The position numbers were made by a program, and so were the translations under genes. The notes under the pieces are model-generated. The model made no database searches. It saw nothing but the letters and a program-made list of their open reading frames with translations, and was not told the DNA's origin. DNA of 63,328 bases, filler included, from an uncultured Methanosarcinales archaeon (GTDB lineage Archaea > Nanobdellota > Nanobdellia > Woesearchaeales > CAZXZL01): NCBI GenBank assembly GCA_964645415.1. It is 3 parts of 3 records of this genome, joined end to end, with 100 filler letters (N's around TTAATTAATTAA, not from the genome) between each part and the next. Parts side by side here need not be neighbours in the genome. Positions count along the whole stretch, not along the records: positions 49,925 to 63,328 come from CAZXZL010000027.1; 2 more parts are not named here. One strand, written 5' to 3'. Each line of letters opens with the position of its first letter. The stretch's first letter is position 1. Positions 1 through 63,328 of the stretch are shown here, piece after piece.

Positions 1-70
1 AAATTGGTTAGGATGGTACCATACTTCGTATGGCACGTTAGTTTCCATAAATTTCTATTTATTTCTACTT
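1..70 (+). repeat. Intergenic repeat A, copy 1 (REP-like hairpin GTACCATAC-TTC-GTATGGCAC at 16-36)
   Basis: AAATTGGTTAGGATGGTACCATA...TATGGCAC recurs at 22281 and 22481. Confidence 0.85.
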
Positions 71-198
71 TGTTAAAATAAGTTTTATTTTTATCTACGC
101 TTTATCCTAAAGAAAAATAGACAATTTTGTCTTCTACGAAAAATAGTATTCGTGTTTACCTAAAGAGTGTGTATTCGCTTTTCATCTAATTAAAGATC

Positions 199-300
199 GG
201 AATTTTATACTCTTTTTGTCTTTTTTTATTAGATTTTACTTCTGTGAAAAAATCAGCAGATTTTTTACTTAGATATGTTTTTAATCATGTATAAAATTCC
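199..300. repeat. MITE-like/structured repeat C, copy 1, with 12-bp terminal inverted repeats
   Basis: GGAATTTTATAC...GTATAAAATTCC; internal AAAAAATC-AGCA-GATTTTTT hairpin; homologous to 41077-41181 and 49608-49710. Confidence 0.75.
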
Positions 301-413
301 TTTAATTTTTAAAGATATATTTTGTTTAAAAAGATTTTTTGTTTAATATAGGAATAATTTTAAATAATTGTAAATTTTAAAAAGTTAACTTAAGATTGAT
401 GAGGTAATTTAAT

Positions 414-2111
414 ATGAATTTCAATAATGATGTTGTTAATATATTAGTAAATGTAACTAGTTTAGATAAGTCTGAGATAAAAAATCTATTAGAAACACCA
501 CCAAATAAAGATATGGGTGATGTTGCTTTTCCATGTTACAAACTTGCAGGTAAACTCAAAAATAATCCAAATAAAATTTCTGAAGAATTAACCGATAAAA
601 TTGATTTAAGTAATTATGAATCTATTTCAAAAGTATCAAACCAAGGACCATATATAAATTTCTTTTATAACATAGATAAAATAAAAAAATCAGTTTTTGA
701 TGAATTTTACGGAATTGAAAAAAATTATATTCGAAATAATACTAATAAAAAAACAATCGTTGTTGAATTTCCGGCACCAAACACTAACAAACCTTTACAT
801 TTAGGACATCTTAGAAATTTAATATTAAGTGAATCAGTTTGTAGACTTCTAGAATCTCAAGGTCATGATGTTAAAAGAGTTAATCTAAATAATGATAGAG
901 GGATTCATATATGTAAATCAATGATTGCCTATAAAAAATGGGGTGATAATAAAAAGCCTGATAAGAAATCAGATCATTTTGTTGGTGATTATTATGTACT
1001 TTACAGTCAAAAGTTAAAAGAAAATCCTGCATTAGAAGAAGAGACTAGAGAAATGTTAAGAAAATGGGAAGATGGTGATGAAGAAGTTATGAATCTCTGG
1101 TCAAAAATGCGTGATTGGGCACTTGATGGTTTTAAAGAAACTTATGATCGATTTGATGTTAAATTTGAAAAAGAGTATTTTGAAAGTGATATCTATCAAA
1201 AAGGAAAACAAAAAATTCAAAATGCACTTGAAGAAGGAACATTCAAGAAAAATGATGAAGGAGCAATTGTTGCTGATTTAAAAGATTATGGTGAAAAAGT
1301 TCTTTTAAGAGAGGATGGAACTTCAATCTATATTACTCAAGATATCGCTTTAGCATATGAAAAATATGAAGACTTCAAATATGATAAATCTGTTTATGTT
1401 GTTGGCAGTGAACAAGAGTATCATTTTAAAGTGCTATTTAAAGTGCTAGAATTACTAGGATTTGAATCTGAAATGTATCATTTAAGCTTTGGAATGATTA
1501 ATTTACCATCAGGTAAGATGAAATCTCGTGAAGGAAATGTAGTTGATGCAGATAATTTATTAGATGATTTAAAAGAAATGACTCTTGATGAAGTTAAAAA
1601 AAGAGGAAATGTTGATGAAAATAACTCTGATCAAATATCTGAAAATATTGCATTATCAGCATTGAGATTTTTTATATTAAAATATTCACCACATAAAGAT
1701 TTCACATTTAGACCAAAAGAATCAATTTCTTTAGAAGGTGAAACAGGTCCTTATCTACAATATTCTTTAGTTAGATCAAACAGAATTTTAGAAAAATCTA
1801 ACATTTCATTAAAAAAATCTGATATAAACCTTAATTTAATAAAAGAAGATGAAGAAATTAATCTTATAAAAAAGATATCAGAGTTTGATGAAATATTAAA
1901 TAAATCCGCAGATAATTACTCCCCTCACTATTTAGCTAATTATTCTTATGAATTAGCTTCATTATTCAACAGTTTTTATGAAAACATAAGAGTAATTGGT
2001 ATAGAAAATAAAAAGTTAGAAAAAACACGTTTAGGGATTGTTAAATTATATTATGATGTAATGAAATGTGCTTTATACCACCTTGGTATAAAAGATGTTA
2101 AAGTAATGTAA
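414..2111 (+). CDS. argS: Arginine--tRNA ligase
   Basis: PNTNKPLHLGHLRN (HIGH), KMKSREGN, GETGPYLQYS anticodon domain; GAGGT RBS. Confidence 0.97.
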   Translation: MNFNNDVVNILVNVTSLDKSEIKNLLETPPNKDMGDVAFPCYKLAGKLKNNPNKISEELTDKIDLSNYESISKVSNQGPYINFFYNIDKIKKSVFDEFYGIEKNYIRNNTNKKTIVVEFPAPNTNKPLHLGHLRNLILSESVCRLLESQGHDVKRVNLNNDRGIHICKSMIAYKKWGDNKKPDKKSDHFVGDYYVLYSQKLKENPALEEETREMLRKWEDGDEEVMNLWSKMRDWALDGFKETYDRFDVKFEKEYFESDIYQKGKQKIQNALEEGTFKKNDEGAIVADLKDYGEKVLLREDGTSIYITQDIALAYEKYEDFKYDKSVYVVGSEQEYHFKVLFKVLELLGFESEMYHLSFGMINLPSGKMKSREGNVVDADNLLDDLKEMTLDEVKKRGNVDENNSDQISENIALSALRFFILKYSPHKDFTFRPKESISLEGETGPYLQYSLVRSNRILEKSNISLKKSDINLNLIKEDEEINLIKKISEFDEILNKSADNYSPHYLANYSYELASLFNSFYENIRVIGIENKKLEKTRLGIVKLYYDVMKCALYHLGIKDVKVM

Positions 2112-2313
2112 TTCTTCTTTTCATCTTTTAATTTTTTATCTTATAATTTAATTTATTCTTTTTTTATTATTTTTATTTAATTTATAATAATACAATAATA
2201 ATTATTTTATCATTCTTATAACTTATAACTTATTAGATTATTTTCATTATTTTATTTATTTTTATGGAAAACTATAAAAATAAGTAAGTTGATATTATTT
2301 TAGGGTGTGATTC

Positions 2314-2853
2314 ATGAAATTCAAACTAATAATTTTATTATTAATAGGTGTTTTATTTTCATCAAATTTATATTCTTATGAGATTGGTGATTTTCCAGAG
2401 TATTTTATGGAAGATAATTCAATTAATGTGAACTTTGTTTTAGGATCTAATGCACATGCAAAAGATGTAATTACTGCTGTTGATATAGCTACAAAAGTTC
2501 AATATTTACAAGATTCATTACAATTAAGAAATCTAGGAAGTATAGGGTATTTAGATAATGAGATTGATGATGTTTCTAAAAGAAATAATATAGTTATTGG
2601 TGGTCCTTGTATTAATTCTGCGGCAGCAGAATTACTTGATTTCCCTATTGATTGTAGAGCTGATATGTCTCCTGGTGATTCTATTATTAAGTTATATGAA
2701 TTTGATAATAGTCATTCATTACTAATTGCAGGATATCATGCAGATGATACTAGAAGAGCGGGTTCTGTTATTGCAAATCATGAAGATTATAATCTCACTG
2801 GTAGGACATTAGAAGTATTTGAACAACATTATGAAGATCATATGTTGATTTAG
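2314..2853 (+). CDS. Short secreted S-layer-domain protein
   Basis: Signal peptide; VLGSNA..DVITAVDIA and IVIGGPCINSAAAELL/LLIAGY..DDTRRA motifs of archaeal S-layer N- and C-terminal segments. Confidence 0.7.
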   Translation: MKFKLIILLLIGVLFSSNLYSYEIGDFPEYFMEDNSINVNFVLGSNAHAKDVITAVDIATKVQYLQDSLQLRNLGSIGYLDNEIDDVSKRNNIVIGGPCINSAAAELLDFPIDCRADMSPGDSIIKLYEFDNSHSLLIAGYHADDTRRAGSVIANHEDYNLTGRTLEVFEQHYEDHMLI

Positions 2854-3006
2854 ATTTTAATTTCTAATTACTTTTTTTAATCACATTTTTTTTATTTTCC
2901 TTTTATTCTTATTTTTTCTTATTACTATTTAGAATTATTTATGATTCTTAAAAATTTTAATTATTTTTATCTTATTTTATTTTGAATTTTCTTTTCCCGT
3001 TAAATA

Positions 3007-4200
3007 CTACTTTGTAAGAACTCCTATGTTGATACTATGTTTATTTTTTATTATCTTAACTCTAACTGTTTTTTTATTTGATACTTTATTCCACGAGTTT
3101 GGAATAATTACTAATCTATTTTTAGCTTTTGCAATTGTTTCGTTATTTAATCTTCCAGGACCTAAAATCTCCACCTTTGTTACTTCCTTTCTTTTAAATA
3201 CTTTTTCAATAGAATTATCTTCATATATATCTAAATATTCTGGTTTTAGAATTAATCTTGTTTCATATTCTTTTTCAAGTTTTTCTAATTTTGAATAAAA
3301 TGTATCAAATGACATCTGCTTACAAGGGATTCTACCATTTTTATATTCTAAAAAATTTTGTATCCCTAGCATTGCTCCATTATCTTTAGCAAACTTAATT
3401 ATTTTTGGTATTTCTTCATCATTTATGTTTTTCATCCATACTGGTGCCATTAATACATCTATGCCTTTTGAAATAGAGTATTTTATTAATTCTAATGTTT
3501 TATTTACATTAACACCAGAATTAGTAATCTCTCTTTCAAGTTTGTTATTTGTTGAATCTATAGAAATATTAAATCTGTCCAAGCCTTTTTCTTTAAGTCT
3601 ATCTATTTTATCTTTATTTAATAATGCTCCATTTGTATTTAATATAACTTTATTAACTTTATTAATATCACTTAATTTATCAATTAAATATTCTATTCTT
3701 GGATAAAGAAGAGGTTCTCCTTGAGGTTCTATATAAGCTTCTACTTTTCTTTTCTTTAATTGACACATTCTTTTAAATTCTTGAATTAAATAATTTGGAT
3801 CAATAAAGAAATCTCTTGGTCTACTATCATCACCTTCTGAAACAGAACAATATATACAATTAAAATTACAACCAGTGTTTGGCTTAATTTCAATTAGATT
3901 TGTTCCTCTATCTACTAATCCAAATGCAACATGGCCAATTAGAGGATAAGTATTTGGAAAAATAACTGTTGTTTTTTTCCCATTAAATTTATTTTTAATT
4001 TTTCTTAAATTTCTTTGTATAAGAAACATTAATTTATTATATTCTCTTTTTTCAATCATATCTGAATCTATTGTATTTTCATTAATAATTTCAAAATCTT
4101 TTAACTTATCTTTTTTAATTTTAAAAAAGTAGTTATCATAAAGTATAATTTCATAATTTTCTTTATTTTCTTTAAATTTAATATCTTTAAATGTTTGCAT
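3007..4200 (-). CDS. Archaeal radical SAM protein with C-terminal TRAM-like domain
   Basis: GLVDRGTNLIEIKPNTGCNFNCIYCSV (CxxxCxxC); QGEPLLYP. Confidence 0.88.
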   Translation of the reverse strand: MQTFKDIKFKENKENYEIILYDNYFFKIKKDKLKDFEIINENTIDSDMIEKREYNKLMFLIQRNLRKIKNKFNGKKTTVIFPNTYPLIGHVAFGLVDRGTNLIEIKPNTGCNFNCIYCSVSEGDDSRPRDFFIDPNYLIQEFKRMCQLKKRKVEAYIEPQGEPLLYPRIEYLIDKLSDINKVNKVILNTNGALLNKDKIDRLKEKGLDRFNISIDSTNNKLEREITNSGVNVNKTLELIKYSISKGIDVLMAPVWMKNINDEEIPKIIKFAKDNGAMLGIQNFLEYKNGRIPCKQMSFDTFYSKLEKLEKEYETRLILKPEYLDIYEDNSIEKVFKRKEVTKVEILGPGRLNNETIAKAKNRLVIIPNSWNKVSNKKTVRVKIIKNKHSINIGVLTK

Positions 4201-4289
4201 ATAATTTTGAAAAAAGTTCTTACTTTTATTTTTTCAGGTAATTTTTTATTAAAAGATAATATTTAAATAATATCTGTGACTACCAATTA

Positions 4290-5780
4290 ATGAGTAAAAT
4301 GACAAATAGAAAATATTACGGAAACTTTTCAAAATGGAAAGGTAAATATAATGAATTTCCTGTTTTTACCTTATCAACTGATTCTGAACATATGGCAGAA
4401 TATACTGGAAGTGCTTTTAATATAGCAGGAATTATTGCACCTAATAGGACAGTTTCCTTAGATAAAATTGAAAAAGATTATGATACTGAATTACTTACAT
4501 TTTCAGATACTTATGAAAAATTTACTGGTAAAGATTATTTTATCCCTTCTTCTGAAGAAGGTTTAGCAAGGAAAATAACAAATACTGAACCAGTAAGTGA
4601 AAATAATAATTCAAATGTTTATAAAAATCTATATGATCCAATAAGAGAAGAATATAGTAATGTTTCTATAAAATACATTAAAGATGTATTATCTAAAAAT
4701 GATAAGGTTTATTTTTTCCCATACATGATGACTGAAAGTATTAATTCTCTTGAAGAGATAATTGATGATGAATTAAAAGTAATAGCACCAAAACTTGAAG
4801 TTGTAAATGAATTAAAAGATAAAACAAAAATGTATGAAAAAATGAAAAGTGAAGGTATTCCAACAGTTGAAGGTAATGTTCTTGATTCTCCAAAAGAAGC
4901 TATGGAATATTTTTCTAGAAAAATTAAAGATTGGAAAGATGGTGCTTTTGTTTCTGCTGAAGGTGGTGCTAGTGGAGTAGGGTGTTTACATGCTATGAAA
5001 CCAAATGATATTCTTAATAGGTTTCAAGAAGACTATACTGATGGTAGATTAATTGTTCAAAAATGGATGAATGATATTCAATGTGCTCCTAATATTTTAG
5101 TTTATGTTGATAATAAAGATGCTCATGTTTTAACTATAACTGATCAAATCATTAAAGAGGGAACTGATTATTATGGTAATAAATATCCTTCTAAAATTGA
5201 TGGTAGCTTAAAAGAAAAAGTAATCGATGAATGTAAAAAAATAGGTCAAATTATGGGTGAGAAAGGATATAGAGGAGTTGGTGGGATTGATGGAATTATT
5301 TCAGATAATGATTTTTACTTTGTGGAAGTTAATCCAAGAAAGAATCATTCTACTGTTTTAAATTCTACTTTACTTGAAAAAGTAAGACCTGATGATATTC
5401 CTCCATTACCTTATCTAGAAGCTGAATTAATAGAAGAGGGAAAAAATAAAGATTACGACTTAAATAAATGGGCTACTAAGTTAAGGGAAAGTAATTATAC
5501 TTATGATATGTTTCTTTATAAAAAAGAAGGTTGGAATATTGCTAAATCTGATCCTAATAATTATAGAATTAATGATCATGAATGGGATTTTAAAAAACCT
5601 TACATTGCAAATATTCCTAAAAAAGGAGTTATTATTTCAAAAACCTATGGTTCATTAAAATCTGAAGGACATACTAGAAGAGTTACTCCAACAGAGCTTG
5701 GAAGAATTGTGAGTAGAAATATGCATGATAGATTAAAACAAATCAAGAAGATGAATAAATCATTTGAAGAGGTGAAGTAA
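4290..5780 (+). CDS. ATP-grasp amide/peptide ligase (PGM1-like/pre-ATP-grasp type)
   Basis: LKDKTKM, GGASGVG loop, YYGNKYP, GYRGVGGIDGI, FVEVNPR. Confidence 0.8.
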   Translation: MSKMTNRKYYGNFSKWKGKYNEFPVFTLSTDSEHMAEYTGSAFNIAGIIAPNRTVSLDKIEKDYDTELLTFSDTYEKFTGKDYFIPSSEEGLARKITNTEPVSENNNSNVYKNLYDPIREEYSNVSIKYIKDVLSKNDKVYFFPYMMTESINSLEEIIDDELKVIAPKLEVVNELKDKTKMYEKMKSEGIPTVEGNVLDSPKEAMEYFSRKIKDWKDGAFVSAEGGASGVGCLHAMKPNDILNRFQEDYTDGRLIVQKWMNDIQCAPNILVYVDNKDAHVLTITDQIIKEGTDYYGNKYPSKIDGSLKEKVIDECKKIGQIMGEKGYRGVGGIDGIISDNDFYFVEVNPRKNHSTVLNSTLLEKVRPDDIPPLPYLEAELIEEGKNKDYDLNKWATKLRESNYTYDMFLYKKEGWNIAKSDPNNYRINDHEWDFKKPYIANIPKKGVIISKTYGSLKSEGHTRRVTPTELGRIVSRNMHDRLKQIKKMNKSFEEVK

Positions 5781-6983
5781 ATGGAAGAGAATTGTACAAT
5801 TGGTTACTTTAAAGAAGATGGAAAAATTTATGCTGGAAAAAATAGAGAACCTGGTAAAACTAGTTTAGATACTATGATTATTAGAAGTCCTAAAATAAAA
5901 AAACCTAAGCTGTTATATATTGGAACTGATCCAAAAGAGAAAATTAACTTAAAACAACAAATTGAATCTGCTTATGAAGGAAATAGAATCTTTGACTTAG
6001 ATAAATTAGGAGTTAACTTATATAAACTTGGAGAAAATGAAAAAAGACCTTCAGAACTTGAAGGAATTTTAAGTGAGAATCTTTGGGGTGGCTTATATCC
6101 AAATAAAAGAATTGGAAAACCTGCTTCTTCTCCTACAAAACCAATTTATCTTTTACCTTCTGATTCAGATAAAACGGTCGTTGGAAATGCTTCACATTAT
6201 AATCTTGAGAGATTATGGGGTGGGGTAAATGATTCTGGTCTTTTTGTTCAATCATCAAGTATTAGACATGATAATCGTTTAGAGAATAGACCTTCTTATT
6301 CAACAATTACTAATGAGATTTTAAAAAACTATTCATGTCCAGAAAAAGCTTCTGAGTTTATCGAAGAAAAAGTAAAAGATTATCAATGTGGTGCTGCAAA
6401 CTTTCTCTTATCAAATAAAGATAATCAATATATTGTTGAATATTTACCATCTGATGTTGTTGATGGTAATGATCCAATTATTGAAAAAAGTAGTAATCTT
6501 GAAAAAGAATTTAGGACAAATTTTGGATTAAAAACTAGATTTTTCAAAAGAAAATATTGGAACTTAAGTAATAATAAAGGGAGAAATGAAGTAGAAAATT
6601 ACATTAGATCCATTAATCGTTTAGTTGCAGCTTATGATGAGACTTCAAAAAATGTATTTGAGTCACATACTGTTTATGATGAACTTTTTGATAAAGGAAT
6701 ACTTGAAGAAGTTGTTAATTCTATGTATTATGAAGATTTAAGAGAGATTAGTTTTTCATTCTCTGAAGACTTTGCTTCATTTTATTCTATCTGTACTCAT
6801 CCTGTAACAAAAGATGAGGATTTTCAAACATATAAGAGAACTTTTTGGAATATGTTTGCTAATTTAACTGATGATGAAGTTACATTGACTTATGATAATC
6901 CTTGTCAGGCTGGAGCAAAAATTGATATTTCTCCAAAAAAAATCAAAAAAGGTATTGATTATATAACACGTTTAGAAAAATAA
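5781..6983 (+). CDS. Ntn-hydrolase with near N-terminal Cys (C45/C59-like amidase or acyltransferase)
   Basis: CTIGY...YAGKNRE start, GGVNDSGL, ANFLLS, RTNF; ATG immediately follows the ATP-grasp stop codon. Confidence 0.7.
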   Translation: MEENCTIGYFKEDGKIYAGKNREPGKTSLDTMIIRSPKIKKPKLLYIGTDPKEKINLKQQIESAYEGNRIFDLDKLGVNLYKLGENEKRPSELEGILSENLWGGLYPNKRIGKPASSPTKPIYLLPSDSDKTVVGNASHYNLERLWGGVNDSGLFVQSSSIRHDNRLENRPSYSTITNEILKNYSCPEKASEFIEEKVKDYQCGAANFLLSNKDNQYIVEYLPSDVVDGNDPIIEKSSNLEKEFRTNFGLKTRFFKRKYWNLSNNKGRNEVENYIRSINRLVAAYDETSKNVFESHTVYDELFDKGILEEVVNSMYYEDLREISFSFSEDFASFYSICTHPVTKDEDFQTYKRTFWNMFANLTDDEVTLTYDNPCQAGAKIDISPKKIKKGIDYITRLEK

Positions 6984-7021
6984 ATACTTTAATAAATAAT
7001 AACTTCATTTAATTATTATCA

Positions 7022-7810
7022 ATGAAAAGAATATTAATAACAGCAGGATTACATGCAGATGAAATTAATGCAATGTTTGTTGCATTTCAGTTAAAAGGTT
7101 ATTTAGAATCTAAAAATTATGATAATGTTGACGTAATCCCTTTAGTAAATAAAACTGCTTTTAACATTAAAAAAAGAAAACAAAATGATAATTTAGATTT
7201 AAATAGATCATTTCCTGGTAATTCTGAAAAAAAAGGGACTTTAAAATTAGCTGATCGTATTTATAATATTGCAAAAAAATATGATGTTGTAATTGATTTA
7301 CATAATTATTCTAATTATAGAACGTGCCTCCCTTTTTTTCTTACTGACTTAAAAAAAGATCGAAATAAAAACTTAGCTCAGAAAATAGGAATGAAATATG
7401 CTGTTCAAACAAGTAAAACTAGGGGACAGTTATTTGTAGAATTATCTGAAAGAGAAGGAATCTCTACTGGTATTATTGAATTTAGTGGATCTTATAAACA
7501 CAATAAAAAATATCATGATTTTGTTTATAAAAAGTTAATCAATTTTATAGAAAATGAAAGAAATAATATTGATGAATCTAATAAAGATAATGTTTTCATG
7601 TTAGATCATTATGAAAAAATTAGATCAAAACATGAAGGAAAACTTAAAATACTTCCTAATTTAGAAAGTTCTGTAAAAAAAGGAGAATTAATTGCAAAAA
7701 TAGGTCATAATGATATTTTTTCACCATATGAAGGAGTGGTAATTGCTAAATTAGAAAAAGAGAACTACTTTAAAAAAGATAAACATTTTATTGCAATTGC
7801 TGAAATTTAA
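7022..7810 (+). CDS. Succinylglutamate desuccinylase/aspartoacylase family M14 metallopeptidase
   Basis: AGLHADE (HxxE), DLNRSFPG, IDLHN, C-terminal barrel-sandwich segment. Confidence 0.9.
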   Translation: MKRILITAGLHADEINAMFVAFQLKGYLESKNYDNVDVIPLVNKTAFNIKKRKQNDNLDLNRSFPGNSEKKGTLKLADRIYNIAKKYDVVIDLHNYSNYRTCLPFFLTDLKKDRNKNLAQKIGMKYAVQTSKTRGQLFVELSEREGISTGIIEFSGSYKHNKKYHDFVYKKLINFIENERNNIDESNKDNVFMLDHYEKIRSKHEGKLKILPNLESSVKKGELIAKIGHNDIFSPYEGVVIAKLEKENYFKKDKHFIAIAEI

Positions 7811-7882
7811 TTTTAATATAATTGTAATTTTTTTTAAAACCTAATAGAAAAAAATATAACTTATTCAAATTTAATTATTACA

Positions 7883-8509
7883 ATGGAAGAACAAGATTCT
7901 ATCGAAATAACTTTTGAAACTTTGTATGAGATTTTAAGACTTGAAAAATCAAATGCAGATCTTCATGAGTTACCTGAAGATTTTTACGTTAACGTTTTAG
8001 AATACTTAAAACAAAAAGAAGAGTCACTCTCTGATCTTAAGCAAGAAGCTGATGTTTTTTCTTCTGGTGAAAAAGATAGGTTACAAAGAGAATTTAATAG
8101 TGTGAAAAATATTGTTGAAAAAATTTATGAGATTAGAGAAAAGAAAATAGTTGATATGGCAATTAATAAATCTAGAATGCCTGAAACAATGATTAATAAA
8201 CGAAAAATGAATGATTATGAAAAAGATTTCTTACATGATATGGTTTCTCTTTTTGATAGATATAGAGAAGGAATTTTAAGAAATATTATTAGTTTAAAAA
8301 AACCTAAATTAGAAAAGTCTCATCATACTAATTTTGAAGATGATTCAAAGAAAAAGAAAACAAGAAAGGTTAGATTTAAAAGAAATATCCCTAAATTTGT
8401 TTGGAAAGATCTTAGTGATTATGGTCCTTTTGAAAAAGGCGAGATTGCAATATTACCAAAAGAACTTGCAAATACTTTTGTTGATGAAAAAATTTGTGTT
8501 AAGTTTTAA
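7883..8509 (+). CDS. GINS complex subunit (Gins51-like)
   Basis: ILRLEK..LHELPEDFY, IYEIREKKIVDMA, C-terminal YGPFEKGEIAILP B-domain. Confidence 0.85.
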   Translation: MEEQDSIEITFETLYEILRLEKSNADLHELPEDFYVNVLEYLKQKEESLSDLKQEADVFSSGEKDRLQREFNSVKNIVEKIYEIREKKIVDMAINKSRMPETMINKRKMNDYEKDFLHDMVSLFDRYREGILRNIISLKKPKLEKSHHTNFEDDSKKKKTRKVRFKRNIPKFVWKDLSDYGPFEKGEIAILPKELANTFVDEKICVKF

Positions 8510-8577
8510 TTTAACAAAAAATATTTAAAGAGATATCTTTTCAAAAAAGTAGTATAATTCATTTATTGGTGATTCTT

Positions 8578-8868
8578 ATGGTCAAAAGAAAAGGTGGATC
8601 AAGGAGAAAATCTAGAAGAGTTTTCTCAAAAAAAAGGAGAGATAGAGGTAGAGTTGGTGTTAGTAAGCTTTTTAAGCAATTTGATGAAGGAGATCAAGTT
8701 AAATTATTAGCTGAACCTTCTGTTCATAAAGGTCTTTATAATAGAAAATTTCATGGACAAGTTGGAAAGATTACTGGCAAGAGAGGCGAATGTTATGAAG
8801 TTTCTATTAAAGATGGTAGAGCAAATAAAATGTTAATTGTTCATCCTGCCCATTTGAAATCTAACTAA
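8578..8868 (+). CDS. rpl21e: 50S ribosomal protein L21e
   Basis: RRKSR, EPSVHKG..NRKFHGQVG, IVHPAHLK; start moved to ATG after GGTGA RBS. Confidence 0.97.
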   Translation: MVKRKGGSRRKSRRVFSKKRRDRGRVGVSKLFKQFDEGDQVKLLAEPSVHKGLYNRKFHGQVGKITGKRGECYEVSIKDGRANKMLIVHPAHLKSN

Positions 8869-8878
8869 GGTGGTTATT

Positions 8879-9226
8879 ATGTCAAAATTAAATGTTTTAT
8901 CCAAAGAACCTAAAACTCTATCTGAAGTAAAAAATATCTTAAAAGAAGTTGAAATTGAAAGAGAGTTAAACTTTAGGTCTTCAAAAACTATGGATTATGT
9001 TAATAGATTTGTTAATATTGAAGATAAAGATGTTTCTGAATTAAAAGAGAAAATAGAAAAATTAGACATCCTCAGATTAAAAGAAGAACATATTGTAAAA
9101 ATAATTGATTTTTTACCTGAATCTGTTGATGAGTTTAAATTAATTTTTCAAGGTAGTTATGTTACATTTTCAGAAGATGATATTAAAGAAATTGTTAATG
9201 TAATAAATGATTTTAAATCTAAATAA
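8879..9226 (+). CDS. rpoF: RNA polymerase subunit Rpo4/F
   Basis: TLSEVKNIL, VKIIDFLP; conserved position after rpl21e. Confidence 0.9.
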   Translation: MSKLNVLSKEPKTLSEVKNILKEVEIERELNFRSSKTMDYVNRFVNIEDKDVSELKEKIEKLDILRLKEEHIVKIIDFLPESVDEFKLIFQGSYVTFSEDDIKEIVNVINDFKSK

Positions 9227-9427
9227 TTTTTTTTTATTTATTATTCTTATTATTTTATTCTAATATTTATCCTTATTTTTTTATAATTGAATTAATTATC
9301 TTAATTTTTTCTTCTTTTTATAAAAATTCTACTTTTTTTGATTTTTTTAACACAATATTTATATATCGGTGTTGATATATTAATAATAGTATACAAAAAA
9401 CAACACTAGTTTACTACATGGTGAAAA

Positions 9428-9844
9428 ATGGTAATATTATTCGATCAATTTAATTTACCGGATGATGTATTTCAAATTATTTTTTCAACTGACCAACAGG
9501 TTATAGTTGCAAAGTATTTAGTTAATGTAATGAAAGAAAAAGATAAAACTCTTACAAAAAGTGAGATGTCACATTTTGCAAAGAAATTACATAATGGAAC
9601 TTTAATTCAAACTGAAGAAAAAGGTCTTGTACCTAATAAAAAAGAAGTTGAATTGTCTTATAATAAAAGACAATTTTACGATCGTATATTAACCCCTATG
9701 AAAAGTATGGGCTTAGTTGAATATGATATGTACAAAAAACATTATAAGTTAAGTGAGAAGTTTAACCATTTAATGATTAAAATTGGTTTAATGTGGGTAC
9801 AAGAACTTAGAAAACCTGCCCGTAAATTAAACACAAAAGATTAA
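9428..9844 (+). CDS. Hypothetical protein, possible winged helix
   Basis: Clean ORF with GGTGA RBS; SYNKRQFYDRILTPMKSMGLVEY...YKLS resembles a wHTH wing. Confidence 0.6.
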   Translation: MVILFDQFNLPDDVFQIIFSTDQQVIVAKYLVNVMKEKDKTLTKSEMSHFAKKLHNGTLIQTEEKGLVPNKKEVELSYNKRQFYDRILTPMKSMGLVEYDMYKKHYKLSEKFNHLMIKIGLMWVQELRKPARKLNTKD

Positions 9845-9850
9845 ATTCAT

Positions 9851-9925
9851 AAGGCACCCGAAGAAACTAATTTTTCTTCTTCACACCCAACCCCATATTT
9901 TTTGGGTGCCTTCTCTTTTTTTATT
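9851..9925 (+). terminator. GC-rich stem-loop followed by T-tract (terminator or 3' structured RNA)
   Basis: AAGGCACCCGAA (9851) pairs with TTTGGGTGCCTT (9901-9912); nested GAAGAAA/TTTCTTC hairpin; T-run follows. Confidence 0.55.
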
Positions 9926-10029
9926 TCTTTCTATTAAATTAATAGTAAATTCATTTTTTAATTTCATTTCTAATTTTATTGGGTAGATAAATCAATAAAT
10001 TTATATATAATTAATATTGTTACTACCAC

Positions 10030-10830
10030 ATGACTACACATTATGGACGAGGACTTATTACAAAAAAAAATGTTCGTTTAGATAGTTATTTTTCAGAAGA
10101 TAGTATTTTTGATGTTGAAAAAGATAAAAGTTCTGATATCTCAATAATTTCTGATGGAAAATATGGAAAAAATATAATTTTAAAGAAAAAGAAAAGAAAT
10201 TTTGATAAAGTTGTATATGAATCTTTTATGATGGATTTTTGGAATAACTTATTAGATTTATACTCAAAAGAAAATAATTTGAATCTAAATTCTCCTATTT
10301 CCCATGATATTATTTATGATTTTGATAAAAGAGAATCTATCCTTGCTATGGATTTCTGTCCAGGACGACCTATAAAAAAAATACCTTATTTAAAAAGTGA
10401 TTATCTTGACTTTAATGGTAAAAATGTACATAAAAGTAATGTAATATCTTATTACTCAGGTGTATTAAATAAGATAAAGGATTCTGAATACCTTTTACAT
10501 TCAGATTATGATGATAGACATATTTTATTTTATAATAATCCTGTAAAAAAAATTAATTCAATGTCAGTTATTGATGTTGAAAACTCAAAATTTTCTGAAT
10601 CAAGAGAAGAAGTTAACTCTGAAAGTAAAAATTTAGAAGAAATTTTAAAAAAACATTTTCATAATGATGATGATTATTATTTTTATAATAAAGGTTATGA
10701 ATCAATTGACTCTTTATATTCTAGAGAAGATATCTTCTCAAAGACAGAAAAATCTTTTAATCAAAAATTTAAAAAGAATGAAAAACCTTATGTTGTTGTA
10801 GATCCTTATAATTCAAATGTCTACTGTTAA
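10030..10830 (+). CDS. Hypothetical protein with degenerate protein-kinase-like motifs
   Basis: LAMDFCPG, LLHSDYDDRHIL (HxD catalytic-loop-like), VIDVE (DFG-like). Confidence 0.5.
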   Translation: MTTHYGRGLITKKNVRLDSYFSEDSIFDVEKDKSSDISIISDGKYGKNIILKKKKRNFDKVVYESFMMDFWNNLLDLYSKENNLNLNSPISHDIIYDFDKRESILAMDFCPGRPIKKIPYLKSDYLDFNGKNVHKSNVISYYSGVLNKIKDSEYLLHSDYDDRHILFYNNPVKKINSMSVIDVENSKFSESREEVNSESKNLEEILKKHFHNDDDYYFYNKGYESIDSLYSREDIFSKTEKSFNQKFKKNEKPYVVVDPYNSNVYC

Positions 10831-10898
10831 GTGTAACAAAACATTTATATTTATTTTTTTAACTTCTATTTTAATATTTTTTATATGTTGGTACTAAA

Positions 10899-12866
10899 AT
10901 GAAAACGACTTTTGAAAAGTTCTTTTATCAAGAAATAAATTACAATATTCTTTTTAGTTTATTAATACTTATTATGATTATTACATCTTTATTTTATAAT
11001 CATTTAAATTTAAATGTAATTGGAATAATTTTATTCGTTTTAATCTCTTTAATTGCTATTTTATTTGGATTTAAAATTTCTTTATTTGTCTCTTTTTTAT
11101 CTATTATTTATCTTTTTTTTATTTCTTTTCGTTTAGGTGAATTTCAGATTGAGCTAATTCATGCCTCTTTTGGATACCTTCTAATTTCATTTATTATTGG
11201 TAATTTAAGTAATATAATAAAAGAAAAAGAAAATTCATTAGTTAGTGAAATAAAGCGGAGAAAAAACTTAGAAAAAAAACTAAGACAAAATAAAAATTAT
11301 CTTGAATCTATTTTTAAAGCGATTCCTGAAACAATTATACATTATAATCTAAATGGTGATATTTTACATGTTTGGTTTATTTCTGATAATTCTTTTTTTA
11401 CTAAAGAAGACTTAATTGGTAAAAATTTATCTGATTTATCTGAAGATATTAAAGAAAAGTTATTGGACTCTTGTGATGAAATATTAAATAATAATAGTAT
11501 TATTTCTAAAAAAATTTTTTTAAAAAAAAATAATGAAGAGAAACATTTTGTTGCTAGATTATCTTGTGTAAATAATGAGGATAATGAAAAAGAGATAATA
11601 GCTTCAATTAGAGATATGACCTCTAGGTTTAAAATTGAAAAAGATCTTAATAAAAAAAGAGCACTATTAAATCAATTATTTTCCTCAAATTTTGATGCGA
11701 TAGTACTTTTAGATAATGAAGATAATGTATTAAGAGTTAATAAATCTTTTGAGAATCTTTTTGAATATGATAAAAGTGAAATATTAGGAAAAAAAATAAA
11801 TGATTTGATTGTTCCAAATAATAAATTAAATGAGGCAAATAATCTGTCAAAAAAAGTAATAAATGGTGAAAGTATATTTAAAGAGACTAAGAGAGTTACA
11901 AAAAATGGAGAATTTATTGATGTTTCTATAACAGCAGTCCCTATTAATGTTAATGGAAGACAAATTGGTTTGTATGGTGTTTATAGAGATATTTCTAAAA
12001 GAAAAAAACTAGAGCGTAATATGGAATGGAAATCTTCTCTTTTACATGCTTTATTAAGTAATTTTCCTGATCCTGTTTATTTTAAGGACACTAACTTAAA
12101 TTTTATTTTAGCAAATGATAAAACTGCTAAATCTCTTAAATTATCTTCTAAAGAAGATCTTATTGGAAAATCTGATGAAGATTTTTTACCTAAAGAAGAT
12201 GCTAAGTTATCGAGAACTCAAGAAGAGTATGTTATGGAAAAACAAGAACCATTAAAGATAGAAAAAAAAGTTGATGATGAAAAGTGGGTATTAATGACAA
12301 AAGTTCCTTTTATTGATAGTAATTGTGAGTTAAAAGGGATACTAGGAATTAATTATGATATTTCTGGAAGAAAAAAAGCAGAAATTAAATTAAAAGAAGA
12401 AAAAGATAGAATTGAATATTTATCTTTTCATGATGAATTAACTGGTCTTTATAATCGAAGATTTTTTCAAGAAGAAATTAATCGTTTAGAAAAATCTAGA
12501 TTAAATCCTATTGCAATAATTGTTGCTGATTTAGATGGATTAAAAAAGGTTAATGATGAATATGGACATGATAAAGGAGATGAGTATATTATAAATGCAG
12601 CAAATGTTCTAAAAGAAGTAAGTAGAGATGGAGATATTTTAGCTCGTTTAGGTGGTGATGAATTTTCAATAATACTTCCTGAAACTGATGATAATGGTGC
12701 AAAATCTTTTTGTAAAAGAGCTAAAAAATATTGTAAAAATAAAGGTGTTTCAATTTCAATAGGATATGCAATTAGATATAATGATAAATCCCTTGAAAAA
12801 ATATTTAATATTGCTGATCAAAGAATGTATGATGAAAAGAGAGTTAAAAAAAATTCTAGATGTTAA
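10899..12866 (+). CDS. Membrane-anchored PAS/PAC sensor diguanylate cyclase (GGDEF)
   Basis: N-terminal TM helices, three PAS repeats, HDELTGLYNRRFF, ADLDGLKKVNDEYGHDKGD, RDGD I-site, RLGGDEF, ADQRMY. Confidence 0.95.
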   Translation: MKTTFEKFFYQEINYNILFSLLILIMIITSLFYNHLNLNVIGIILFVLISLIAILFGFKISLFVSFLSIIYLFFISFRLGEFQIELIHASFGYLLISFIIGNLSNIIKEKENSLVSEIKRRKNLEKKLRQNKNYLESIFKAIPETIIHYNLNGDILHVWFISDNSFFTKEDLIGKNLSDLSEDIKEKLLDSCDEILNNNSIISKKIFLKKNNEEKHFVARLSCVNNEDNEKEIIASIRDMTSRFKIEKDLNKKRALLNQLFSSNFDAIVLLDNEDNVLRVNKSFENLFEYDKSEILGKKINDLIVPNNKLNEANNLSKKVINGESIFKETKRVTKNGEFIDVSITAVPINVNGRQIGLYGVYRDISKRKKLERNMEWKSSLLHALLSNFPDPVYFKDTNLNFILANDKTAKSLKLSSKEDLIGKSDEDFLPKEDAKLSRTQEEYVMEKQEPLKIEKKVDDEKWVLMTKVPFIDSNCELKGILGINYDISGRKKAEIKLKEEKDRIEYLSFHDELTGLYNRRFFQEEINRLEKSRLNPIAIIVADLDGLKKVNDEYGHDKGDEYIINAANVLKEVSRDGDILARLGGDEFSIILPETDDNGAKSFCKRAKKYCKNKGVSISIGYAIRYNDKSLEKIFNIADQRMYDEKRVKKNSRC

Positions 12867-12927
12867 TTATTAGTTTGGATTCTTAAAAAATCATTTAATT
12901 TTTATATTAAATCTTTTTTTATTATTT

Positions 12928-14745
12928 ATGAAATTTAGTAAGATTATTTTCATTCTTTTTTTCTTTGTATTTATATTATCCGTTCTTTCAAATAGTTCTT
13001 TTTCTTATTGTATCATAGATTTAGATATTTCATATGAAAGGGAGTTTTTTTTTGATGGTGTTCAAGATGTAGTTTTAGAAACTAATGAGCATCCTATTAA
13101 TTATTCGAATCAAATTTCTAATCCTTCTTTTGAAAAAGAAATGAGAAATATTAAAATTGAGGATAACTTTTATAGTGATGAATTTAAAGTTACTCGTTAT
13201 AATTCTATTAATAATCTAAAAGGAAATATCTCTAATTATCCTTTTGATTTTAATACTAGAAGAGAGTTAGAAAAAAATTATTCAGAATATCTAAACTACT
13301 CTACTTCTATAAAATCTTTAATTGATGAAATCAATATCACTAATAACTCATTAAAAAATGTTTATAAGTTTTCAGAGTATGTTCATAATTATATTGAATA
13401 TGATAGAGAAATAACTCAAGTACAATCTATTGATGAGATTATAGAAAGAAAGACAGGAGTTTGTTTTCATTATTCTAAGTTGTTAGTTAATATTTTGAGA
13501 TATTATGGTTATCCTGCAAGAGAAATGAATGGTTTTGCTTATAGTAATATATATGATGAATTTGAAGGTCATAGTTGGGTTGAAGTATATGTTCCTGATT
13601 TAGGCTGGATTGAGATTGATCCTACTTTTGGAGAACATTTTTTTGTTAATCCAAAGAGAGTATTTATATCATATGGTGATATTAAAAGTCGTTTTGAATG
13701 GAGAGGGAGAGGTGACTTTGATAAAAATACGGAAAGATTTTTTGATATTACTTACAAAAAAGATAACTGTTTTTCTAATGTTTCTTGGGATTTTGAAATT
13801 TATCCTAACGAAGTTAAACCAGGTTCACAAACTCTTTTAACATTAGAATTATCTAATAATCATCCTTATCATATATTTCATTATATTAGTTTTTCATCTC
13901 CTAGTAAATTAGATTTTAAATTTAGTGAACCAATTTTAGTAAAATCTAATAGTAATTTAACCAAAAATATTTTAATTGATGTTCCGGATTCATTTGATGA
14001 AAATTATGTTTATACATTACCTATCGTTGCTTCTGATAGATTTGGAAATATGTACGAATCATCTTTTGATGTAGGTTCTAATTTTAATGATTATCAAATC
14101 TCTAAAGATGAAAAAATGGATAGTGCTTTTTTTATTTCTTTAGAATGTATTGAAGATTATTTTTATGTATTTGAAAATAATTCTATAAATTGTTATTTAT
14201 CTCATGACTCCTTAAAAAACAAATATTTTAATCTCTCAGTAAAATATTCTAATGAAAGTATCTTAAATGAAAGTATATCGGTTGATGTAAATTCTGATGA
14301 ATTAATTTCTATTCAGTTACCTAATAAATCCATTGGATCTCATGATTTAAATTTTTTAATTTCTTCTAATTCTATTGAAAATGATTTTGAAAAAGAATAT
14401 GTGATAAAAAAAGGAAATGCTTCTTTTGATTGTAATTATGATTATCAATCAAATTATTTTAATTGTGATGTCAATTCTTCATTTAATGGTAACTTAGTTG
14501 TAAATCATAATAATGAGTTAATATCAAGAAATCATATAAATGGTTCAGATTCAATTAAAATTGAAAGAGATCTTGAAATTACTGATTTTCAAGAGATATC
14601 TAAAAACTCTTTTAATGTTCAACTAGATTTAAGAACTTCAAAGGGTAGTTATAAAGTTTCAAAAGAATTTATCTATCATTATGAGTACTCATTATTTGAA
14701 TATCTTGTTTTTAAAATTAAAAACTTTTTTTATAATTTGTTTTAA
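12928..14745 (+). CDS. Secreted transglutaminase-like domain protein
   Basis: Signal peptide; TGVCFHYS, GHSWVEVY, IEIDPT Cys-His-Asp triad; beta-rich C-terminus. Confidence 0.88.
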   Translation: MKFSKIIFILFFFVFILSVLSNSSFSYCIIDLDISYEREFFFDGVQDVVLETNEHPINYSNQISNPSFEKEMRNIKIEDNFYSDEFKVTRYNSINNLKGNISNYPFDFNTRRELEKNYSEYLNYSTSIKSLIDEINITNNSLKNVYKFSEYVHNYIEYDREITQVQSIDEIIERKTGVCFHYSKLLVNILRYYGYPAREMNGFAYSNIYDEFEGHSWVEVYVPDLGWIEIDPTFGEHFFVNPKRVFISYGDIKSRFEWRGRGDFDKNTERFFDITYKKDNCFSNVSWDFEIYPNEVKPGSQTLLTLELSNNHPYHIFHYISFSSPSKLDFKFSEPILVKSNSNLTKNILIDVPDSFDENYVYTLPIVASDRFGNMYESSFDVGSNFNDYQISKDEKMDSAFFISLECIEDYFYVFENNSINCYLSHDSLKNKYFNLSVKYSNESILNESISVDVNSDELISIQLPNKSIGSHDLNFLISSNSIENDFEKEYVIKKGNASFDCNYDYQSNYFNCDVNSSFNGNLVVNHNNELISRNHINGSDSIKIERDLEITDFQEISKNSFNVQLDLRTSKGSYKVSKEFIYHYEYSLFEYLVFKIKNFFYNLF

Positions 14746-14944
14746 TTTTTTTAAATAAACTATTTAATTATTTTATTTTTAACATATATATTATTATTAT
14801 TATTATTATTATTATTGGATTATATAATAATATCAAATAATTTATCTTTTTTGTTTATTGAATTACTTTTAAATTAAAGAAATATCTTTTTCATATGTGA
14901 TATATATTTTTATTTATTTCTAATAATATATATTATTTGATAAT

Positions 14945-15694
14945 TTATGAATGTTTTTTAAAATATTCATATGATGCTATTAAATTTTGATAATTCATAA
15001 TAGGTCTTTCAAAAAAACTACCATCATCTATTGATATTCTAGGACATGCTGTATTGATAAAATATTCAATATATGAGAAATCTTTCAAACTGTTATTATT
15101 AAGATTATCTCCTATTATAATATAAAAGCTTTTTTTCTTAAATCTATCTTCTAACCTTTTTTTTGCTTTAAATACTTCTGTGTTTTTTTGGCCAAATTTA
15201 GTTGATACTAATAAACCAATTTCTTTCTTTTTTAGAAAAATGGTATACTTTTTTAGTACTTTTTTTATGCTTTTTTCTATGTTAAAACTGTATTTATTTA
15301 GACCTAATTCAGTAATATAATAAACATTTATATTTTTATTATTTTTACTTAAATAGTTATCAAAATTAATTGAAGTTAGATGGTCATTAATTTGATTTGC
15401 TTTAAATGCTTCTAAATGGAATTTACCCTCACCTAAAAATAAATAATCCCCTGGATCAATTCTATGACAACCTAGTATTTGACCTTTTAAATTAGTATGG
15501 ATACTATTAACTAGTTTTGTTTCTATTTCTCTTTTTTCTAAATATGAACTTATCTTTTTTAATGAATTAATATATTGTCCAATAGATACTAATGTTAATT
15601 TTTTAGGTAATTTATCTATGTTTTGATCTATTGTGTTCTTTATTTTATCTAAATTTACCTTTTTTTCTCCTAAAAAATAATCTATTTTTGTCAT
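14945..15694 (-). CDS. dph2: Diphthamide biosynthesis protein Dph2 (short form)
   Basis: GQILGC, GEGKFH, STKFGQ, INTACPRI. Confidence 0.88.
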   Translation of the reverse strand: MTKIDYFLGEKKVNLDKIKNTIDQNIDKLPKKLTLVSIGQYINSLKKISSYLEKREIETKLVNSIHTNLKGQILGCHRIDPGDYLFLGEGKFHLEAFKANQINDHLTSINFDNYLSKNNKNINVYYITELGLNKYSFNIEKSIKKVLKKYTIFLKKKEIGLLVSTKFGQKNTEVFKAKKRLEDRFKKKSFYIIIGDNLNNNSLKDFSYIEYFINTACPRISIDDGSFFERPIMNYQNLIASYEYFKKHS

Positions 15695-15989
15695 AAATGT
15701 AGAAACTATACTTTATTTATATATTTTATATTTTTATATTAGTATTTAATTATTCTTATTATTCTTATTCTTATTATTCTCGTTATCTTTTTTTTCTTTT
15801 AAAAACTAAATTACTATTAGTTTTCTTTGTTTTAGTTGTTTGATTATTAATTTATTTTATTTATTTCTTAATTTAGGGAAACTTATTTAAATTAGAAGGA
15901 TTTTTTACAAAATGGGCAAAACTTTTTTAAAAGGGTTATTATTTACAATTTTGATAAATATTTTTTTGACCCAGAGAGGGGATGATAAA

Positions 15990-16346
15990 ATGGAAATGAC
16001 AAAAGAATTAATTGATGATGTATTTGAATTGGTTGAAGTAGCAAGAGCTACTGGAAAGATTAAAAAAGGAACTAACGAAACAACAAAGGCAATCGAGAGA
16101 GGAAATGCTGAATTTGTTGCTTATGCTGGAGATGTATCTCCTAAAGAAATTGTTATGCATTTACCTTTACTTTCAAAAGAAAAAGATATCTTATGTCTTG
16201 AAGTTCCAACAAAAAAAGATCTTGGTGCAGCATGTGGTCTTGAATTACCTACAGCATCTGTAGCACTCACTAATCTTGGTGACGGTAAATCTAAACTTAA
16301 TAACATTAAAGAAAAAATTAAAGAACTTGAGAAAGTTGAAGATTAA
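15990..16346 (+). CDS. rpl7ae: 50S ribosomal protein L7Ae
   Basis: GKIKKGTNETTKAIERG, DVSPKEIVMHLP; start moved to ATG 15990 after GAGGGGA. Confidence 0.97.
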   Translation: MEMTKELIDDVFELVEVARATGKIKKGTNETTKAIERGNAEFVAYAGDVSPKEIVMHLPLLSKEKDILCLEVPTKKDLGAACGLELPTASVALTNLGDGKSKLNNIKEKIKELEKVED

Positions 16347-16363
16347 ACCTTTAGGTGTTAAAA

Positions 16364-16612
16364 ATGGCTAAAAAGAAAAAAAATGAATCTAAAGATAAAA
16401 GTATTTTTACAAGGGCTTATCCTGCAGAAGTAGAAGAAATTGTAGGTAGAGTTGGTGCTAAAGGTGAAGCTTACCAAGTTCGTTGTAAAGTTCTTGAAGG
16501 GAGAGATGAAGGTCGTGTCCTTAGAAGAAATACAAAAGGACCTGTTAGAATTGGAGATATTTTAATGCTTCGAGAAACTGAAACTGAAGCAAAGAAGCTT
16601 CGACAAAATTAA
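16364..16612 (+). CDS. rps28e: 30S ribosomal protein S28e
   Basis: [34 protein letters not shown]. Confidence 0.97.
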
Positions 16613-16632
16613 AATTTTATTTGGTGATTTTT

Positions 16633-16806
16633 ATGAAATGTACTTTTTGTGGTGATGAGATCCCTCAAGGGACAGGAAAAATGTATGCTAAAAATGATGG
16701 ATCTGTTTATTATTTTTGTTCAAGAAAATGTGAGAAAAGTTTACTTAAGTTAAAAAGAGATCCAAAAAGAGTAAGATGGACTGAAGCATATAGAAAGAGA
16801 AATTAA
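16633..16806 (+). CDS. rpl24e: 50S ribosomal protein L24e
   Basis: CTFCG..IPQGTGKMY..DG..YFCSRKC...RWT. Confidence 0.97.
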   Translation: MKCTFCGDEIPQGTGKMYAKNDGSVYYFCSRKCEKSLLKLKRDPKRVRWTEAYRKRN

Positions 16807-16904
16807 TTTTTATTTTTTTTATTTATATCTAATTTATTGATAAATAATTTAAATAAAAGATTTGAACTATAAATATTTAATATAATATTTAATGAGGTAT
16901 AAAA

Positions 16905-17396
16905 ATGATTGAAAGAACACTTGTATTAATAAAACCTGATGGTGTAAAAAGAGCATTAATTGGTGAAATATTAACTAGGTTTGAAAGAGCTGGTATGAAA
17001 ATTTCTGGTCTTAAAATGGTTTGGCCAGATGACGAAACAACTAAAAATCATTATTCTGAACATGTTGGAAAAGATTTTTTTGATGGATTAAAAGTTTTCT
17101 TAACTTCAGGTCCTGTTGTTGCTATTGTTTTAGAAGGAATTAATGCAGTGAAAAAAGTTAGAAAAATGATTGGGACTACTGAAGCGGGTCAAGCAGAACC
17201 TGGAACTATTAGAGGAGACTTTGGTTTAGCTACATATGATTATGCAGATAGTAATGAATTACCTGTTGTAAATTTAGTTCATGCTTCTGGAAATGTTGAA
17301 GAAGCTGAAAAAGAAATAAATTTATGGTTTGAAAGTGATGAACTTCACGATTATTCTCCTGCTCATGACGACTTTGTTACAGGAAATTTTATTTAG
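16905..17396 (+). CDS. ndk: Nucleoside diphosphate kinase
   Basis: ERTLVLIKPDGVKR, PGTIRGDF, NLVHASG. Confidence 0.98.
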   Translation: MIERTLVLIKPDGVKRALIGEILTRFERAGMKISGLKMVWPDDETTKNHYSEHVGKDFFDGLKVFLTSGPVVAIVLEGINAVKKVRKMIGTTEAGQAEPGTIRGDFGLATYDYADSNELPVVNLVHASGNVEEAEKEINLWFESDELHDYSPAHDDFVTGNFI

Positions 17397-17405
17397 GTGA
17401 TATAA

Positions 17406-19577
17406 ATGGCGAAAATGATAGATCGAATTAAATCAATTTGTGAAAATAAAGAAAAAATTAGGAATATTGGAATTGTTGCTCATATTGATCATGGAAAAAC
17501 AACTTTATCTGACAATTTAATTGCAGGTGCTGGAATGATGTCTGAGGATCTTGCAGGAAAAGCAAGAGCTTTAGATTTTCACGATGATGAAGCTGAAAGA
17601 GGAATTACTATTGACTCTGCAAATGTTTCGATGGTACATGATTATGATGAAGATGAATATTTAATTAATTTAATTGATACTCCAGGACATGTTGATTTTG
17701 GTGGTGATGTAACTAGAGCAATGAGAGCTGTTGATGGAGCAGTAGCATTGACTTGTGCTGTTGAAGGAGTAATGCCTCAAACTGAAACTGTTTTAAGGCA
17801 AGCTTTAAAAGAAAGAGTTAAACCAATTTTATTTATTAATAAATCTGATCGTTTAATCTCCGAATTACAACTTAGTCCTGATGAAATTCAAGAAAGATTT
17901 CTTAATATAATTACTGAAGTTAATAAGTTAATTAAAAGATATGCTGAAGATGAGTATAAAGAGAAATGGCAAGTTGATGTTTCTGATGGTAGTGTTTGTT
18001 TTGGATCTGCTTTTCATAATTGGGCTCTTTCAATACCATTTATGAAAAAGACAGGAATTTCTTTTTCAGATATTATCGATGCTTATGAGAATGATGAAAG
18101 AGAAAAACTTAGAAAGGAAGCTCCACTTCATAGAGTTTTCTTAAATGCTGTAATTAAACATCTACCAAATCCTGAAGTTTCACAAGAATATAGAATCCCT
18201 CGTTTATGGAGAGGTGATTTAGAATCAAAAACAGGAAAATCTTTAGTTAACTGTGACCCTGAAGGACCAGCTGTTTTTGTAGTAACTAAAGTTGTTGCTG
18301 ATAAATATGGTGAAGTTGCTGCAGGTAGGTTATTTTCTGGTTCTATTAATGAAGGAGAAGATATTTATGTTGCAGGGACTAATGAAACTGGACGAGTTCA
18401 ACAAGTTTCAATTTATAATGGTGCAAAAAGAGATCTTATTAAGAAGGCACCTTCTGGAAATATTATTGGTTTAGTTGGTTTAAATGTAAGAGCTGGAGAT
18501 ACTGTTACTAATAAAAAAGATTTAATTCCTTTTGAAAAAATCAAACATATCTTTGAGCCGGTAATTACAAAAGCAATTGAAGCTAAAAAACCTTCTGACT
18601 TACCAAAACTTATTGAAGTTTTAAGGGTTGTAGGTAAAGAAGATCCTTCAATTGAAGTTGAAATTAATGAAGATACTGGTGAACACTTAATCTCTGGTAT
18701 GGGAGAATTACATCTTGATGTTATCGAAAAAAGAATCAAGACTGAAAAGGGAATTGATGTTCAAACAAGTCCTCCTATTGTTGTTTATAGAGAATCCATT
18801 GACGGAAAATCTCCTGAGGTTATGGGTAAATCTCCTAATAAACACAATAAGTTTTTCATGAAAGTTGAAAAGATTCCTGAGGAAATTTATCAAAAAATGT
18901 TAAAAAATGATGTTCCTGAAGGAAGAGTGAAAAAGAAAGATATGAGGATTATTGAAGCATTAGAGGAATGTGGTCTTTCAAAAGAAGATTCAAGAGATGT
19001 TAGAGACATTTATAATGGAAATTTATTTTTAGATAAAACTAAAGGTATTGTTTATATGAATGAAGTAATTGATATGGTCTTAGATAAATTTGAAGATGTA
19101 ATGGATCATGGTCCTCAAGCTAGAGAACCTGGTATTAGGATTATGGTTAAGTTTATGGATGTAAAACTTCATGAGGATGCGATTCATCGTGGTCCTGCTC
19201 AAGTTTATCCTGCAGTGAAAGGAGCAATTCAAACAGCAATTATGAATGCTGAACCTTCAATGTTTGAACCTTTACAAATTTATCAATTTGAAGCACCTTT
19301 AGAATTTATGGGTGATCTTTCAAGTTTAATCTCTTCAAAAAGAGGTCAAATGTTGAATGTTGATCAAGATGAATACTCTGTTGAAATGAAAGTAAAAATT
19401 CCTGTAGCAGAAACTTTTGGTTTAAGTAGTGATCTTAGATCTGCAACTGAAGGAAAAGGAGTAATGTCTTTAGTTGATCAGTTATATGAACCATTACCAA
19501 AAAGTCTAAAAGATGATGTTGTTAGAGGAATTAGAGATAGAAAAGGATTAAAAAATGAAAGTGATGAAGAAGAGTAA
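17406..19577 (+). CDS. fusA: Archaeal elongation factor 2
   Basis: AHIDHGKTT, RGITI, DTPGHVDFGG, NKSD; diphthamide loop HEDAIHRG. Confidence 0.98.
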   Translation: MAKMIDRIKSICENKEKIRNIGIVAHIDHGKTTLSDNLIAGAGMMSEDLAGKARALDFHDDEAERGITIDSANVSMVHDYDEDEYLINLIDTPGHVDFGGDVTRAMRAVDGAVALTCAVEGVMPQTETVLRQALKERVKPILFINKSDRLISELQLSPDEIQERFLNIITEVNKLIKRYAEDEYKEKWQVDVSDGSVCFGSAFHNWALSIPFMKKTGISFSDIIDAYENDEREKLRKEAPLHRVFLNAVIKHLPNPEVSQEYRIPRLWRGDLESKTGKSLVNCDPEGPAVFVVTKVVADKYGEVAAGRLFSGSINEGEDIYVAGTNETGRVQQVSIYNGAKRDLIKKAPSGNIIGLVGLNVRAGDTVTNKKDLIPFEKIKHIFEPVITKAIEAKKPSDLPKLIEVLRVVGKEDPSIEVEINEDTGEHLISGMGELHLDVIEKRIKTEKGIDVQTSPPIVVYRESIDGKSPEVMGKSPNKHNKFFMKVEKIPEEIYQKMLKNDVPEGRVKKKDMRIIEALEECGLSKEDSRDVRDIYNGNLFLDKTKGIVYMNEVIDMVLDKFEDVMDHGPQAREPGIRIMVKFMDVKLHEDAIHRGPAQVYPAVKGAIQTAIMNAEPSMFEPLQIYQFEAPLEFMGDLSSLISSKRGQMLNVDQDEYSVEMKVKIPVAETFGLSSDLRSATEGKGVMSLVDQLYEPLPKSLKDDVVRGIRDRKGLKNESDEEE

Positions 19578-19648
19578 ATGAGAAAATTTTTTAAATAGTT
19601 TTGTTTTTCCTATTATTATTGGAAATTTTATTAGGGGTGAATTATAAT

Positions 19649-20932
19649 ATGGCAAAGAAAAAACCACACATGAATTTGATTTTTATTGGACATGTAGACC
19701 ATGGAAAGTCTACTACAATTGGCCGAATTATGTATGATTCCGGTTCAATTGATGACCAGGAAATGAGAAAGTTGAAAGATAAAGCAAAGGAAGTTGGAAA
19801 GTCTGGATTTGAATTTGCTTTTGCAATGGATAATTTAGAAACTGAAAGAGAAAGAGGTGTAACTATTGCTCTTTCACATAAAAAGTTTGATACAGACAAC
19901 TATTCCTTTACAATTATTGATGCTCCAGGGCACAGTGATTTTGTAAAAAACATGATTACTGGTGCTAATCAAGCAGACGCTGCTGTTTTAGTTGTTGCTG
20001 CTGATGATGGAGTTAATGCACAAACAAAAGAACATGCTTTCTTAGCAAAAGCTTTTGGAATTAGTCAAGTAGTTGTTGCTGTTAACAAGATTGATAAAGT
20101 AAAATATGATGAAGATACTTTTACAAAAGTTAGAAAAGAAGTAAAATCATTATTGAAAAAAGCAGGTTTTAAAGATGATAAAATCGATGTTGTACCAATC
20201 TCTGCTCTAATGGGAGATAATGTTGTAAAGAAATCTGATAACATGGATTGGTATAAAGGTAAAACTTTACTTTCAAAGTTAGATGATTTTGATGAACCTG
20301 AAAAACCAAAAGATTTACCATTGAGAATGCCTATCCAAGATGCATATAAAATTCAAGGAGTAGGTACTGTCTCTGTTGGTAGAATCGAGTCTGGTGAAAT
20401 TAAACCAGGAGAGAATGTTATTATCTTACCAGGAAAAACTGGTGATGGTGTAAAAGGAGAAGTAAAAAGTTTAGAAATGCACCATGAACAATTAGATAGT
20501 GCAGGACCTGGTGACAATGTTGGTGTCAATATCAGAGGTGTTAGTAAAAAAGATATTACAAGAGGAGATGTTATCTCTAGTTCAAAAGATCCAGCTCCTA
20601 TTGTTGAAGAATTTGATGCACAAATTGTTGTAATTGATCATCCAACAGTTATTCCTGAAGGATATACTCCAGTTTTCCATGCTCATACTGCTCAAGTAGC
20701 TTGTCAGCTTGTTGAGTTAAAGAGTAAAATTGATCCAAAAACTGGTCAACCTAAAGGAGAAAAACCAGAATATCTTAAAAAAGGAGATATTGCTATTGTC
20801 AAAGTAAGACCAACAAAACCTTTTGTTCTTGAAACACAAAAGGAAAACCCTTATATGTCTAGATTTGCAATTAGAGATATGGGTAAGACTGTAGCTGCTG
20901 GTGTTGTATTAAAATCTAAAAAGAAAGAGTAA
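19649..20932 (+). CDS. tuf: Archaeal elongation factor 1-alpha
   Basis: GHVDHGKST, ERERGVTI, DAPGH, NKID, RFAIRDMGKTVAAG; start moved to ATG after GGGGTGA. Confidence 0.98.
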   Translation: MAKKKPHMNLIFIGHVDHGKSTTIGRIMYDSGSIDDQEMRKLKDKAKEVGKSGFEFAFAMDNLETERERGVTIALSHKKFDTDNYSFTIIDAPGHSDFVKNMITGANQADAAVLVVAADDGVNAQTKEHAFLAKAFGISQVVVAVNKIDKVKYDEDTFTKVRKEVKSLLKKAGFKDDKIDVVPISALMGDNVVKKSDNMDWYKGKTLLSKLDDFDEPEKPKDLPLRMPIQDAYKIQGVGTVSVGRIESGEIKPGENVIILPGKTGDGVKGEVKSLEMHHEQLDSAGPGDNVGVNIRGVSKKDITRGDVISSSKDPAPIVEEFDAQIVVIDHPTVIPEGYTPVFHAHTAQVACQLVELKSKIDPKTGQPKGEKPEYLKKGDIAIVKVRPTKPFVLETQKENPYMSRFAIRDMGKTVAAGVVLKSKKKE

Positions 20933-20983
20933 ATTTCTTTCTTTTTTATTTTTTTTATTTTATATTTAATTGGAGGTAATAAA

Positions 20984-21292
20984 ATGCAAAAAGCAAGAAT
21001 CAAATTAGTAAGTACAGATATTGATAAACTTAATGAAGTATGTAATGAGATTCAATCAATTTCAGAAAAAACAGGTGTTTCTTTAAAAGGTCCTATTCCT
21101 TTACCTACAAAAAGATTGAAGTTAACATCAAGAAAAAGTCCTAGTGGTGAAGGTTATGCTACTTGGGAAAGATATGAAATGAGAATCCATAAAAGAGTTA
21201 TTGATATGGGATTAAATGAGAGAGCTTTAAGATTAGTTATGAGGATTCCAATCCCACAAGATGTTAACATTGAAATTGAAATGGATAACTAA
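20984..21292 (+). CDS. rpsJ: 30S ribosomal protein S10
   Basis: [30 protein letters not shown]. Confidence 0.98.
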
Positions 21293-21349
21293 TTCTTTTT
21301 TTTAACTATATATTTCTTCATCTTTTTATTTTTATTCTATTCCGTAATA

Positions 21350-21451
21350 TTTATAAATCATAATTCAAGTATAAGTACTATTGTGTGACAACATTTAATT
21401 AACGCTGCCGAAATATTTTAATATATGTAATTAGCTATATTAATTCCGGCA
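21350..21451 (+). promoter_or_regulatory. Putative TATA box and leader hairpin upstream of tfe
   Basis: TTTATAAA at ~21350; TGCCG...TTAATATA/TATATTAA...CGGCA inverted repeat at 21406-21451. Confidence 0.4.
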
Positions 21452-21469
21452 AAATAAGGTTTAATTAAT

Positions 21470-22201
21470 ATGAAAAAAGAAGACATTGTAAGTTGGACTA
21501 TGGAAGAAATCGCTGGTGAGCAGTCAGTGGAAATTGTTTTTTTTCTAATCAAGAATCCTGATTTTTCAGAATTTAAGTTAGCTGAGTTAAAAAATATTGA
21601 TATTAAGGATTTAAGAAATATAATGTATGATTTAATGGAACACGATCTTCTTAAATGGAGAAGAAAAAAAGACCGACAAAAAGGTTGGTATATTTATTAT
21701 TGGACTATTAAACAAGAAAACATTCCTTATCTTTATAAAAAATTCAAAAAGAAAAAACTTGAAAAAATTAAGAGACGTATAAAAGAAGAGGAGAACAATG
21801 AATTTTTTATGTGTCCTAATTATTGTTTGAGGGTTTCTTATGATAAAGCAATGGAGTTACATTTTGGTTGTCCTGAATGTGGAAAGGTTCTTAAGCCACA
21901 GGATAACAAGAAAACAAAAATTTTGTTAAAAAAACATCTTAAAAAGATTAAAGAGCAATTAAAAACCTTTGAAAAGGAAAAAGATAATATGGATTTTTCA
22001 CCAATTGAAGTTGATTATTCAAAGAAAAGAAAAACTACTAGTGGTGAATATAGAAAAAAAAGAAAAAAAGAGAAATCTAAAAAGAATAATAAAAAGAAGT
22101 CAAAATCAAAAAGTAAAAAATCTAGTAAAAAGGGTAAAAATAAGAAATCTAAAAAAAGTAAATCAAGTTCTAAATCAAAAAGTAAAAAATCTAAGAAGTA
22201 A
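21470..22201 (+). CDS. tfe: Transcription factor E alpha with Lys/Ser-rich tail
   Basis: wHTH (SEFKLAE..LRNIMYDL..RKKD..KGWYIYYW), zinc ribbon CPNYC...CPECG. Confidence 0.88.
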   Translation: MKKEDIVSWTMEEIAGEQSVEIVFFLIKNPDFSEFKLAELKNIDIKDLRNIMYDLMEHDLLKWRRKKDRQKGWYIYYWTIKQENIPYLYKKFKKKKLEKIKRRIKEEENNEFFMCPNYCLRVSYDKAMELHFGCPECGKVLKPQDNKKTKILLKKHLKKIKEQLKTFEKEKDNMDFSPIEVDYSKKRKTTSGEYRKKRKKEKSKKNNKKKSKSKSKKSSKKGKNKKSKKSKSSSKSKSKKSKK

Positions 22202-22209
22202 TTTAATTT

Positions 22210-22560
22210 TTAGATGATTTTGATAGACTAACTTCGAAGAAGATTAAACGTAGATTTTCTCTTTAGCACAATTTTTATCAAAATTGGTTAGGATGGTACC
22301 ATATTTCATATGGCACAGTGGTTTCTATTAAATTCTATTTATTTTTATTTCATTCATATAATTACTTTTTTATTTAGATGATTTTGCCCTACTATTTCTT
22401 TAGCTCAACCTTTATCACATAATCTTTATCACACTTTTAAATTTTTAATTTAATAAGTTCTATAAATCTTTGATTTTATAAAATTGGTTAGGATGGTACC
22501 ATACTTTGTATGGCACTTTAGTTTCCATAACTTTCTATCTAATTTTATTTTACTTTTTTT
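22210..22560 (+). repeat. Composite intergenic repeat block (repeat B, two copies of repeat A, TTTATCA module, TAATTTAATAAGTTCTA module)
   Basis: Repeat A at 22281 and 22481; TTAGATGATTTTG at 22210 and ~22374; CACTTTTAAATTT.TAATTTAATAAGTTCTA shared with ~40949. Confidence 0.8.
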
Positions 22561-22699
22561 GATTTCTATTTTCTTTAGCTAAAACGAAGAAATTATTTTA
22601 ATCAGTTTAATTTCTTCTTTTGTTATTTATAGTTCAATAATAAGATTTAAATACTTATTTTATGTATTTATTTTAGCTTGTTTAAAGAGAGGTGAACTT

Positions 22700-23251
22700 A
22701 TGTTAGAATTAATAATCCATGGTAGAGGTGGACAGGGTGCTAAAACTGCTTTTAATATTCTTGCTAAGGCAGGTCTTTCTTGTGGTAAAGAAGTCCTTGC
22801 ATTTCCAGAATATGGTCCAGAACGAACTGGAGCTCCGATGAAATCATTTCTTAAAATTGATGATAAAAAAGTTAGATCATATCAACCAATAGATAAGGCT
22901 GATGTTGTTATTGTTATTGATGATTCTTTATTTGATTTTGTTGATATTGAATCAGACTTGAAAGATGATGCTTTACTTATTGTTAATACATCAAATTTAG
23001 ATGATTTAAAGAAAAAATTAGGAACAAATGATGTATATGGTATTGATGCAACAAAAATTGCTTTAGACCATGTTGAAATGAATAAACCAAATATTCCTAT
23101 GCTTGGAGCTCTTTTAAAAGTTAAACCTATTGTTCCTTTAAAAGATGTTGTTAAAGTTGTAAGAGAACATTTTACTGAAAAAATAGGTAAAGAGTTAACT
23201 GAGAAAAATGTTGCTGCAATTCAAGAGTCATTTCTTGGAATAAATAATTAA
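22700..23251 (+). CDS. porG: Pyruvate/2-oxoacid:ferredoxin oxidoreductase gamma subunit
   Basis: HGRGGQGAKT, FPEYGPERTGAP, PNIPMLGA. Confidence 0.95.
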   Translation: MLELIIHGRGGQGAKTAFNILAKAGLSCGKEVLAFPEYGPERTGAPMKSFLKIDDKKVRSYQPIDKADVVIVIDDSLFDFVDIESDLKDDALLIVNTSNLDDLKKKLGTNDVYGIDATKIALDHVEMNKPNIPMLGALLKVKPIVPLKDVVKVVREHFTEKIGKELTEKNVAAIQESFLGINN

Positions 23252-23261
23252 GGTGATTTTT

Positions 23262-23612
23262 ATGTCAAATAATAAAATTAAAGATCCTTCTAAATCTGAT
23301 AGAAGATTAGGTTGGAAAGAAATTGAAATAGCTGGAATAATTAAGGGTGCAACTTCTAAAAATAATAAGACTGGTTCTTGGAAATCATTTAAACCAGTTG
23401 TTGATTCTGAAAAATGTATTGGTTGTATGAAATGTTATGAATTCTGTCCTGATAATAGTGTTATTCCAAAAGAAAGGAATGATGATAGTAATATGAAATA
23501 TTATATTGATTCTTTTAAATATGATTTTTGTAAAGGATGTGGAATATGTTCAAATATATGTCCTGTATCTGCTATTGAAATGAAAAGATCAAAGGGTGAT
23601 GATAATGAGTAA
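23262..23612 (+). CDS. porD: POR delta subunit (2x4Fe-4S)
   Basis: KTGSWKSFKP, CIGCMKCYEFCP, CKGCGICSNICP. Confidence 0.95.
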   Translation: MSNNKIKDPSKSDRRLGWKEIEIAGIIKGATSKNNKTGSWKSFKPVVDSEKCIGCMKCYEFCPDNSVIPKERNDDSNMKYYIDSFKYDFCKGCGICSNICPVSAIEMKRSKGDDNE

Positions 23613-24777
23613 AGATAAAAAAAATTATTCTATTAAAGGTTTGAGTGGAGCTCATACTGCTTCAGAAGTAATGAGACAAATTAACCCAGACGTTGTTGCT
23701 GCTTACCCAATTACTCCACAATCTCCAATTATCGAAAAATTTTCAGAATATTATGCTCAAGGTGATGTTGATACTGAATTTGTTCCTGTTGAATCTGAAC
23801 ATTCAGCAATGAGTACTGTTGTTGGATCAAGTGCTGCTGGTGCAAGGAGTATGACTGCAACTGCATCTGTTGGATTAGCTTTAATGTTTGAAGTTGTTAA
23901 TGCAGCATCTGGTATGAGATTACCTATTGTTATGAATATTGCAAATCGTGCTTTGAGTTCTCCTATTAACATTCATTGTGACCATGGAGATAGTATGGCA
24001 TGTCGTGATGCTGGTTGGATACAATTATATTCTGAAGATGCTCAAGAAGTTTATGATAATAATTTATTAGCTATGAGGATTAGTGAACATTCTGATGTTC
24101 TTCTTCCATCAATGATTATGCAAGATGGTTTTATTACATCTCATTCACTTCAGAAAGTTGAAATTTTAGATGATGATATTGTAAAAGAATTTATTGGTGA
24201 ATATAAACCAAAGAATTACTTACTTAAAGGAGAAGCTGCTACTTTTGGTCCTGTTGCTCTTCAAGATTATTATTTTGAATTTAAAAGACAACAAGAAGAA
24301 GGAATGAGAAATGTTAAGAAAGTTTTCAAAGAAGCTGCAAGAGAACTTTCTAAAATTACTGGAAGGGAATATGACTTTGTAGAAGGTTATAAAACTGATG
24401 ATGCAGATACTATTATGATTGCACTTAATTCTACTGTTGGAACTGCAAAAGTTGTTGTTGATCGTTTAAGAAAAGAAGGTAAAAAAGTAGGATTACTTAA
24501 AATTAGAATGTATAGACCATTTCCTTACGATGAAATTGCTAATATTTTAGATGGTGCAAAAAATGTAATTGTTCTTGATAGATCAATTTCTTTTGGTGCT
24601 AATCCTCCTTTAGCAAATGATATTAAGAATGTTTTATATGACCATAATATTAATGTGAATCTACAAAATTATATTTATGGTCTTGGTGGTAGAGATATTA
24701 CTGAATCTGATATTGAGGATATCTTTAAAAATTCCAATAAAAAAGTAAAAAATGAATTTATTGGACTAAGAGAATAA
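23605..24777 (+). CDS. porA: POR alpha subunit
   Basis: AAYPITPQS, ESEHSA, NRALSSPINIHCDH, GLGGRD. Confidence 0.96.
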   Translation: MSKDKKNYSIKGLSGAHTASEVMRQINPDVVAAYPITPQSPIIEKFSEYYAQGDVDTEFVPVESEHSAMSTVVGSSAAGARSMTATASVGLALMFEVVNAASGMRLPIVMNIANRALSSPINIHCDHGDSMACRDAGWIQLYSEDAQEVYDNNLLAMRISEHSDVLLPSMIMQDGFITSHSLQKVEILDDDIVKEFIGEYKPKNYLLKGEAATFGPVALQDYYFEFKRQQEEGMRNVKKVFKEAARELSKITGREYDFVEGYKTDDADTIMIALNSTVGTAKVVVDRLRKEGKKVGLLKIRMYRPFPYDEIANILDGAKNVIVLDRSISFGANPPLANDIKNVLYDHNINVNLQNYIYGLGGRDITESDIEDIFKNSNKKVKNEFIGLRE

Positions 24778-24787
24778 GGTGATTTTT

Positions 24788-25705
24788 ATGACTAATCAAA
24801 ATAATAAAAAGGACTTTAAATTTGAAAGTGGACATAGAGCATGTGCTGGATGTCCAATCTCTATTATTTTTAATGGAGTTTTAGATTCTACTGATGAGGA
24901 AGTTATTGTTTCAAATGCTACAGGTTGTGCTGAAGTTGTTAGTAGTATTTATCCTTACAGTTCTTGGAATGTTCCATGGATCCATAATACTTTTGAGAAT
25001 GCAGCAGCAACTATATCTGGTGTTGAAGCAGCTTATAAATCTTTAAAAAGTCAAGGTAAACTAGATAAGGACTTTAAATTCATTGCTTTTGGTGGAGATG
25101 GAGGAACTTATGATATTGGATTACAAAGTTTATCTGGTGCTTTAGAAAGAGGTCATGATTTTGTTTATGTTTGTTATGATAATGAAGCTTATATGAATAC
25201 TGGAAATCAAAGATCTTCTGCAACTCCTTTTGGTTCTGAAACTACTACTTCTCCTTTTGGTGAGAGTCATCCTGCAAAAGAGCAGAAGCGAAAAGATTTA
25301 GCTAAAATTGCTGAAGCTCATAATATAGATTATGTTGCTCAAGCAAGTGTTTTCCATCTCGATGATTTAAAAAAGAAGGCTAAAAAAGCAATTGATGTTG
25401 ATGGTCCTGCGGTATTAGTTGTTTTATCTCCTTGTCCTACTATGTGGAAGTTTCCTCCAAAAGAAACATTAAATGTTTCAAAAATGGCTGTTGAAACAAG
25501 ATTTTGGCCAATTTATGAAATTGAAAATGGAAAACTTACTATTAATTATAAACCTAAAAAGAAGGTTCCTGTAACTGAGTTTATGAAGTTACAAGGTAGA
25601 TTTAGACATTCTGTTAATAATGAAGAAGTTGTGAAAAAGATTCAAGATTCTATTGAAAAAGACTGGGAAAAACTTTTAAAAAGAGAAAAAAGTGATAATA
25701 GTTAA
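24788..25705 (+). CDS. porB: POR beta subunit (TPP-binding)
   Basis: GHRACAGC, GGDGGTYDIG, YDNEAYMNTG. Confidence 0.96.
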   Translation: MTNQNNKKDFKFESGHRACAGCPISIIFNGVLDSTDEEVIVSNATGCAEVVSSIYPYSSWNVPWIHNTFENAAATISGVEAAYKSLKSQGKLDKDFKFIAFGGDGGTYDIGLQSLSGALERGHDFVYVCYDNEAYMNTGNQRSSATPFGSETTTSPFGESHPAKEQKRKDLAKIAEAHNIDYVAQASVFHLDDLKKKAKKAIDVDGPAVLVVLSPCPTMWKFPPKETLNVSKMAVETRFWPIYEIENGKLTINYKPKKKVPVTEFMKLQGRFRHSVNNEEVVKKIQDSIEKDWEKLLKREKSDNS

Positions 25706-25706
25706 G

Positions 25707-26051
25707 ATGGATGAAAAAGATTCACATGATTATGATTTAGATAATCCTTGTAAACTATCTGATGATGATTGTAAAGAAGTTATCTCAATATTAAAAGATA
25801 TAAAAGACCCTGAGATTCCAATTAATATATATGATATGGGACTTATTTATGAGATCCGTTATTCATCTGATGATAAAAAATCCATTGAAGTGATAATGAC
25901 TTTTACATCTCCTTTTTGTCCAGTTATTGGTCAAATAGTTAAAGAAATAACTGATAGGCTTGAAAATATATTTCAAAAAGTTGAGGTTGAAGTTGTTTGG
26001 GAACCAACTTGGAATCGTTCTATGATGAAAGATGAAGCAGGTTTTATTTAA
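25707..26051 (+). CDS. DUF59/MIP18/SufT-family Fe-S assembly protein
   Basis: DPEIPINIYDMGLIY, MTFTSPFCP, VWEPTW. Confidence 0.92.
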   Translation: MDEKDSHDYDLDNPCKLSDDDCKEVISILKDIKDPEIPINIYDMGLIYEIRYSSDDKKSIEVIMTFTSPFCPVIGQIVKEITDRLENIFQKVEVEVVWEPTWNRSMMKDEAGFI

Positions 26052-26057
26052 CCAATT

Positions 26058-26092
26058 TTTATCAAACAATCTTTATCAAACAATCTTTATCA
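26058..26092. repeat. 14-bp tandem repeat at contig end
   Basis: TTTATCAAACAATC x2.5; similar to TTTATCACATAATCTTTATCAC at ~22411. Confidence 0.7.
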
Positions 26093-26192
26093 NNNNNNNN
26101 NNNNNNNNNNNNNNNNNNNNNNNNNNNNNNNNNNNNTTAATTAATTAANNNNNNNNNNNNNNNNNNNNNNNNNNNNNNNNNNNNNNNNNNNN
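26093..26192. other. Artificial contig-join spacer
   Basis: 44 N + TTAATTAATTAA (stops in all frames) + 44 N. Confidence 0.97.
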
Positions 26193-26203
26193 AAAATAAT
26201 AAA

Positions 26204-26359
26204 ATGGCAAAAATATTTTCAAATAAAAATTTAGGAATAGCTTTAATTATTGGTTTAATCATTCAATTTGTTTTACCAGAAATAAATCTTGGTTCAATTA
26301 GTTGGATTTCAACTTTAATATATCTAGTTGTAGCAATTATATTAATATTCGTGAAATAA
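26204..26359 (+). CDS. Small two-TM membrane protein (51 aa; not in ORF track)
   Basis: MAKIFSNKNLGIALIIGLIIQFVLPEINLGSISWISTLIYLVVAIILIFVK*. Confidence 0.65.
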   Translation: MAKIFSNKNLGIALIIGLIIQFVLPEINLGSISWISTLIYLVVAIILIFVK

Positions 26360-26419
26360 TCACTATTAATAAGTTACAAAAAAGAAAATGTTTAAATAAG
26401 AAAAGGAATTGATTATTTT

Positions 26420-27106
26420 ATGAACAAAAGGATAGATTATTATGGAAAAAGATTTGAAATACCTCATATAAAAAGAGAAACAAAAGTACCAATTAATAAA
26501 AATAACTTAGATAAAAAATTATATGTTGATTTTAATAGAAATTTAGAAGAAATATTAGATAGCGCTAAATTAAATACAAATAAAGTTGATAAAGACCATA
26601 TTAAAGATTGGTTAGAATTAAACAATTTTGATATAGATCCTGAATTATTTATTCCACTTAATATGTTTACAAATTCTTTTAATAAGTATCATGGTTACAA
26701 AACAAATACATTTGAAAGATATAAGATATACAAAGAAAAAACACCTAAATTAAGTGAAATAATAGATAAAAAAATTGCTCATTCTTCTGAAGTTAGTGCA
26801 CTAGCTCAAATATATTTACAAGATATTAACATAGACTCATCATATTTTTTAGGAAATGCAAAACTAAATAAAGAATCAAAAAAATCAAGTAAACACACAT
26901 ATAATTTAATAGATTTTAATGGAGAAAGTTATATTTATGATGCAATAAATCCAGTTATAAAAATAAACAACACACATAATAAAGAAAAATTAATTTTACC
27001 ACGAATTCAAAAAGTTAATAATTTTAAAGATAATATAAACAAAAATAAGAAGTACTTAATTAAATCAGAAGGTTTAATAGATAATAAAGACATATTTTAT
27101 GGTTAG
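26420..27106 (+). CDS. Hypothetical protein, possible transglutaminase-like fold lacking the catalytic Cys
   Basis: AHSSEVSALAQ, HTYNLI, IYDAINP spacing resembles a C-H-D triad with Ser in place of Cys. Confidence 0.5.
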   Translation: MNKRIDYYGKRFEIPHIKRETKVPINKNNLDKKLYVDFNRNLEEILDSAKLNTNKVDKDHIKDWLELNNFDIDPELFIPLNMFTNSFNKYHGYKTNTFERYKIYKEKTPKLSEIIDKKIAHSSEVSALAQIYLQDINIDSSYFLGNAKLNKESKKSSKHTYNLIDFNGESYIYDAINPVIKINNTHNKEKLILPRIQKVNNFKDNINKNKKYLIKSEGLIDNKDIFYG

Positions 27107-27133
27107 TTTTAGTTGAAATCATTATCTTAAAAT

Positions 27134-27178
27134 TCTTCGCTTCATCTTCTTCGAAATTAGTCCATCAAAGTCATCTAA
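27134..27178 (-). repeat. Repeat B copy
   Basis: Reverse complement TTAGATGACTTTGATGGACTAATTTCGAAGAAGATGAAGCG matches 22210-22250. Confidence 0.75.
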
Positions 27179-27210
27179 GTAATGTATAAAATAAGAATTG
27201 AATATATAAT

Positions 27211-27786
27211 TTAATTTTTTAAAAGATTTTCATTAGATAAAACTTTTTTGACTTTTACTTTTATTTTTTCTTTTTTATCTTCATCTAAGTTAAAACATCT
27301 ACCAAAAACTTCTACTTTAGTATCAATACCACAAAAACCAAGAATATCTTCACTAATATGTTTAATAGGATAATCGTAATCTTCTTTATAATATGATTCA
27401 CTTCCTCCACCAGTCATAAAAACCAACGCTTTTTTATCATCTAGTAATCCAATAGGAGTTCCATCAACATACTTAAAAGCAAATCCACTTAAAATAGTTC
27501 TATCAAAAAAACCCTTCAAAATTCCAGGCATTGATTTCCACCAGATAGGATAAATAAAAATTAAATTATCAGACTTTTTTATTTTATCTTGAATAGTTTT
27601 TGTTTCTTTACTAATAGAATTATTACCACAAGTATAATGCTCTTCATCTTTTAGCACAGGATTATAATTCATCTCATATAGATTTAAAACTTCATAATTA
27701 GAATTAATATGTTCTTTAATAATCTTTAAAATAAGCAAATTATGACCACATGTATTTGGATGTGCAAAAATAATTAAAGATTTCAT
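27211..27786 (-). CDS. NAD(P)H dehydrogenase (quinone), flavodoxin-2 family
   Basis: LIIFAHP, IYPIWWKSMPGILKGFFDR, FMTGG. Confidence 0.93.
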   Translation of the reverse strand: MKSLIIFAHPNTCGHNLLILKIIKEHINSNYEVLNLYEMNYNPVLKDEEHYTCGNNSISKETKTIQDKIKKSDNLIFIYPIWWKSMPGILKGFFDRTILSGFAFKYVDGTPIGLLDDKKALVFMTGGGSESYYKEDYDYPIKHISEDILGFCGIDTKVEVFGRCFNLDEDKKEKIKVKVKKVLSNENLLKN

Positions 27787-27863
27787 ATAACTTTAGAAAA
27801 AAACTAACTTTATAAATATTAATAATAAAAAAATAAAAAATAAACTTTAGAACTTTTTAAAAA

Positions 27864-28988
27864 CTAATCTACAAACTCAACTTCAAGTTCTCTTTCGTTT
27901 TTATCAAGCTCTTCTTCCATTGATTTAAATTGATCAATGTACATTCTATTAATTCCAGTAACAATAACCATTACATTAACTTTACCTTTTAATTTAGAAT
28001 CAACTTGAGCACCCCAAATAACATTTGCTTCTTCACTTAATCTATTTGAAACACTTTTTACAATACCTGTTGCTTCATCTAAATTTAGATCATTATCACC
28101 AGTAATATTAATTAAAGCTCCATTTCCACCACTAATATCAATATCTAAAAGAGGATTATTGATAGCCTCATCAACAGCTTCATCAGAACGGTTATTAGAA
28201 TCACTTTCACCAACACCAATCATCGCAAGACCAGAATCTTTCATAACTGTTTTCATATCAGCAAAATCAAGATTAACTAAACCTGGTTTTAAAATTAATT
28301 CAATTGTTCCTTTTAAAGCATTAGCAATAATTTCATCAGCTAACTTAAAAGCTTGAGCTAATGGAATATCAGGAGCAATTTCTAATAATTTATCATTAGG
28401 AATTAAAATTAAAGAATCAACTTGGTCTTCTAACTTTTTCAAACCATAAATAGCATTCTTCATCCTCATCCTTCCTTCAACACTAAAAGGAACTGTTGTA
28501 ATACCAACTACTAAAGCACCTGCTTCTCGTGCAGCTTTAGCAATAATATGACTTGAACCTGTTCCAGTTCCACCACCAAGACCACATGTTAAAAAGACAA
28601 GTTCCTTACCTTCAAAAACTTTCTTGAGTTTAGTATAAGAACTTTTAGCTGCTTCTTCACCAACTTTAGGATCAGAACCTGCACCAAGTCCTTTAGTAAT
28701 ATCTTTTCCTAAAAGGATTTTTCTATCAGCATTATTTGTTAAAAGATCTTGTGCATCAGTATTCATAGCATAAAAATCAATTTGTGATTTCTCAAAATTC
28801 ATCTCTAATAATCGATTAAGAGTGTTATTTCCAGCACCACCAGTACCAACAACTGTAACATTAATCATCTTTGATTCAAGATATTTTTCAATCTCAGGAT
28901 TATCACCATTATTTATTTTGTCTTTTGCTTTTTCTTTCTCTTCTGATCTTTTCTTAGCATTATTAATCATATCTTGCATAGAACTCAT
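27864..28988 (-). CDS. ftsZ: Cell division protein FtsZ
   Basis: GTGGAGNN, NTDAQ, GLGGGTGTG, NLDFAD; start moved to MSSMQ. Confidence 0.98.
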   Translation of the reverse strand: MSSMQDMINNAKKRSEEKEKAKDKINNGDNPEIEKYLESKMINVTVVGTGGAGNNTLNRLLEMNFEKSQIDFYAMNTDAQDLLTNNADRKILLGKDITKGLGAGSDPKVGEEAAKSSYTKLKKVFEGKELVFLTCGLGGGTGTGSSHIIAKAAREAGALVVGITTVPFSVEGRMRMKNAIYGLKKLEDQVDSLILIPNDKLLEIAPDIPLAQAFKLADEIIANALKGTIELILKPGLVNLDFADMKTVMKDSGLAMIGVGESDSNNRSDEAVDEAINNPLLDIDISGGNGALINITGDNDLNLDEATGIVKSVSNRLSEEANVIWGAQVDSKLKGKVNVMVIVTGINRMYIDQFKSMEEELDKNERELEVEFVD

Positions 28989-29049
28989 TTTACAACCCCA
29001 TAAAATATATAATTTAATCATTAAACTAATATTTAAATCTATCTATCAA

Positions 29050-29283
29050 TCAATCAACAAATTTTTTATCTTTATAAGAAATATCATAAATTCTAAACTC
29101 TTCACCTTCTTTTAACATCAAACTCCAAGAATTACTATCAGAATCATACATTAATTGAGAACCATCTGATAAATCATATATGATAGAGTTACCAAAAAAA
29201 TCATCATTCTCAAATTCAGATACTTCTACTACTTTCTTCATAGATCCCAATACATTAATCTTTTGATTCTCTTTTAATTTCAT
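29050..29283 (-). CDS. Hypothetical protein
   Basis: 77-aa ORF coupled to the upstream CBS gene. Confidence 0.55.
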   Translation of the reverse strand: MKLKENQKINVLGSMKKVVEVSEFENDDFFGNSIIYDLSDGSQLMYDSDSNSWSLMLKEGEEFRIYDISYKDKKFVD

Positions 29284-30517
29284 CTTTTAAAACAATCTCC
29301 AATTTTTTTAAAGCATTACTAGTTCTTTTTAAAACTTTAATATTAAATTGATCAAATTTGAAAAACTCTCCTTTTTTAGGAATTCTACCTGTTTTTTTAA
29401 GTAAAAAACCACCAACCGTTTCAAAATGATCTTTAGATACCTCAATATTTGTTTCCTTCATAAAATCATCAATATCATATTGTGCATCAACGATAAATTT
29501 ATTTTCACTAATCTTAATTATAGGTTCTTCCATATCTTCATTCTCATCATAAATTTCACCTACTAACTCTTCAAGAACATCCTCCAATGTCACAATACCT
29601 GTTACAGTTCCAAATTCATTAACAACAATAGCGATATGTCCTTTTTGTTTTTGGAATTTTTTTAATAATAAATCAATATTCATAGAATCAGGAACATATA
29701 AAACATTTTCAATTAAAACATCATCTACTTTATTTTTCAATTCATTTTTATTAATTAATTCAGATTTAATAATATCTTTAGCATAAAGAATTCCTTTAAT
29801 TTCATCTAGATTCTTTTCATAAACAGGGATTCTAGAAAAACCACTATCTTTAATTAAATCAATTGAATCTTTAATAGAAGATCCTAATTTTAAAGCAACA
29901 ACATCATTTCTTGGTGTTTTTATTTCACTTACTTTTGTATCAGATAAATTTAATACATTTGATAAAATTTCTTTCTCAGTTGTATTAATATAGCCATCTT
30001 TTTCTACAATTTTAACAAGAGATTTGAATTCATTTTCACTTATTTCAAACTCTTCAAAAGGATCATCTTTAATAAACAATTTTATGATTAAATCTAAAAA
30101 TTTAAGAATTGGCATACAAACTTTTTTCAAATAATAAATAATAGGTGATATTTTTAATGACATTTCAATATCATGTTTTAATCCAATTGTTTTAGGCAAG
30201 ATTTCACCAAAAACTAAAATTAAAAAAGTCATAAGTGCTGTTGCAATAGCTACACCTAAGTTTTCAAAATAACCATAAGCAATTACACTAGCCATTGCAG
30301 AAGATAATATATTAACAAGATTATTCCATAACAGAATAGTCATTAAAGTATAATGCATGTCTTCTTTTAGTAATTTAACATATTTTATTTTGGATTTTTT
30401 TGATTCAAGTAGAGACTTTAGTCTAACTTTGTCAAGACTTGTTAATGCTGTTTCAGTCGATGAAAAAAATCCAGACAAAAATAATAACAATATTAAAGAA
30501 AATATTTCAAGATACAT
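29255..30517 (-). CDS. CNNM/hemolysin-family CBS-CorC membrane protein
   Basis: LSGFFSSTETAL, LVFGEILPK, FSRIPVY, VNEFG..GIVTLEDVLEELVGEI, CorC tail. Confidence 0.95.
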   Translation of the reverse strand: MYLEIFSLILLLFLSGFFSSTETALTSLDKVRLKSLLESKKSKIKYVKLLKEDMHYTLMTILLWNNLVNILSSAMASVIAYGYFENLGVAIATALMTFLILVFGEILPKTIGLKHDIEMSLKISPIIYYLKKVCMPILKFLDLIIKLFIKDDPFEEFEISENEFKSLVKIVEKDGYINTTEKEILSNVLNLSDTKVSEIKTPRNDVVALKLGSSIKDSIDLIKDSGFSRIPVYEKNLDEIKGILYAKDIIKSELINKNELKNKVDDVLIENVLYVPDSMNIDLLLKKFQKQKGHIAIVVNEFGTVTGIVTLEDVLEELVGEIYDENEDMEEPIIKISENKFIVDAQYDIDDFMKETNIEVSKDHFETVGGFLLKKTGRIPKKGEFFKFDQFNIKVLKRTSNALKKLEIVLKDEIKRESKD

Positions 30518-30617
30518 TTTATTATCACACAATATTATGGTTTTCAATACAAAGCAATATAAATTTTTTTCTAAAAATATGAAAAGATTTTTAAAGACGC
30601 GATAAATTAAAAAACGC

Positions 30618-31292
30618 ATGAAAAAAAAGATTGATGAAAATCCGGATCAAATTTTAAAATCAATTAAAAAAAAAGCAAAAAGAGTTTATGAGATTACATT
30701 TCATGAAGATTCTTTATTAAGTTGGGTTTTTAATTTAATCTTGGCATTTATTTTAGTTCGATTTATAATCTATCCTGGTTTAAGTTTAGCTTTAGCAACT
30801 GATTTTCCAGTAGTTACTGTAATTACAGGAAGTATGGTTCAAGAAGGGTCATTCCAAGAGTGGTGGGATTCACCAATATCATTAACTGAAACACAAGGAG
30901 ATTTCTATGAAAAATATAATATAACAAAAGAAGATTTCAATCAATTTCCTTTTAATAGTGGTTTTAATGTAGGTGATATAATTATATTAAGAGGAAAAAA
31001 TCCTGAAGACATTAAAGTAGGCGATGTAATGGTATTTCAATCAGAGTTAGATAAACCAATAATTCATAGAGTAATAGAGAAGTGGGAAGAAGAAGGTAAG
31101 ATGTATTATAAAACAAAAGGAGATAACAATGAAAAAGTGATTTCAGGTGATGGTGTTAATGAAGATAGAATTAGTGAAAATAGAGTTTTAGGAATAGGAA
31201 AAGTAAGAATACCTTATTTAGGATGGGTAAAATTATCAATAGTAAATTTTACTAGATGTTTACTTACAGGAAATATTGGTATTGTTTGTTAA
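30618..31292 (+). CDS. Signal peptidase I (Sec11-type)
   Basis: VITGSM (Ser), PIIHRV (His), TKGDNN, RIPYLGW. Confidence 0.92.
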   Translation: MKKKIDENPDQILKSIKKKAKRVYEITFHEDSLLSWVFNLILAFILVRFIIYPGLSLALATDFPVVTVITGSMVQEGSFQEWWDSPISLTETQGDFYEKYNITKEDFNQFPFNSGFNVGDIIILRGKNPEDIKVGDVMVFQSELDKPIIHRVIEKWEEEGKMYYKTKGDNNEKVISGDGVNEDRISENRVLGIGKVRIPYLGWVKLSIVNFTRCLLTGNIGIVC

Positions 31293-31302
31293 AAAGGTGA
31301 TA

Positions 31303-31626
31303 ATGATGAAATTTTGTAAAGATTGTGGGGCTGTATTGCTTCCTAAAAAAACAAAAGAAAAGACTATTTTGACATGTCCAAAATGTAAAAAGGAATATGA
31401 TTCAGATGGAGAACAGAAGCTCTCTGAAAAGATGAAGAAAGAAAAAGATATAGAAGTTATCAAAGAAGAAGATAACAAAGAAGGAGTTATTACAAAAGCG
31501 AAATGTCCTGAATGTGGACATGGAAGAGCATATTACAAAACTAAACAAATGAGAGCATCTGATGAACCACCAACAAGGTTTTATAGATGTGAAGAATGTA
31601 ATCATATTTGGAGAGAATATAGTTAA
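31303..31626 (+). CDS. tfs: Transcription factor S
   Basis: Two zinc ribbons; QMRASDEPPTRFYRC acidic hairpin. Confidence 0.95.
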   Translation: MMKFCKDCGAVLLPKKTKEKTILTCPKCKKEYDSDGEQKLSEKMKKEKDIEVIKEEDNKEGVITKAKCPECGHGRAYYKTKQMRASDEPPTRFYRCEECNHIWREYS

Positions 31627-32258
31627 TTTTTTTCTTTTTTCTTTATTATAAATACAGTTACTTTGATTTTTTTAATTTTAGAAGAGTGATGAGAATAAGT
31701 TTGTTTTAATTTGTAATCAACATCAAAAGAAATAAACTTTCTATTTTTTAATTTTTTATTAATATAACTTTTTGTAGAAGTTTTATGCATTGTAATTAAA
31801 TCTGAATTAAAATTTAATGCTAAATCTAAAAAATCTGAATCTAAACCCTTAATTCTTGTACCATAAGGAGGATTCATAACAATTAAATCAGGATTTTCTA
31901 TTTTGCTAAAATCAAAATCAAATATATCTACATTAAAGATATTATAATTTAAAGACAAATCTTTTTTAGATAAAGTAAAATTGATATTCTTTTTTAGAAT
32001 TGGAATAACATCTTCATCTATTTCAAAAAAATTTATTTTTTTTGAACCAAAAAGAAAAAAGGGTAATGACAATTTTCCAGTTCCAGCTCCAAAATCATAT
32101 ATTGTTTTAGGAACATCATTTCTTAACATATAAAAATTAAGTATTTCTGACCAGAAAGATTCGTCAATAGAATATTGCTCAAGATTTTCTTTAGGATTTT
32201 TGAAATTTTTTAATTTACTTATAAAAATCTCAACTTTCTTTTTTGATATCATTGTCAT
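31623..32258 (-). CDS. METTL5-like N6-adenine methyltransferase
   Basis: LEQY, DFGAGTG, MNPPYG, YSHH. Confidence 0.88.
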   Translation of the reverse strand: MTMISKKKVEIFISKLKNFKNPKENLEQYSIDESFWSEILNFYMLRNDVPKTIYDFGAGTGKLSLPFFLFGSKKINFFEIDEDVIPILKKNINFTLSKKDLSLNYNIFNVDIFDFDFSKIENPDLIVMNPPYGTRIKGLDSDFLDLALNFNSDLITMHKTSTKSYINKKLKNRKFISFDVDYKLKQTYSHHSSKIKKIKVTVFIIKKKEKN

Positions 32259-32670
32259 AATTTGTTCCTTTCATATTTTCCATCTGATTATCTATCTCTT
32301 CTCCTAATTCTTCAAGGTCGTCTAAAAAATTATTAAGATCATTTCTTAGTGTTTTCACTAAAGAACTTAATTTTTTTTCTCTAAGGTAATATCTATTCCC
32401 TTTTTGTATTATTAAACCAGAATCTAACATTTTATTTAAATGAAAAACAATTGTACCTCTACTTCTACCAGTCCGATTAGCTAGTTCACTGCTTTTTAAA
32501 CCTTCACCAAATAGATTAGACTTAAACAACTCAAGAAAAATTCGATACATAGATTTGTCTTTATCTCTCACACTATACATACCTAAAGAAGATGTGAAAA
32601 TTGCAAGTTTCGCATTAATATCAAGTTCTTCTTCTATTTGAAAATTGCAAAATTTAATTTTTCTAAACAT
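32230..32670 (-). CDS. Winged-HTH transcriptional regulator
   Basis: SSELANRTGRSRGTIVFHLNKMLDSGLI; start moved to MFRKIK. Confidence 0.85.
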   Translation of the reverse strand: MFRKIKFCNFQIEEELDINAKLAIFTSSLGMYSVRDKDKSMYRIFLELFKSNLFGEGLKSSELANRTGRSRGTIVFHLNKMLDSGLIIQKGNRYYLREKKLSSLVKTLRNDLNNFLDDLEELGEEIDNQMENMKGTNYDNDIKKES

Positions 32671-32727
32671 CTTATAATTAGTACTTAGTCGAAAATATTT
32701 AAATATTATTAATAACAAGTTAATAAT

Positions 32728-34629
32728 ATGACTTATAATAAAAAAGCATATAATGTTAAACCATATCATTCTGAAGATTTGAGATTAGATAAAGAGTTAG
32801 AGAATGTTGAAGGTTCATTTGTACCATTTAATGAGAGTAAGGTAGACGATAAACTTGAAAAACCAATTAGTATGTCTCATATTGGAAAGACAGTAGGCGA
32901 AAGCCAGAATAGTGATATTTTAAAAGGTTTTAAAACAGCAATTAATCAAGGAGCAAGTAAAGTTGAATTATCATTAGGATCAACAAATACTGGTGCTGGA
33001 ACAGGTTTTGGTTATCATGGACCAAAAAAAAGAAAAGCAATTAAAGAAATGTCTAAAGCAACTAATGTAAAAATCAATAGTATTCACACTCCACCAACAG
33101 GAGGTGAAGCTGTAGGAAATTTATCGGGATTAGGAAGAGAAGGGATTAATGAAGAAAATAGAGAAAAAGCAAAAAGGATGGTTAAAAGGACAATTGATTT
33201 TGCATACGATGTAACAAGTGATAATGAAGAACAAATACCTGAAGAAGGAATATCTGTAGTAGTACATACTGGAGAGTTTCCAAGATCTATGAAAGATGTT
33301 AATAAAAAAGACAATAAAGGAAGATTTAAACAAAATGATTCACCTAAACATTACTTTGTAGATTTAGAAGAAAATAAAACTAGTGCAATTGATGAAAAAA
33401 GAAAAATAACTTTTAGTAACAGACAAATAGAAAGATTAAAAGAAAGCGATGACTTAAAGAAGTTCCATGGATTATATGATGTTTTAAATGAAGTAAAAGA
33501 TGAAAGTAACGGTTATACTGAATTAGAATGGAAAGATATTGAAAATATTGTAAGTAAAGATTCTGAAATAAAAAACAACTTAAATAAAAAGTTAAAAGAA
33601 GATGAAAATCTTCGTAAGGCATTAGGGAATGATGATGGAGAGGAATTAACACCAACTGAAGCTTTTGTTAAGTTAAATTATTTTTTTGAAGGAATTATGA
33701 AAGCAGAAAGTGAGATTGCTCATGCAGAAAGATTAAAAAAACAAGCTGAGATGAAAGAAACTCAAGGGAAATATAAAGAGATAGCTGAAGCTGAGAAAAG
33801 AGATTCTGAAATGAGAAAAATGAAAGGAGAAATTCAACTAAAAGAGCTTGAAAAAAGATTAAAAAAAGTTAAAGATATAGAAAAAGTTGCAATGGAAAAT
33901 ACAATAGATTCTTATGCTGATTTAGCAGAACATATTTATGAAAAACAAAAAAAAGAGGGTACTGAAAAAAATGTTTATTTGGCACCTGAAAATATAACAC
34001 CTGAAAGTTATGGAAGTCACCCTGATGAATTAAAAGATATTGTAAAAAAAGCTAGGAAGGAATTTAAAAAAAGATTAAAAGAAAATCATAATATTAATGA
34101 AAAAAGTGCTGAAAAAATTGCAAAAGATAAAATTAAAGCAACTTTTGACACACAACACCTAGCTATGTGGGGACAACATTTTGAAGGAAGTGAAGAAGAA
34201 TTTTGGGAATGGTATGATGATAAAGTTGAAGAGATGGCAAAAGAAGGTATAATAGGAAATGTACATATGGTAGATGGAGATATGCAATCACATGCACACC
34301 AACCAATAGGACATGGTAAAATACCTATTCAAAAAGCAATGTCTAAAATTAAAAAGTATTATGAAGAAAATGACATGGACCTTCCAGCAATGAATTCAGA
34401 AGGTTGGGGTATTCCTGGAGATCAAGGTGGTGGAGAACAACTCACATCAGCATGGAGAGAACTTAGTCACTTTAAAAACACATATATTCCTAATAAAAAT
34501 AGAAAGGCAAATTTTTCTGAAATAGAGGATAGTTACTTTATGAGAAAATCATCACCTTATTTTGTTTTTGGAAAATATTCTCCCAGTGAATCTTTATTTT
34601 CAACTTGGTCTGGTTTACCATTAGAATAA
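32728..34629 (+). CDS. Xylose-isomerase/AP-endonuclease-like TIM-barrel protein with coiled-coil insertion
   Basis: SIHTP, VVVHTGE, LAPEN, ATFDTQH, NVHMVD...HQPIGHG metal motifs. Confidence 0.7.
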   Translation: MTYNKKAYNVKPYHSEDLRLDKELENVEGSFVPFNESKVDDKLEKPISMSHIGKTVGESQNSDILKGFKTAINQGASKVELSLGSTNTGAGTGFGYHGPKKRKAIKEMSKATNVKINSIHTPPTGGEAVGNLSGLGREGINEENREKAKRMVKRTIDFAYDVTSDNEEQIPEEGISVVVHTGEFPRSMKDVNKKDNKGRFKQNDSPKHYFVDLEENKTSAIDEKRKITFSNRQIERLKESDDLKKFHGLYDVLNEVKDESNGYTELEWKDIENIVSKDSEIKNNLNKKLKEDENLRKALGNDDGEELTPTEAFVKLNYFFEGIMKAESEIAHAERLKKQAEMKETQGKYKEIAEAEKRDSEMRKMKGEIQLKELEKRLKKVKDIEKVAMENTIDSYADLAEHIYEKQKKEGTEKNVYLAPENITPESYGSHPDELKDIVKKARKEFKKRLKENHNINEKSAEKIAKDKIKATFDTQHLAMWGQHFEGSEEEFWEWYDDKVEEMAKEGIIGNVHMVDGDMQSHAHQPIGHGKIPIQKAMSKIKKYYEENDMDLPAMNSEGWGIPGDQGGGEQLTSAWRELSHFKNTYIPNKNRKANFSEIEDSYFMRKSSPYFVFGKYSPSESLFSTWSGLPLE

Positions 34630-34675
34630 TTTTCTAAAAATATTTATAAACGAATAGAATTTAAAATAATTTAGA

Positions 34676-34924
34676 ATGTATATTGGAGCAATAGGTGCTT
34701 TTTTAATAGCATTATCTTGGATACCACAATTATTTGATTTATTGAAAGGAAAAGTAGACACTGTATCAATTAAATTTAGTGTTATATACATATTAGGTTC
34801 ACTATTACTTGTAATTTATTCAATAAATATATCAGATTATATCTTTTTATTTCTAAATAGCTTAGCTCTACTATTTTCTGCAATGAATTTTTTTGTGGCA
34901 ATGAAAAAAGGTAAATTAATTTAA
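34676..34924 (+). CDS. SemiSWEET/PQ-loop transporter
   Basis: Three TM segments, SWIPQ motif. Confidence 0.8.
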   Translation: MYIGAIGAFLIALSWIPQLFDLLKGKVDTVSIKFSVIYILGSLLLVIYSINISDYIFLFLNSLALLFSAMNFFVAMKKGKLI

Positions 34925-36277
34925 AGAATTAATTTTTCTTATAATTTTATTATTTTTTATTTTTCTTTTAATTAACTTTTCTGAATCATTACCATAATAA
35001 TTTAAAACATCTAATACATTATATTTTCTATCGAGTAATATTATCTTAGCATCTCTTTTGACAAAAATGTCAGTTTGATGTATTTTTGAGTTAATATTTT
35101 CTTTTCGTGAATAATTTTTTCCTCTAAATTGATATGTAATAAATATTTTATAACCAAAAACATTTTCACTCGAATTTATTTTAAGATACTCACAACCATC
35201 ACTAGAATTGTTAAATTGATTATTAAAGTTATCAGGACAATCAAAAATTAATTCTGATATTAAAGCTTTGTTTGGTTTATCAATTTCAATAAAGCTTTTA
35301 TTTAGATATTTATCATCTAAGCTAAGATTTTCAATAAAATCAACATAATTAGTTAAATCATCATATCTTTTTATTTGATTTTTATCATTAAATAAACTAT
35401 TATTTCTAATTATAATTAAATTTTCAAGATTTCTATAATTCCCATTATTTGTAGGATTGAAAGAACCTGTAATAGTAACATTATTTGTAAAAAATAATTT
35501 ATTATGAATAACAATTTCATTAATTAGATTAAAATTTTCTTTATTTTCATTATTTAATATTAAATGATTAGATCCAGAATTTAAAAGTCTAAAATTTGTT
35601 TTATCTTTAATTGAGTTAAAAAGGTCTTCTAAATTAAAATAAAAAAGAATGAAATTAACTTCATTAGATGAATTAAATTCTTTAATCAAAATATTTTCAA
35701 AATTCGAAAAAAGAATTTCAAAACTATCATCAACAGTTCTAAAATTAGGTAAATTTTCTTTTAAACATGAAACTGATTTTAAATCTTGGGAACGACTATT
35801 TTTACATTTTTTAAAGGCATTTTTTAAAGATGATTTTAAATTAGTTTTTAATTCATAAGAATCAATAACCAAAAAATCATTAGTTTGTGAAAAGAAACCA
35901 TTATAAGTTGGATTAAGAGAGCCAGTAATTGTTTTATTATCTAAAAAACAAATTTTTAAATGCATTTGATGATTTGTCCTTAATTGTTTTACACCATCTA
36001 TATCTGAATGTTCATTATATCCTTTAATAGTAAGTTCATAAACTCCATCTTTTAACAAATCTCTTCCAAACTCATCTATACTATAAAAATAACATAACCC
36101 ATTAGAAAAATTCATGTTTGAAAAATAATCATAGCAATCATCCATAGGACACAAATAATGATCTATCTTAATCTCATCATGAAGAATTATTTCATTAGAG
36201 TTTTTGGAATTATTTGATAAAAACGTAAAAATAAAAATCAAAATAATTATTAAAATTATTTTTAAATATCTTTTCAT
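34916..36277 (-). CDS. Secreted phospholipase D-family protein
   Basis: Signal anchor; HLKICFLD..TGSLN and HNKLFFTN..TGSFN HKD-type motifs. Confidence 0.8.
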   Translation of the reverse strand: MKRYLKIILIIILIFIFTFLSNNSKNSNEIILHDEIKIDHYLCPMDDCYDYFSNMNFSNGLCYFYSIDEFGRDLLKDGVYELTIKGYNEHSDIDGVKQLRTNHQMHLKICFLDNKTITGSLNPTYNGFFSQTNDFLVIDSYELKTNLKSSLKNAFKKCKNSRSQDLKSVSCLKENLPNFRTVDDSFEILFSNFENILIKEFNSSNEVNFILFYFNLEDLFNSIKDKTNFRLLNSGSNHLILNNENKENFNLINEIVIHNKLFFTNNVTITGSFNPTNNGNYRNLENLIIIRNNSLFNDKNQIKRYDDLTNYVDFIENLSLDDKYLNKSFIEIDKPNKALISELIFDCPDNFNNQFNNSSDGCEYLKINSSENVFGYKIFITYQFRGKNYSRKENINSKIHQTDIFVKRDAKIILLDRKYNVLDVLNYYGNDSEKLIKRKIKNNKIIRKINSLN

Positions 36278-36343
36278 GGAAAAATAAATTAGAGATATTT
36301 TATATTTTAATTTAATAAAAAATAGAAAAAATTACAAATAAAA

Positions 36344-37708
36344 TTAAAAAATATTTTTATCTACGTTTTTTTTTAACTTTGAGAGGATTTCTTCTTCTGA
36401 TAATTCTACTTGTTCTCTCTTTTTTAAGTTTTTTAAAATATATTTTCCTTCTTTTAATGATTTTTCATCAATAATTATTCCAAATTTAGCTCCTTTTTTG
36501 TCTGCAAATTTAAACTCTTTTTTAAACATTTTACCCCAAGAATCATACTCATCAACAGTCATTGTTACATTAATATTTTCTTGGTGTAATTTTGATAAAA
36601 GTTTAAAAGCTTCATTTCGTAGTTTAGAATTTTTTAAATAAACAATCATATGAGCTAAAGGAGAATCACTAATAGATTTAATTTCATCATTTTCTAAATC
36701 AATTAATGCTTCAATTGTTCTATCAACACCAATACCATAACCAATACAAGGAGTATCTCTATTTCCAAATAAACCTACTAATTTATCATATCTTCCTCCA
36801 CCAGCAATTGATCCACCAACTTTATTTTCATTTTCATCAATAACGATTGCTTCAAAAACAATACCAGTATAATAATCAAAACCTCTTGCAAGACTTAAAT
36901 CAAATTCAATTAAAGATTTAAAATTGTTTTCTTCAATTAATTCATCAACATCTTTTAATCTAATTAAAGCACTCTTTAATTTTTCATTTTTATCTGAGAT
37001 ATCTTCAAGAAACTCAAAAGGTTTTTTAGAATTAAATAAAGATTTAATATTTTTCAATAACTTACTTTCATCAACAATCTCTTTTATTTCTAAAATAACA
37101 TTATCAAGACCAATTTTATCTTTCTTATCAATTATTCTAATAACTTCAGTAATTTTATCATCATCTTTAATTCCAGATAATTCAATTAAACCACGTAGAA
37201 TATTTCTATGAGAAATTTTTAATCTAAAATTGTTTTTATTAAATCCTAATTCTTTATATTGATTACATAAAAGAGATATTACTTCAAAATCAGAATAAAA
37301 AGAATCACTACCAATTGATTCAACACCATATTGCCAAAATTCACGATACCTACCGGCTTGAGGTTTTTCATATCGCCAAACTCTAGTAAAATAAGACCAT
37401 CGTAAAGGATAATCACCAATAAATTTACCTGAAGATACAACTCTTGCAATAGGAGTAGTTATATCAGGCCTCAAACCAACCCATCTATCACCATGATCTT
37501 TAAACATAAATATTTCTTCTGTTTGTTCAGGACTTAGACCTCCTTTCTTTGTTAAAATTTCACCTAATTCAAGAGCAGGAGTTTCAATTAAATTATAACC
37601 AAATTTATGAGCCACATTTTGTAATTTTTTCTCTAAAAACTTATATTTAACAAACTTACTTGGTAACATCGTTCTAAATCCTTTTACTTGATCTTCTTTG
37701 AGTCCCAT
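36344..37708 (-). CDS. hisS: Histidine--tRNA ligase
   Basis: LRPDIT, WRYEKPQAGRYREFWQ, LARGFDYYTG, GGGRYD. Confidence 0.97.
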   Translation of the reverse strand: MGLKEDQVKGFRTMLPSKFVKYKFLEKKLQNVAHKFGYNLIETPALELGEILTKKGGLSPEQTEEIFMFKDHGDRWVGLRPDITTPIARVVSSGKFIGDYPLRWSYFTRVWRYEKPQAGRYREFWQYGVESIGSDSFYSDFEVISLLCNQYKELGFNKNNFRLKISHRNILRGLIELSGIKDDDKITEVIRIIDKKDKIGLDNVILEIKEIVDESKLLKNIKSLFNSKKPFEFLEDISDKNEKLKSALIRLKDVDELIEENNFKSLIEFDLSLARGFDYYTGIVFEAIVIDENENKVGGSIAGGGRYDKLVGLFGNRDTPCIGYGIGVDRTIEALIDLENDEIKSISDSPLAHMIVYLKNSKLRNEAFKLLSKLHQENINVTMTVDEYDSWGKMFKKEFKFADKKGAKFGIIIDEKSLKEGKYILKNLKKREQVELSEEEILSKLKKNVDKNIF

Positions 37709-37800
37709 TTTTGAAAAATATTTTAAAAATAAAAAAAATATGATAATATTAATTTTGATTTAACAAAATATTTAAAGGTTTTCAAATTATAGTTATTAAA

Positions 37801-38802
37801 ATGAAAGCTGCATTTTTTGGATTAAATAAATGGCAAAAAAAACTTGTTGAAAGAAAATTAGGATGTCTTGAAATATCTTTTCATAAACATGATGAATTAG
37901 ATAAAAAATTAGATGAACTTAAAGAGATTGAAATATTAGGTGTTTTCGTAGAAACACCAGTAAAAAAGAAACACATTAAAAAATTAAAGAATTTAAAGTT
38001 AATTGTTACTCTATCAACAGGTTATGATCATATTGACTGTAAATATGCAAGAAAAAAAGATATAGATGTATGTAATGTTCCAAACTATGGTGAAAAAACA
38101 GTAGCAGAATATGCTTTCGGTCTAATGTTAAATGAAGTTAGAAATATAGATAAAGCAAAGAAAAGAGTTTTAGAAACAGGTAAATTTGATAATACAGGAC
38201 TAATAGGAAGTGATTTATCAGGAAAAACATTAGGAGTAATTGGTACAGGAAGTATTGGGATGCATGTTTTAAAAATTGCAGGTGGCTTTGAAATGAATAA
38301 ACTTGCATACGATGTTAATAAAAATATGAAAGCATCAAAAGATTTAAATTTCAAATATGTTGATTTAGCAGAATTATATACTAAATCTGATATTATCTCA
38401 GTTCATGTTCCTTTAAATAAACATACTAAACATATGATTGATTCAAGTAGTTTAAGTATGATGAAAGATGGAGTTATTATAATAAACACTTCTCGTGGAG
38501 CAGTTATAGATCCAGATATGATTATTGAAGGATTAAAAAATGAAAAAATAAGAGCTGTAGCAACAGATGTATTAGAAGGAGAAGAAAATTTTAAAGATGA
38601 TATTTCAATTTTAAATGCAATTGATGATGATAAAAAATCAAGACTGATTTTAGAAAATGAAGTGCTAATTAATCATCCAAAAGTAACCGTTACGCCACAT
38701 GTAGCATTTTATACAAGAGAAGCTATTGAAAGAATTGTAAATCAAACTACAATGAACGTTTTAAAGTTTCTTGATAGCAAAAAGATAAATGTAGTTAATT
38801 AA
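37801..38802 (+). CDS. D-2-hydroxyacid (D-lactate) dehydrogenase
   Basis: STGYDHID, GVIGTGSIG, INTSRG, DVLEGE, TPHVAFYT. Confidence 0.93.
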   Translation: MKAAFFGLNKWQKKLVERKLGCLEISFHKHDELDKKLDELKEIEILGVFVETPVKKKHIKKLKNLKLIVTLSTGYDHIDCKYARKKDIDVCNVPNYGEKTVAEYAFGLMLNEVRNIDKAKKRVLETGKFDNTGLIGSDLSGKTLGVIGTGSIGMHVLKIAGGFEMNKLAYDVNKNMKASKDLNFKYVDLAELYTKSDIISVHVPLNKHTKHMIDSSSLSMMKDGVIIINTSRGAVIDPDMIIEGLKNEKIRAVATDVLEGEENFKDDISILNAIDDDKKSRLILENEVLINHPKVTVTPHVAFYTREAIERIVNQTTMNVLKFLDSKKINVVN

Positions 38803-38852
38803 AATAAAAAAAGCCAAAATTTTATAAAAGAATAGAATTTTTTCTTAATGGT

Positions 38853-39188
38853 ATGGCAAATAAAAAAAGTCAAAAGAGGAAATCAAAAAACAATAGATCA
38901 AGAGTTCGTTTTCCAAAAGACGATCAAGTATTAGGAGTTGTTGAGAAAAGACTTGGTGGTAGTCGTATGAGAGTTAGATGTTTTGATGGCAATGAAAGAA
39001 TATGCCGTATTCCTGGTTCATTAAAAAGATATTTATGGATTAGAGAAAATGATGTAGTACTTGTAGAACCTTGGGAAATGCAAGGTGATGAGAAAGGAGA
39101 TGTTGTTTATAAGTACAAAAAGAACCAAGTAAATTATCTAAAAAGAAAAGGCTATTTATCAGACCTTGATGAATTTAGAGAATTTTAA
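38853..39188 (+). CDS. eif1A: Translation initiation factor aIF-1A
   Basis: LGGSRMRVRCFDG..RICRIPG...WIRENDVV. Confidence 0.96.
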   Translation: MANKKSQKRKSKNNRSRVRFPKDDQVLGVVEKRLGGSRMRVRCFDGNERICRIPGSLKRYLWIRENDVVLVEPWEMQGDEKGDVVYKYKKNQVNYLKRKGYLSDLDEFREF

Positions 39189-39224
39189 TATTTTTTATTG
39201 TTATTATAATTTTATTTTTATCAA

Positions 39225-40400
39225 ATGAAAAAAGAAGTATATCCTCCAAGAGAAGATTCTTTTCTTTTAAAAAGAAATGTAAAAAAATTAGCATGTGGTA
39301 AAGTTCTTGATGTAGGTTGTGGAAGTGGAATACAATCTAAAGCAGCCTTAAAATCAAAAAAAACAAAAAAAGTTATTTCTGTTGATCTAAATGAAAATGC
39401 ATTAAAAGAAACTTCTAAAATTAATGATAAAAGATTAAAAACAATAAAATCTAATTTATTTAGCTCATTAAAAAAAGAGCATGAAAATTCATTTGATTTA
39501 ATTCTATTTAATCCACCATATCTACCAAAATCTAATCTAGACCATCATCTTGATGAAGGAACAAGATTAGCAACAGTTGGAGGGATTGAAGGAAATGAAG
39601 TAATAAATCGATTTATAACAGAATTAAATAGATTTTTAAAAAATGATGGAAAATGTTTACTTTTGTACTCTAGCAAATCAAATCCGATTCAAATTGAAAA
39701 ATTTATGGACTATAATCTTCTTAACTGGAAGCTAATTGATAGTGAAAAGATGGAAGATGATGAAGAGTTATATGTTGTTTTAATAAAAAAAAGTAATCTC
39801 TTAAAAAGAATTAACAAAAAACATTATGTAAAATTTATTTCTAAAGGAAAACACTCTTACATATTTTTAACAGAAGATAAAAAATTAATTAAAGTGACAA
39901 ATGGAGTTTCAAAAGGATCAATAAAAACAGAATTTAATATACTTAAAGCAATAGAAAATTCAAAGTTCAAAGAAAAAATAAATTATCCTAAACCTTATTA
40001 TTTAGATGAAAAAAATCAATTTTTAATAAGAGAATATATTAGCGGAATTGAATTCAATAAGAAAATAGAAAAGATAGATAAAATAAAAACAAAAAAGATA
40101 TTAAAACAAATATTAACACAAGCTTTTTATTTAGATAAAATAGGAATAAACAAAAAAGAGATGCATAGAATCACAAAAAATGTTATAATTACAAAAAATA
40201 ACATTCCTTACTTAATTGACTTTGAAAGATCTAGAAAAACTAATAATCCAAAAAATGTAACACAATTTATTTCTTTTTTATATAAATTTATTAAAAAAGA
40301 TATAATTAAAATTAATGAAAAAGAACTAATTAAAATTGCAAAAAAATATTCAAATAAGCCAGACATAAAATATATTAATGAAATATTAGAAAAATGGTAA
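39225..40400 (+). CDS. HemK2/Mtq2 methyltransferase fused to archaeal kinase-like domain
   Basis: VYPPREDS, LDVGCGSG, FNPPY; C-terminal SKGKHS, REYISG, IDFERS. Confidence 0.85.
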   Translation: MKKEVYPPREDSFLLKRNVKKLACGKVLDVGCGSGIQSKAALKSKKTKKVISVDLNENALKETSKINDKRLKTIKSNLFSSLKKEHENSFDLILFNPPYLPKSNLDHHLDEGTRLATVGGIEGNEVINRFITELNRFLKNDGKCLLLYSSKSNPIQIEKFMDYNLLNWKLIDSEKMEDDEELYVVLIKKSNLLKRINKKHYVKFISKGKHSYIFLTEDKKLIKVTNGVSKGSIKTEFNILKAIENSKFKEKINYPKPYYLDEKNQFLIREYISGIEFNKKIEKIDKIKTKKILKQILTQAFYLDKIGINKKEMHRITKNVIITKNNIPYLIDFERSRKTNNPKNVTQFISFLYKFIKKDIIKINEKELIKIAKKYSNKPDIKYINEILEKW

Positions 40401-40762
40401 AAATGGAAAAAGAAAAAATTACTTTTGGTTGTAATATATTTTCAAATAAAAAAGTATTAAGTTGTTCTTTTGGTTTGACTAAATCAGAATTAGAACTATT
40501 GAAAACAGTAATAGAAAATAAAAAAGGAATCTCCGTAAAAGAAATATCAAGCTTTTTAGATAAAGGAAGAACAACGATTCAAAAAACAATTAAATCATTA
40601 TTAGACAAAAAATTAATCAAAAGAAAGCAAGTAAATTTAAAAAAAGGATTTGCATATATTTATTATCCATTAAATAAAGAAGATTATATTAAAATATTTG
40701 ACAAAAAACTAAAAAAGATAAAAAATAACATTCATAAAGAGATAAATAACTGGTATAGTTAA
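40394..40762 (+). CDS. TrmB-like HTH regulator
   Basis: CSFGLTKSE, SVKEIS..LDKGRTTIQKTIKSL, GFAYIY. Confidence 0.8.
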   Translation: MVKMEKEKITFGCNIFSNKKVLSCSFGLTKSELELLKTVIENKKGISVKEISSFLDKGRTTIQKTIKSLLDKKLIKRKQVNLKKGFAYIYYPLNKEDYIKIFDKKLKKIKNNIHKEINNWYS

Positions 40763-40799
40763 AAGAATTAAAAAATAAAGCTCATTCTTCTTCGAAACT

Positions 40800-40995
40800 T
40801 AGAAAAAAAACTTTGTTTTTTTCAAGGTGAGAAATCTTTTGATTTCACTAACCTTTTAAATCTTTGATTTAAACAACATAAAAAACTCTTTGTTTTTCTT
40901 CGCTTTGAAAACTTTGTTTTCAATAGTTAGAAAATCTATGATTTTAGTCACTTTTAAATTTCTAATTTAATAAGTTCTAAACTTTAGTTTAGTAA
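40800..40995. repeat. Array of about 7 short palindromes with C-T-rich-G loops
   Basis: e.g. GAAATC-TTTT-GATTTC, TTTAAATC-TTT-GATTTAAA, TTGAAAAC-TTT-GTTTTCAA, AAAATC-TAT-GATTTT, CTAAAC-TTTA-GTTTAG. Confidence 0.75.
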
Positions 40996-41190
40996 TATGT
41001 ATTCGTATTCAGCTAAAGGTAGTAGAAATTTTTTCTTTCATGTGTAGAAATCAAAATCATCTTGTAGTATTCTGTCGGAATTTTATAATCTTTTTGTCTT
41101 TATTTGATAGATTTTTATTTTATATAAGTAAAAATCGACAGATTTTTTATTTTCATATATTTTTAATTCTTATAAAATTCCTCTAAATTG
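40963..41190 (+). repeat. Long repeat C copy 2 (contains TIR-bounded core 41077-41181)
   Basis: Near-identical to reverse complement of ~49600-49824. Confidence 0.9.
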
Positions 41191-41230
41191 CAATTTTATT
41201 TTTTTTATGTTAAACTAGAATAAACCAATT

Positions 41231-42115
41231 TTAAAAAAGAGATAACTGAGTATTATCATCATCACTATCATTTTTATCATAATCAATACTTTTATCACTA
41301 GAATTATTTAGTTTCCCTTCTTGACTAATTCTATCATTTAATTCATTAAACCTTCCACTATCATAATAACTAAAAAGAAACCTATCTAAAAAATCACCAT
41401 TTTCACAATCACCTAAAAAAAGATACTTCTTTTTTGATCTTTCTAACATTAATTTAGAATAATATTCCAGCTTATTTTCATACTCAGAAGACATTTTTAA
41501 ATCAATATCATTTTTAGAATCAACTCTATAATTTTGTGACTTTGGAACTTTTAATTTTCTTTTATAATCATTTTTATTATATTTAATCATATGTTTTTGA
41601 TGAATGTTATTATAACCTCTTTTAATAATATTTTTCAAATTTTCCTTAAAATCACTATTTTTTATATTTATATCATCAAAATTTGCTCTCCAAATACCAG
41701 AATAAAACATCAACTTCTCCCAATCACTAAGAGAATTTTTAACAACATCTCTCAAATAACTTGAAGAATCTCCTCTAAAATCACAAACTTGACTAGAAAT
41801 ATTATTATATCTTTTTTGTAGTTCATGTCTCCTAGACTTATAAAAACCTCTTTTATCTTTCTTAATATCTTCACAAGAAATAACACCATAAAGAGGTTGT
41901 TTCAATTCATCTTTATTAATATAACTTATACTTTTATCAATATCAAGATAACTTTTTAAAATATTTTCTAAATCATATTTAAGATATGAAAAACCTGATA
42001 AAACATTTGAAGGACTAGAAGAATCAAGATTTTTAACAGAATCTTCTAAAGTTTTATTTAAAAAATCATTTTTCACTTCAGTTACAATATCTTCTAAATT
42101 AGAATTGTTATCCAT
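41231..42115 (-). CDS. Hypothetical protein ending in QLSLF
   Basis: Long ORF downstream of the helicase; no family recognised. Confidence 0.65.
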   Translation of the reverse strand: MDNNSNLEDIVTEVKNDFLNKTLEDSVKNLDSSSPSNVLSGFSYLKYDLENILKSYLDIDKSISYINKDELKQPLYGVISCEDIKKDKRGFYKSRRHELQKRYNNISSQVCDFRGDSSSYLRDVVKNSLSDWEKLMFYSGIWRANFDDINIKNSDFKENLKNIIKRGYNNIHQKHMIKYNKNDYKRKLKVPKSQNYRVDSKNDIDLKMSSEYENKLEYYSKLMLERSKKKYLFLGDCENGDFLDRFLFSYYDSGRFNELNDRISQEGKLNNSSDKSIDYDKNDSDDDNTQLSLF

Positions 42116-42195
42116 AAAAAAGAAATTCTTCAATCATTTAAAAATGTTTTGTTTTTTGTCATTATAACATAGTTAAAAGAATTAAACATATTAAA

Positions 42196-44259
42196 TTAAC
42201 ACATAGAATTAAGTAAATTAACAATTTCTTCACCAAATTCTTCAATTTGTGTTTTATTTAAGCCTTTAATTTTAATTAACTCAGATTTTTTTTGTGGTCT
42301 TTTAATAGCAATATCTTGAATAGAAGTATTCTTTAATATTTCTCTTTTATCAACATTTAACTTAGAAGATAAATCATCTCGAAAATTTCTTAATGATTTT
42401 ATAATTTTAAAAACACTAACATTACTATTACTATCACTTTTATTAGATATTTTAATCATATCATCATTAATAAAATAAGAAATATTTTTAGAATGAGTAA
42501 TATATAGTTTCTCTTTAGCTCTTGTAATAGCCACATATAAAAGTCTTCTTTCCTCCTCTTCTTTATCATATTCTTTAACCTTGACCATATCAATAACAGG
42601 ATGTTCTGAAGTTTTAATAGGAAAATTCAAAAAATCACAACCAACAATAAAAACAATTTTTGACTCCATACCTTTAATAGAATGAACAGTTGATAATAAA
42701 ATTCCCTCACCATTACTTTTTCCATTATTAAAAGAAAATCTAATATCTTCTGATTTAAGATGTTTTGAAAATTCTTTAATTAGCTTATTCGTCCTTGATA
42801 AAACAAAAATTTCATTAGGATTAGTTCCAGATTCAATTTCATCTTTAATCTTATTTAAAATAAATTTAAATTCATCATTAGTTGAATCCTTTTTTTCTAT
42901 AATTACCTCTCCTTTCTTTTTCTTTGTAGATTCTAATTCAGATAAATTCATATTTTCAATTGATTTATTTGCAAATTCAATAATCTTTTTTCTACTTCGA
43001 TAATTTTTCTTTAATGTAATAACTTCAAAATCATCAAACAAATCATCAAAATTTAAAATAAAGTTAACATCTGAACCTCTCCAACCAAAAATAGATTGTC
43101 TTGGATCTCCAACAAAAAAAGAGTTATCAAAAGATAGAATGTTAACTAAATTCATTTGAATCGAATTAATATCCTGAAATTCATCAATTAAAATATGTGA
43201 AAAATGAGGTACCTTTTCAGGGTAATTTTCAAAAAAATCAATAGTATCCATCATTTGATCAGTAAAATTTCTAAGACCTTTTTCTTTCATCTTCTGATCA
43301 ATAAATTTTGAAACTCTAAAAACTAAATCAATTTTTCTACCATCAATTCCTTCTGTATTATTTAGATTATCACGAGTGATCTCAAGATTTTTTGATTTAA
43401 AGTAATTTCTAACAAAGAAAATATCATTTACTAAAGTATTTCTAAGCTTATCTTTTTCTTGATAGGATCTCTGTCTTTTTGTAAAATAAACTTTAATTGC
43501 AACATCAACATCAATATCAATATGAGATAAAGCCTTATTAAATAATTTAATTCTATCTCCATAAGACATTACACTAAAATTTTTCTTATAGATTAAATCA
43601 TTATTCTCTCTCAAAATTTTTTCACAAAAAGAATGAAAAGTTTCAATTCTAACATTATCATTTAAAGAAGTATTAAGTCTATTTTTCATCTCATCTTTAG
43701 CCTTTCGAGTAAAGGTAATAGCTAAAATTTTATCCGATTTTTGTAAACGATATTTTTTTAGAAACTTTATTCTTTTAGTTAAAACAGTAGTTTTTCCTGT
43801 TCCTGCTCCAGCTACAGCAAGAATATTTTTTTTAGGAGAAATAATTGCCTTCTTTTGAAAATCATTGTAGTCATCTAAAAAAAACGAAAAATGTTCAAAT
43901 AACATCTCATCTTTTTTAGAAATTTTAGAATAATTATATGAATGTTTAATTAAATTTTCAGATTTAGATCCTGGTGACTCAAGTTCTTTTTTTCCTTTCT
44001 CAGTAAGCTTATATACTTTAATATATTTCTTATCATTAAGAGAAACTTTTTTTATAAATCCTTTAGCAGTTATTTTTTTTATAAGGTTCTTAACTTCATC
44101 CTTAGATAAAAATAGACTTCCAAATGAGTCTAATTTATCTAAATTGTTTTTTTTAATTGAATAATTATCTGTTTCTCCTCTTAAAAAATCAGTTAATAAT
44201 TTATTACCAACACCAAAAGGAATTTCTTTAATTGCTTTTAATACTTCTAAATGATCCAT
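42196..44259 (-). CDS. UvrD/Rep-family SF1 helicase with N-terminal RQC-like and C-terminal HRDC domains
   Basis: AGAGTGKT, ITFTRKA, TFHSF, IDEFQD, VGDPRQSIFGWRG, NYRS, STVHSIKGME, EERRLLYVAITRAK; HRDC IAIKRP...LIKIKGL. Confidence 0.92.
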   Translation of the reverse strand: MDHLEVLKAIKEIPFGVGNKLLTDFLRGETDNYSIKKNNLDKLDSFGSLFLSKDEVKNLIKKITAKGFIKKVSLNDKKYIKVYKLTEKGKKELESPGSKSENLIKHSYNYSKISKKDEMLFEHFSFFLDDYNDFQKKAIISPKKNILAVAGAGTGKTTVLTKRIKFLKKYRLQKSDKILAITFTRKAKDEMKNRLNTSLNDNVRIETFHSFCEKILRENNDLIYKKNFSVMSYGDRIKLFNKALSHIDIDVDVAIKVYFTKRQRSYQEKDKLRNTLVNDIFFVRNYFKSKNLEITRDNLNNTEGIDGRKIDLVFRVSKFIDQKMKEKGLRNFTDQMMDTIDFFENYPEKVPHFSHILIDEFQDINSIQMNLVNILSFDNSFFVGDPRQSIFGWRGSDVNFILNFDDLFDDFEVITLKKNYRSRKKIIEFANKSIENMNLSELESTKKKKGEVIIEKKDSTNDEFKFILNKIKDEIESGTNPNEIFVLSRTNKLIKEFSKHLKSEDIRFSFNNGKSNGEGILLSTVHSIKGMESKIVFIVGCDFLNFPIKTSEHPVIDMVKVKEYDKEEEERRLLYVAITRAKEKLYITHSKNISYFINDDMIKISNKSDSNSNVSVFKIIKSLRNFRDDLSSKLNVDKREILKNTSIQDIAIKRPQKKSELIKIKGLNKTQIEEFGEEIVNLLNSMC

Positions 44260-44341
44260 AAAATGAAAAAAAACATACTATTTTAAAATCTTTCTCTTTA
44301 AAATTCGAAATAATTTTAATAAAGATTAACTTTAAAAAAAT

Positions 44342-44548
44342 ATGGAAAATAAATATATCCCTCTTAATGCTTTTTTAAAAATAAAAGGAATAGCATCAAC
44401 AGGAGGACAGGCTAAAAGAATAATTAGACAAGGAAATGTAAAAGTTAATGGAAAAATAGATTTAAGAGTAACAAAGAAACTTAAAGTAGGTGATAAAGTA
44501 GAAGTTGGAAAACATTTATATGAAGTAAAAGAAGAAATCATTGAATAA
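44342..44548 (+). CDS. S4-domain RNA-binding protein (YaaA/YbcJ-like)
   Basis: LNAFLK..GIASTGGQAK..I..G.VKVNG...KKLKVGD. Confidence 0.9.
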   Translation: MENKYIPLNAFLKIKGIASTGGQAKRIIRQGNVKVNGKIDLRVTKKLKVGDKVEVGKHLYEVKEEIIE

Positions 44549-44726
44549 TAATAAATAATAAATAATTAAAAAAAAAAAAAAAGAAGGATAAGGATTAACA
44601 AGAATTAAGAAAAATATTATAAAATTTATAAGAAAAGTAATTAATAGAATTATAAGACAATTATTAATAAGAACAACGATTATAAGAATACTAATAATAT
44701 TCTCGTTAAAAGATAATTTAATTTAA

Positions 44727-45290
44727 TCATCGAGGTATTTTTGAACTTTGAAATTTTAAAATTCCTTTTCTATCAATGATTTCCTTTTCTTTTTTTATTT
44801 TATCAAGAAATCTTCTTAAAATTCTATAAGTTACTTTAACATCAGCCATTGCTCTATGTGCATTATTATGTTTAATTCCAAAATAATTAGTCAAAGTAGA
44901 TAATTTACTATTTTTAGCATCAGGTACTAATCTTCTAGACAATCTCATAGTACAAAGTTTATCATTTTCTAAACTAATTCCAGTATGTTTTTTTAAATTA
45001 TAATTTAAGAAATTATAATCAAAAGTAGCATTATGACCTACAAAAATATCATCTTTTAGAAATCGATAAAACTCGGGAATTTTTTCCTCAATACAAGGAG
45101 CATCTGAAACCATTTCATTGTCAATTCCAGTTAACCTAGTAATTTTAGGAGGTATATTACACATTGGATTAATTAAAGTTTCAAATTTGTCTATTATTTG
45201 ATCACCATCAAATTTTAAAGCAGCAATTTCAGTTATTTTATGTCTTTTCCTAGATAAACCTGTAGTTTCTATATCGACAATAGTATACAT
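44727..45290 (-). CDS. DnaQ/PolC-type DEDDh 3'-5' exonuclease
   Basis: VDIETTG, VGHNATFD, AHRAMADV. Confidence 0.94.
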   Translation of the reverse strand: MYTIVDIETTGLSRKRHKITEIAALKFDGDQIIDKFETLINPMCNIPPKITRLTGIDNEMVSDAPCIEEKIPEFYRFLKDDIFVGHNATFDYNFLNYNLKKHTGISLENDKLCTMRLSRRLVPDAKNSKLSTLTNYFGIKHNNAHRAMADVKVTYRILRRFLDKIKKEKEIIDRKGILKFQSSKIPR

Positions 45291-45703
45291 TATAAAGCCC
45301 TCCTCGCAAGACTATCAGCCATATCATTAAATTTATTATTTGAATGAGCTTTAACTTTTATAAAATTAATATTGATTGAATTTGATTTTTCTTGAATGAA
45401 ATCATAATATTTTTTTGTATATTTCTTATTTCTTTTCCACTCACCTTTTGCCCATTTTTCAATTCCTTTATAATCATAAAAGATAGTTATTTGATTATAA
45501 TTATTTTCAATAGCATAGTCAATTGCATCCATAGCACCTTTTAATTCACCATATATTTGATGCATTTTTGCTGCTTCTTTATTTGAACCTTTTTTACTAA
45601 TTTTTTTTACAACTTTCCCACTATCTATAAAAACAATTCCATAAGAATACATTTCTTTAGATTTACTATAACTACCATCAACATAAGCAACTAATTTATC
45701 CAT
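45290..45703 (-). CDS. rnhA: Ribonuclease HI (bacterial-type)
   Basis: AYVDGSY, GELKGA, YDYKGIEKWA, KVKAHS..FNDMADSLA. Confidence 0.9.
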   Translation of the reverse strand: MDKLVAYVDGSYSKSKEMYSYGIVFIDSGKVVKKISKKGSNKEAAKMHQIYGELKGAMDAIDYAIENNYNQITIFYDYKGIEKWAKGEWKRNKKYTKKYYDFIQEKSNSININFIKVKAHSNNKFNDMADSLARRAL

Positions 45704-45803
45704 AAAGTAATAAAATAATCATTTTATTTTAAACTTTTTTATTTACAATCTGTTAATAAAAAAAATAAAAATAAGTTTAAAAAAATTAATGAAAGAGATA
45801 ATT

Positions 45804-45982
45804 TAATTTCTATATGAAAAACCAAATCGTTTTATTAAAAGAAAAGTAAGTTAGTAAAAAAATTACTTAATATCTAATTTCTAGATAAAAAACCAAATCA
45901 TTTTATTAAAAGAAAAGTAAATTAGTGAAAATATTACTTAATATCTAATTTCTATATAAAAAATCAAATCGTTTTACTAAAA
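45804..45982. repeat. 71-bp tandem repeat (~2.5 copies)
   Basis: Units start at 45804, 45875 and 45946 (TAATTTCTA.AT.AAAAA.CAAATC.TTTTA.TAAAA...). Confidence 0.9.
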
Positions 45983-45986
45983 TAAA

Positions 45987-46958
45987 TTATAAATTATGTT
46001 TTATATAATCATACTTACCATCATTATATACAATTAATTCACCATAACCTTTATCTAAACCAACTAAACCTCCTAAGGCAGGAATTACACTAATATTATA
46101 TTTCTTAAAAAGATAGGATGAATTAAAGAAGTTTATTGATTTTTCAACAATACCATATAAATTTGTTATTTTTGATAATAATTTTCCTACTCTTGTATGA
46201 AAGAAAAATTTACCAGTAATTTTAAAGTACTTAACAAAAATTTTTGAGTGAAGATGACCAACAAAATAATGATCTATCTTTTTTAATTTAGAATCAGAAA
46301 TTATCTCTTCCATTTTTTTTAAAGCAAGTGGGTCATGAATAAATAAAAAATTTGTTTTATAATCATCAATTTCTTCAAACTTTTTAATGATAAAATTTTT
46401 TTGTTTCTCTTTTAAATTCATGATATATTTTTTCTCTTCATAATCATCAATATGACTTACATTTTCTAGTAAAAGTGATGAGGAAATCATAATATATCTC
46501 ACATTGTTTTTAACAAATGAATAAAATAAAGGACCAAAAATATTTTGAAAATTATCAATACTTTTTTTACTTATTCCTCCATGGTCATCTCTACTTATTT
46601 CACTAATATATCCAAGATCATGATTTCCAGGAATATAATATAATTCATCAAATTCCAATTTTATTTCACGTTTGTTTTTAAAGTCTTTGATAATTTCTAT
46701 ATCGTTCTCTGTAACTAATCCTCTTTCGGAATATAAACACTCACAGAAATCTCCAAGGTCAATCATAAAAGAATATTTTCCTTCTTTTATTCTATTAAAG
46801 AAACTTTTTATGTTTTTGTTATTATTTTTTTTCCAAAGGTCATAAACTCTTGTAACAAAAAAAATTCCACTTTTATCTTGTCCTTTTTGTTTATAGAAAT
46901 CTACTGTTTGATGATGACCATCTGAAACTAATAAAACTCTATGTTGTATTTCTCCCAT
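45987..46958 (-). CDS. Calcineurin-like metallophosphoesterase
   Basis: VSDGH, DLGD, PGNHD, FIHD, VGHLH. Confidence 0.9.
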   Translation of the reverse strand: MGEIQHRVLLVSDGHHQTVDFYKQKGQDKSGIFFVTRVYDLWKKNNNKNIKSFFNRIKEGKYSFMIDLGDFCECLYSERGLVTENDIEIIKDFKNKREIKLEFDELYYIPGNHDLGYISEISRDDHGGISKKSIDNFQNIFGPLFYSFVKNNVRYIMISSSLLLENVSHIDDYEEKKYIMNLKEKQKNFIIKKFEEIDDYKTNFLFIHDPLALKKMEEIISDSKLKKIDHYFVGHLHSKIFVKYFKITGKFFFHTRVGKLLSKITNLYGIVEKSINFFNSSYLFKKYNISVIPALGGLVGLDKGYGELIVYNDGKYDYIKHNL

Positions 46959-47098
46959 TTTACCATTATTATTTTAAATTCTTAATAAAAATAATTAATT
47001 TAAATTTTTAATTATATTAATCCTTTTAGCCCATAAATAATTATAATACAATATAATGCAATATAATAAAATAAGATATAAGATAAAAAAATAAAAAA

Positions 47099-48109
47099 TC
47101 ACTCGCTCTTTTTTATGTCCTCTTTAAATCTTTCAATTAAAGAAGTATCTGATGGGTCAATATCATCTGATTTTGCAAGATAATAACTTGCCCAATCTCC
47201 TATTAATATTCCAGAAAGAGCTCTTGAAATAAAATTGTTACCTGTTATTTTCAAGATACTTACTTTAATTCCTCTTTCTTTTAAAATGTCTTTAAAAGCA
47301 TCCATCCTCCTAACAATTCTTGGAGAATCTTCTTCATCACGTAAGATAACAACATAAAATAAATCAGGGTCAAAGTTATTATAACCCATTAATTCGTTAT
47401 GATTCATTTCAGAAAAGGTATTAAAAAAAGACATTCTTTTTGAATTTTCATTAAATTGACATTTCCATCTATAACCAACTGATGAAAATTTATTAGAGGT
47501 ATAAACTAAAGGAATTTTTGAACCAATCCTTTTTGCTAGTTCTTTACCATTATTTCTAAGATGTGGTTTTTTTAATAATGTTGATAAGTAATAAATTAAA
47601 CTTGATTTTCCTTCATCAAAGTAATCTGAATTATCTAATATTCTAAATATAACTCCAATAAAATATCCCATTGATGCTCTTGGAGTAATTCCTTTTGGAA
47701 TAAAAACTAATGGTAAGTTATTTACTTGAGATAATTGAGATAAAACACCATTTGTTGTAATTGAAACACATTCTAAGTCTTTTGAAATAGCATCTTTTGT
47801 TGAACTAATTGTTTCTTCAGTATTTCCAGAATATGATACTAAAAAAATTGGACCAGAATCAATATAAGATGGAATATGATAATCTTTTACAATATTTACT
47901 CTAATTCCTTTTGGTTCTAAGATTGTTTTAAAGAAATCGCCGGGAATTCCTGATCCACCCATTCCAACAAAAGTAATCTCATCTCTTTTTGATATTTCTA
48001 AATCTTTTGCTAAGTTCCAACCTTTTTTTATCATGTCTGAAAAAGAACCGATATTTTTATACATCTCATCTTCATTTGATACTCTTTCTTTAATTTTTTT
48101 GAAAATCAT
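47099..48109 (-). CDS. Bifunctional phosphoglucose/phosphomannose isomerase
   Basis: GMGGSGI, SYSGNTEET, RWKCQFNENSK, EMNHNE. Confidence 0.93.
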   Translation of the reverse strand: MIFKKIKERVSNEDEMYKNIGSFSDMIKKGWNLAKDLEISKRDEITFVGMGGSGIPGDFFKTILEPKGIRVNIVKDYHIPSYIDSGPIFLVSYSGNTEETISSTKDAISKDLECVSITTNGVLSQLSQVNNLPLVFIPKGITPRASMGYFIGVIFRILDNSDYFDEGKSSLIYYLSTLLKKPHLRNNGKELAKRIGSKIPLVYTSNKFSSVGYRWKCQFNENSKRMSFFNTFSEMNHNELMGYNNFDPDLFYVVILRDEEDSPRIVRRMDAFKDILKERGIKVSILKITGNNFISRALSGILIGDWASYYLAKSDDIDPSDTSLIERFKEDIKKSE

Positions 48110-48140
48110 GAATTTCACCTATTTTAAAACCTAAATATAC

Positions 48141-49430
48141 CTATTTAATTTTTTCTATTAATTTTCCTTCTAAATAGTTTCTACTTGAGTCAATAATTTT
48201 TACTTTACAAAACTTTCCAAGCATTTTATTTCTATCTATGTTATTTTTTTCAAATTCTTTATTCTTTATTACAATTGGCTTATAATAAATATTCCTTCCT
48301 ACTAATGCATTACTTTTTTTATCATTTAATAGTATTTTTGTTGTTTTTCCTTCCCAATTTTTATTAATTTCTTTTGAGATTTGATTATAAATTTTTGTGA
48401 TTTTTCTAGATCTTTTTTTTGTTATTCCACCATCATATTTCATTTTTGATGCATCAGTTTTAGGTCTTGGCCAGTAACGAGAGATATTTAAAAAATCTGG
48501 TTTTAATTCTTTGATAAAATTAATACTTTCTTCAAATTCTTTTTCTGTTTCTGTTGGGAACCCACAAATAATATCTGTTGAAATAGAAAAGTTTAATTTT
48601 TTTACTAGTTTAAATAAATCATAAACTTCTTCAAAAGAGTATCCTCGCCTCATTTCATTTAAAACACGATTATTAGCAGATTGAATAGGTAAGTGGACAA
48701 ATTTATAGAATTTTTCAGATTCATTCATTAATTTTAATGATTTTACTACTTCTTCTTTTCTACGAAGGAATGCTTTTGGATTTGCCATTCCAATTCTTAT
48801 GAAGAAATCTCCTTTTATCTTTTCAATTCTACTTAATAAGTCATATATTGAATAGTCTTTGTCAAGACCATATATGAAGTTATCTTCAGCTGTTAACCAA
48901 ATTTCAGTTACTCCTTCATTTATTACTTTCTTTATCCTTTTTATTAGTTTATCTGGATGAGTAGAGTCTAATTTTCCTCTTGCTAGTTTTGTAATACAAT
49001 ATGAACAATTTCCTAAACATCCTCTTGCGATAGGTACAATTTCTCGAAATTCATCAAAACGAAATGTTTTTTGTGGGATTTTTCCTTTTTCTATATGAAT
49101 TCCTCCTTCTGTTAGCACTTTATTTATTTTTAAGAATTGTGATGTTCCAATTGCAGGAACTCCATATTTTTCTTTTACTTTTTCAGGTTGTGCTTGAACA
49201 AAACATCCACTTAATACTACTTTTTTTCCTTTTTCTTTTAAATCTTTGATATGTCGTTTTATTTTGGTATCAGTTGGTCCTTTAACAGTACATGTATTTA
49301 TAATTACTATATCTGAATTATTTTCATTTTCAACTAAATTAAATCGACTTCTATCAAGATTACTTGCAATTATCTCAGAGTCTGCATTATTTAAAGAGCA
49401 ACCATATGTTACTATTGATACATTTTTCAT
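48141..49430 (-). CDS. tRNA t6A37 methylthiotransferase (archaeal MtaB/CDKAL1-like)
   Basis: TYGCSLN, INTCTVK, GCLGNCSYC, DIICGFPTET, TRAM tail. Confidence 0.92.
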   Translation of the reverse strand: MKNVSIVTYGCSLNNADSEIIASNLDRSRFNLVENENNSDIVIINTCTVKGPTDTKIKRHIKDLKEKGKKVVLSGCFVQAQPEKVKEKYGVPAIGTSQFLKINKVLTEGGIHIEKGKIPQKTFRFDEFREIVPIARGCLGNCSYCITKLARGKLDSTHPDKLIKRIKKVINEGVTEIWLTAEDNFIYGLDKDYSIYDLLSRIEKIKGDFFIRIGMANPKAFLRRKEEVVKSLKLMNESEKFYKFVHLPIQSANNRVLNEMRRGYSFEEVYDLFKLVKKLNFSISTDIICGFPTETEKEFEESINFIKELKPDFLNISRYWPRPKTDASKMKYDGGITKKRSRKITKIYNQISKEINKNWEGKTTKILLNDKKSNALVGRNIYYKPIVIKNKEFEKNNIDRNKMLGKFCKVKIIDSSRNYLEGKLIEKIK

Positions 49431-49599
49431 AGAGTTTAGAAAGGTGTTCTTATTTAATAATTTTATTAATAATTACAGATATAATCTATTCTCAAATAAA
49501 ACAATAAAAAGAATAAAAAGATTTAAGATGACAAAAATAATCCCTTCTTTTTTCTAAATTAATTTATTCAAGATATAAATATAACAAAAATAAAACTAT

Positions 49600-49824
49600 A
49601 ACTTAGAGGAATTTTATAAGGATTAAAAACTAATAAAAACAAAGAATCTGCTGATTTGCTTATATAAAATAAAAACTTATTAAATAAAGACAAAATCATT
49701 ATAAAATTCCGACAGAATACTACAAGATGATTTTGATTTCTACTCATAAAAGAAAAGATTTCTACTACCTTTAGCTGAACACGAATACATATTACTAAAC
49801 TAAAGTTTAGAACTTATTAAATTA
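49600..49824 (-). repeat. Long repeat C copy 3 (TIR-bounded core 49608-49710), runs into contig end
   Basis: Reverse complement matches 40963-41190. Confidence 0.9.
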
Positions 49825-49924
49825 NNNNNNNNNNNNNNNNNNNNNNNNNNNNNNNNNNNNNNNNNNNNTTAATTAATTAANNNNNNNNNNNNNNNNNNNN
49901 NNNNNNNNNNNNNNNNNNNNNNNN
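49825..49924. other. Artificial contig-join spacer
   Basis: 44 N + TTAATTAATTAA + 44 N. Confidence 0.97.
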
Positions 49925-50455
49925 TATTTTTCTTTACTTAATAAAATTAGTAGAGGTGACTTTCATGCTAAATTAGGTTCACTTGAAAAAATAATTAATA
50001 ATGATTTTTTTCCTAAAAAACTTAAAGATAGTATTTCTAGAAAAAAAGATGTTGTAAGTCTTGCTAGAGAGTACAATCTTCCTTTACTTCCAGAAGTTGA
50101 TTCACATGCATTCATACCTAATAGATTAGAAGGTTTTGGTGTTTTAAAATCAAGTGTTATGGAAGATTTTGAAAAAGGAGATTTTCCAACTAAAAAACTT
50201 TTTGATTCAGAGATAATTTGTTATAAAAATAAAGAAGGTATTTCTTTTAAAGATTTTACAAAAACATTTTCAGATATATATCCTGGTTGGAATTATGAGA
50301 AAGGTCCATTTAAAAAATTAAGAGAAAAATTAAATAGGAAATTTCTTAATTATTCATATAATGATTATAAAGAAGTTTTTGAAGAAAGTTTAAATTCTCT
50401 TAATGAAATGGATATTGATGAAGTAATTAATAACACTTACAATCCTCTTTCATAA
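49925..50455 (+). CDS. 5'-partial gene, possible PHP-domain C-terminus
   Basis: Frame is open from the gap; LAREYNLPLLPEVDSHA resembles the PHP terminal DxH motif. Confidence 0.5.
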   Translation, partial: YFSLLNKISRGDFHAKLGSLEKIINNDFFPKKLKDSISRKKDVVSLAREYNLPLLPEVDSHAFIPNRLEGFGVLKSSVMEDFEKGDFPTKKLFDSEIICYKNKEGISFKDFTKTFSDIYPGWNYEKGPFKKLREKLNRKFLNYSYNDYKEVFEESLNSLNEMDIDEVINNTYNPLS

Positions 50456-50511
50456 TTAATTTTAGATGTGTAAATAAAAACTTATTTAACAAACAATACA
50501 TATATAAATTT

Positions 50512-51762
50512 TCAAGATAAGTTATTAGAAAAATGGTTAATTATTTTTTTTACTCCATTAATACATTTATCTACATCTTTTTTTGTTCCTCTTCTAAAAG
50601 GTTTAAATGCTACAAGTTTAGGATATATTTCTTCTGTTAATGGAAGGTTTCCTTTCCCATAAAACTTTGATTTACCATCAAAAACTTTTTTAGTATGTAA
50701 CATAGAATAATATTCCACATCAAAAGGAACTCCTTCACTTCTAAAAGCTTCAATAATAGTATTTTTGTCGATAGTAAATTTAGATAAATCCAATTCAAAT
50801 CTAGTACTAAAATAACCTCCTCTTTTGAATTTTTCATCATTACGTCTGTGAGAATAAATATTTGGAATTGAACTTATTTGATTTATAAAATAGTCCATCA
50901 ATATGTTTTCTTTTTTTAATACATCATTAAAATTTTTCAGTTTTGTTAAAGCTAAAGATGCATTTAAAGCACTCATCCTAAACTTATACCCTAAACCAGT
51001 ATTTTTATAGTCACTATATTTACCGGATATTTCAGATATCCTCTCATAATGCCCAAGAATAATAGATCTTTCATAATATTTTTTTGAGTCAGTAACTAAA
51101 ATACCTCCTTCTCCTGCTGGAAGAGATTTACCTGCTTGTAAGCTAAATGCACCTATATCAAAAACAGTTCCTATTTTTTCTCCATCATAAGAAGCTCCAA
51201 AAGCATGAGATGCATCTTCGATTACAGGGATGTCATTTTTTTGACTCACTTCTTTTAATTTCTTCAAATTACTTACCTCTCCCCATAAATGAGGAATCAT
51301 AATTGCAGTTGTTGAATTTGTAATTTTACTTTTTATATCTTCTACATCAGCAGTAAGAGAATCTTTTGATATTTCACAGAAAACTGGTGTACCACCTAAT
51401 TCTAAAACAGGAAGAATAGAAGACCACCATGTATAAGAAGGACATATGACTTCTTTATTCTCAAGAGCTCTTTTAGGATCAAAACCTTCACCAACTGCAA
51501 AGAGACTTGAAAAAAGTGCACTTGTTCCATTCATGAAAGATAGAACACTTTCAGAACCTAAATAAGTCTCTAAATCTCTTTCTAATTTTTTTATTACTCC
51601 TTTCTCTACAGGAAATGATAATTCTCTGTTTTTTATTAAATCTTCAATTCTTCTTATAGCTTCATCATTAAATTTAGGGTGTTTAAAAATATATTCTGCC
51701 CTTTTTTTAGATATTGATCTTTCTCCTCCTTTAAATGCAAGTTTTTTTTCATTAAGTTTCAT
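50512..51762 (-). CDS. DegT/DnrJ/StrS PLP-dependent sugar aminotransferase
   Basis: NGTSAL, IEDASHAFGA, FSLQAGKSLPAGEGG (PLP Lys), TGLGYKFRM; GGTGA RBS. Confidence 0.93.
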   Translation of the reverse strand: MKLNEKKLAFKGGERSISKKRAEYIFKHPKFNDEAIRRIEDLIKNRELSFPVEKGVIKKLERDLETYLGSESVLSFMNGTSALFSSLFAVGEGFDPKRALENKEVICPSYTWWSSILPVLELGGTPVFCEISKDSLTADVEDIKSKITNSTTAIMIPHLWGEVSNLKKLKEVSQKNDIPVIEDASHAFGASYDGEKIGTVFDIGAFSLQAGKSLPAGEGGILVTDSKKYYERSIILGHYERISEISGKYSDYKNTGLGYKFRMSALNASLALTKLKNFNDVLKKENILMDYFINQISSIPNIYSHRRNDEKFKRGGYFSTRFELDLSKFTIDKNTIIEAFRSEGVPFDVEYYSMLHTKKVFDGKSKFYGKGNLPLTEEIYPKLVAFKPFRRGTKKDVDKCINGVKKIINHFSNNLS

Positions 51763-51773
51763 TTTAATCACCA

Positions 51774-53114
51774 TTAAACATTATTTCCAACAAATAAACC
51801 TGATACTGCTCCAGAGATCACACCTTGTATTTTTCCTGTACAATCTCCAACAAAATAAATTCCTTTAGTGCTAGATCTTAAATGATTATTCAATTTTATT
51901 CTTGGAAGAAATTTTTCAAAAACAGGTCCAGTAAGAAAAGACTGAAAAGGAATATCACCAAATATTTTCTCCATCGAATTTATGAAAGGCTTAATTTCAA
52001 TTTCATAATTATCTAATACTTTATTGAAATCACAACCACAAATACCTTCAAATGTTGGATTAAATTCTAAAATACTCTCTTTTTTAGAAGGTTTTTTTAA
52101 AATATAATCATTATAACTCTGAATGGGTAATTTTTCATTATATGATAGAGAGTTAATATCTTTAGAATATTTAAGAGCATAATAGATAGAATTTCTATTC
52201 TCTGGAACTATAATTTCATTTAATATTGCAAAATTTGTTTTCTCTGTTTTTGAAGTATGACCATGTTGTCCATCAACTGATATTTCTGAACCAATTTTAT
52301 ACTTCATTATCCTTCCACCATCACAGAAACAAAAAGAACGTATATAACTATCATTAGAGGAGAAAATTATTTTTGGGTTGGGATTTTTAATTAATAAATT
52401 CTTCAGCCATTCTCTTTGAGTTTCAATTCTTATACCAAGCATTATTTTATCAGGAAACTCATATAAAACTCCTAATTTATTTAAAAGATTAAAATTTTTT
52501 ACAATACCTCTTTTTCCTATTGCTAGTATTATTTTATCAGTCTCAATAACATTATCTTCTGTAATTATCTTCCAATAGTCTTCTTTTTTTTCAATATCAG
52601 TTAATCTTTCTCCAAAGAGAATTTCTTCACAATTATCAGTTATAATCTCTTCAAGTTTAAACATAATTTTATTCAATTCATTAAATGTTATTGGTATAGA
52701 CTCAGTTGGATTAATTTTGATATTATTATATCTTATTTTTTCTTTTTTAGTATTAGAAATTTCTAAAGAAAGACCTAATTTTTGTAGAAAATTAAATACT
52801 TTTTGAGAATATTCATTTACGATATCATAACCAAGTAATTCAACTAAAGAAGAAGAGTAATTATTTTGATAATTATCAAGATTAACTTCAAAATGCATTG
52901 AAGAACCACCAAAACCACCTAAACATCTACCATTACATATTGGTTCTTTAAGGTTAGGATTATTTATGTAAGATAAATAACTATCACAAATTTTATTTTT
53001 ATATTTATTTCCAGAATCAATTAATATGGTTTTATTACCGTTTTTAGATGATGAAAAAGCTGAAAAAATCCCTGATGGTCCAGCACCTATTACAGCAACA
53101 TCATATTTCATCAT
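51774..53114 (-). CDS. FAD-dependent oxidoreductase (COG2509-like)
   Basis: VIGAGPSG, GGFGGS, AIGKRG, GIRIE, RSFCFC, TNFAIL, FVGDCTG; ATGA overlap with kinase stop. Confidence 0.85.
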   Translation of the reverse strand: MMKYDVAVIGAGPSGIFSAFSSSKNGNKTILIDSGNKYKNKICDSYLSYINNPNLKEPICNGRCLGGFGGSSMHFEVNLDNYQNNYSSSLVELLGYDIVNEYSQKVFNFLQKLGLSLEISNTKKEKIRYNNIKINPTESIPITFNELNKIMFKLEEIITDNCEEILFGERLTDIEKKEDYWKIITEDNVIETDKIILAIGKRGIVKNFNLLNKLGVLYEFPDKIMLGIRIETQREWLKNLLIKNPNPKIIFSSNDSYIRSFCFCDGGRIMKYKIGSEISVDGQHGHTSKTEKTNFAILNEIIVPENRNSIYYALKYSKDINSLSYNEKLPIQSYNDYILKKPSKKESILEFNPTFEGICGCDFNKVLDNYEIEIKPFINSMEKIFGDIPFQSFLTGPVFEKFLPRIKLNNHLRSSTKGIYFVGDCTGKIQGVISGAVSGLFVGNNV

Positions 53115-53971
53115 ATATCCCATCCTACCATATCTAAATCGAGATTAACAAGATATGGATGAATAAATCCATCAATCTCTCTATTATTTAATTTAAGACG
53201 ATTAATTCTATGTTTAGAATACTCTGAAATTAAATTAATTAAGTTACTTATAGGTTTTCCACTTAAACAACTATACTTTTTTAAAATCTCTCCAGCATAT
53301 TTTCCATAATTCCCTTCACCACTTATGATTTTTTTTGATTTTTCTTTGGTAGATTCATTTTTGAAAAAACAAACTCCTAACATTATTAAAAAATGAATTA
53401 AATCAAATTCTTGTATTCCTTCTTTTTCAAAGTCTTCCCAATCTATGACAAAATAATTATCTTTATTAATAATTAAATTAAAAGGATCAAAATCACCATG
53501 AGTAAATCCTCTATTAACAACTAAAGTTTTTCCATTAACTTTTATTTCATCTTTAGTCTGAAAGTTTTGAGAATGAAACAAAAAAAGATCTTCTGTAACA
53601 CTTTTAAGAATTTCAAGTAAACTATTTTTAGAATCTAATTCAAGTATTAAATCACTTAATGGATTTCCTTTTATTTTTTCCATAAGAAAAAAATCTGAAA
53701 AAAGTTTTATTGTAGAAGGAGTTTTAAACGGAGATAAATCTAAATTATTCATTGTTTCAAATTCATGATTAAGTATTTTTTTATCTTCAAAAACTTTTGC
53801 AATTATTTTAGGGTTAGATTCATAACTTGATTTAATATAAACTAAAAAACGATCATGATTTTGTCTCATACCACCAGAAGGTTTAATATTAAAAATGATC
53901 TCAGAAATATCATTTTCAACTTCGTTGAAATATTTCTGAATATATTTAAGTGATTTTGTAGAAAATCCCAT
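53111..53971 (-). CDS. Aminoglycoside-phosphotransferase-like kinase
   Basis: IIAKV, LMEKIKG, THGDFDPFNLI, VIDWED. Confidence 0.85.
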   Translation of the reverse strand: MGFSTKSLKYIQKYFNEVENDISEIIFNIKPSGGMRQNHDRFLVYIKSSYESNPKIIAKVFEDKKILNHEFETMNNLDLSPFKTPSTIKLFSDFFLMEKIKGNPLSDLILELDSKNSLLEILKSVTEDLFLFHSQNFQTKDEIKVNGKTLVVNRGFTHGDFDPFNLIINKDNYFVIDWEDFEKEGIQEFDLIHFLIMLGVCFFKNESTKEKSKKIISGEGNYGKYAGEILKKYSCLSGKPISNLINLISEYSKHRINRLKLNNREIDGFIHPYLVNLDLDMVGWDI

Positions 53972-53972
53972 T

Positions 53973-55217
53973 TTAATCACAATTAAAAACTTCTGATGAT
54001 TGTTTAGTTATTCCACATTTTTTACATGTAAAATTCCATCCGTCTTTAAGTTTCATTTCCTTTTCATTACAGTTTGGACAATTTAATTTTTTTTGTGAAT
54101 AATTATTATTTGATTTAACTCTTACCTCTTCATTAAGTGAATGTTTTTCATTAGGAGGAAAAGAAAACATATCATATATCTTCATTACTTTTTTCCCATG
54201 ATTTAAACCTGATTTCTTAGGTTTTTTTCTATTTTTTATACAGTTAACAAAATAATTTAATTCATTAATATAACCGTATAATGCATGGGAATGTAAACTT
54301 AGTGCACCTAAAGGTCTCCTTGTACTAGGAGTATAAAGATCAATATGATTTTTCTTACCAACAAAATTTGTCCCTCTACTATAACTTTCAACATCTCTAT
54401 TATTATAGTATCTAATTTCTTCTCCTGATTTCAATTCAATCATTGGACCTTCTCCAACAATCTTGAGTGTTTCTAAAGGACCAATTTTTTTAACTCCAGA
54501 GGTCATATGAAGTACACCTTTATATAGACCATGATCTAATAATGCAAATCCATCACTCTCTCCAGAAGTAAAATACTCCATAGATTCAGGCATATCAAAT
54601 AAACTTACTATTTGAGAAATAGGATGAACAATATCATCTAAAAAACGTCTACTTTCCGGTTTCATTAGATTACGTATATCACTAGGTAAATCAACAGCAT
54701 ATGATATCTCATAAGATTGTACTTTTCCAAAATCACTTCTTTGAATAAGTTTTTTTACTTTTTCTATAGCTGGAGCAAACATCATTTTAAAACCAATTTG
54801 AACAAAGGCATCTGAATTTTTTTCAGCTTCCTCTATAATTTCATAATGAATTCTAGAAGAGGCAGGAGGTTTTTCAATGAAAACATTTGTATTTGATTCA
54901 AGAATTTTTGCGGTAATTTCAGGATAAGTTGGTTTTCCTGTTTCAAGATCAAAACTTGTAATAACAATAACACCATCAAGATTTAAATCTAACATTTTTT
55001 TAAAGTCTGTAAAGTAATTTTTGGCACCATACTTATCAGAATACATTTTTGCTTTTTCTGAATTAATATCACATGTAGCCACTAAATTAGCTTCATCAAT
55101 AAATCTCAATGAAGGTAATATATTTCTAAAGGCATGTGATCCACAACCAATTAATCCTAAATTAATTGTTGAATCATCATTGATGATTTCTCCTTCTTTA
55201 CCTAAATTTTTTTTCAT
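53973..55217 (-). CDS. Gfo/Idh/MocA NAD(P)-dependent oxidoreductase with C-terminal zinc ribbon
   Basis: GLIGCGSH, VFIEKPPA, LDDIVH; CPNC...CKKC tail. Confidence 0.9.
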   Translation of the reverse strand: MKKNLGKEGEIINDDSTINLGLIGCGSHAFRNILPSLRFIDEANLVATCDINSEKAKMYSDKYGAKNYFTDFKKMLDLNLDGVIVITSFDLETGKPTYPEITAKILESNTNVFIEKPPASSRIHYEIIEEAEKNSDAFVQIGFKMMFAPAIEKVKKLIQRSDFGKVQSYEISYAVDLPSDIRNLMKPESRRFLDDIVHPISQIVSLFDMPESMEYFTSGESDGFALLDHGLYKGVLHMTSGVKKIGPLETLKIVGEGPMIELKSGEEIRYYNNRDVESYSRGTNFVGKKNHIDLYTPSTRRPLGALSLHSHALYGYINELNYFVNCIKNRKKPKKSGLNHGKKVMKIYDMFSFPPNEKHSLNEEVRVKSNNNYSQKKLNCPNCNEKEMKLKDGWNFTCKKCGITKQSSEVFNCD

Positions 55218-56464
55218 AATTCCACCTCAATCTTTGGAAAAATTTCTTTTGCAATCTGATAACCACCAGGTTTATCTTTTATGAAGTATTTCAGTTTCTT
55301 TCTTTGTTTAAGAATAAGATTCTTTCTAAATGTTTCATTACCTAGACTTTTTATTAACAAAGATTTTCTCTTTAAATCTTGATAGACTGGGTGTGAAGTG
55401 TTTTTCATTAATTCACTTATTTTTTCATAAATATAGTGAACTTCACTTTCTTTTGTACTTTTTAATTCTTCAAAATAATCTGATAATAATAATTTTGGAA
55501 ATGTACCATCTTGACTTGAAGTAGAGTTCATGAGCCTTTCATAATTAGGATAATGTCCATCATGTTGTTCAGGTAGAAAGAATACAGGGGTTTCATAATA
55601 AAGTGATTCATAAAGTGAAGTTATTGATGGAGGACACAAAAAACCTATAGCTCGATTAATGTTTTTTAGCATATCTTTATGAGAAAGTAATCCACAATTA
55701 AATTTAGTTCTTTCTTTCACTTTCTTCATAACTTTAGGATTTCCTACAAGAATAGGTTCTATTCCGTCTAATTCTTGAAGAGGTTCTTTCAATAATTTTA
55801 AACAGAATAATCCATACTCTAAAGCCATATCAACATCAACAATAGGAGATAATTGACCAGAAAGAGAGATTAATAATTTATCTCTTTTAATTTCTTTATC
55901 TTTATAACTATCGTCAATAATAGGATTTACTTTTTTGAATTTTCTATTTTGAAATTTACTTTGGTTAGATTTTTTTCCAGGATATTTTTGTAAAAAAGAC
56001 AAATCTGAAAATTGATGAGTTACTTTTTGTCTATTATGTGGATCTATTTTATCTAAGGTATTTATAATCATTTCAGGAGAATAATTATATAAAGAATTAT
56101 CCAAATCTTTCAATAAGTTTTCAAAAGAATTATCCCAATTCCAAAACCAATGTAAACTATCAATAGAAAAAACATTCATGTTGTATTTTTTTGCTAAAAC
56201 TACAGAATAAGGTTCCATAACACTAATTAATCCTACATAATTATTAGATTTAATTAAATTAATTAGTTTATTTTTTGTAGATTCATATATGTTATTAAAT
56301 AATTCAGAGTTACCTTTGACAAACGTAAGAGCTGTATCATCACCAATGAAATCAAATTCAGCTTCATTACCATATTTACTTTTCAAAATAGATACTATTG
56401 TAACTCCTTTAGAGACAGGCCCAAATCCAAAACTTTGAGCAGTAATTAAAAATCTTGGTTTCAT
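55214..56464 (-). CDS. GT-B glycosyltransferase resembling cytosylglucuronate (CGA) synthase family
   Basis: AQSFGFGPVSK, ISVMEP, IDSLHWFW, VNPII, LSHKDML, PSITSLYES...PVFFLPEQHDGH. Confidence 0.65.
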   Translation of the reverse strand: MKPRFLITAQSFGFGPVSKGVTIVSILKSKYGNEAEFDFIGDDTALTFVKGNSELFNNIYESTKNKLINLIKSNNYVGLISVMEPYSVVLAKKYNMNVFSIDSLHWFWNWDNSFENLLKDLDNSLYNYSPEMIINTLDKIDPHNRQKVTHQFSDLSFLQKYPGKKSNQSKFQNRKFKKVNPIIDDSYKDKEIKRDKLLISLSGQLSPIVDVDMALEYGLFCLKLLKEPLQELDGIEPILVGNPKVMKKVKERTKFNCGLLSHKDMLKNINRAIGFLCPPSITSLYESLYYETPVFFLPEQHDGHYPNYERLMNSTSSQDGTFPKLLLSDYFEELKSTKESEVHYIYEKISELMKNTSHPVYQDLKRKSLLIKSLGNETFRKNLILKQRKKLKYFIKDKPGGYQIAKEIFPKIEVEL

Positions 56465-57130
56465 TTATTCCACCTTTTTATCTCTTTTTTTACCTAAAAA
56501 AGACCAAAATATCTGTTCTTTACTCTCATCTGGCAGTGGTATATTTTTAAATTTGTACATTTCATTAATGATAAAAAATGGTTTAAAAGTATTAATTAAA
56601 TCATCAGAAGTAAGTCTAAAAGGACCATCACCTGTTTTTGAAGGAGGGATATCATTAGAAAATCCTCTAAGAAAGAACAAACCATTCTTTTTTAAAATGT
56701 TAAAAACATTAGAAGCATATTTAGTTCTATCAGAAACAGGGATATGATGAAAACAATTCTTATCAATAACTAAATCAAAATTTTTCGAAATACTTTCAAT
56801 ATCTATTTCTAAAAAATCTTCATGGATAAAATCAACATCTGTTGAATAAAATTTAGCCAAATGTTTAGCTTTATTTAAAGCGTTTTCATTAAAATCAACT
56901 GCAGTTACATCCATTCCTTGTCGAGAAAGATAAACAGACTCAGTACCTACTCCACATCCAATTTCTAAAACTTTTAATCCAACGTCAATTTTTCCAGATA
57001 TTACCTTTTTTAAAAGTACTATTCCAACTGCACCAGTAACCCATGGAGTTTCTTTGATTGAAAGTTCCTGATTATATTGTTCTTCAAAATAAGATTCAAC
57101 TACTTTTCTATTTTCTTGCCAATTTGACAT
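56465..57130 (-). CDS. Class I SAM-dependent small-molecule methyltransferase
   Basis: TPWVTG, VLEIGCGVG, VTAVDF, FDLVIDKNCFHHI. Confidence 0.9.
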   Translation of the reverse strand: MSNWQENRKVVESYFEEQYNQELSIKETPWVTGAVGIVLLKKVISGKIDVGLKVLEIGCGVGTESVYLSRQGMDVTAVDFNENALNKAKHLAKFYSTDVDFIHEDFLEIDIESISKNFDLVIDKNCFHHIPVSDRTKYASNVFNILKKNGLFFLRGFSNDIPPSKTGDGPFRLTSDDLINTFKPFFIINEMYKFKNIPLPDESKEQIFWSFLGKKRDKKVE

Positions 57131-57136
57131 TATAAA

Positions 57137-58285
57137 TCACCTAAGATATTTTTTCAATACTTTGGGAATATCAAAACTACCAGAACTATTCTGATAATTT
57201 TCAATTATCCCTGAAATTACTCTTGGGATAGATAAACCACTTCCATGAAGGGTATGAAGATATTTTTCTTTACCACTTAATGTCTTATATTTTGCGTTCA
57301 TCCTCCTTGATTGAAATTCTCCTAACATAGAACAGCTTGATATTTCTACCCACTTCTTAGAACCAGGAAAATATATTTCAAAGTCTCTGGTTTGTTTTGA
57401 AGCTATACCCATATCATCAGAAGATAAAAGAATTTCACGATAAGGTAACTTTAAACATTCAATTATTTCTCGACAACTATTTAAAAGATGATTATATTCT
57501 TCCTTCACATTATCAGATGTTGTTGCTTTAAATAACTCTACTTTACCAAATTCATGAAGTGTAGTATATTTCGTAATTTTTTTATCTCTTTCTACTCTAA
57601 AAGATCTTGAATAACCTACTAACCTTAAAGGGAGATCATTTTGAGAAAAAGAATAATCACTAAGTAAGTTAGTAATTTGTATTTCAGCAGTTGGATTCAA
57701 ATAGAGATTTTCATTTTCTATTTTATATACATTATTTTTCTTTCTAGGAAAAGCTCCAGTTTGAAACATAGAAATATCATTAACAATTGTTGGAACAGAA
57801 ACTTCTTCAAAACCATTCTCAACATTTTTTTCAATCATAAAGTTTATTAAAGCTCGTTCTAATTTTGCTCCTTTTCTAAAAAGAAAGGGAAATCCTTCAC
57901 AATAAATTCTATCAGCAATATCTTTTTTAAATATCCCACAATCTTCTCCTATTTTTTTATAATCATTTGGAGAAGACAAATTTTTATTATATTCTCTTTT
58001 ATTTATAACTTTAAAACCATCAGATGATTTAGGCACAATTTCTAATGTTTCATTTGAAATTTTCAAGTAATTAAGAATCAAATCCTTCAAATTTCCTTTT
58101 AAATTTTTTTCACCATTAATATAGCTTCTTGAAAGATTTATAACATCATCAGGATTAATATCATCTTTTTCATTTAATTTATCATATGAATTAAGGAAAT
58201 TAACGTAAAAAGAAGTTGAACCTCTAATTTTTGTTTGATTGTAGAAATAATCTCTATTATTAACTAATCTATTAGGATCTAACAT
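57137..58285 (-). CDS. Divergent seryl-tRNA synthetase paralog with shortened N-terminal arm
   Basis: LERALINFM, LNPTAE, FRVER, LHEFGKVE, EISSCS, FQSRR, HTLHGSGL..PR, IENYQ. Confidence 0.85.
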   Translation of the reverse strand: MLDPNRLVNNRDYFYNQTKIRGSTSFYVNFLNSYDKLNEKDDINPDDVINLSRSYINGEKNLKGNLKDLILNYLKISNETLEIVPKSSDGFKVINKREYNKNLSSPNDYKKIGEDCGIFKKDIADRIYCEGFPFLFRKGAKLERALINFMIEKNVENGFEEVSVPTIVNDISMFQTGAFPRKKNNVYKIENENLYLNPTAEIQITNLLSDYSFSQNDLPLRLVGYSRSFRVERDKKITKYTTLHEFGKVELFKATTSDNVKEEYNHLLNSCREIIECLKLPYREILLSSDDMGIASKQTRDFEIYFPGSKKWVEISSCSMLGEFQSRRMNAKYKTLSGKEKYLHTLHGSGLSIPRVISGIIENYQNSSGSFDIPKVLKKYLR

Positions 58286-58309
58286 GTTATTTTCTGAAAA
58301 AAAGTACGA

Positions 58310-58318
58310 TTTATAAAA
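58310..58318 (-). promoter_or_regulatory. Putative archaeal TATA box of the 7-gene operon
   Basis: TTTTATAAA on minus strand ~25 nt before ATG 58285 (leaderless-type spacing); AT-rich background limits certainty. Confidence 0.45.
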
Positions 58319-58470
58319 TTAACGAATTGTAACCATATTATAGTAGATATAAACCTCTAAAAAAAATAATTCCGTATTAATCTATTATAAATTTTTTTAA
58401 ATCTAAACAAACTAATAAATTACTTTTGTTGAAAGAATCCTGAAATTTTCATTTCCTTTTAATTTTTTTA

Positions 58471-58926
58471 TTAATCAACACAATATAATATTATTGAATC
58501 TTGTTTTAATATAAAGTAAAAATCTTTATCTTTTAGTTCTTTATTATAAAATCTTTTTGGAAATCGAATATTAATTCCTTCATTTCTCCAACCACATAAA
58601 TCTTCTCCATAAATATTCAAAAAACTATTTTTTTTAGACTTAGGTTTTAAAGATATATATTCAACTTTTACCTCGTTATTTTTTATATCAACATCAGGAA
58701 ATTTTTCTACTAGGTCTTTTGTTTCATCACATTTATCTTCTAATTTAGTAGAACCCCAAGTAGTTTCATTTAATTCTTTCAAAACATCTTTATCAGAATT
58801 AAAAACTTTAGCTAATTGCAATATAGAAAGTTTAATAATAATTTCTTTTTGTTTATAATCACCAATAATTTTTACTGTTTTACTATCATCCAACAACTCC
58901 ATATCATTGTATTTAATCTCAATCAT
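58471..58926 (-). CDS. Hypothetical protein
   Basis: 151-aa ORF, no motif recognised. Confidence 0.6.
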   Translation of the reverse strand: MIEIKYNDMELLDDSKTVKIIGDYKQKEIIIKLSILQLAKVFNSDKDVLKELNETTWGSTKLEDKCDETKDLVEKFPDVDIKNNEVKVEYISLKPKSKKNSFLNIYGEDLCGWRNEGINIRFPKRFYNKELKDKDFYFILKQDSIILYCVD

Positions 58927-58998
58927 AGATGTATTTTAAAATTATAATTTATAATATTTTTTATTAAAATCAATAAACTCATTAATTATTTCTTTCAA

Positions 58999-59030
58999 TT
59001 AGATGATTTTGATAGAAAATGTCTTTAGCA
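58999..59030 (+). repeat. Short repeat B copy
   Basis: TTAGATGATTTTGATAGA...CTTTAGCA matches 22210-22268. Confidence 0.6.
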
Positions 59031-59037
59031 ATAATAA

Positions 59038-59610
59038 TTAAATAAAATTATATCCTAATTTTTTTAGAGGATTAAAATATTTATTAGTATTTTCTTTACG
59101 TAATTTAATAATCTCTTTTAATAAATTTTTTTTAAGATTTCCCTTCAGTAATTTTAAATCATTTATGTCTTTTTTTCGACTTAAAGAAATTTTATGAACA
59201 ACTATACCTTCCTTAGGTACAATAAAAATTTCTTTTCCATAAAAATTTATCTTTTCTTTATTATAAAATTGCTTTTCAAAAGAATTCTTCTGAGATATTT
59301 TATTTGGAATAAAGCTAATTGCTTCTATTTCTTGTCCTTTAAAATTTAAATCAAAATAGTAATCTTTTGTAACAAAATCACCTTTCTTTATACTTCTTTT
59401 TTTGACTTTCTTATTAAACTTATTAGCTAACTTATTCAAGCTTTCATAATTCATTAAAATATCTATATCATCAAACTTTCTTTTTCCATTAGTATAGATA
59501 TATATTCCAAAACCACCAAAGATAAAATAATCTAAGTCTTTTAGATAATTTATAAATTCTAAGATTACACATCTTTTTTCAACACTTAAAGAATTATCAT
59601 TAAACGTCAT
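59038..59610 (-). CDS. Pol-beta-superfamily nucleotidyltransferase-like protein
   Basis: FIFGGFG..Y...RKFDDIDIL, K....RKKDINDL. Confidence 0.75.
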   Translation of the reverse strand: MTFNDNSLSVEKRCVILEFINYLKDLDYFIFGGFGIYIYTNGKRKFDDIDILMNYESLNKLANKFNKKVKKRSIKKGDFVTKDYYFDLNFKGQEIEAISFIPNKISQKNSFEKQFYNKEKINFYGKEIFIVPKEGIVVHKISLSRKKDINDLKLLKGNLKKNLLKEIIKLRKENTNKYFNPLKKLGYNFI

Positions 59611-59661
59611 ATAAGATTATTAAAATAATATTATAAAACAGTTATGATTAAAAATTAATAA

Positions 59662-60183
59662 TTCAAGAAAATCTTTTTTAAAATTAAAAAATCATTAATA
59701 AAAGAAATTACAAAAAAGACACTATTTGATTCTAAAACAGTATTAGTCACATTAATGTTTACATTAGCTTTTGTTCAATTAGTAATAGCATCTGAACATA
59801 ATATGCTTCAAAGAGAATCAATATTTGAAACAATAGCACTTTTATTTAGTAATTTTTCTGTAGATTATATTTTCATATCACCATTTATTGGCGCATTTGG
59901 TTCTTTTGTAACAGGATCAGCAACAGTTTCAAATTTAATTTTTGGTTCTCTTCAATATAATTTAGCAACAGTAAATAATATTTCAACAAGTCTTATTTTA
60001 GCTCTTCAATCATCGGGTGCAGCATTTGGAAATATGATAGCAATTCATAATGTAATTGCATTATTAGCACTTTTAAAATTAAAAAATCAAGAAAGTAAAA
60101 TCATAAAAAATAACTTAAAAGTATGTTTATTATTTTGTTTAATAGCATCATTTATTGGTTTTATAATTTATTTTTTAATTTAA
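59662..60183 (+). pseudogene. lctP: L-lactate permease C-terminal fragment (5'-truncated)
   Basis: SPFIGAFGSFVTGSATVSNLIFGSLQ, ALQSSGAAFGNMIAIHNV; frame opens at 59662 with no start codon; N-terminal two-thirds absent. Confidence 0.75.
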
Positions 60184-60190
60184 TCAATCT

Positions 60191-61159
60191 TTACAGATTA
60201 TAAATTTCTCCATCAATATTATTAAAAAGATTATGTAATGGAAGTGTTCTTTGATCAAACCATGGTTGATAAAAAGTATTTTCAATTTCTTCTCTGAATT
60301 CAGAATCTGCATCTAAAACATCAAAAGCTGATTGTAATCTAATATAATGATCATAATAAGCATCATATCTTCCCTCTTTATAATCAGGTGAATTATTCAA
60401 AACATATTCACTCAGATAGATTTGTTCTCCAACAGCTAACATTTCAGAGATATTTCTTCTTACCATTTCTCTTATTACATGATTATATGTTTCATCACCA
60501 TAATTATCCATATCATATAGATCTTTCCATCTTAAATCAGTATATCCAAAAAGGTATGGTTTAGGTTGATTCATAATTTTTTTTCTACTAAATGCTCTTA
60601 TATGATTATATTCATGAAAAATTATACTCTTAAAATCATCTTCATTTTCAAGATCAAATGCATTTTCATATGCTGAAAGTATAACCTCTAATTCAGTTTC
60701 ACCTTTATCTTCAGGATTTATATTCTGAAAAGTTATACTCATAAAACCTTTTGGTCTTTCATTACCTCTGTAAGCTACTCTTTTTAACTGACTTGGTGGA
60801 GAAATATCATATTCATCCTCCATTCTAAGTATCATTTGCTCAAAATAGTATTGTTTTAATTTTTCATTATTTGTTTCTCTTATAAAATCATAATCAATCT
60901 CTTTTTTAACAGAATTTTTTTCTGAAAAAGGATAATTATAATAAGTAAATGTTTCAACTTCACCATTTTCAACTTTTTCAAGTTTTTTACTAAGTTCTAT
61001 CATTCCTTTTTCTTCATTTCTAATAATTGATTCAAGATTAGTATTTCCTTTCCATAAATCATCTATATCTTGTGATGACGGAGAAATAAGAGTCAAAACA
61101 AGCGTAAGTGAACCAATAGTAAGTCCTTTTATTAGTTTTGAATTTCTAAATAATTTCAT
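60191..61159 (-). CDS. Secreted/membrane-anchored protein with HExxH zincin motif
   Basis: N-terminal hydrophobic helix; IFHEYNHI and downstream SEM. Confidence 0.6.
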   Translation of the reverse strand: MKLFRNSKLIKGLTIGSLTLVLTLISPSSQDIDDLWKGNTNLESIIRNEEKGMIELSKKLEKVENGEVETFTYYNYPFSEKNSVKKEIDYDFIRETNNEKLKQYYFEQMILRMEDEYDISPPSQLKRVAYRGNERPKGFMSITFQNINPEDKGETELEVILSAYENAFDLENEDDFKSIIFHEYNHIRAFSRKKIMNQPKPYLFGYTDLRWKDLYDMDNYGDETYNHVIREMVRRNISEMLAVGEQIYLSEYVLNNSPDYKEGRYDAYYDHYIRLQSAFDVLDADSEFREEIENTFYQPWFDQRTLPLHNLFNNIDGEIYNL

Positions 61160-61280
61160 TTTAAATAAAATATTATCTATTAATAAGTAATAACGTATTT
61201 TATCATATTTAATTTTTTTTATTTTTAGAATATAATAAAGAAAAACCACATAGAAAAGAAAAAAGAAAAAAAGAAAAAAA

Positions 61281-61967
61281 CTACTTCCTATTAAAGTTAT
61301 GAAGATACTTAGAAATTTCAGCAGCCATATTTTGTACAGGCATAGTTTGAATCCATACTTTACCAGGACCTTTAAGAGTAGTTAAAAATAATCCTTCACC
61401 ACCTAAAAACATATTTTTAACACCCTTAACTCTTTGAATATTCATCTCAACAGACTCTTCAAAAGCACCAACAGAACCAGTTTGAACTTTCATAACTTCA
61501 TTTGGACCAAGTTCTCTTTCAACATATTCACCATCCATCTCAATTACTGCATGACCATTACCAGTAAATTTTTGGAGAATAAATCCCTCACCACCAAATA
61601 AACCAGCACCAAATCGTTTTTGAAAGTATACATCATAATTTACATCTTTTGTAGCACATAAAAAAGATCTCTGTTGACAAATAATTGGTTTTTTGCTAAC
61701 ATCAAAAACAATAATTTTTCCAGGATAAGTATGACCAAATGCAACTTTTGCATCATCTTTAGTTGCAATAAACTCTGCAATAAAAAAATCACCTCCTGAA
61801 AACTTTCTCTTAACTGCTCCAATCACACCACCTTTTGCCTTAGTTTTCATATCAATCTTACTATCCATCCATTGCATAGAACCAGTTTGAGCCCAAATGT
61901 ATTCTCCTCTATTCAAAGAAAACTCAATCATAGGCATTACTGAGCCATGTATTTTATAATCCTTCAT
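61281..61967 (-). CDS. AIM24 (TIGR00266) family protein
   Basis: GSMQWM, GLFGGEGFILQ, FLGGEGLFLTTLKGPGKVWIQTMP. Confidence 0.93.
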   Translation of the reverse strand: MKDYKIHGSVMPMIEFSLNRGEYIWAQTGSMQWMDSKIDMKTKAKGGVIGAVKRKFSGGDFFIAEFIATKDDAKVAFGHTYPGKIIVFDVSKKPIICQQRSFLCATKDVNYDVYFQKRFGAGLFGGEGFILQKFTGNGHAVIEMDGEYVERELGPNEVMKVQTGSVGAFEESVEMNIQRVKGVKNMFLGGEGLFLTTLKGPGKVWIQTMPVQNMAAEISKYLHNFNRK

Positions 61968-62079
61968 TTTTAACCTCCAATTATTTAAATAACAATTTAA
62001 GATTTAATAAATTTTACTTTAAGAGTCATTCTAAAAAAAACATAGATATCTTTATATTAATCTTTAGTGTTAAAAAAGT

Positions 62080-62229
62080 ATGAAAAACAATAAAAAATAT
62101 GAATATAAATGTAAAGCTATAATTGGTTTTGGTAAAAAAACAACTAGAATCTTAAATGAATATGGAGATAAAGGTTGGGAATTAGTCTCAGTAACATGGA
62201 TATGGCATTACTTTAAAAGAGAAAAGTAA
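62080..62229 (+). CDS. DUF4177-like small protein (49 aa; not in ORF track)
   Basis: KYEYK...LNEYGDKGWELVSV....YFKR. Confidence 0.8.
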   Translation: MKNNKKYEYKCKAIIGFGKKTTRILNEYGDKGWELVSVTWIWHYFKREK

Positions 62230-62250
62230 ATTATCTTCGTTTAATGTAAA

Positions 62251-62372
62251 AGTGTATTCGTTTAATTGTCTTTCAGAGTATGTATTCGTTTTATGCTAAA
62301 GAAGTGTGTATCCGTTGATTGTCTTTCAGAGTGTGTATTCGTTTTATGCTAAAGAAAGTAGAAATCTTTTCC
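62251..62372. repeat. ABAB tandem repeat of 26-27-bp GTATTCG units, related to repeat C leader
   Basis: Units at 62251, 62277, 62303, 62330; TGTATTCGT....GCTAAAG..AGTAGAAAT shared with ~40998 and ~49770. Confidence 0.85.
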
Positions 62373-62570
62373 TCTAATTATAATAAAAGTAATTTTATAG
62401 AATTTATATAAAAGTGTTTTAGAAACATCAGTGCTATAAAGAGTATAGTACATGTTTTTACCAATTTTTATTAAAAAATTGATCTAATTCATATATGTCG
62501 AAATATTTCATTAAAAAATATTTCTCTTAAATGATATTAATAAATAGAAAAAAAAAGAAAAAAAGAAAAT

Positions 62571-63328
62571 CTAATCAATAGATAATCTCATCATATAATC
62601 ATCTCCTTCATCAGTAATGACATACAAATAACCATCAGGAGACTCAATAACATCTCTAATACGATATTCGTAATCACTTAATAAAGGCTCAACTTCTTGA
62701 ACAGAATTATTATCAACCTTAAAATGACCTAAATACCTACCAGCTAAATTACTAACAAATAAATCACCAGTTATCTCTTCAAATCTATCACTTGTATAAA
62801 AAGTCATACCAGATGGAGGAAAACCACCAGAAGTACAATTCCAATAATAAAGAGGATCAACTATATCATCATTTTCATGAGGCATATTACCTACAGGATT
62901 TTCAGTACCATATTCACATCCATAATGATATAAAGGCCAACCATAATTACCACCTTTAACTATTGCATTAATCTCATCACCATCTCTTTCACCATGTTCA
63001 CTTTGCCAGATTTCATTTGTATAAGGATTTAAAACCATTCCTTGAGAATTTCTATGACCATAAGAATAAACTGCATCACTATACTTAGAATCATTCACAA
63101 AAGGATTATCATTAGGAATACTTCCATTCTCATAAAACCTTAAAGTAGAACCCAAATCATTACTTAAATTTTGAGAAGGATGACTTTCACTAAAATCTTT
63201 AGAACCTCTATCACCAACAGTCATATAAACATAACCATCTCCATCTAAAGTTACTCTAGAACCAAAATGAGCACCAGATTCAACATAAGGCTTAGCAGTA
63301 TAAATAACTTCAAAATCATCTAATGAAT
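62571..63328 (-). CDS. PQQ-dependent glucose/sorbosone dehydrogenase (5'-partial, runs off window)
   Basis: HFGSR upstream of listed ORF, YSYGHRNSQG, EHGERDGDEIN, NYGWP, RIRDV. Confidence 0.93.
   Translation of the reverse strand, partial: SLDDFEVIYTAKPYVESGAHFGSRVTLDGDGYVYMTVGDRGSKDFSESHPSQNLSNDLGSTLRFYENGSIPNDNPFVNDSKYSDAVYSYGHRNSQGMVLNPYTNEIWQSEHGERDGDEINAIVKGGNYGWPLYHYGCEYGTENPVGNMPHENDDIVDPLYYWNCTSGGFPPSGMTFYTSDRFEEITGDLFVSNLAGRYLGHFKVDNNSVQEVEPLLSDYEYRIRDVIESPDGYLYVITDEGDDYMMRLSID

Follow-up and report, generated by a model that had tools for sequence, protein, structure and literature searches.

A seven-gene archaeal operon with an arm-less seryl-tRNA synthetase paralog, possibly for an aminoacyl-aminohexosyl nucleoside

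Gene layout and genomic setting

The window analysed here is a stretch of 63,328 nucleotides made of three joined contigs, and the operon lies on one of them, C27 (positions 49925-63328). From the ORF calls, seven intact co-directional ORFs fill the whole interval 50512-58285 on the minus strand. They are given below in order of transcription.

58310..58317, minus strand: TATA-like box TTTATAAA, about 25-32 nt upstream of the first ATG
57137..58285, minus strand: SerRS paralog (SerRS*), 382 aa, class II core; proposed aminoacyl ligase/transferase
56465..57130, minus strand: class I SAM methyltransferase, TPMT/thiol-methyltransferase-like, 221 aa; optional tailoring gene
55214..56464, minus strand: GT-B glycosyltransferase (GT), 416 aa, distant relative of the CGA synthases BlsD/MilC; proposed nucleobase N-glycosyltransferase
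53973..55217, minus strand: Gfo/Idh/MocA NAD dehydrogenase, 414 aa; proposed sugar keto-forming step
53111..53980, minus strand: APH/RIO-like kinase, 289 aa counted from GTG
51774..53123, minus strand: FAD-dependent oxidoreductase, HI0933-like/FAD-depend_C, 449 aa, matches below cut-offs; optional
50512..51774, minus strand: DegT/DnrJ/EryC1/StrS PLP aminotransferase, 420 aa

Pfam backs six of the seven gene labels, the GT being the exception. The order agrees with a sequence-only reading of the same DNA, as do the junctions, which are gaps of 0-6 nt or short overlaps. The GGTG-type ribosome-binding sites and the TATA-like box of that reading were also recovered. A Shine-Dalgarno (SD) core (GGTG/GAGG/GGAG) stands upstream of 4 of the 6 internal genes, compared with 139 of 545 genes in the genome and 3.8% of random windows, and the TTTATAAA box is found at 51 of 545 genome genes and in 0.8% of random windows. 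Since the first gene has no SD, the transcript probably has a leaderless archaeal start. Sigma-70 promoter matches at the operon were at chance level only, and a terminator search there found none.

The archaeal origin of the genome was likewise upheld. The whole operon occurs in a single piece inside one public contig, and read depth along C27 is even (three runs of one study, one of them possibly the source sample). In the tetranucleotide check proposed for this contig, the z-score correlation of C27 fell at the low end, with values as low in 6 of 82 windows. There is only a slight chance, in our estimate, that the contig belongs to a co-binned low-GC bacterium or that the operon is silent. 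No archaeal marker gene was identified on C27 or the linked contigs C72 and C61, and most relatives of the cluster are bacterial. However, GC, GC3 and codon use of C27 are within the genome range, as 63 of 82 windows deviate more than C27 from the mean of the genome, the layout of TATA box and internal SDs is archaeal, and the reported genome contamination is 1.46%. Moreover, archaeal exosome and proteasome genes lie on the same contig as a cluster remnant (L014) that is 88% identical to the intact locus L022. All seven reading frames and their catalytic motifs are intact, which argues against a silent operon.

The glycosyltransferase and the sugar-modifying enzymes

We consider it about evenly balanced whether the operon, as its sequence suggests, is a horizontally moving one for aminoacyl-aminohexosyl nucleosides, whose product here would be a seryl-aminohexosyl nucleoside serving as a seryl-AMP mimic and SerRS inhibitor. 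The observed basis of this reading is gene content, folds, catalytic motifs, synteny, fusions and synthetase pairing.

The operon GT itself has no Pfam or NCBIfam match, nor any match to the CGA synthase family TIGR04467 at E 0.1. Its AlphaFold model (pLDDT 89) has the GT-B fold. Sequence searches of solved structures gave nothing useful, and fold searches with the model gave YojK as the best solved match (Z 23.8, rmsd 4.4, 327 residues aligned), with no solved CGA synthase among the matches. ESM Atlas models named CGA synthase reached TM 0.76-0.77 against the GT, compared with 0.61-0.66 for GT28/GT1-type clusters. TIGR04467 weakly matches 15 of the 16 aligned members of the GT family (best E 6.5e-11); among 38 further relatives the best score was 127 bits, none reaching the curated cut-off of 300 bits. 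The missing match of the operon GT and the sub-cut-off relatives count against the preferred reading. Judged from these comparisons, the GT is distantly related to CGA synthase and lies far under the family cut-off, and to that extent the CGA-synthase-like enzyme proposed earlier holds.

Among the GT relatives there are fusions with SLOG, Gfo/Idh or DegT domains; SLOG fusions occur at several loci. The operon GT has no fused SLOG; a stand-alone SLOG lies on host contig C40, from a family present in 13 of 14 control genomes. In miharamycin biosynthesis, MihI joins nucleotide hydrolase activity to a base-glucuronosyl transferase (PMC11188666), and the GT-SLOG fusions suggest a similar joining of hydrolase and base transferase, although the core loci lack NRPS/PKS genes. 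Cytosine, the base named by the sequence-only reading, did not find support, as these fusions and the MihI precedent leave purines possible. PF05014 has no match in the host genome, and no purine nucleoside phosphorylase or MilB-like family was found there. UDP-glucose dehydrogenase genes adjoin loci L019 and L023, and another is on host contig C60.

Of the sugar-modifying enzymes, the Gfo/Idh protein has an EKPP motif and, at its C-terminus, a conserved ribbon with four cysteines. Its best matches are 3-dehydrogenases, so the amination at C4' claimed earlier was not sustained, and sequence makes C3' the more likely position. The kinase conserves HGDxDP and DWE motifs, forms a single polypeptide with the Gfo/Idh protein in three Alphaproteobacteria, and more likely starts at the ATG at 53971 than at the GTG. 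The functions that the sequence-only reading gave to the kinase and the methyltransferase did not gain support. The aminotransferase has intact EDASHA and SLQAGK motifs, and an alternative ATG at 51762 is preceded by an SD. Methyltransferase and FAD oxidoreductase genes are present at 6/8 and 4/8 related core loci, respectively.

When compared with blasticidin S, mildiomycin and gougerotin, the operon shares a related GT (BlsD/MilC) and a DegT aminotransferase (PMC3715490; PMC11784345), and the serine proposed on an aminated pyranosyl nucleoside would resemble mildiomycin. Besides the distance of the GT from TIGR04467, the operon differs in adding a Gfo/Idh protein, a kinase and a synthetase paralog, and in lacking MilH/MilI and GouJ/GouK. 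None of its seven genes is a BlsE/MilG radical SAM enzyme or a BlsM/MilB nucleotide hydrolase, in line with the earlier reading.

GT-B, Gfo/Idh and DegT proteins are also common glycan enzymes. An alternative, quite unlikely in our view, is that the operon modifies a macromolecule or the envelope of its own cell by attaching an aminoacylated amino-sugar to a glycan, a lipid, tRNA or a DNA base, and that no diffusible compound is made. The best NCBIfam matches in the operon include UDP-GlcNAc 3-dehydrogenase and PseC, both below cut-off, and synthetase paralogs that modify tRNA or proteins exist (PMC9437257). Glycan-type genes lie near five GT loci that lack the core (L015, L020, L021, L024, L027), which counts against the preferred reading, and three of these loci are the nearest tree neighbours of the operon GT, with weak support (0.84). 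Weak GT matches in the archaeon's own phylum (G173, G322, G016) are in other gene contexts. PheRS and MetRS genes adjoin some GT relatives. Against own-cell modification, the GT is nearer to CGA synthases than to GT28/GT1 clusters and is SLOG-fused in several loci, and the cluster is rare within each group sampled and patchily spread. Its synteny is conserved away from flippase/AglB genes, and on this point the earlier reading was supported: neither a flippase or oligosaccharyltransferase nor a set of several GT2/GT4 genes was found on C27, C72 or C61 or among the scanned neighbours (part of the flanking ORFs) of the 8 core loci.

The synthetase paralog and its partners at related loci

The earlier call of a true SerRS paralog proved sound; a housekeeping SerRS lies elsewhere in the genome. 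The contacts of SerRS* were mapped through an S. aureus alignment and the E. coli seryl contacts T237, E239, R268, E291 and S391, with stacking F287 (bioRxiv 10.1101/586255). All five are kept as T199, E201, R230, E250 and S349, together with stacking F246, and most ATP- and serine-binding residues are retained. Short helices (6-16 residues in the model) replace the long coiled-coil tRNA-binding arm at the N-terminus, and the motif-2 loop is three residues shorter with Thr in place of the second Arg. Against TIGR00414, the canonical bacterial-type SerRS, the score is 282 bits, under the cut-off of 301.65. SerRS* belongs to a distinct subfamily of 33 clusters, all 33 without PF02403 (the coiled-coil arm). 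By its sequence it fits the degenerate synthetase paralogs of the ascamycin/albomycin-type ligase or transferase kind.

This set of genes recurs with its order unchanged in three Alphaproteobacteria MAGs with small genomes (L005, L006, L012), and the core (GT, kinase and DegT, usually with Gfo/Idh) was found on five metagenome contigs (L018, L019, L022, L023, L030). The cluster is a mobile family that also occurs in Alphaproteobacteria and other small-genome bacteria, a point absent from the sequence-only reading, as is the second, full-length synthetase of related loci. IMG/VR searches with three profiles gave no relatives, plasmids and phages had no GT relatives, and the Gfo/Idh protein had only 27-29% matches on plasmids, nearly all from Rhizobium. 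SerRS* was not found at 1e-75 among 401 genomes of one candidate-phyla class, in a search run without a positive control.

tRNA-synthetase genes are in or beside the block at 8/8 related core loci. A full-length-type SerRS or GlyRS is present at all eight, some possibly housekeeping and the one at L030 only as its 136-aa start; SerRS* is at 5/8, and an AspRS-like paralog without the motif-2 Arg (FVHG/FVGG for FRAE) at 2/8. The usual pairing of a degenerate with a full-length synthetase is the AcmF/AcmD and AbmF/AbmK pattern, which is a new observation for these loci. The archaeal locus has no second synthetase, and this counts against the SerRS-inhibitor reading. In ascamycin, AcmF is a truncated class II paralog that acylates the nucleoside amine, and the full-length cognate AcmD supplies aminoacyl-tRNA and resists the product (PMC12945691; PMC4257720). 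The analogy has limits: AcmF/AcmD are AlaRS-based with a ribose sulfamate, whereas the archaeal family is SerRS- or AspRS-based, with a hexose from a CGA-synthase-like GT, and SerRS* keeps most adenylation residues. For albomycin/SB-217452 the resemblance would be a serine amide on an amino-sugar nucleoside, a SerRS target and a methyltransferase in the cluster; there the extra SerRS of the AbmK/AbmF cluster is donor and resistance gene (PMC8323819; PMC9032320). The archaeal operon lacks the thioheptose enzymes, carbamoyltransferase, radical SAM and siderophore NRPS of albomycin.

The pocket differs among SerRS* clusters. All five of the T-A-E type retain Ser349, and all six of the T-I-E type have Pro at this position. 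T-I-E-type loci L005, L006, L012 and L019 adjoin GlyRS, and the serine-type L022 adjoins SerRS. At these loci, paralogs without the serine-hydroxyl contact pair with GlyRS, and under the preferred reading the amino acid would be swapped in relatives, probably for glycine. Counting against this match, it comprises about three independent events, and 22 of the 33 SerRS* (a third type) bring no genome context. Genome G403 has three GlyRS systems, two of them flanking the cluster; cluster and glyQS are at 33-34% GC compared with 40-41% in the flanks, and glyQ has no match in 18 genomes of its order. The cluster-side glyQS clade also occurs without the cluster in G497, G499 and G502, and no GlyRS other than this clade was found in G401 and G402; both observations count against the inhibitor reading.

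The housekeeping SerRS of the archaeon has Tyr at a pocket position that is Asn in 55 of 56 archaeal relatives. Its mean identity to relatives is 38%, compared with means of 44-57% when those relatives are set against each other; the ProRS of the archaeon is ordinary (51% vs 48-56%). Tyr-type SerRS is also in G119, where the GT search gave nothing, and 15 of 119 database homologs are of this type too, which speaks against a link with the operon.

A full-length synthetase could be a mere donor, in which case it would say nothing on the target. With the same chemistry, the product might mimic the 3' end of aminoacyl-tRNA and hit the ribosome (cf. puromycin, gougerotin, mildiomycin), the adjoining synthetases only supplying activated amino acid; we regard this as unlikely, though deserving serious weight. 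In puromycin, the dehydrogenase Pur10 and the aminotransferase Pur4 lead to a 3'-amino nucleoside that is then aminoacylated, as Gfo/Idh and DegT might do here; that pathway begins with ATP, involves Pur6, has acetylation as its resistance mechanism, and contains no GT or synthetase paralog (PMC11641026). The CGA-derived blasticidin S and mildiomycin both inhibit protein synthesis, and the AspRS-like paralog, lacking the motif-2 Arg, would need a donor. On the other hand, the 8 loci have no conserved resistance gene of the acetyltransferase or exporter type (one GNAT is near L019), the extra GlyRS copies of G403 exceed the need for a donor, and SerRS* retains its ATP- and serine-binding residues for the most part.

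The use against host or competitors envisaged earlier was not confirmed: a hydropathy scan that covered the loci and 3 kb around them found no exporter, which counts against a secreted inhibitor and also favours own-cell modification. It is very unlikely, in our judgement, that the compound acts inside its producer, whether by blocking translation on induction or as an anti-viral metabolite. The lack of an exporter or Trojan-horse carrier, the patchy spread, the tRNA genes that adjoin L006 and L023, and the IS110 within L019 fit such a role. However, PADLOC matches only five of the 45 proteins scanned from clusters and their flanks, including two generic methyltransferase domains, and 1 of the 7 operon proteins (methyltransferase domain of mad2), with no one-system fit, and dedicated resistant synthetases would defeat self-poisoning.

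Predicted pathway and significance

Under the SerRS-inhibitor reading, the GT would couple a free nucleobase with the sugar of a UDP-hexose, for which UDP-glucuronic acid is the probable candidate, and the kinase would phosphorylate an intermediate. Gfo/Idh and DegT would convert one sugar hydroxyl, more likely at C3' than at C4', to an amine, on which the arm-less SerRS* would place serine from seryl-AMP or seryl-tRNA, the nucleoside occupying its AMP site as in AcmF. The methyltransferase and FAD enzyme would tailor a product that is expected to inhibit SerRS. In relatives, the matching full-length synthetase beside the cluster would be donor and/or resistance gene, a part that the altered housekeeping SerRS may play in the archaeon. 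The base, the amination site and the target are predicted.

More tentatively, modular tRNA-synthetase-inhibitor operons may be passed between ultra-small archaea, bacteria of candidate phyla and small gut Alphaproteobacteria, a single hexose-nucleoside scaffold being retargeted by a swapped or re-tuned arm-less paralog and a matching resistant synthetase, with serine, glycine and perhaps other amino acids (PheRS and MetRS lie beside related GTs). Minimal, host-dependent cells would then possess chemistry of the antibiotic type, and this could partly account for synthetase-type exchange among these lineages.

To our knowledge, aminoacyl-nucleoside antibiotic chemistry has so far been described from bacteria such as Streptomyces. 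If the SerRS-inhibitor reading is true, there would be a new natural tRNA-synthetase inhibitor scaffold whose amino acid can be predicted and of which a glycyl version probably exists, and arm-less SerRS and CGA-synthase-like GTs would become tools for aminoacyl-nucleoside synthesis. As the predicted pathway needs five to seven soluble enzymes and common cofactors, it could be rebuilt in vitro. The chemistry would then be present in organisms thought too reduced for it, and the compound could be one route by which episymbionts act on hosts, rivals or viruses.

Operon structure and host genome

It was found that the seven ORFs claimed in the sequence-only reading are all present, in the claimed order on the minus strand, and fill 50512-58285. 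They encode SerRS* (an arm-less SerRS paralog), a methyltransferase, a GT-B glycosyltransferase (GT), a Gfo/Idh protein, an APH-type kinase, an FAD protein and DegT. Pfam supports tRNA-synt_2b, class I methyltransferase, Gfo/Idh/MocA, APH/RIO kinase, FAD protein and DegT assignments, and the GT gene gave no family match in the profile searches of the operon proteins. The catalytic motifs are intact and are also kept in the relatives. The proposed expression signals are present too: an SD core precedes 4 of the 6 internal genes, and the TATA-like box TTTATAAA lies upstream of the first gene, which has no SD; both are uncommon by chance. The whole operon is covered by one public contig, and the depth along its contig, C27, is even in the best run; the public runs with this contig are three soda-lake metagenomes from a single study, one of which may be the source sample.

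Features of the window, which consists of three contigs with spacers between
49925-63328: contig C27, carrying the operon
53973-54090, minus: C-x2-C ... KDGW ... C-x2-C ribbon at the Gfo/Idh C-terminus, conserved in these clusters
49925-50455, plus (with C72:734-2018): ORF without family match across the C72-C27 junction, converging on the operon; His-rich, PHP-like motifs by eye; preceded by a second APH/choline-kinase-like gene
59038-59610, minus: DUF6036 nucleotidyltransferase upstream of the operon
59755-60183, plus: lone lactate permease C-terminal fragment
10899-12866, plus: PAS and GGDEF diguanylate-cyclase-like protein of the archaeal genome
49546-49824 and 40963-41240: inverted pair of ~280-nt repeats on C11, 88% identical, partly repeated at the ends of several contigs; may represent a small mobile element

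The host genome comprises 961 kb in 79 contigs, with a reported completeness of 100% and contamination of 1.46%. Its proposed archaeal identity is upheld by EF-2, EF-1alpha, L7Ae and TFE, which all score over the cut-off and are encoded on a different contig of the window. These markers and the genome size are the basis for the label 'DPANN-like'. The GC, GC3 and codon use of the operon match the genome (9th to 57th percentile). The tetranucleotide check of C27 was divided: 63 of 82 windows of equal size deviate more from the mean profile than C27 does, but only 6 of 82 have a z-score correlation as low. C27 shares 55-nt overlaps with contigs C72 and C61; because no archaeal marker gene was found on these three contigs, the binning of C27 is supported but not proven. 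We regard mis-binning, or a silent operon, as very improbable. A truncated cluster remnant, L014, shares its contig with genes for the archaeal exosome and proteasome, and over 1417 nt it matches the intact cluster L022 at 88% identity; therefore, a second archaeal lineage has carried the cluster. Within L014 (1020-1460) the Gfo/Idh gene ends abruptly at ~135 codons, with none of the remaining cluster genes downstream.

Related clusters and their synthetases

Pattern scans gave 12 loci in genomes and 26 in metagenomes, or 37 after removal of one duplicate. The search for conserved synteny succeeded in three Alphaproteobacteria MAGs (L005, L006 and L012), where all seven functions follow one another as in the operon (28-46% identity), with Gfo/Idh and kinase fused. 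GT, kinase and DegT occur together in five further core loci (L018, L019, L022, L023 and L030), joined in four of them by Gfo/Idh; bacterial flanks surround L018 and L023. The methyltransferase occurs in 6 of these 8 core loci and the FAD gene in 4, and the remaining 29 of the 37 loci are short or have other partner genes. The cluster is rare: among 401 genomes from the host's phylum, a tally in which three marked unpublished (G395, G242 and G243) count as rows only, the host alone gave a strong GT match, and three weak matches came from elsewhere in the phylum. In two alphaproteobacterial orders, 1 of 80 and 2 of 251 genomes matched. tRNA genes abut the cluster in L006 and L023, and an IS110 lies inside that of L019.

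Synthetase genes occur at all eight core loci, as listed below.

Synthetase genes at the core loci
L005, L006, L012, L019: SerRS* and GlyRS
L022: SerRS* and SerRS
L018, L023: SerRS and an AspRS-like paralog without the motif-2 Arg
L030: SerRS start at the contig end

Among 33 SerRS* clusters, the pocket is T-A-E with Ser349 in 5, T-I-E with Pro in 6 and of a third pattern in 22. Loci with the Pro type adjoin GlyRS and the serine-type locus adjoins SerRS, a rule based on about three independent events. In genome G403, two of three GlyRS systems flank the cluster, low GC is common to cluster and glyQS, and no glyQ match was found in 18 genomes of its order. Against such pairing, G497, G499 and G502 have glyQS of that clade but no cluster, and in G401 and G402 no other GlyRS was found. 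More widely, small-genome Alphaproteobacteria (L115-L120, L012, L118; G496-G502, G403) alternate between dimeric and tetrameric GlyRS, with glyQS only in G497, G499 and G502, dimeric GlyRS only in G496 and G498, and three systems in G403. GTs outside the core set adjoin PheRS (L007, L016) and MetRS (L027).

A pairing of truncated acyl-transfer paralog and full-length donor, the donor being product-resistant as well, has been shown for ascamycin (PMC12945691; PMC4257720) and albomycin (PMC8323819; PMC9032320). The operon locus has no full-length partner; the host's housekeeping SerRS is encoded elsewhere:

C41:3205-4545 (L002:970-2310): housekeeping SerRS, 446 aa

The operon SerRS copy is therefore extra. 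In motif 3 the housekeeping enzyme carries a Tyr in place of the Asn of 55 of 56 archaeal relatives, chosen as the most similar to it, and its mean identity to 25 of 29 retrieved relatives is 38%, compared with 44-57% among the relatives themselves. The host ProRS is ordinary (51% versus 48-56%, 29 relatives). The Tyr-type SerRS may be a resistant replacement, which we offer as a lead only; G119, where the GT search found nothing, also has this type, and so do 15 of 119 database homologs. The enzyme, of a rare type, also has S-x-G-N-V in place of S-C-S-N-C, and its closest homologs (45-49% identity) include MAGs labelled Heimdallarchaeota and Diapherotrites.

Other gene neighbourhoods were also seen. 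Candidate-phyla bacteria carry a cassette of two Gfo/Idh genes, GT, SDR and a sugar-isomerase TIM barrel (L007:7299-14393, L008:936-5620, L039), followed in L007 by PheRS alpha and beta genes. In L016:3152-11818, L035 and L040, GT relatives lie next to split genes for transketolase and are accompanied by radical SAM, by monomeric PheRS or by an NRPS module; these are further undescribed nucleoside-type clusters.

The SerRS paralog and the glycosyltransferase

The 33 SerRS* clusters form a separate subfamily in which PF02403 is absent throughout and named members come from Patescibacteria; five of its sequences share one tree branch (support 100/99). In the predicted structure the SerRS core is kept, and only short N-terminal helices are present. 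The five seryl contacts named for E. coli SerRS in bioRxiv 10.1101/586255 map to T199, E201, R230, E250 and S349, and the stacking Phe to F246. The motif-2 loop is shortened and its second Arg is replaced by Thr. Sequence and model together would fit a serine ligase or transferase no longer reading tRNA-Ser in the usual way.

The window GT has 15 database relatives at 32-39% identity, within a wider family of 205 representatives (E up to 1e-30). Its model is a GT-B fold (pLDDT 89), matching YojK with Z 23.8 and rmsd 4.4 over 327 aligned residues. In the ESM Atlas it lies beside clusters named CGA synthase (TM 0.76-0.77), with GT28/GT1-type clusters at TM 0.61-0.66. The proposed CGA-synthase type thus stands as to fold and Atlas neighbours, but not as to TIGR04467 membership: 15 of 16 aligned family members match this profile weakly, the exception being the window GT, and none of 38 further relatives reached its cut-off. 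The GT would act as a CGA synthase relative outside formal family membership.

GT relatives are fused to SLOG (L018, P0017, P0029), Gfo/Idh (P0058) or DegT (P0101). The SLOG domains retain a G-R-x-G-T-x-x-E stretch, which, by analogy with LOG enzymes, may mark a base-releasing nucleotide hydrolase. Such fusions parallel the bifunctional MihI (PMC11188666). UDP-glucose dehydrogenase genes adjoin L019 and L023, and one is on host contig C60.

Proposed product and significance

The GT would couple a base with a UDP-hexose, probably glucuronic acid; the sugar would then be phosphorylated, a step presumably paralleled by kanosamine, and afterwards oxidised and transaminated, and finally a serine amide would be formed on the amino-nucleoside. 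The first step is modelled on BlsD/MilC chemistry (PMC3715490; PMC11784345). The sequence-only reading had placed the amine at C4'. We consider C3' likelier, because Gfo/Idh has its best profile matches, none of which reaches the cut-off, among sugar 3-dehydrogenases, and because the Pur10/Pur4 pair aminates C3' (PMC11641026).

If SerRS* holds the amino-nucleoside in its AMP site, a seryl-AMP mimic would by construction result, a reading to which we give an even chance. Action on the ribosome instead is unlikely. A role in modifying glycan or nucleic acid of the producing cell itself, less likely again, draws its main support from five lone GT loci near glycan genes, three of which adjoin the window GT in the tree, weakly. 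An exporter, first remarked as missing from the cluster, was not found by hydropathy scan at the 8 core loci with 3 kb on either side or on C27, C72 and C61. An intracellular defence role is a slightly fainter prospect than the glycan one.

Every part of the operon has precedent. The combination of CGA-synthase-like GT, Gfo/Idh-kinase-DegT and arm-less SerRS was not found in listings from an open-access library, nor in passages of a synthetase-paralog review (PMC9437257). The cluster is real, conserved and mobile; it is apparently undescribed, and apparently a variant form of aminoacyl-nucleoside biosynthesis.
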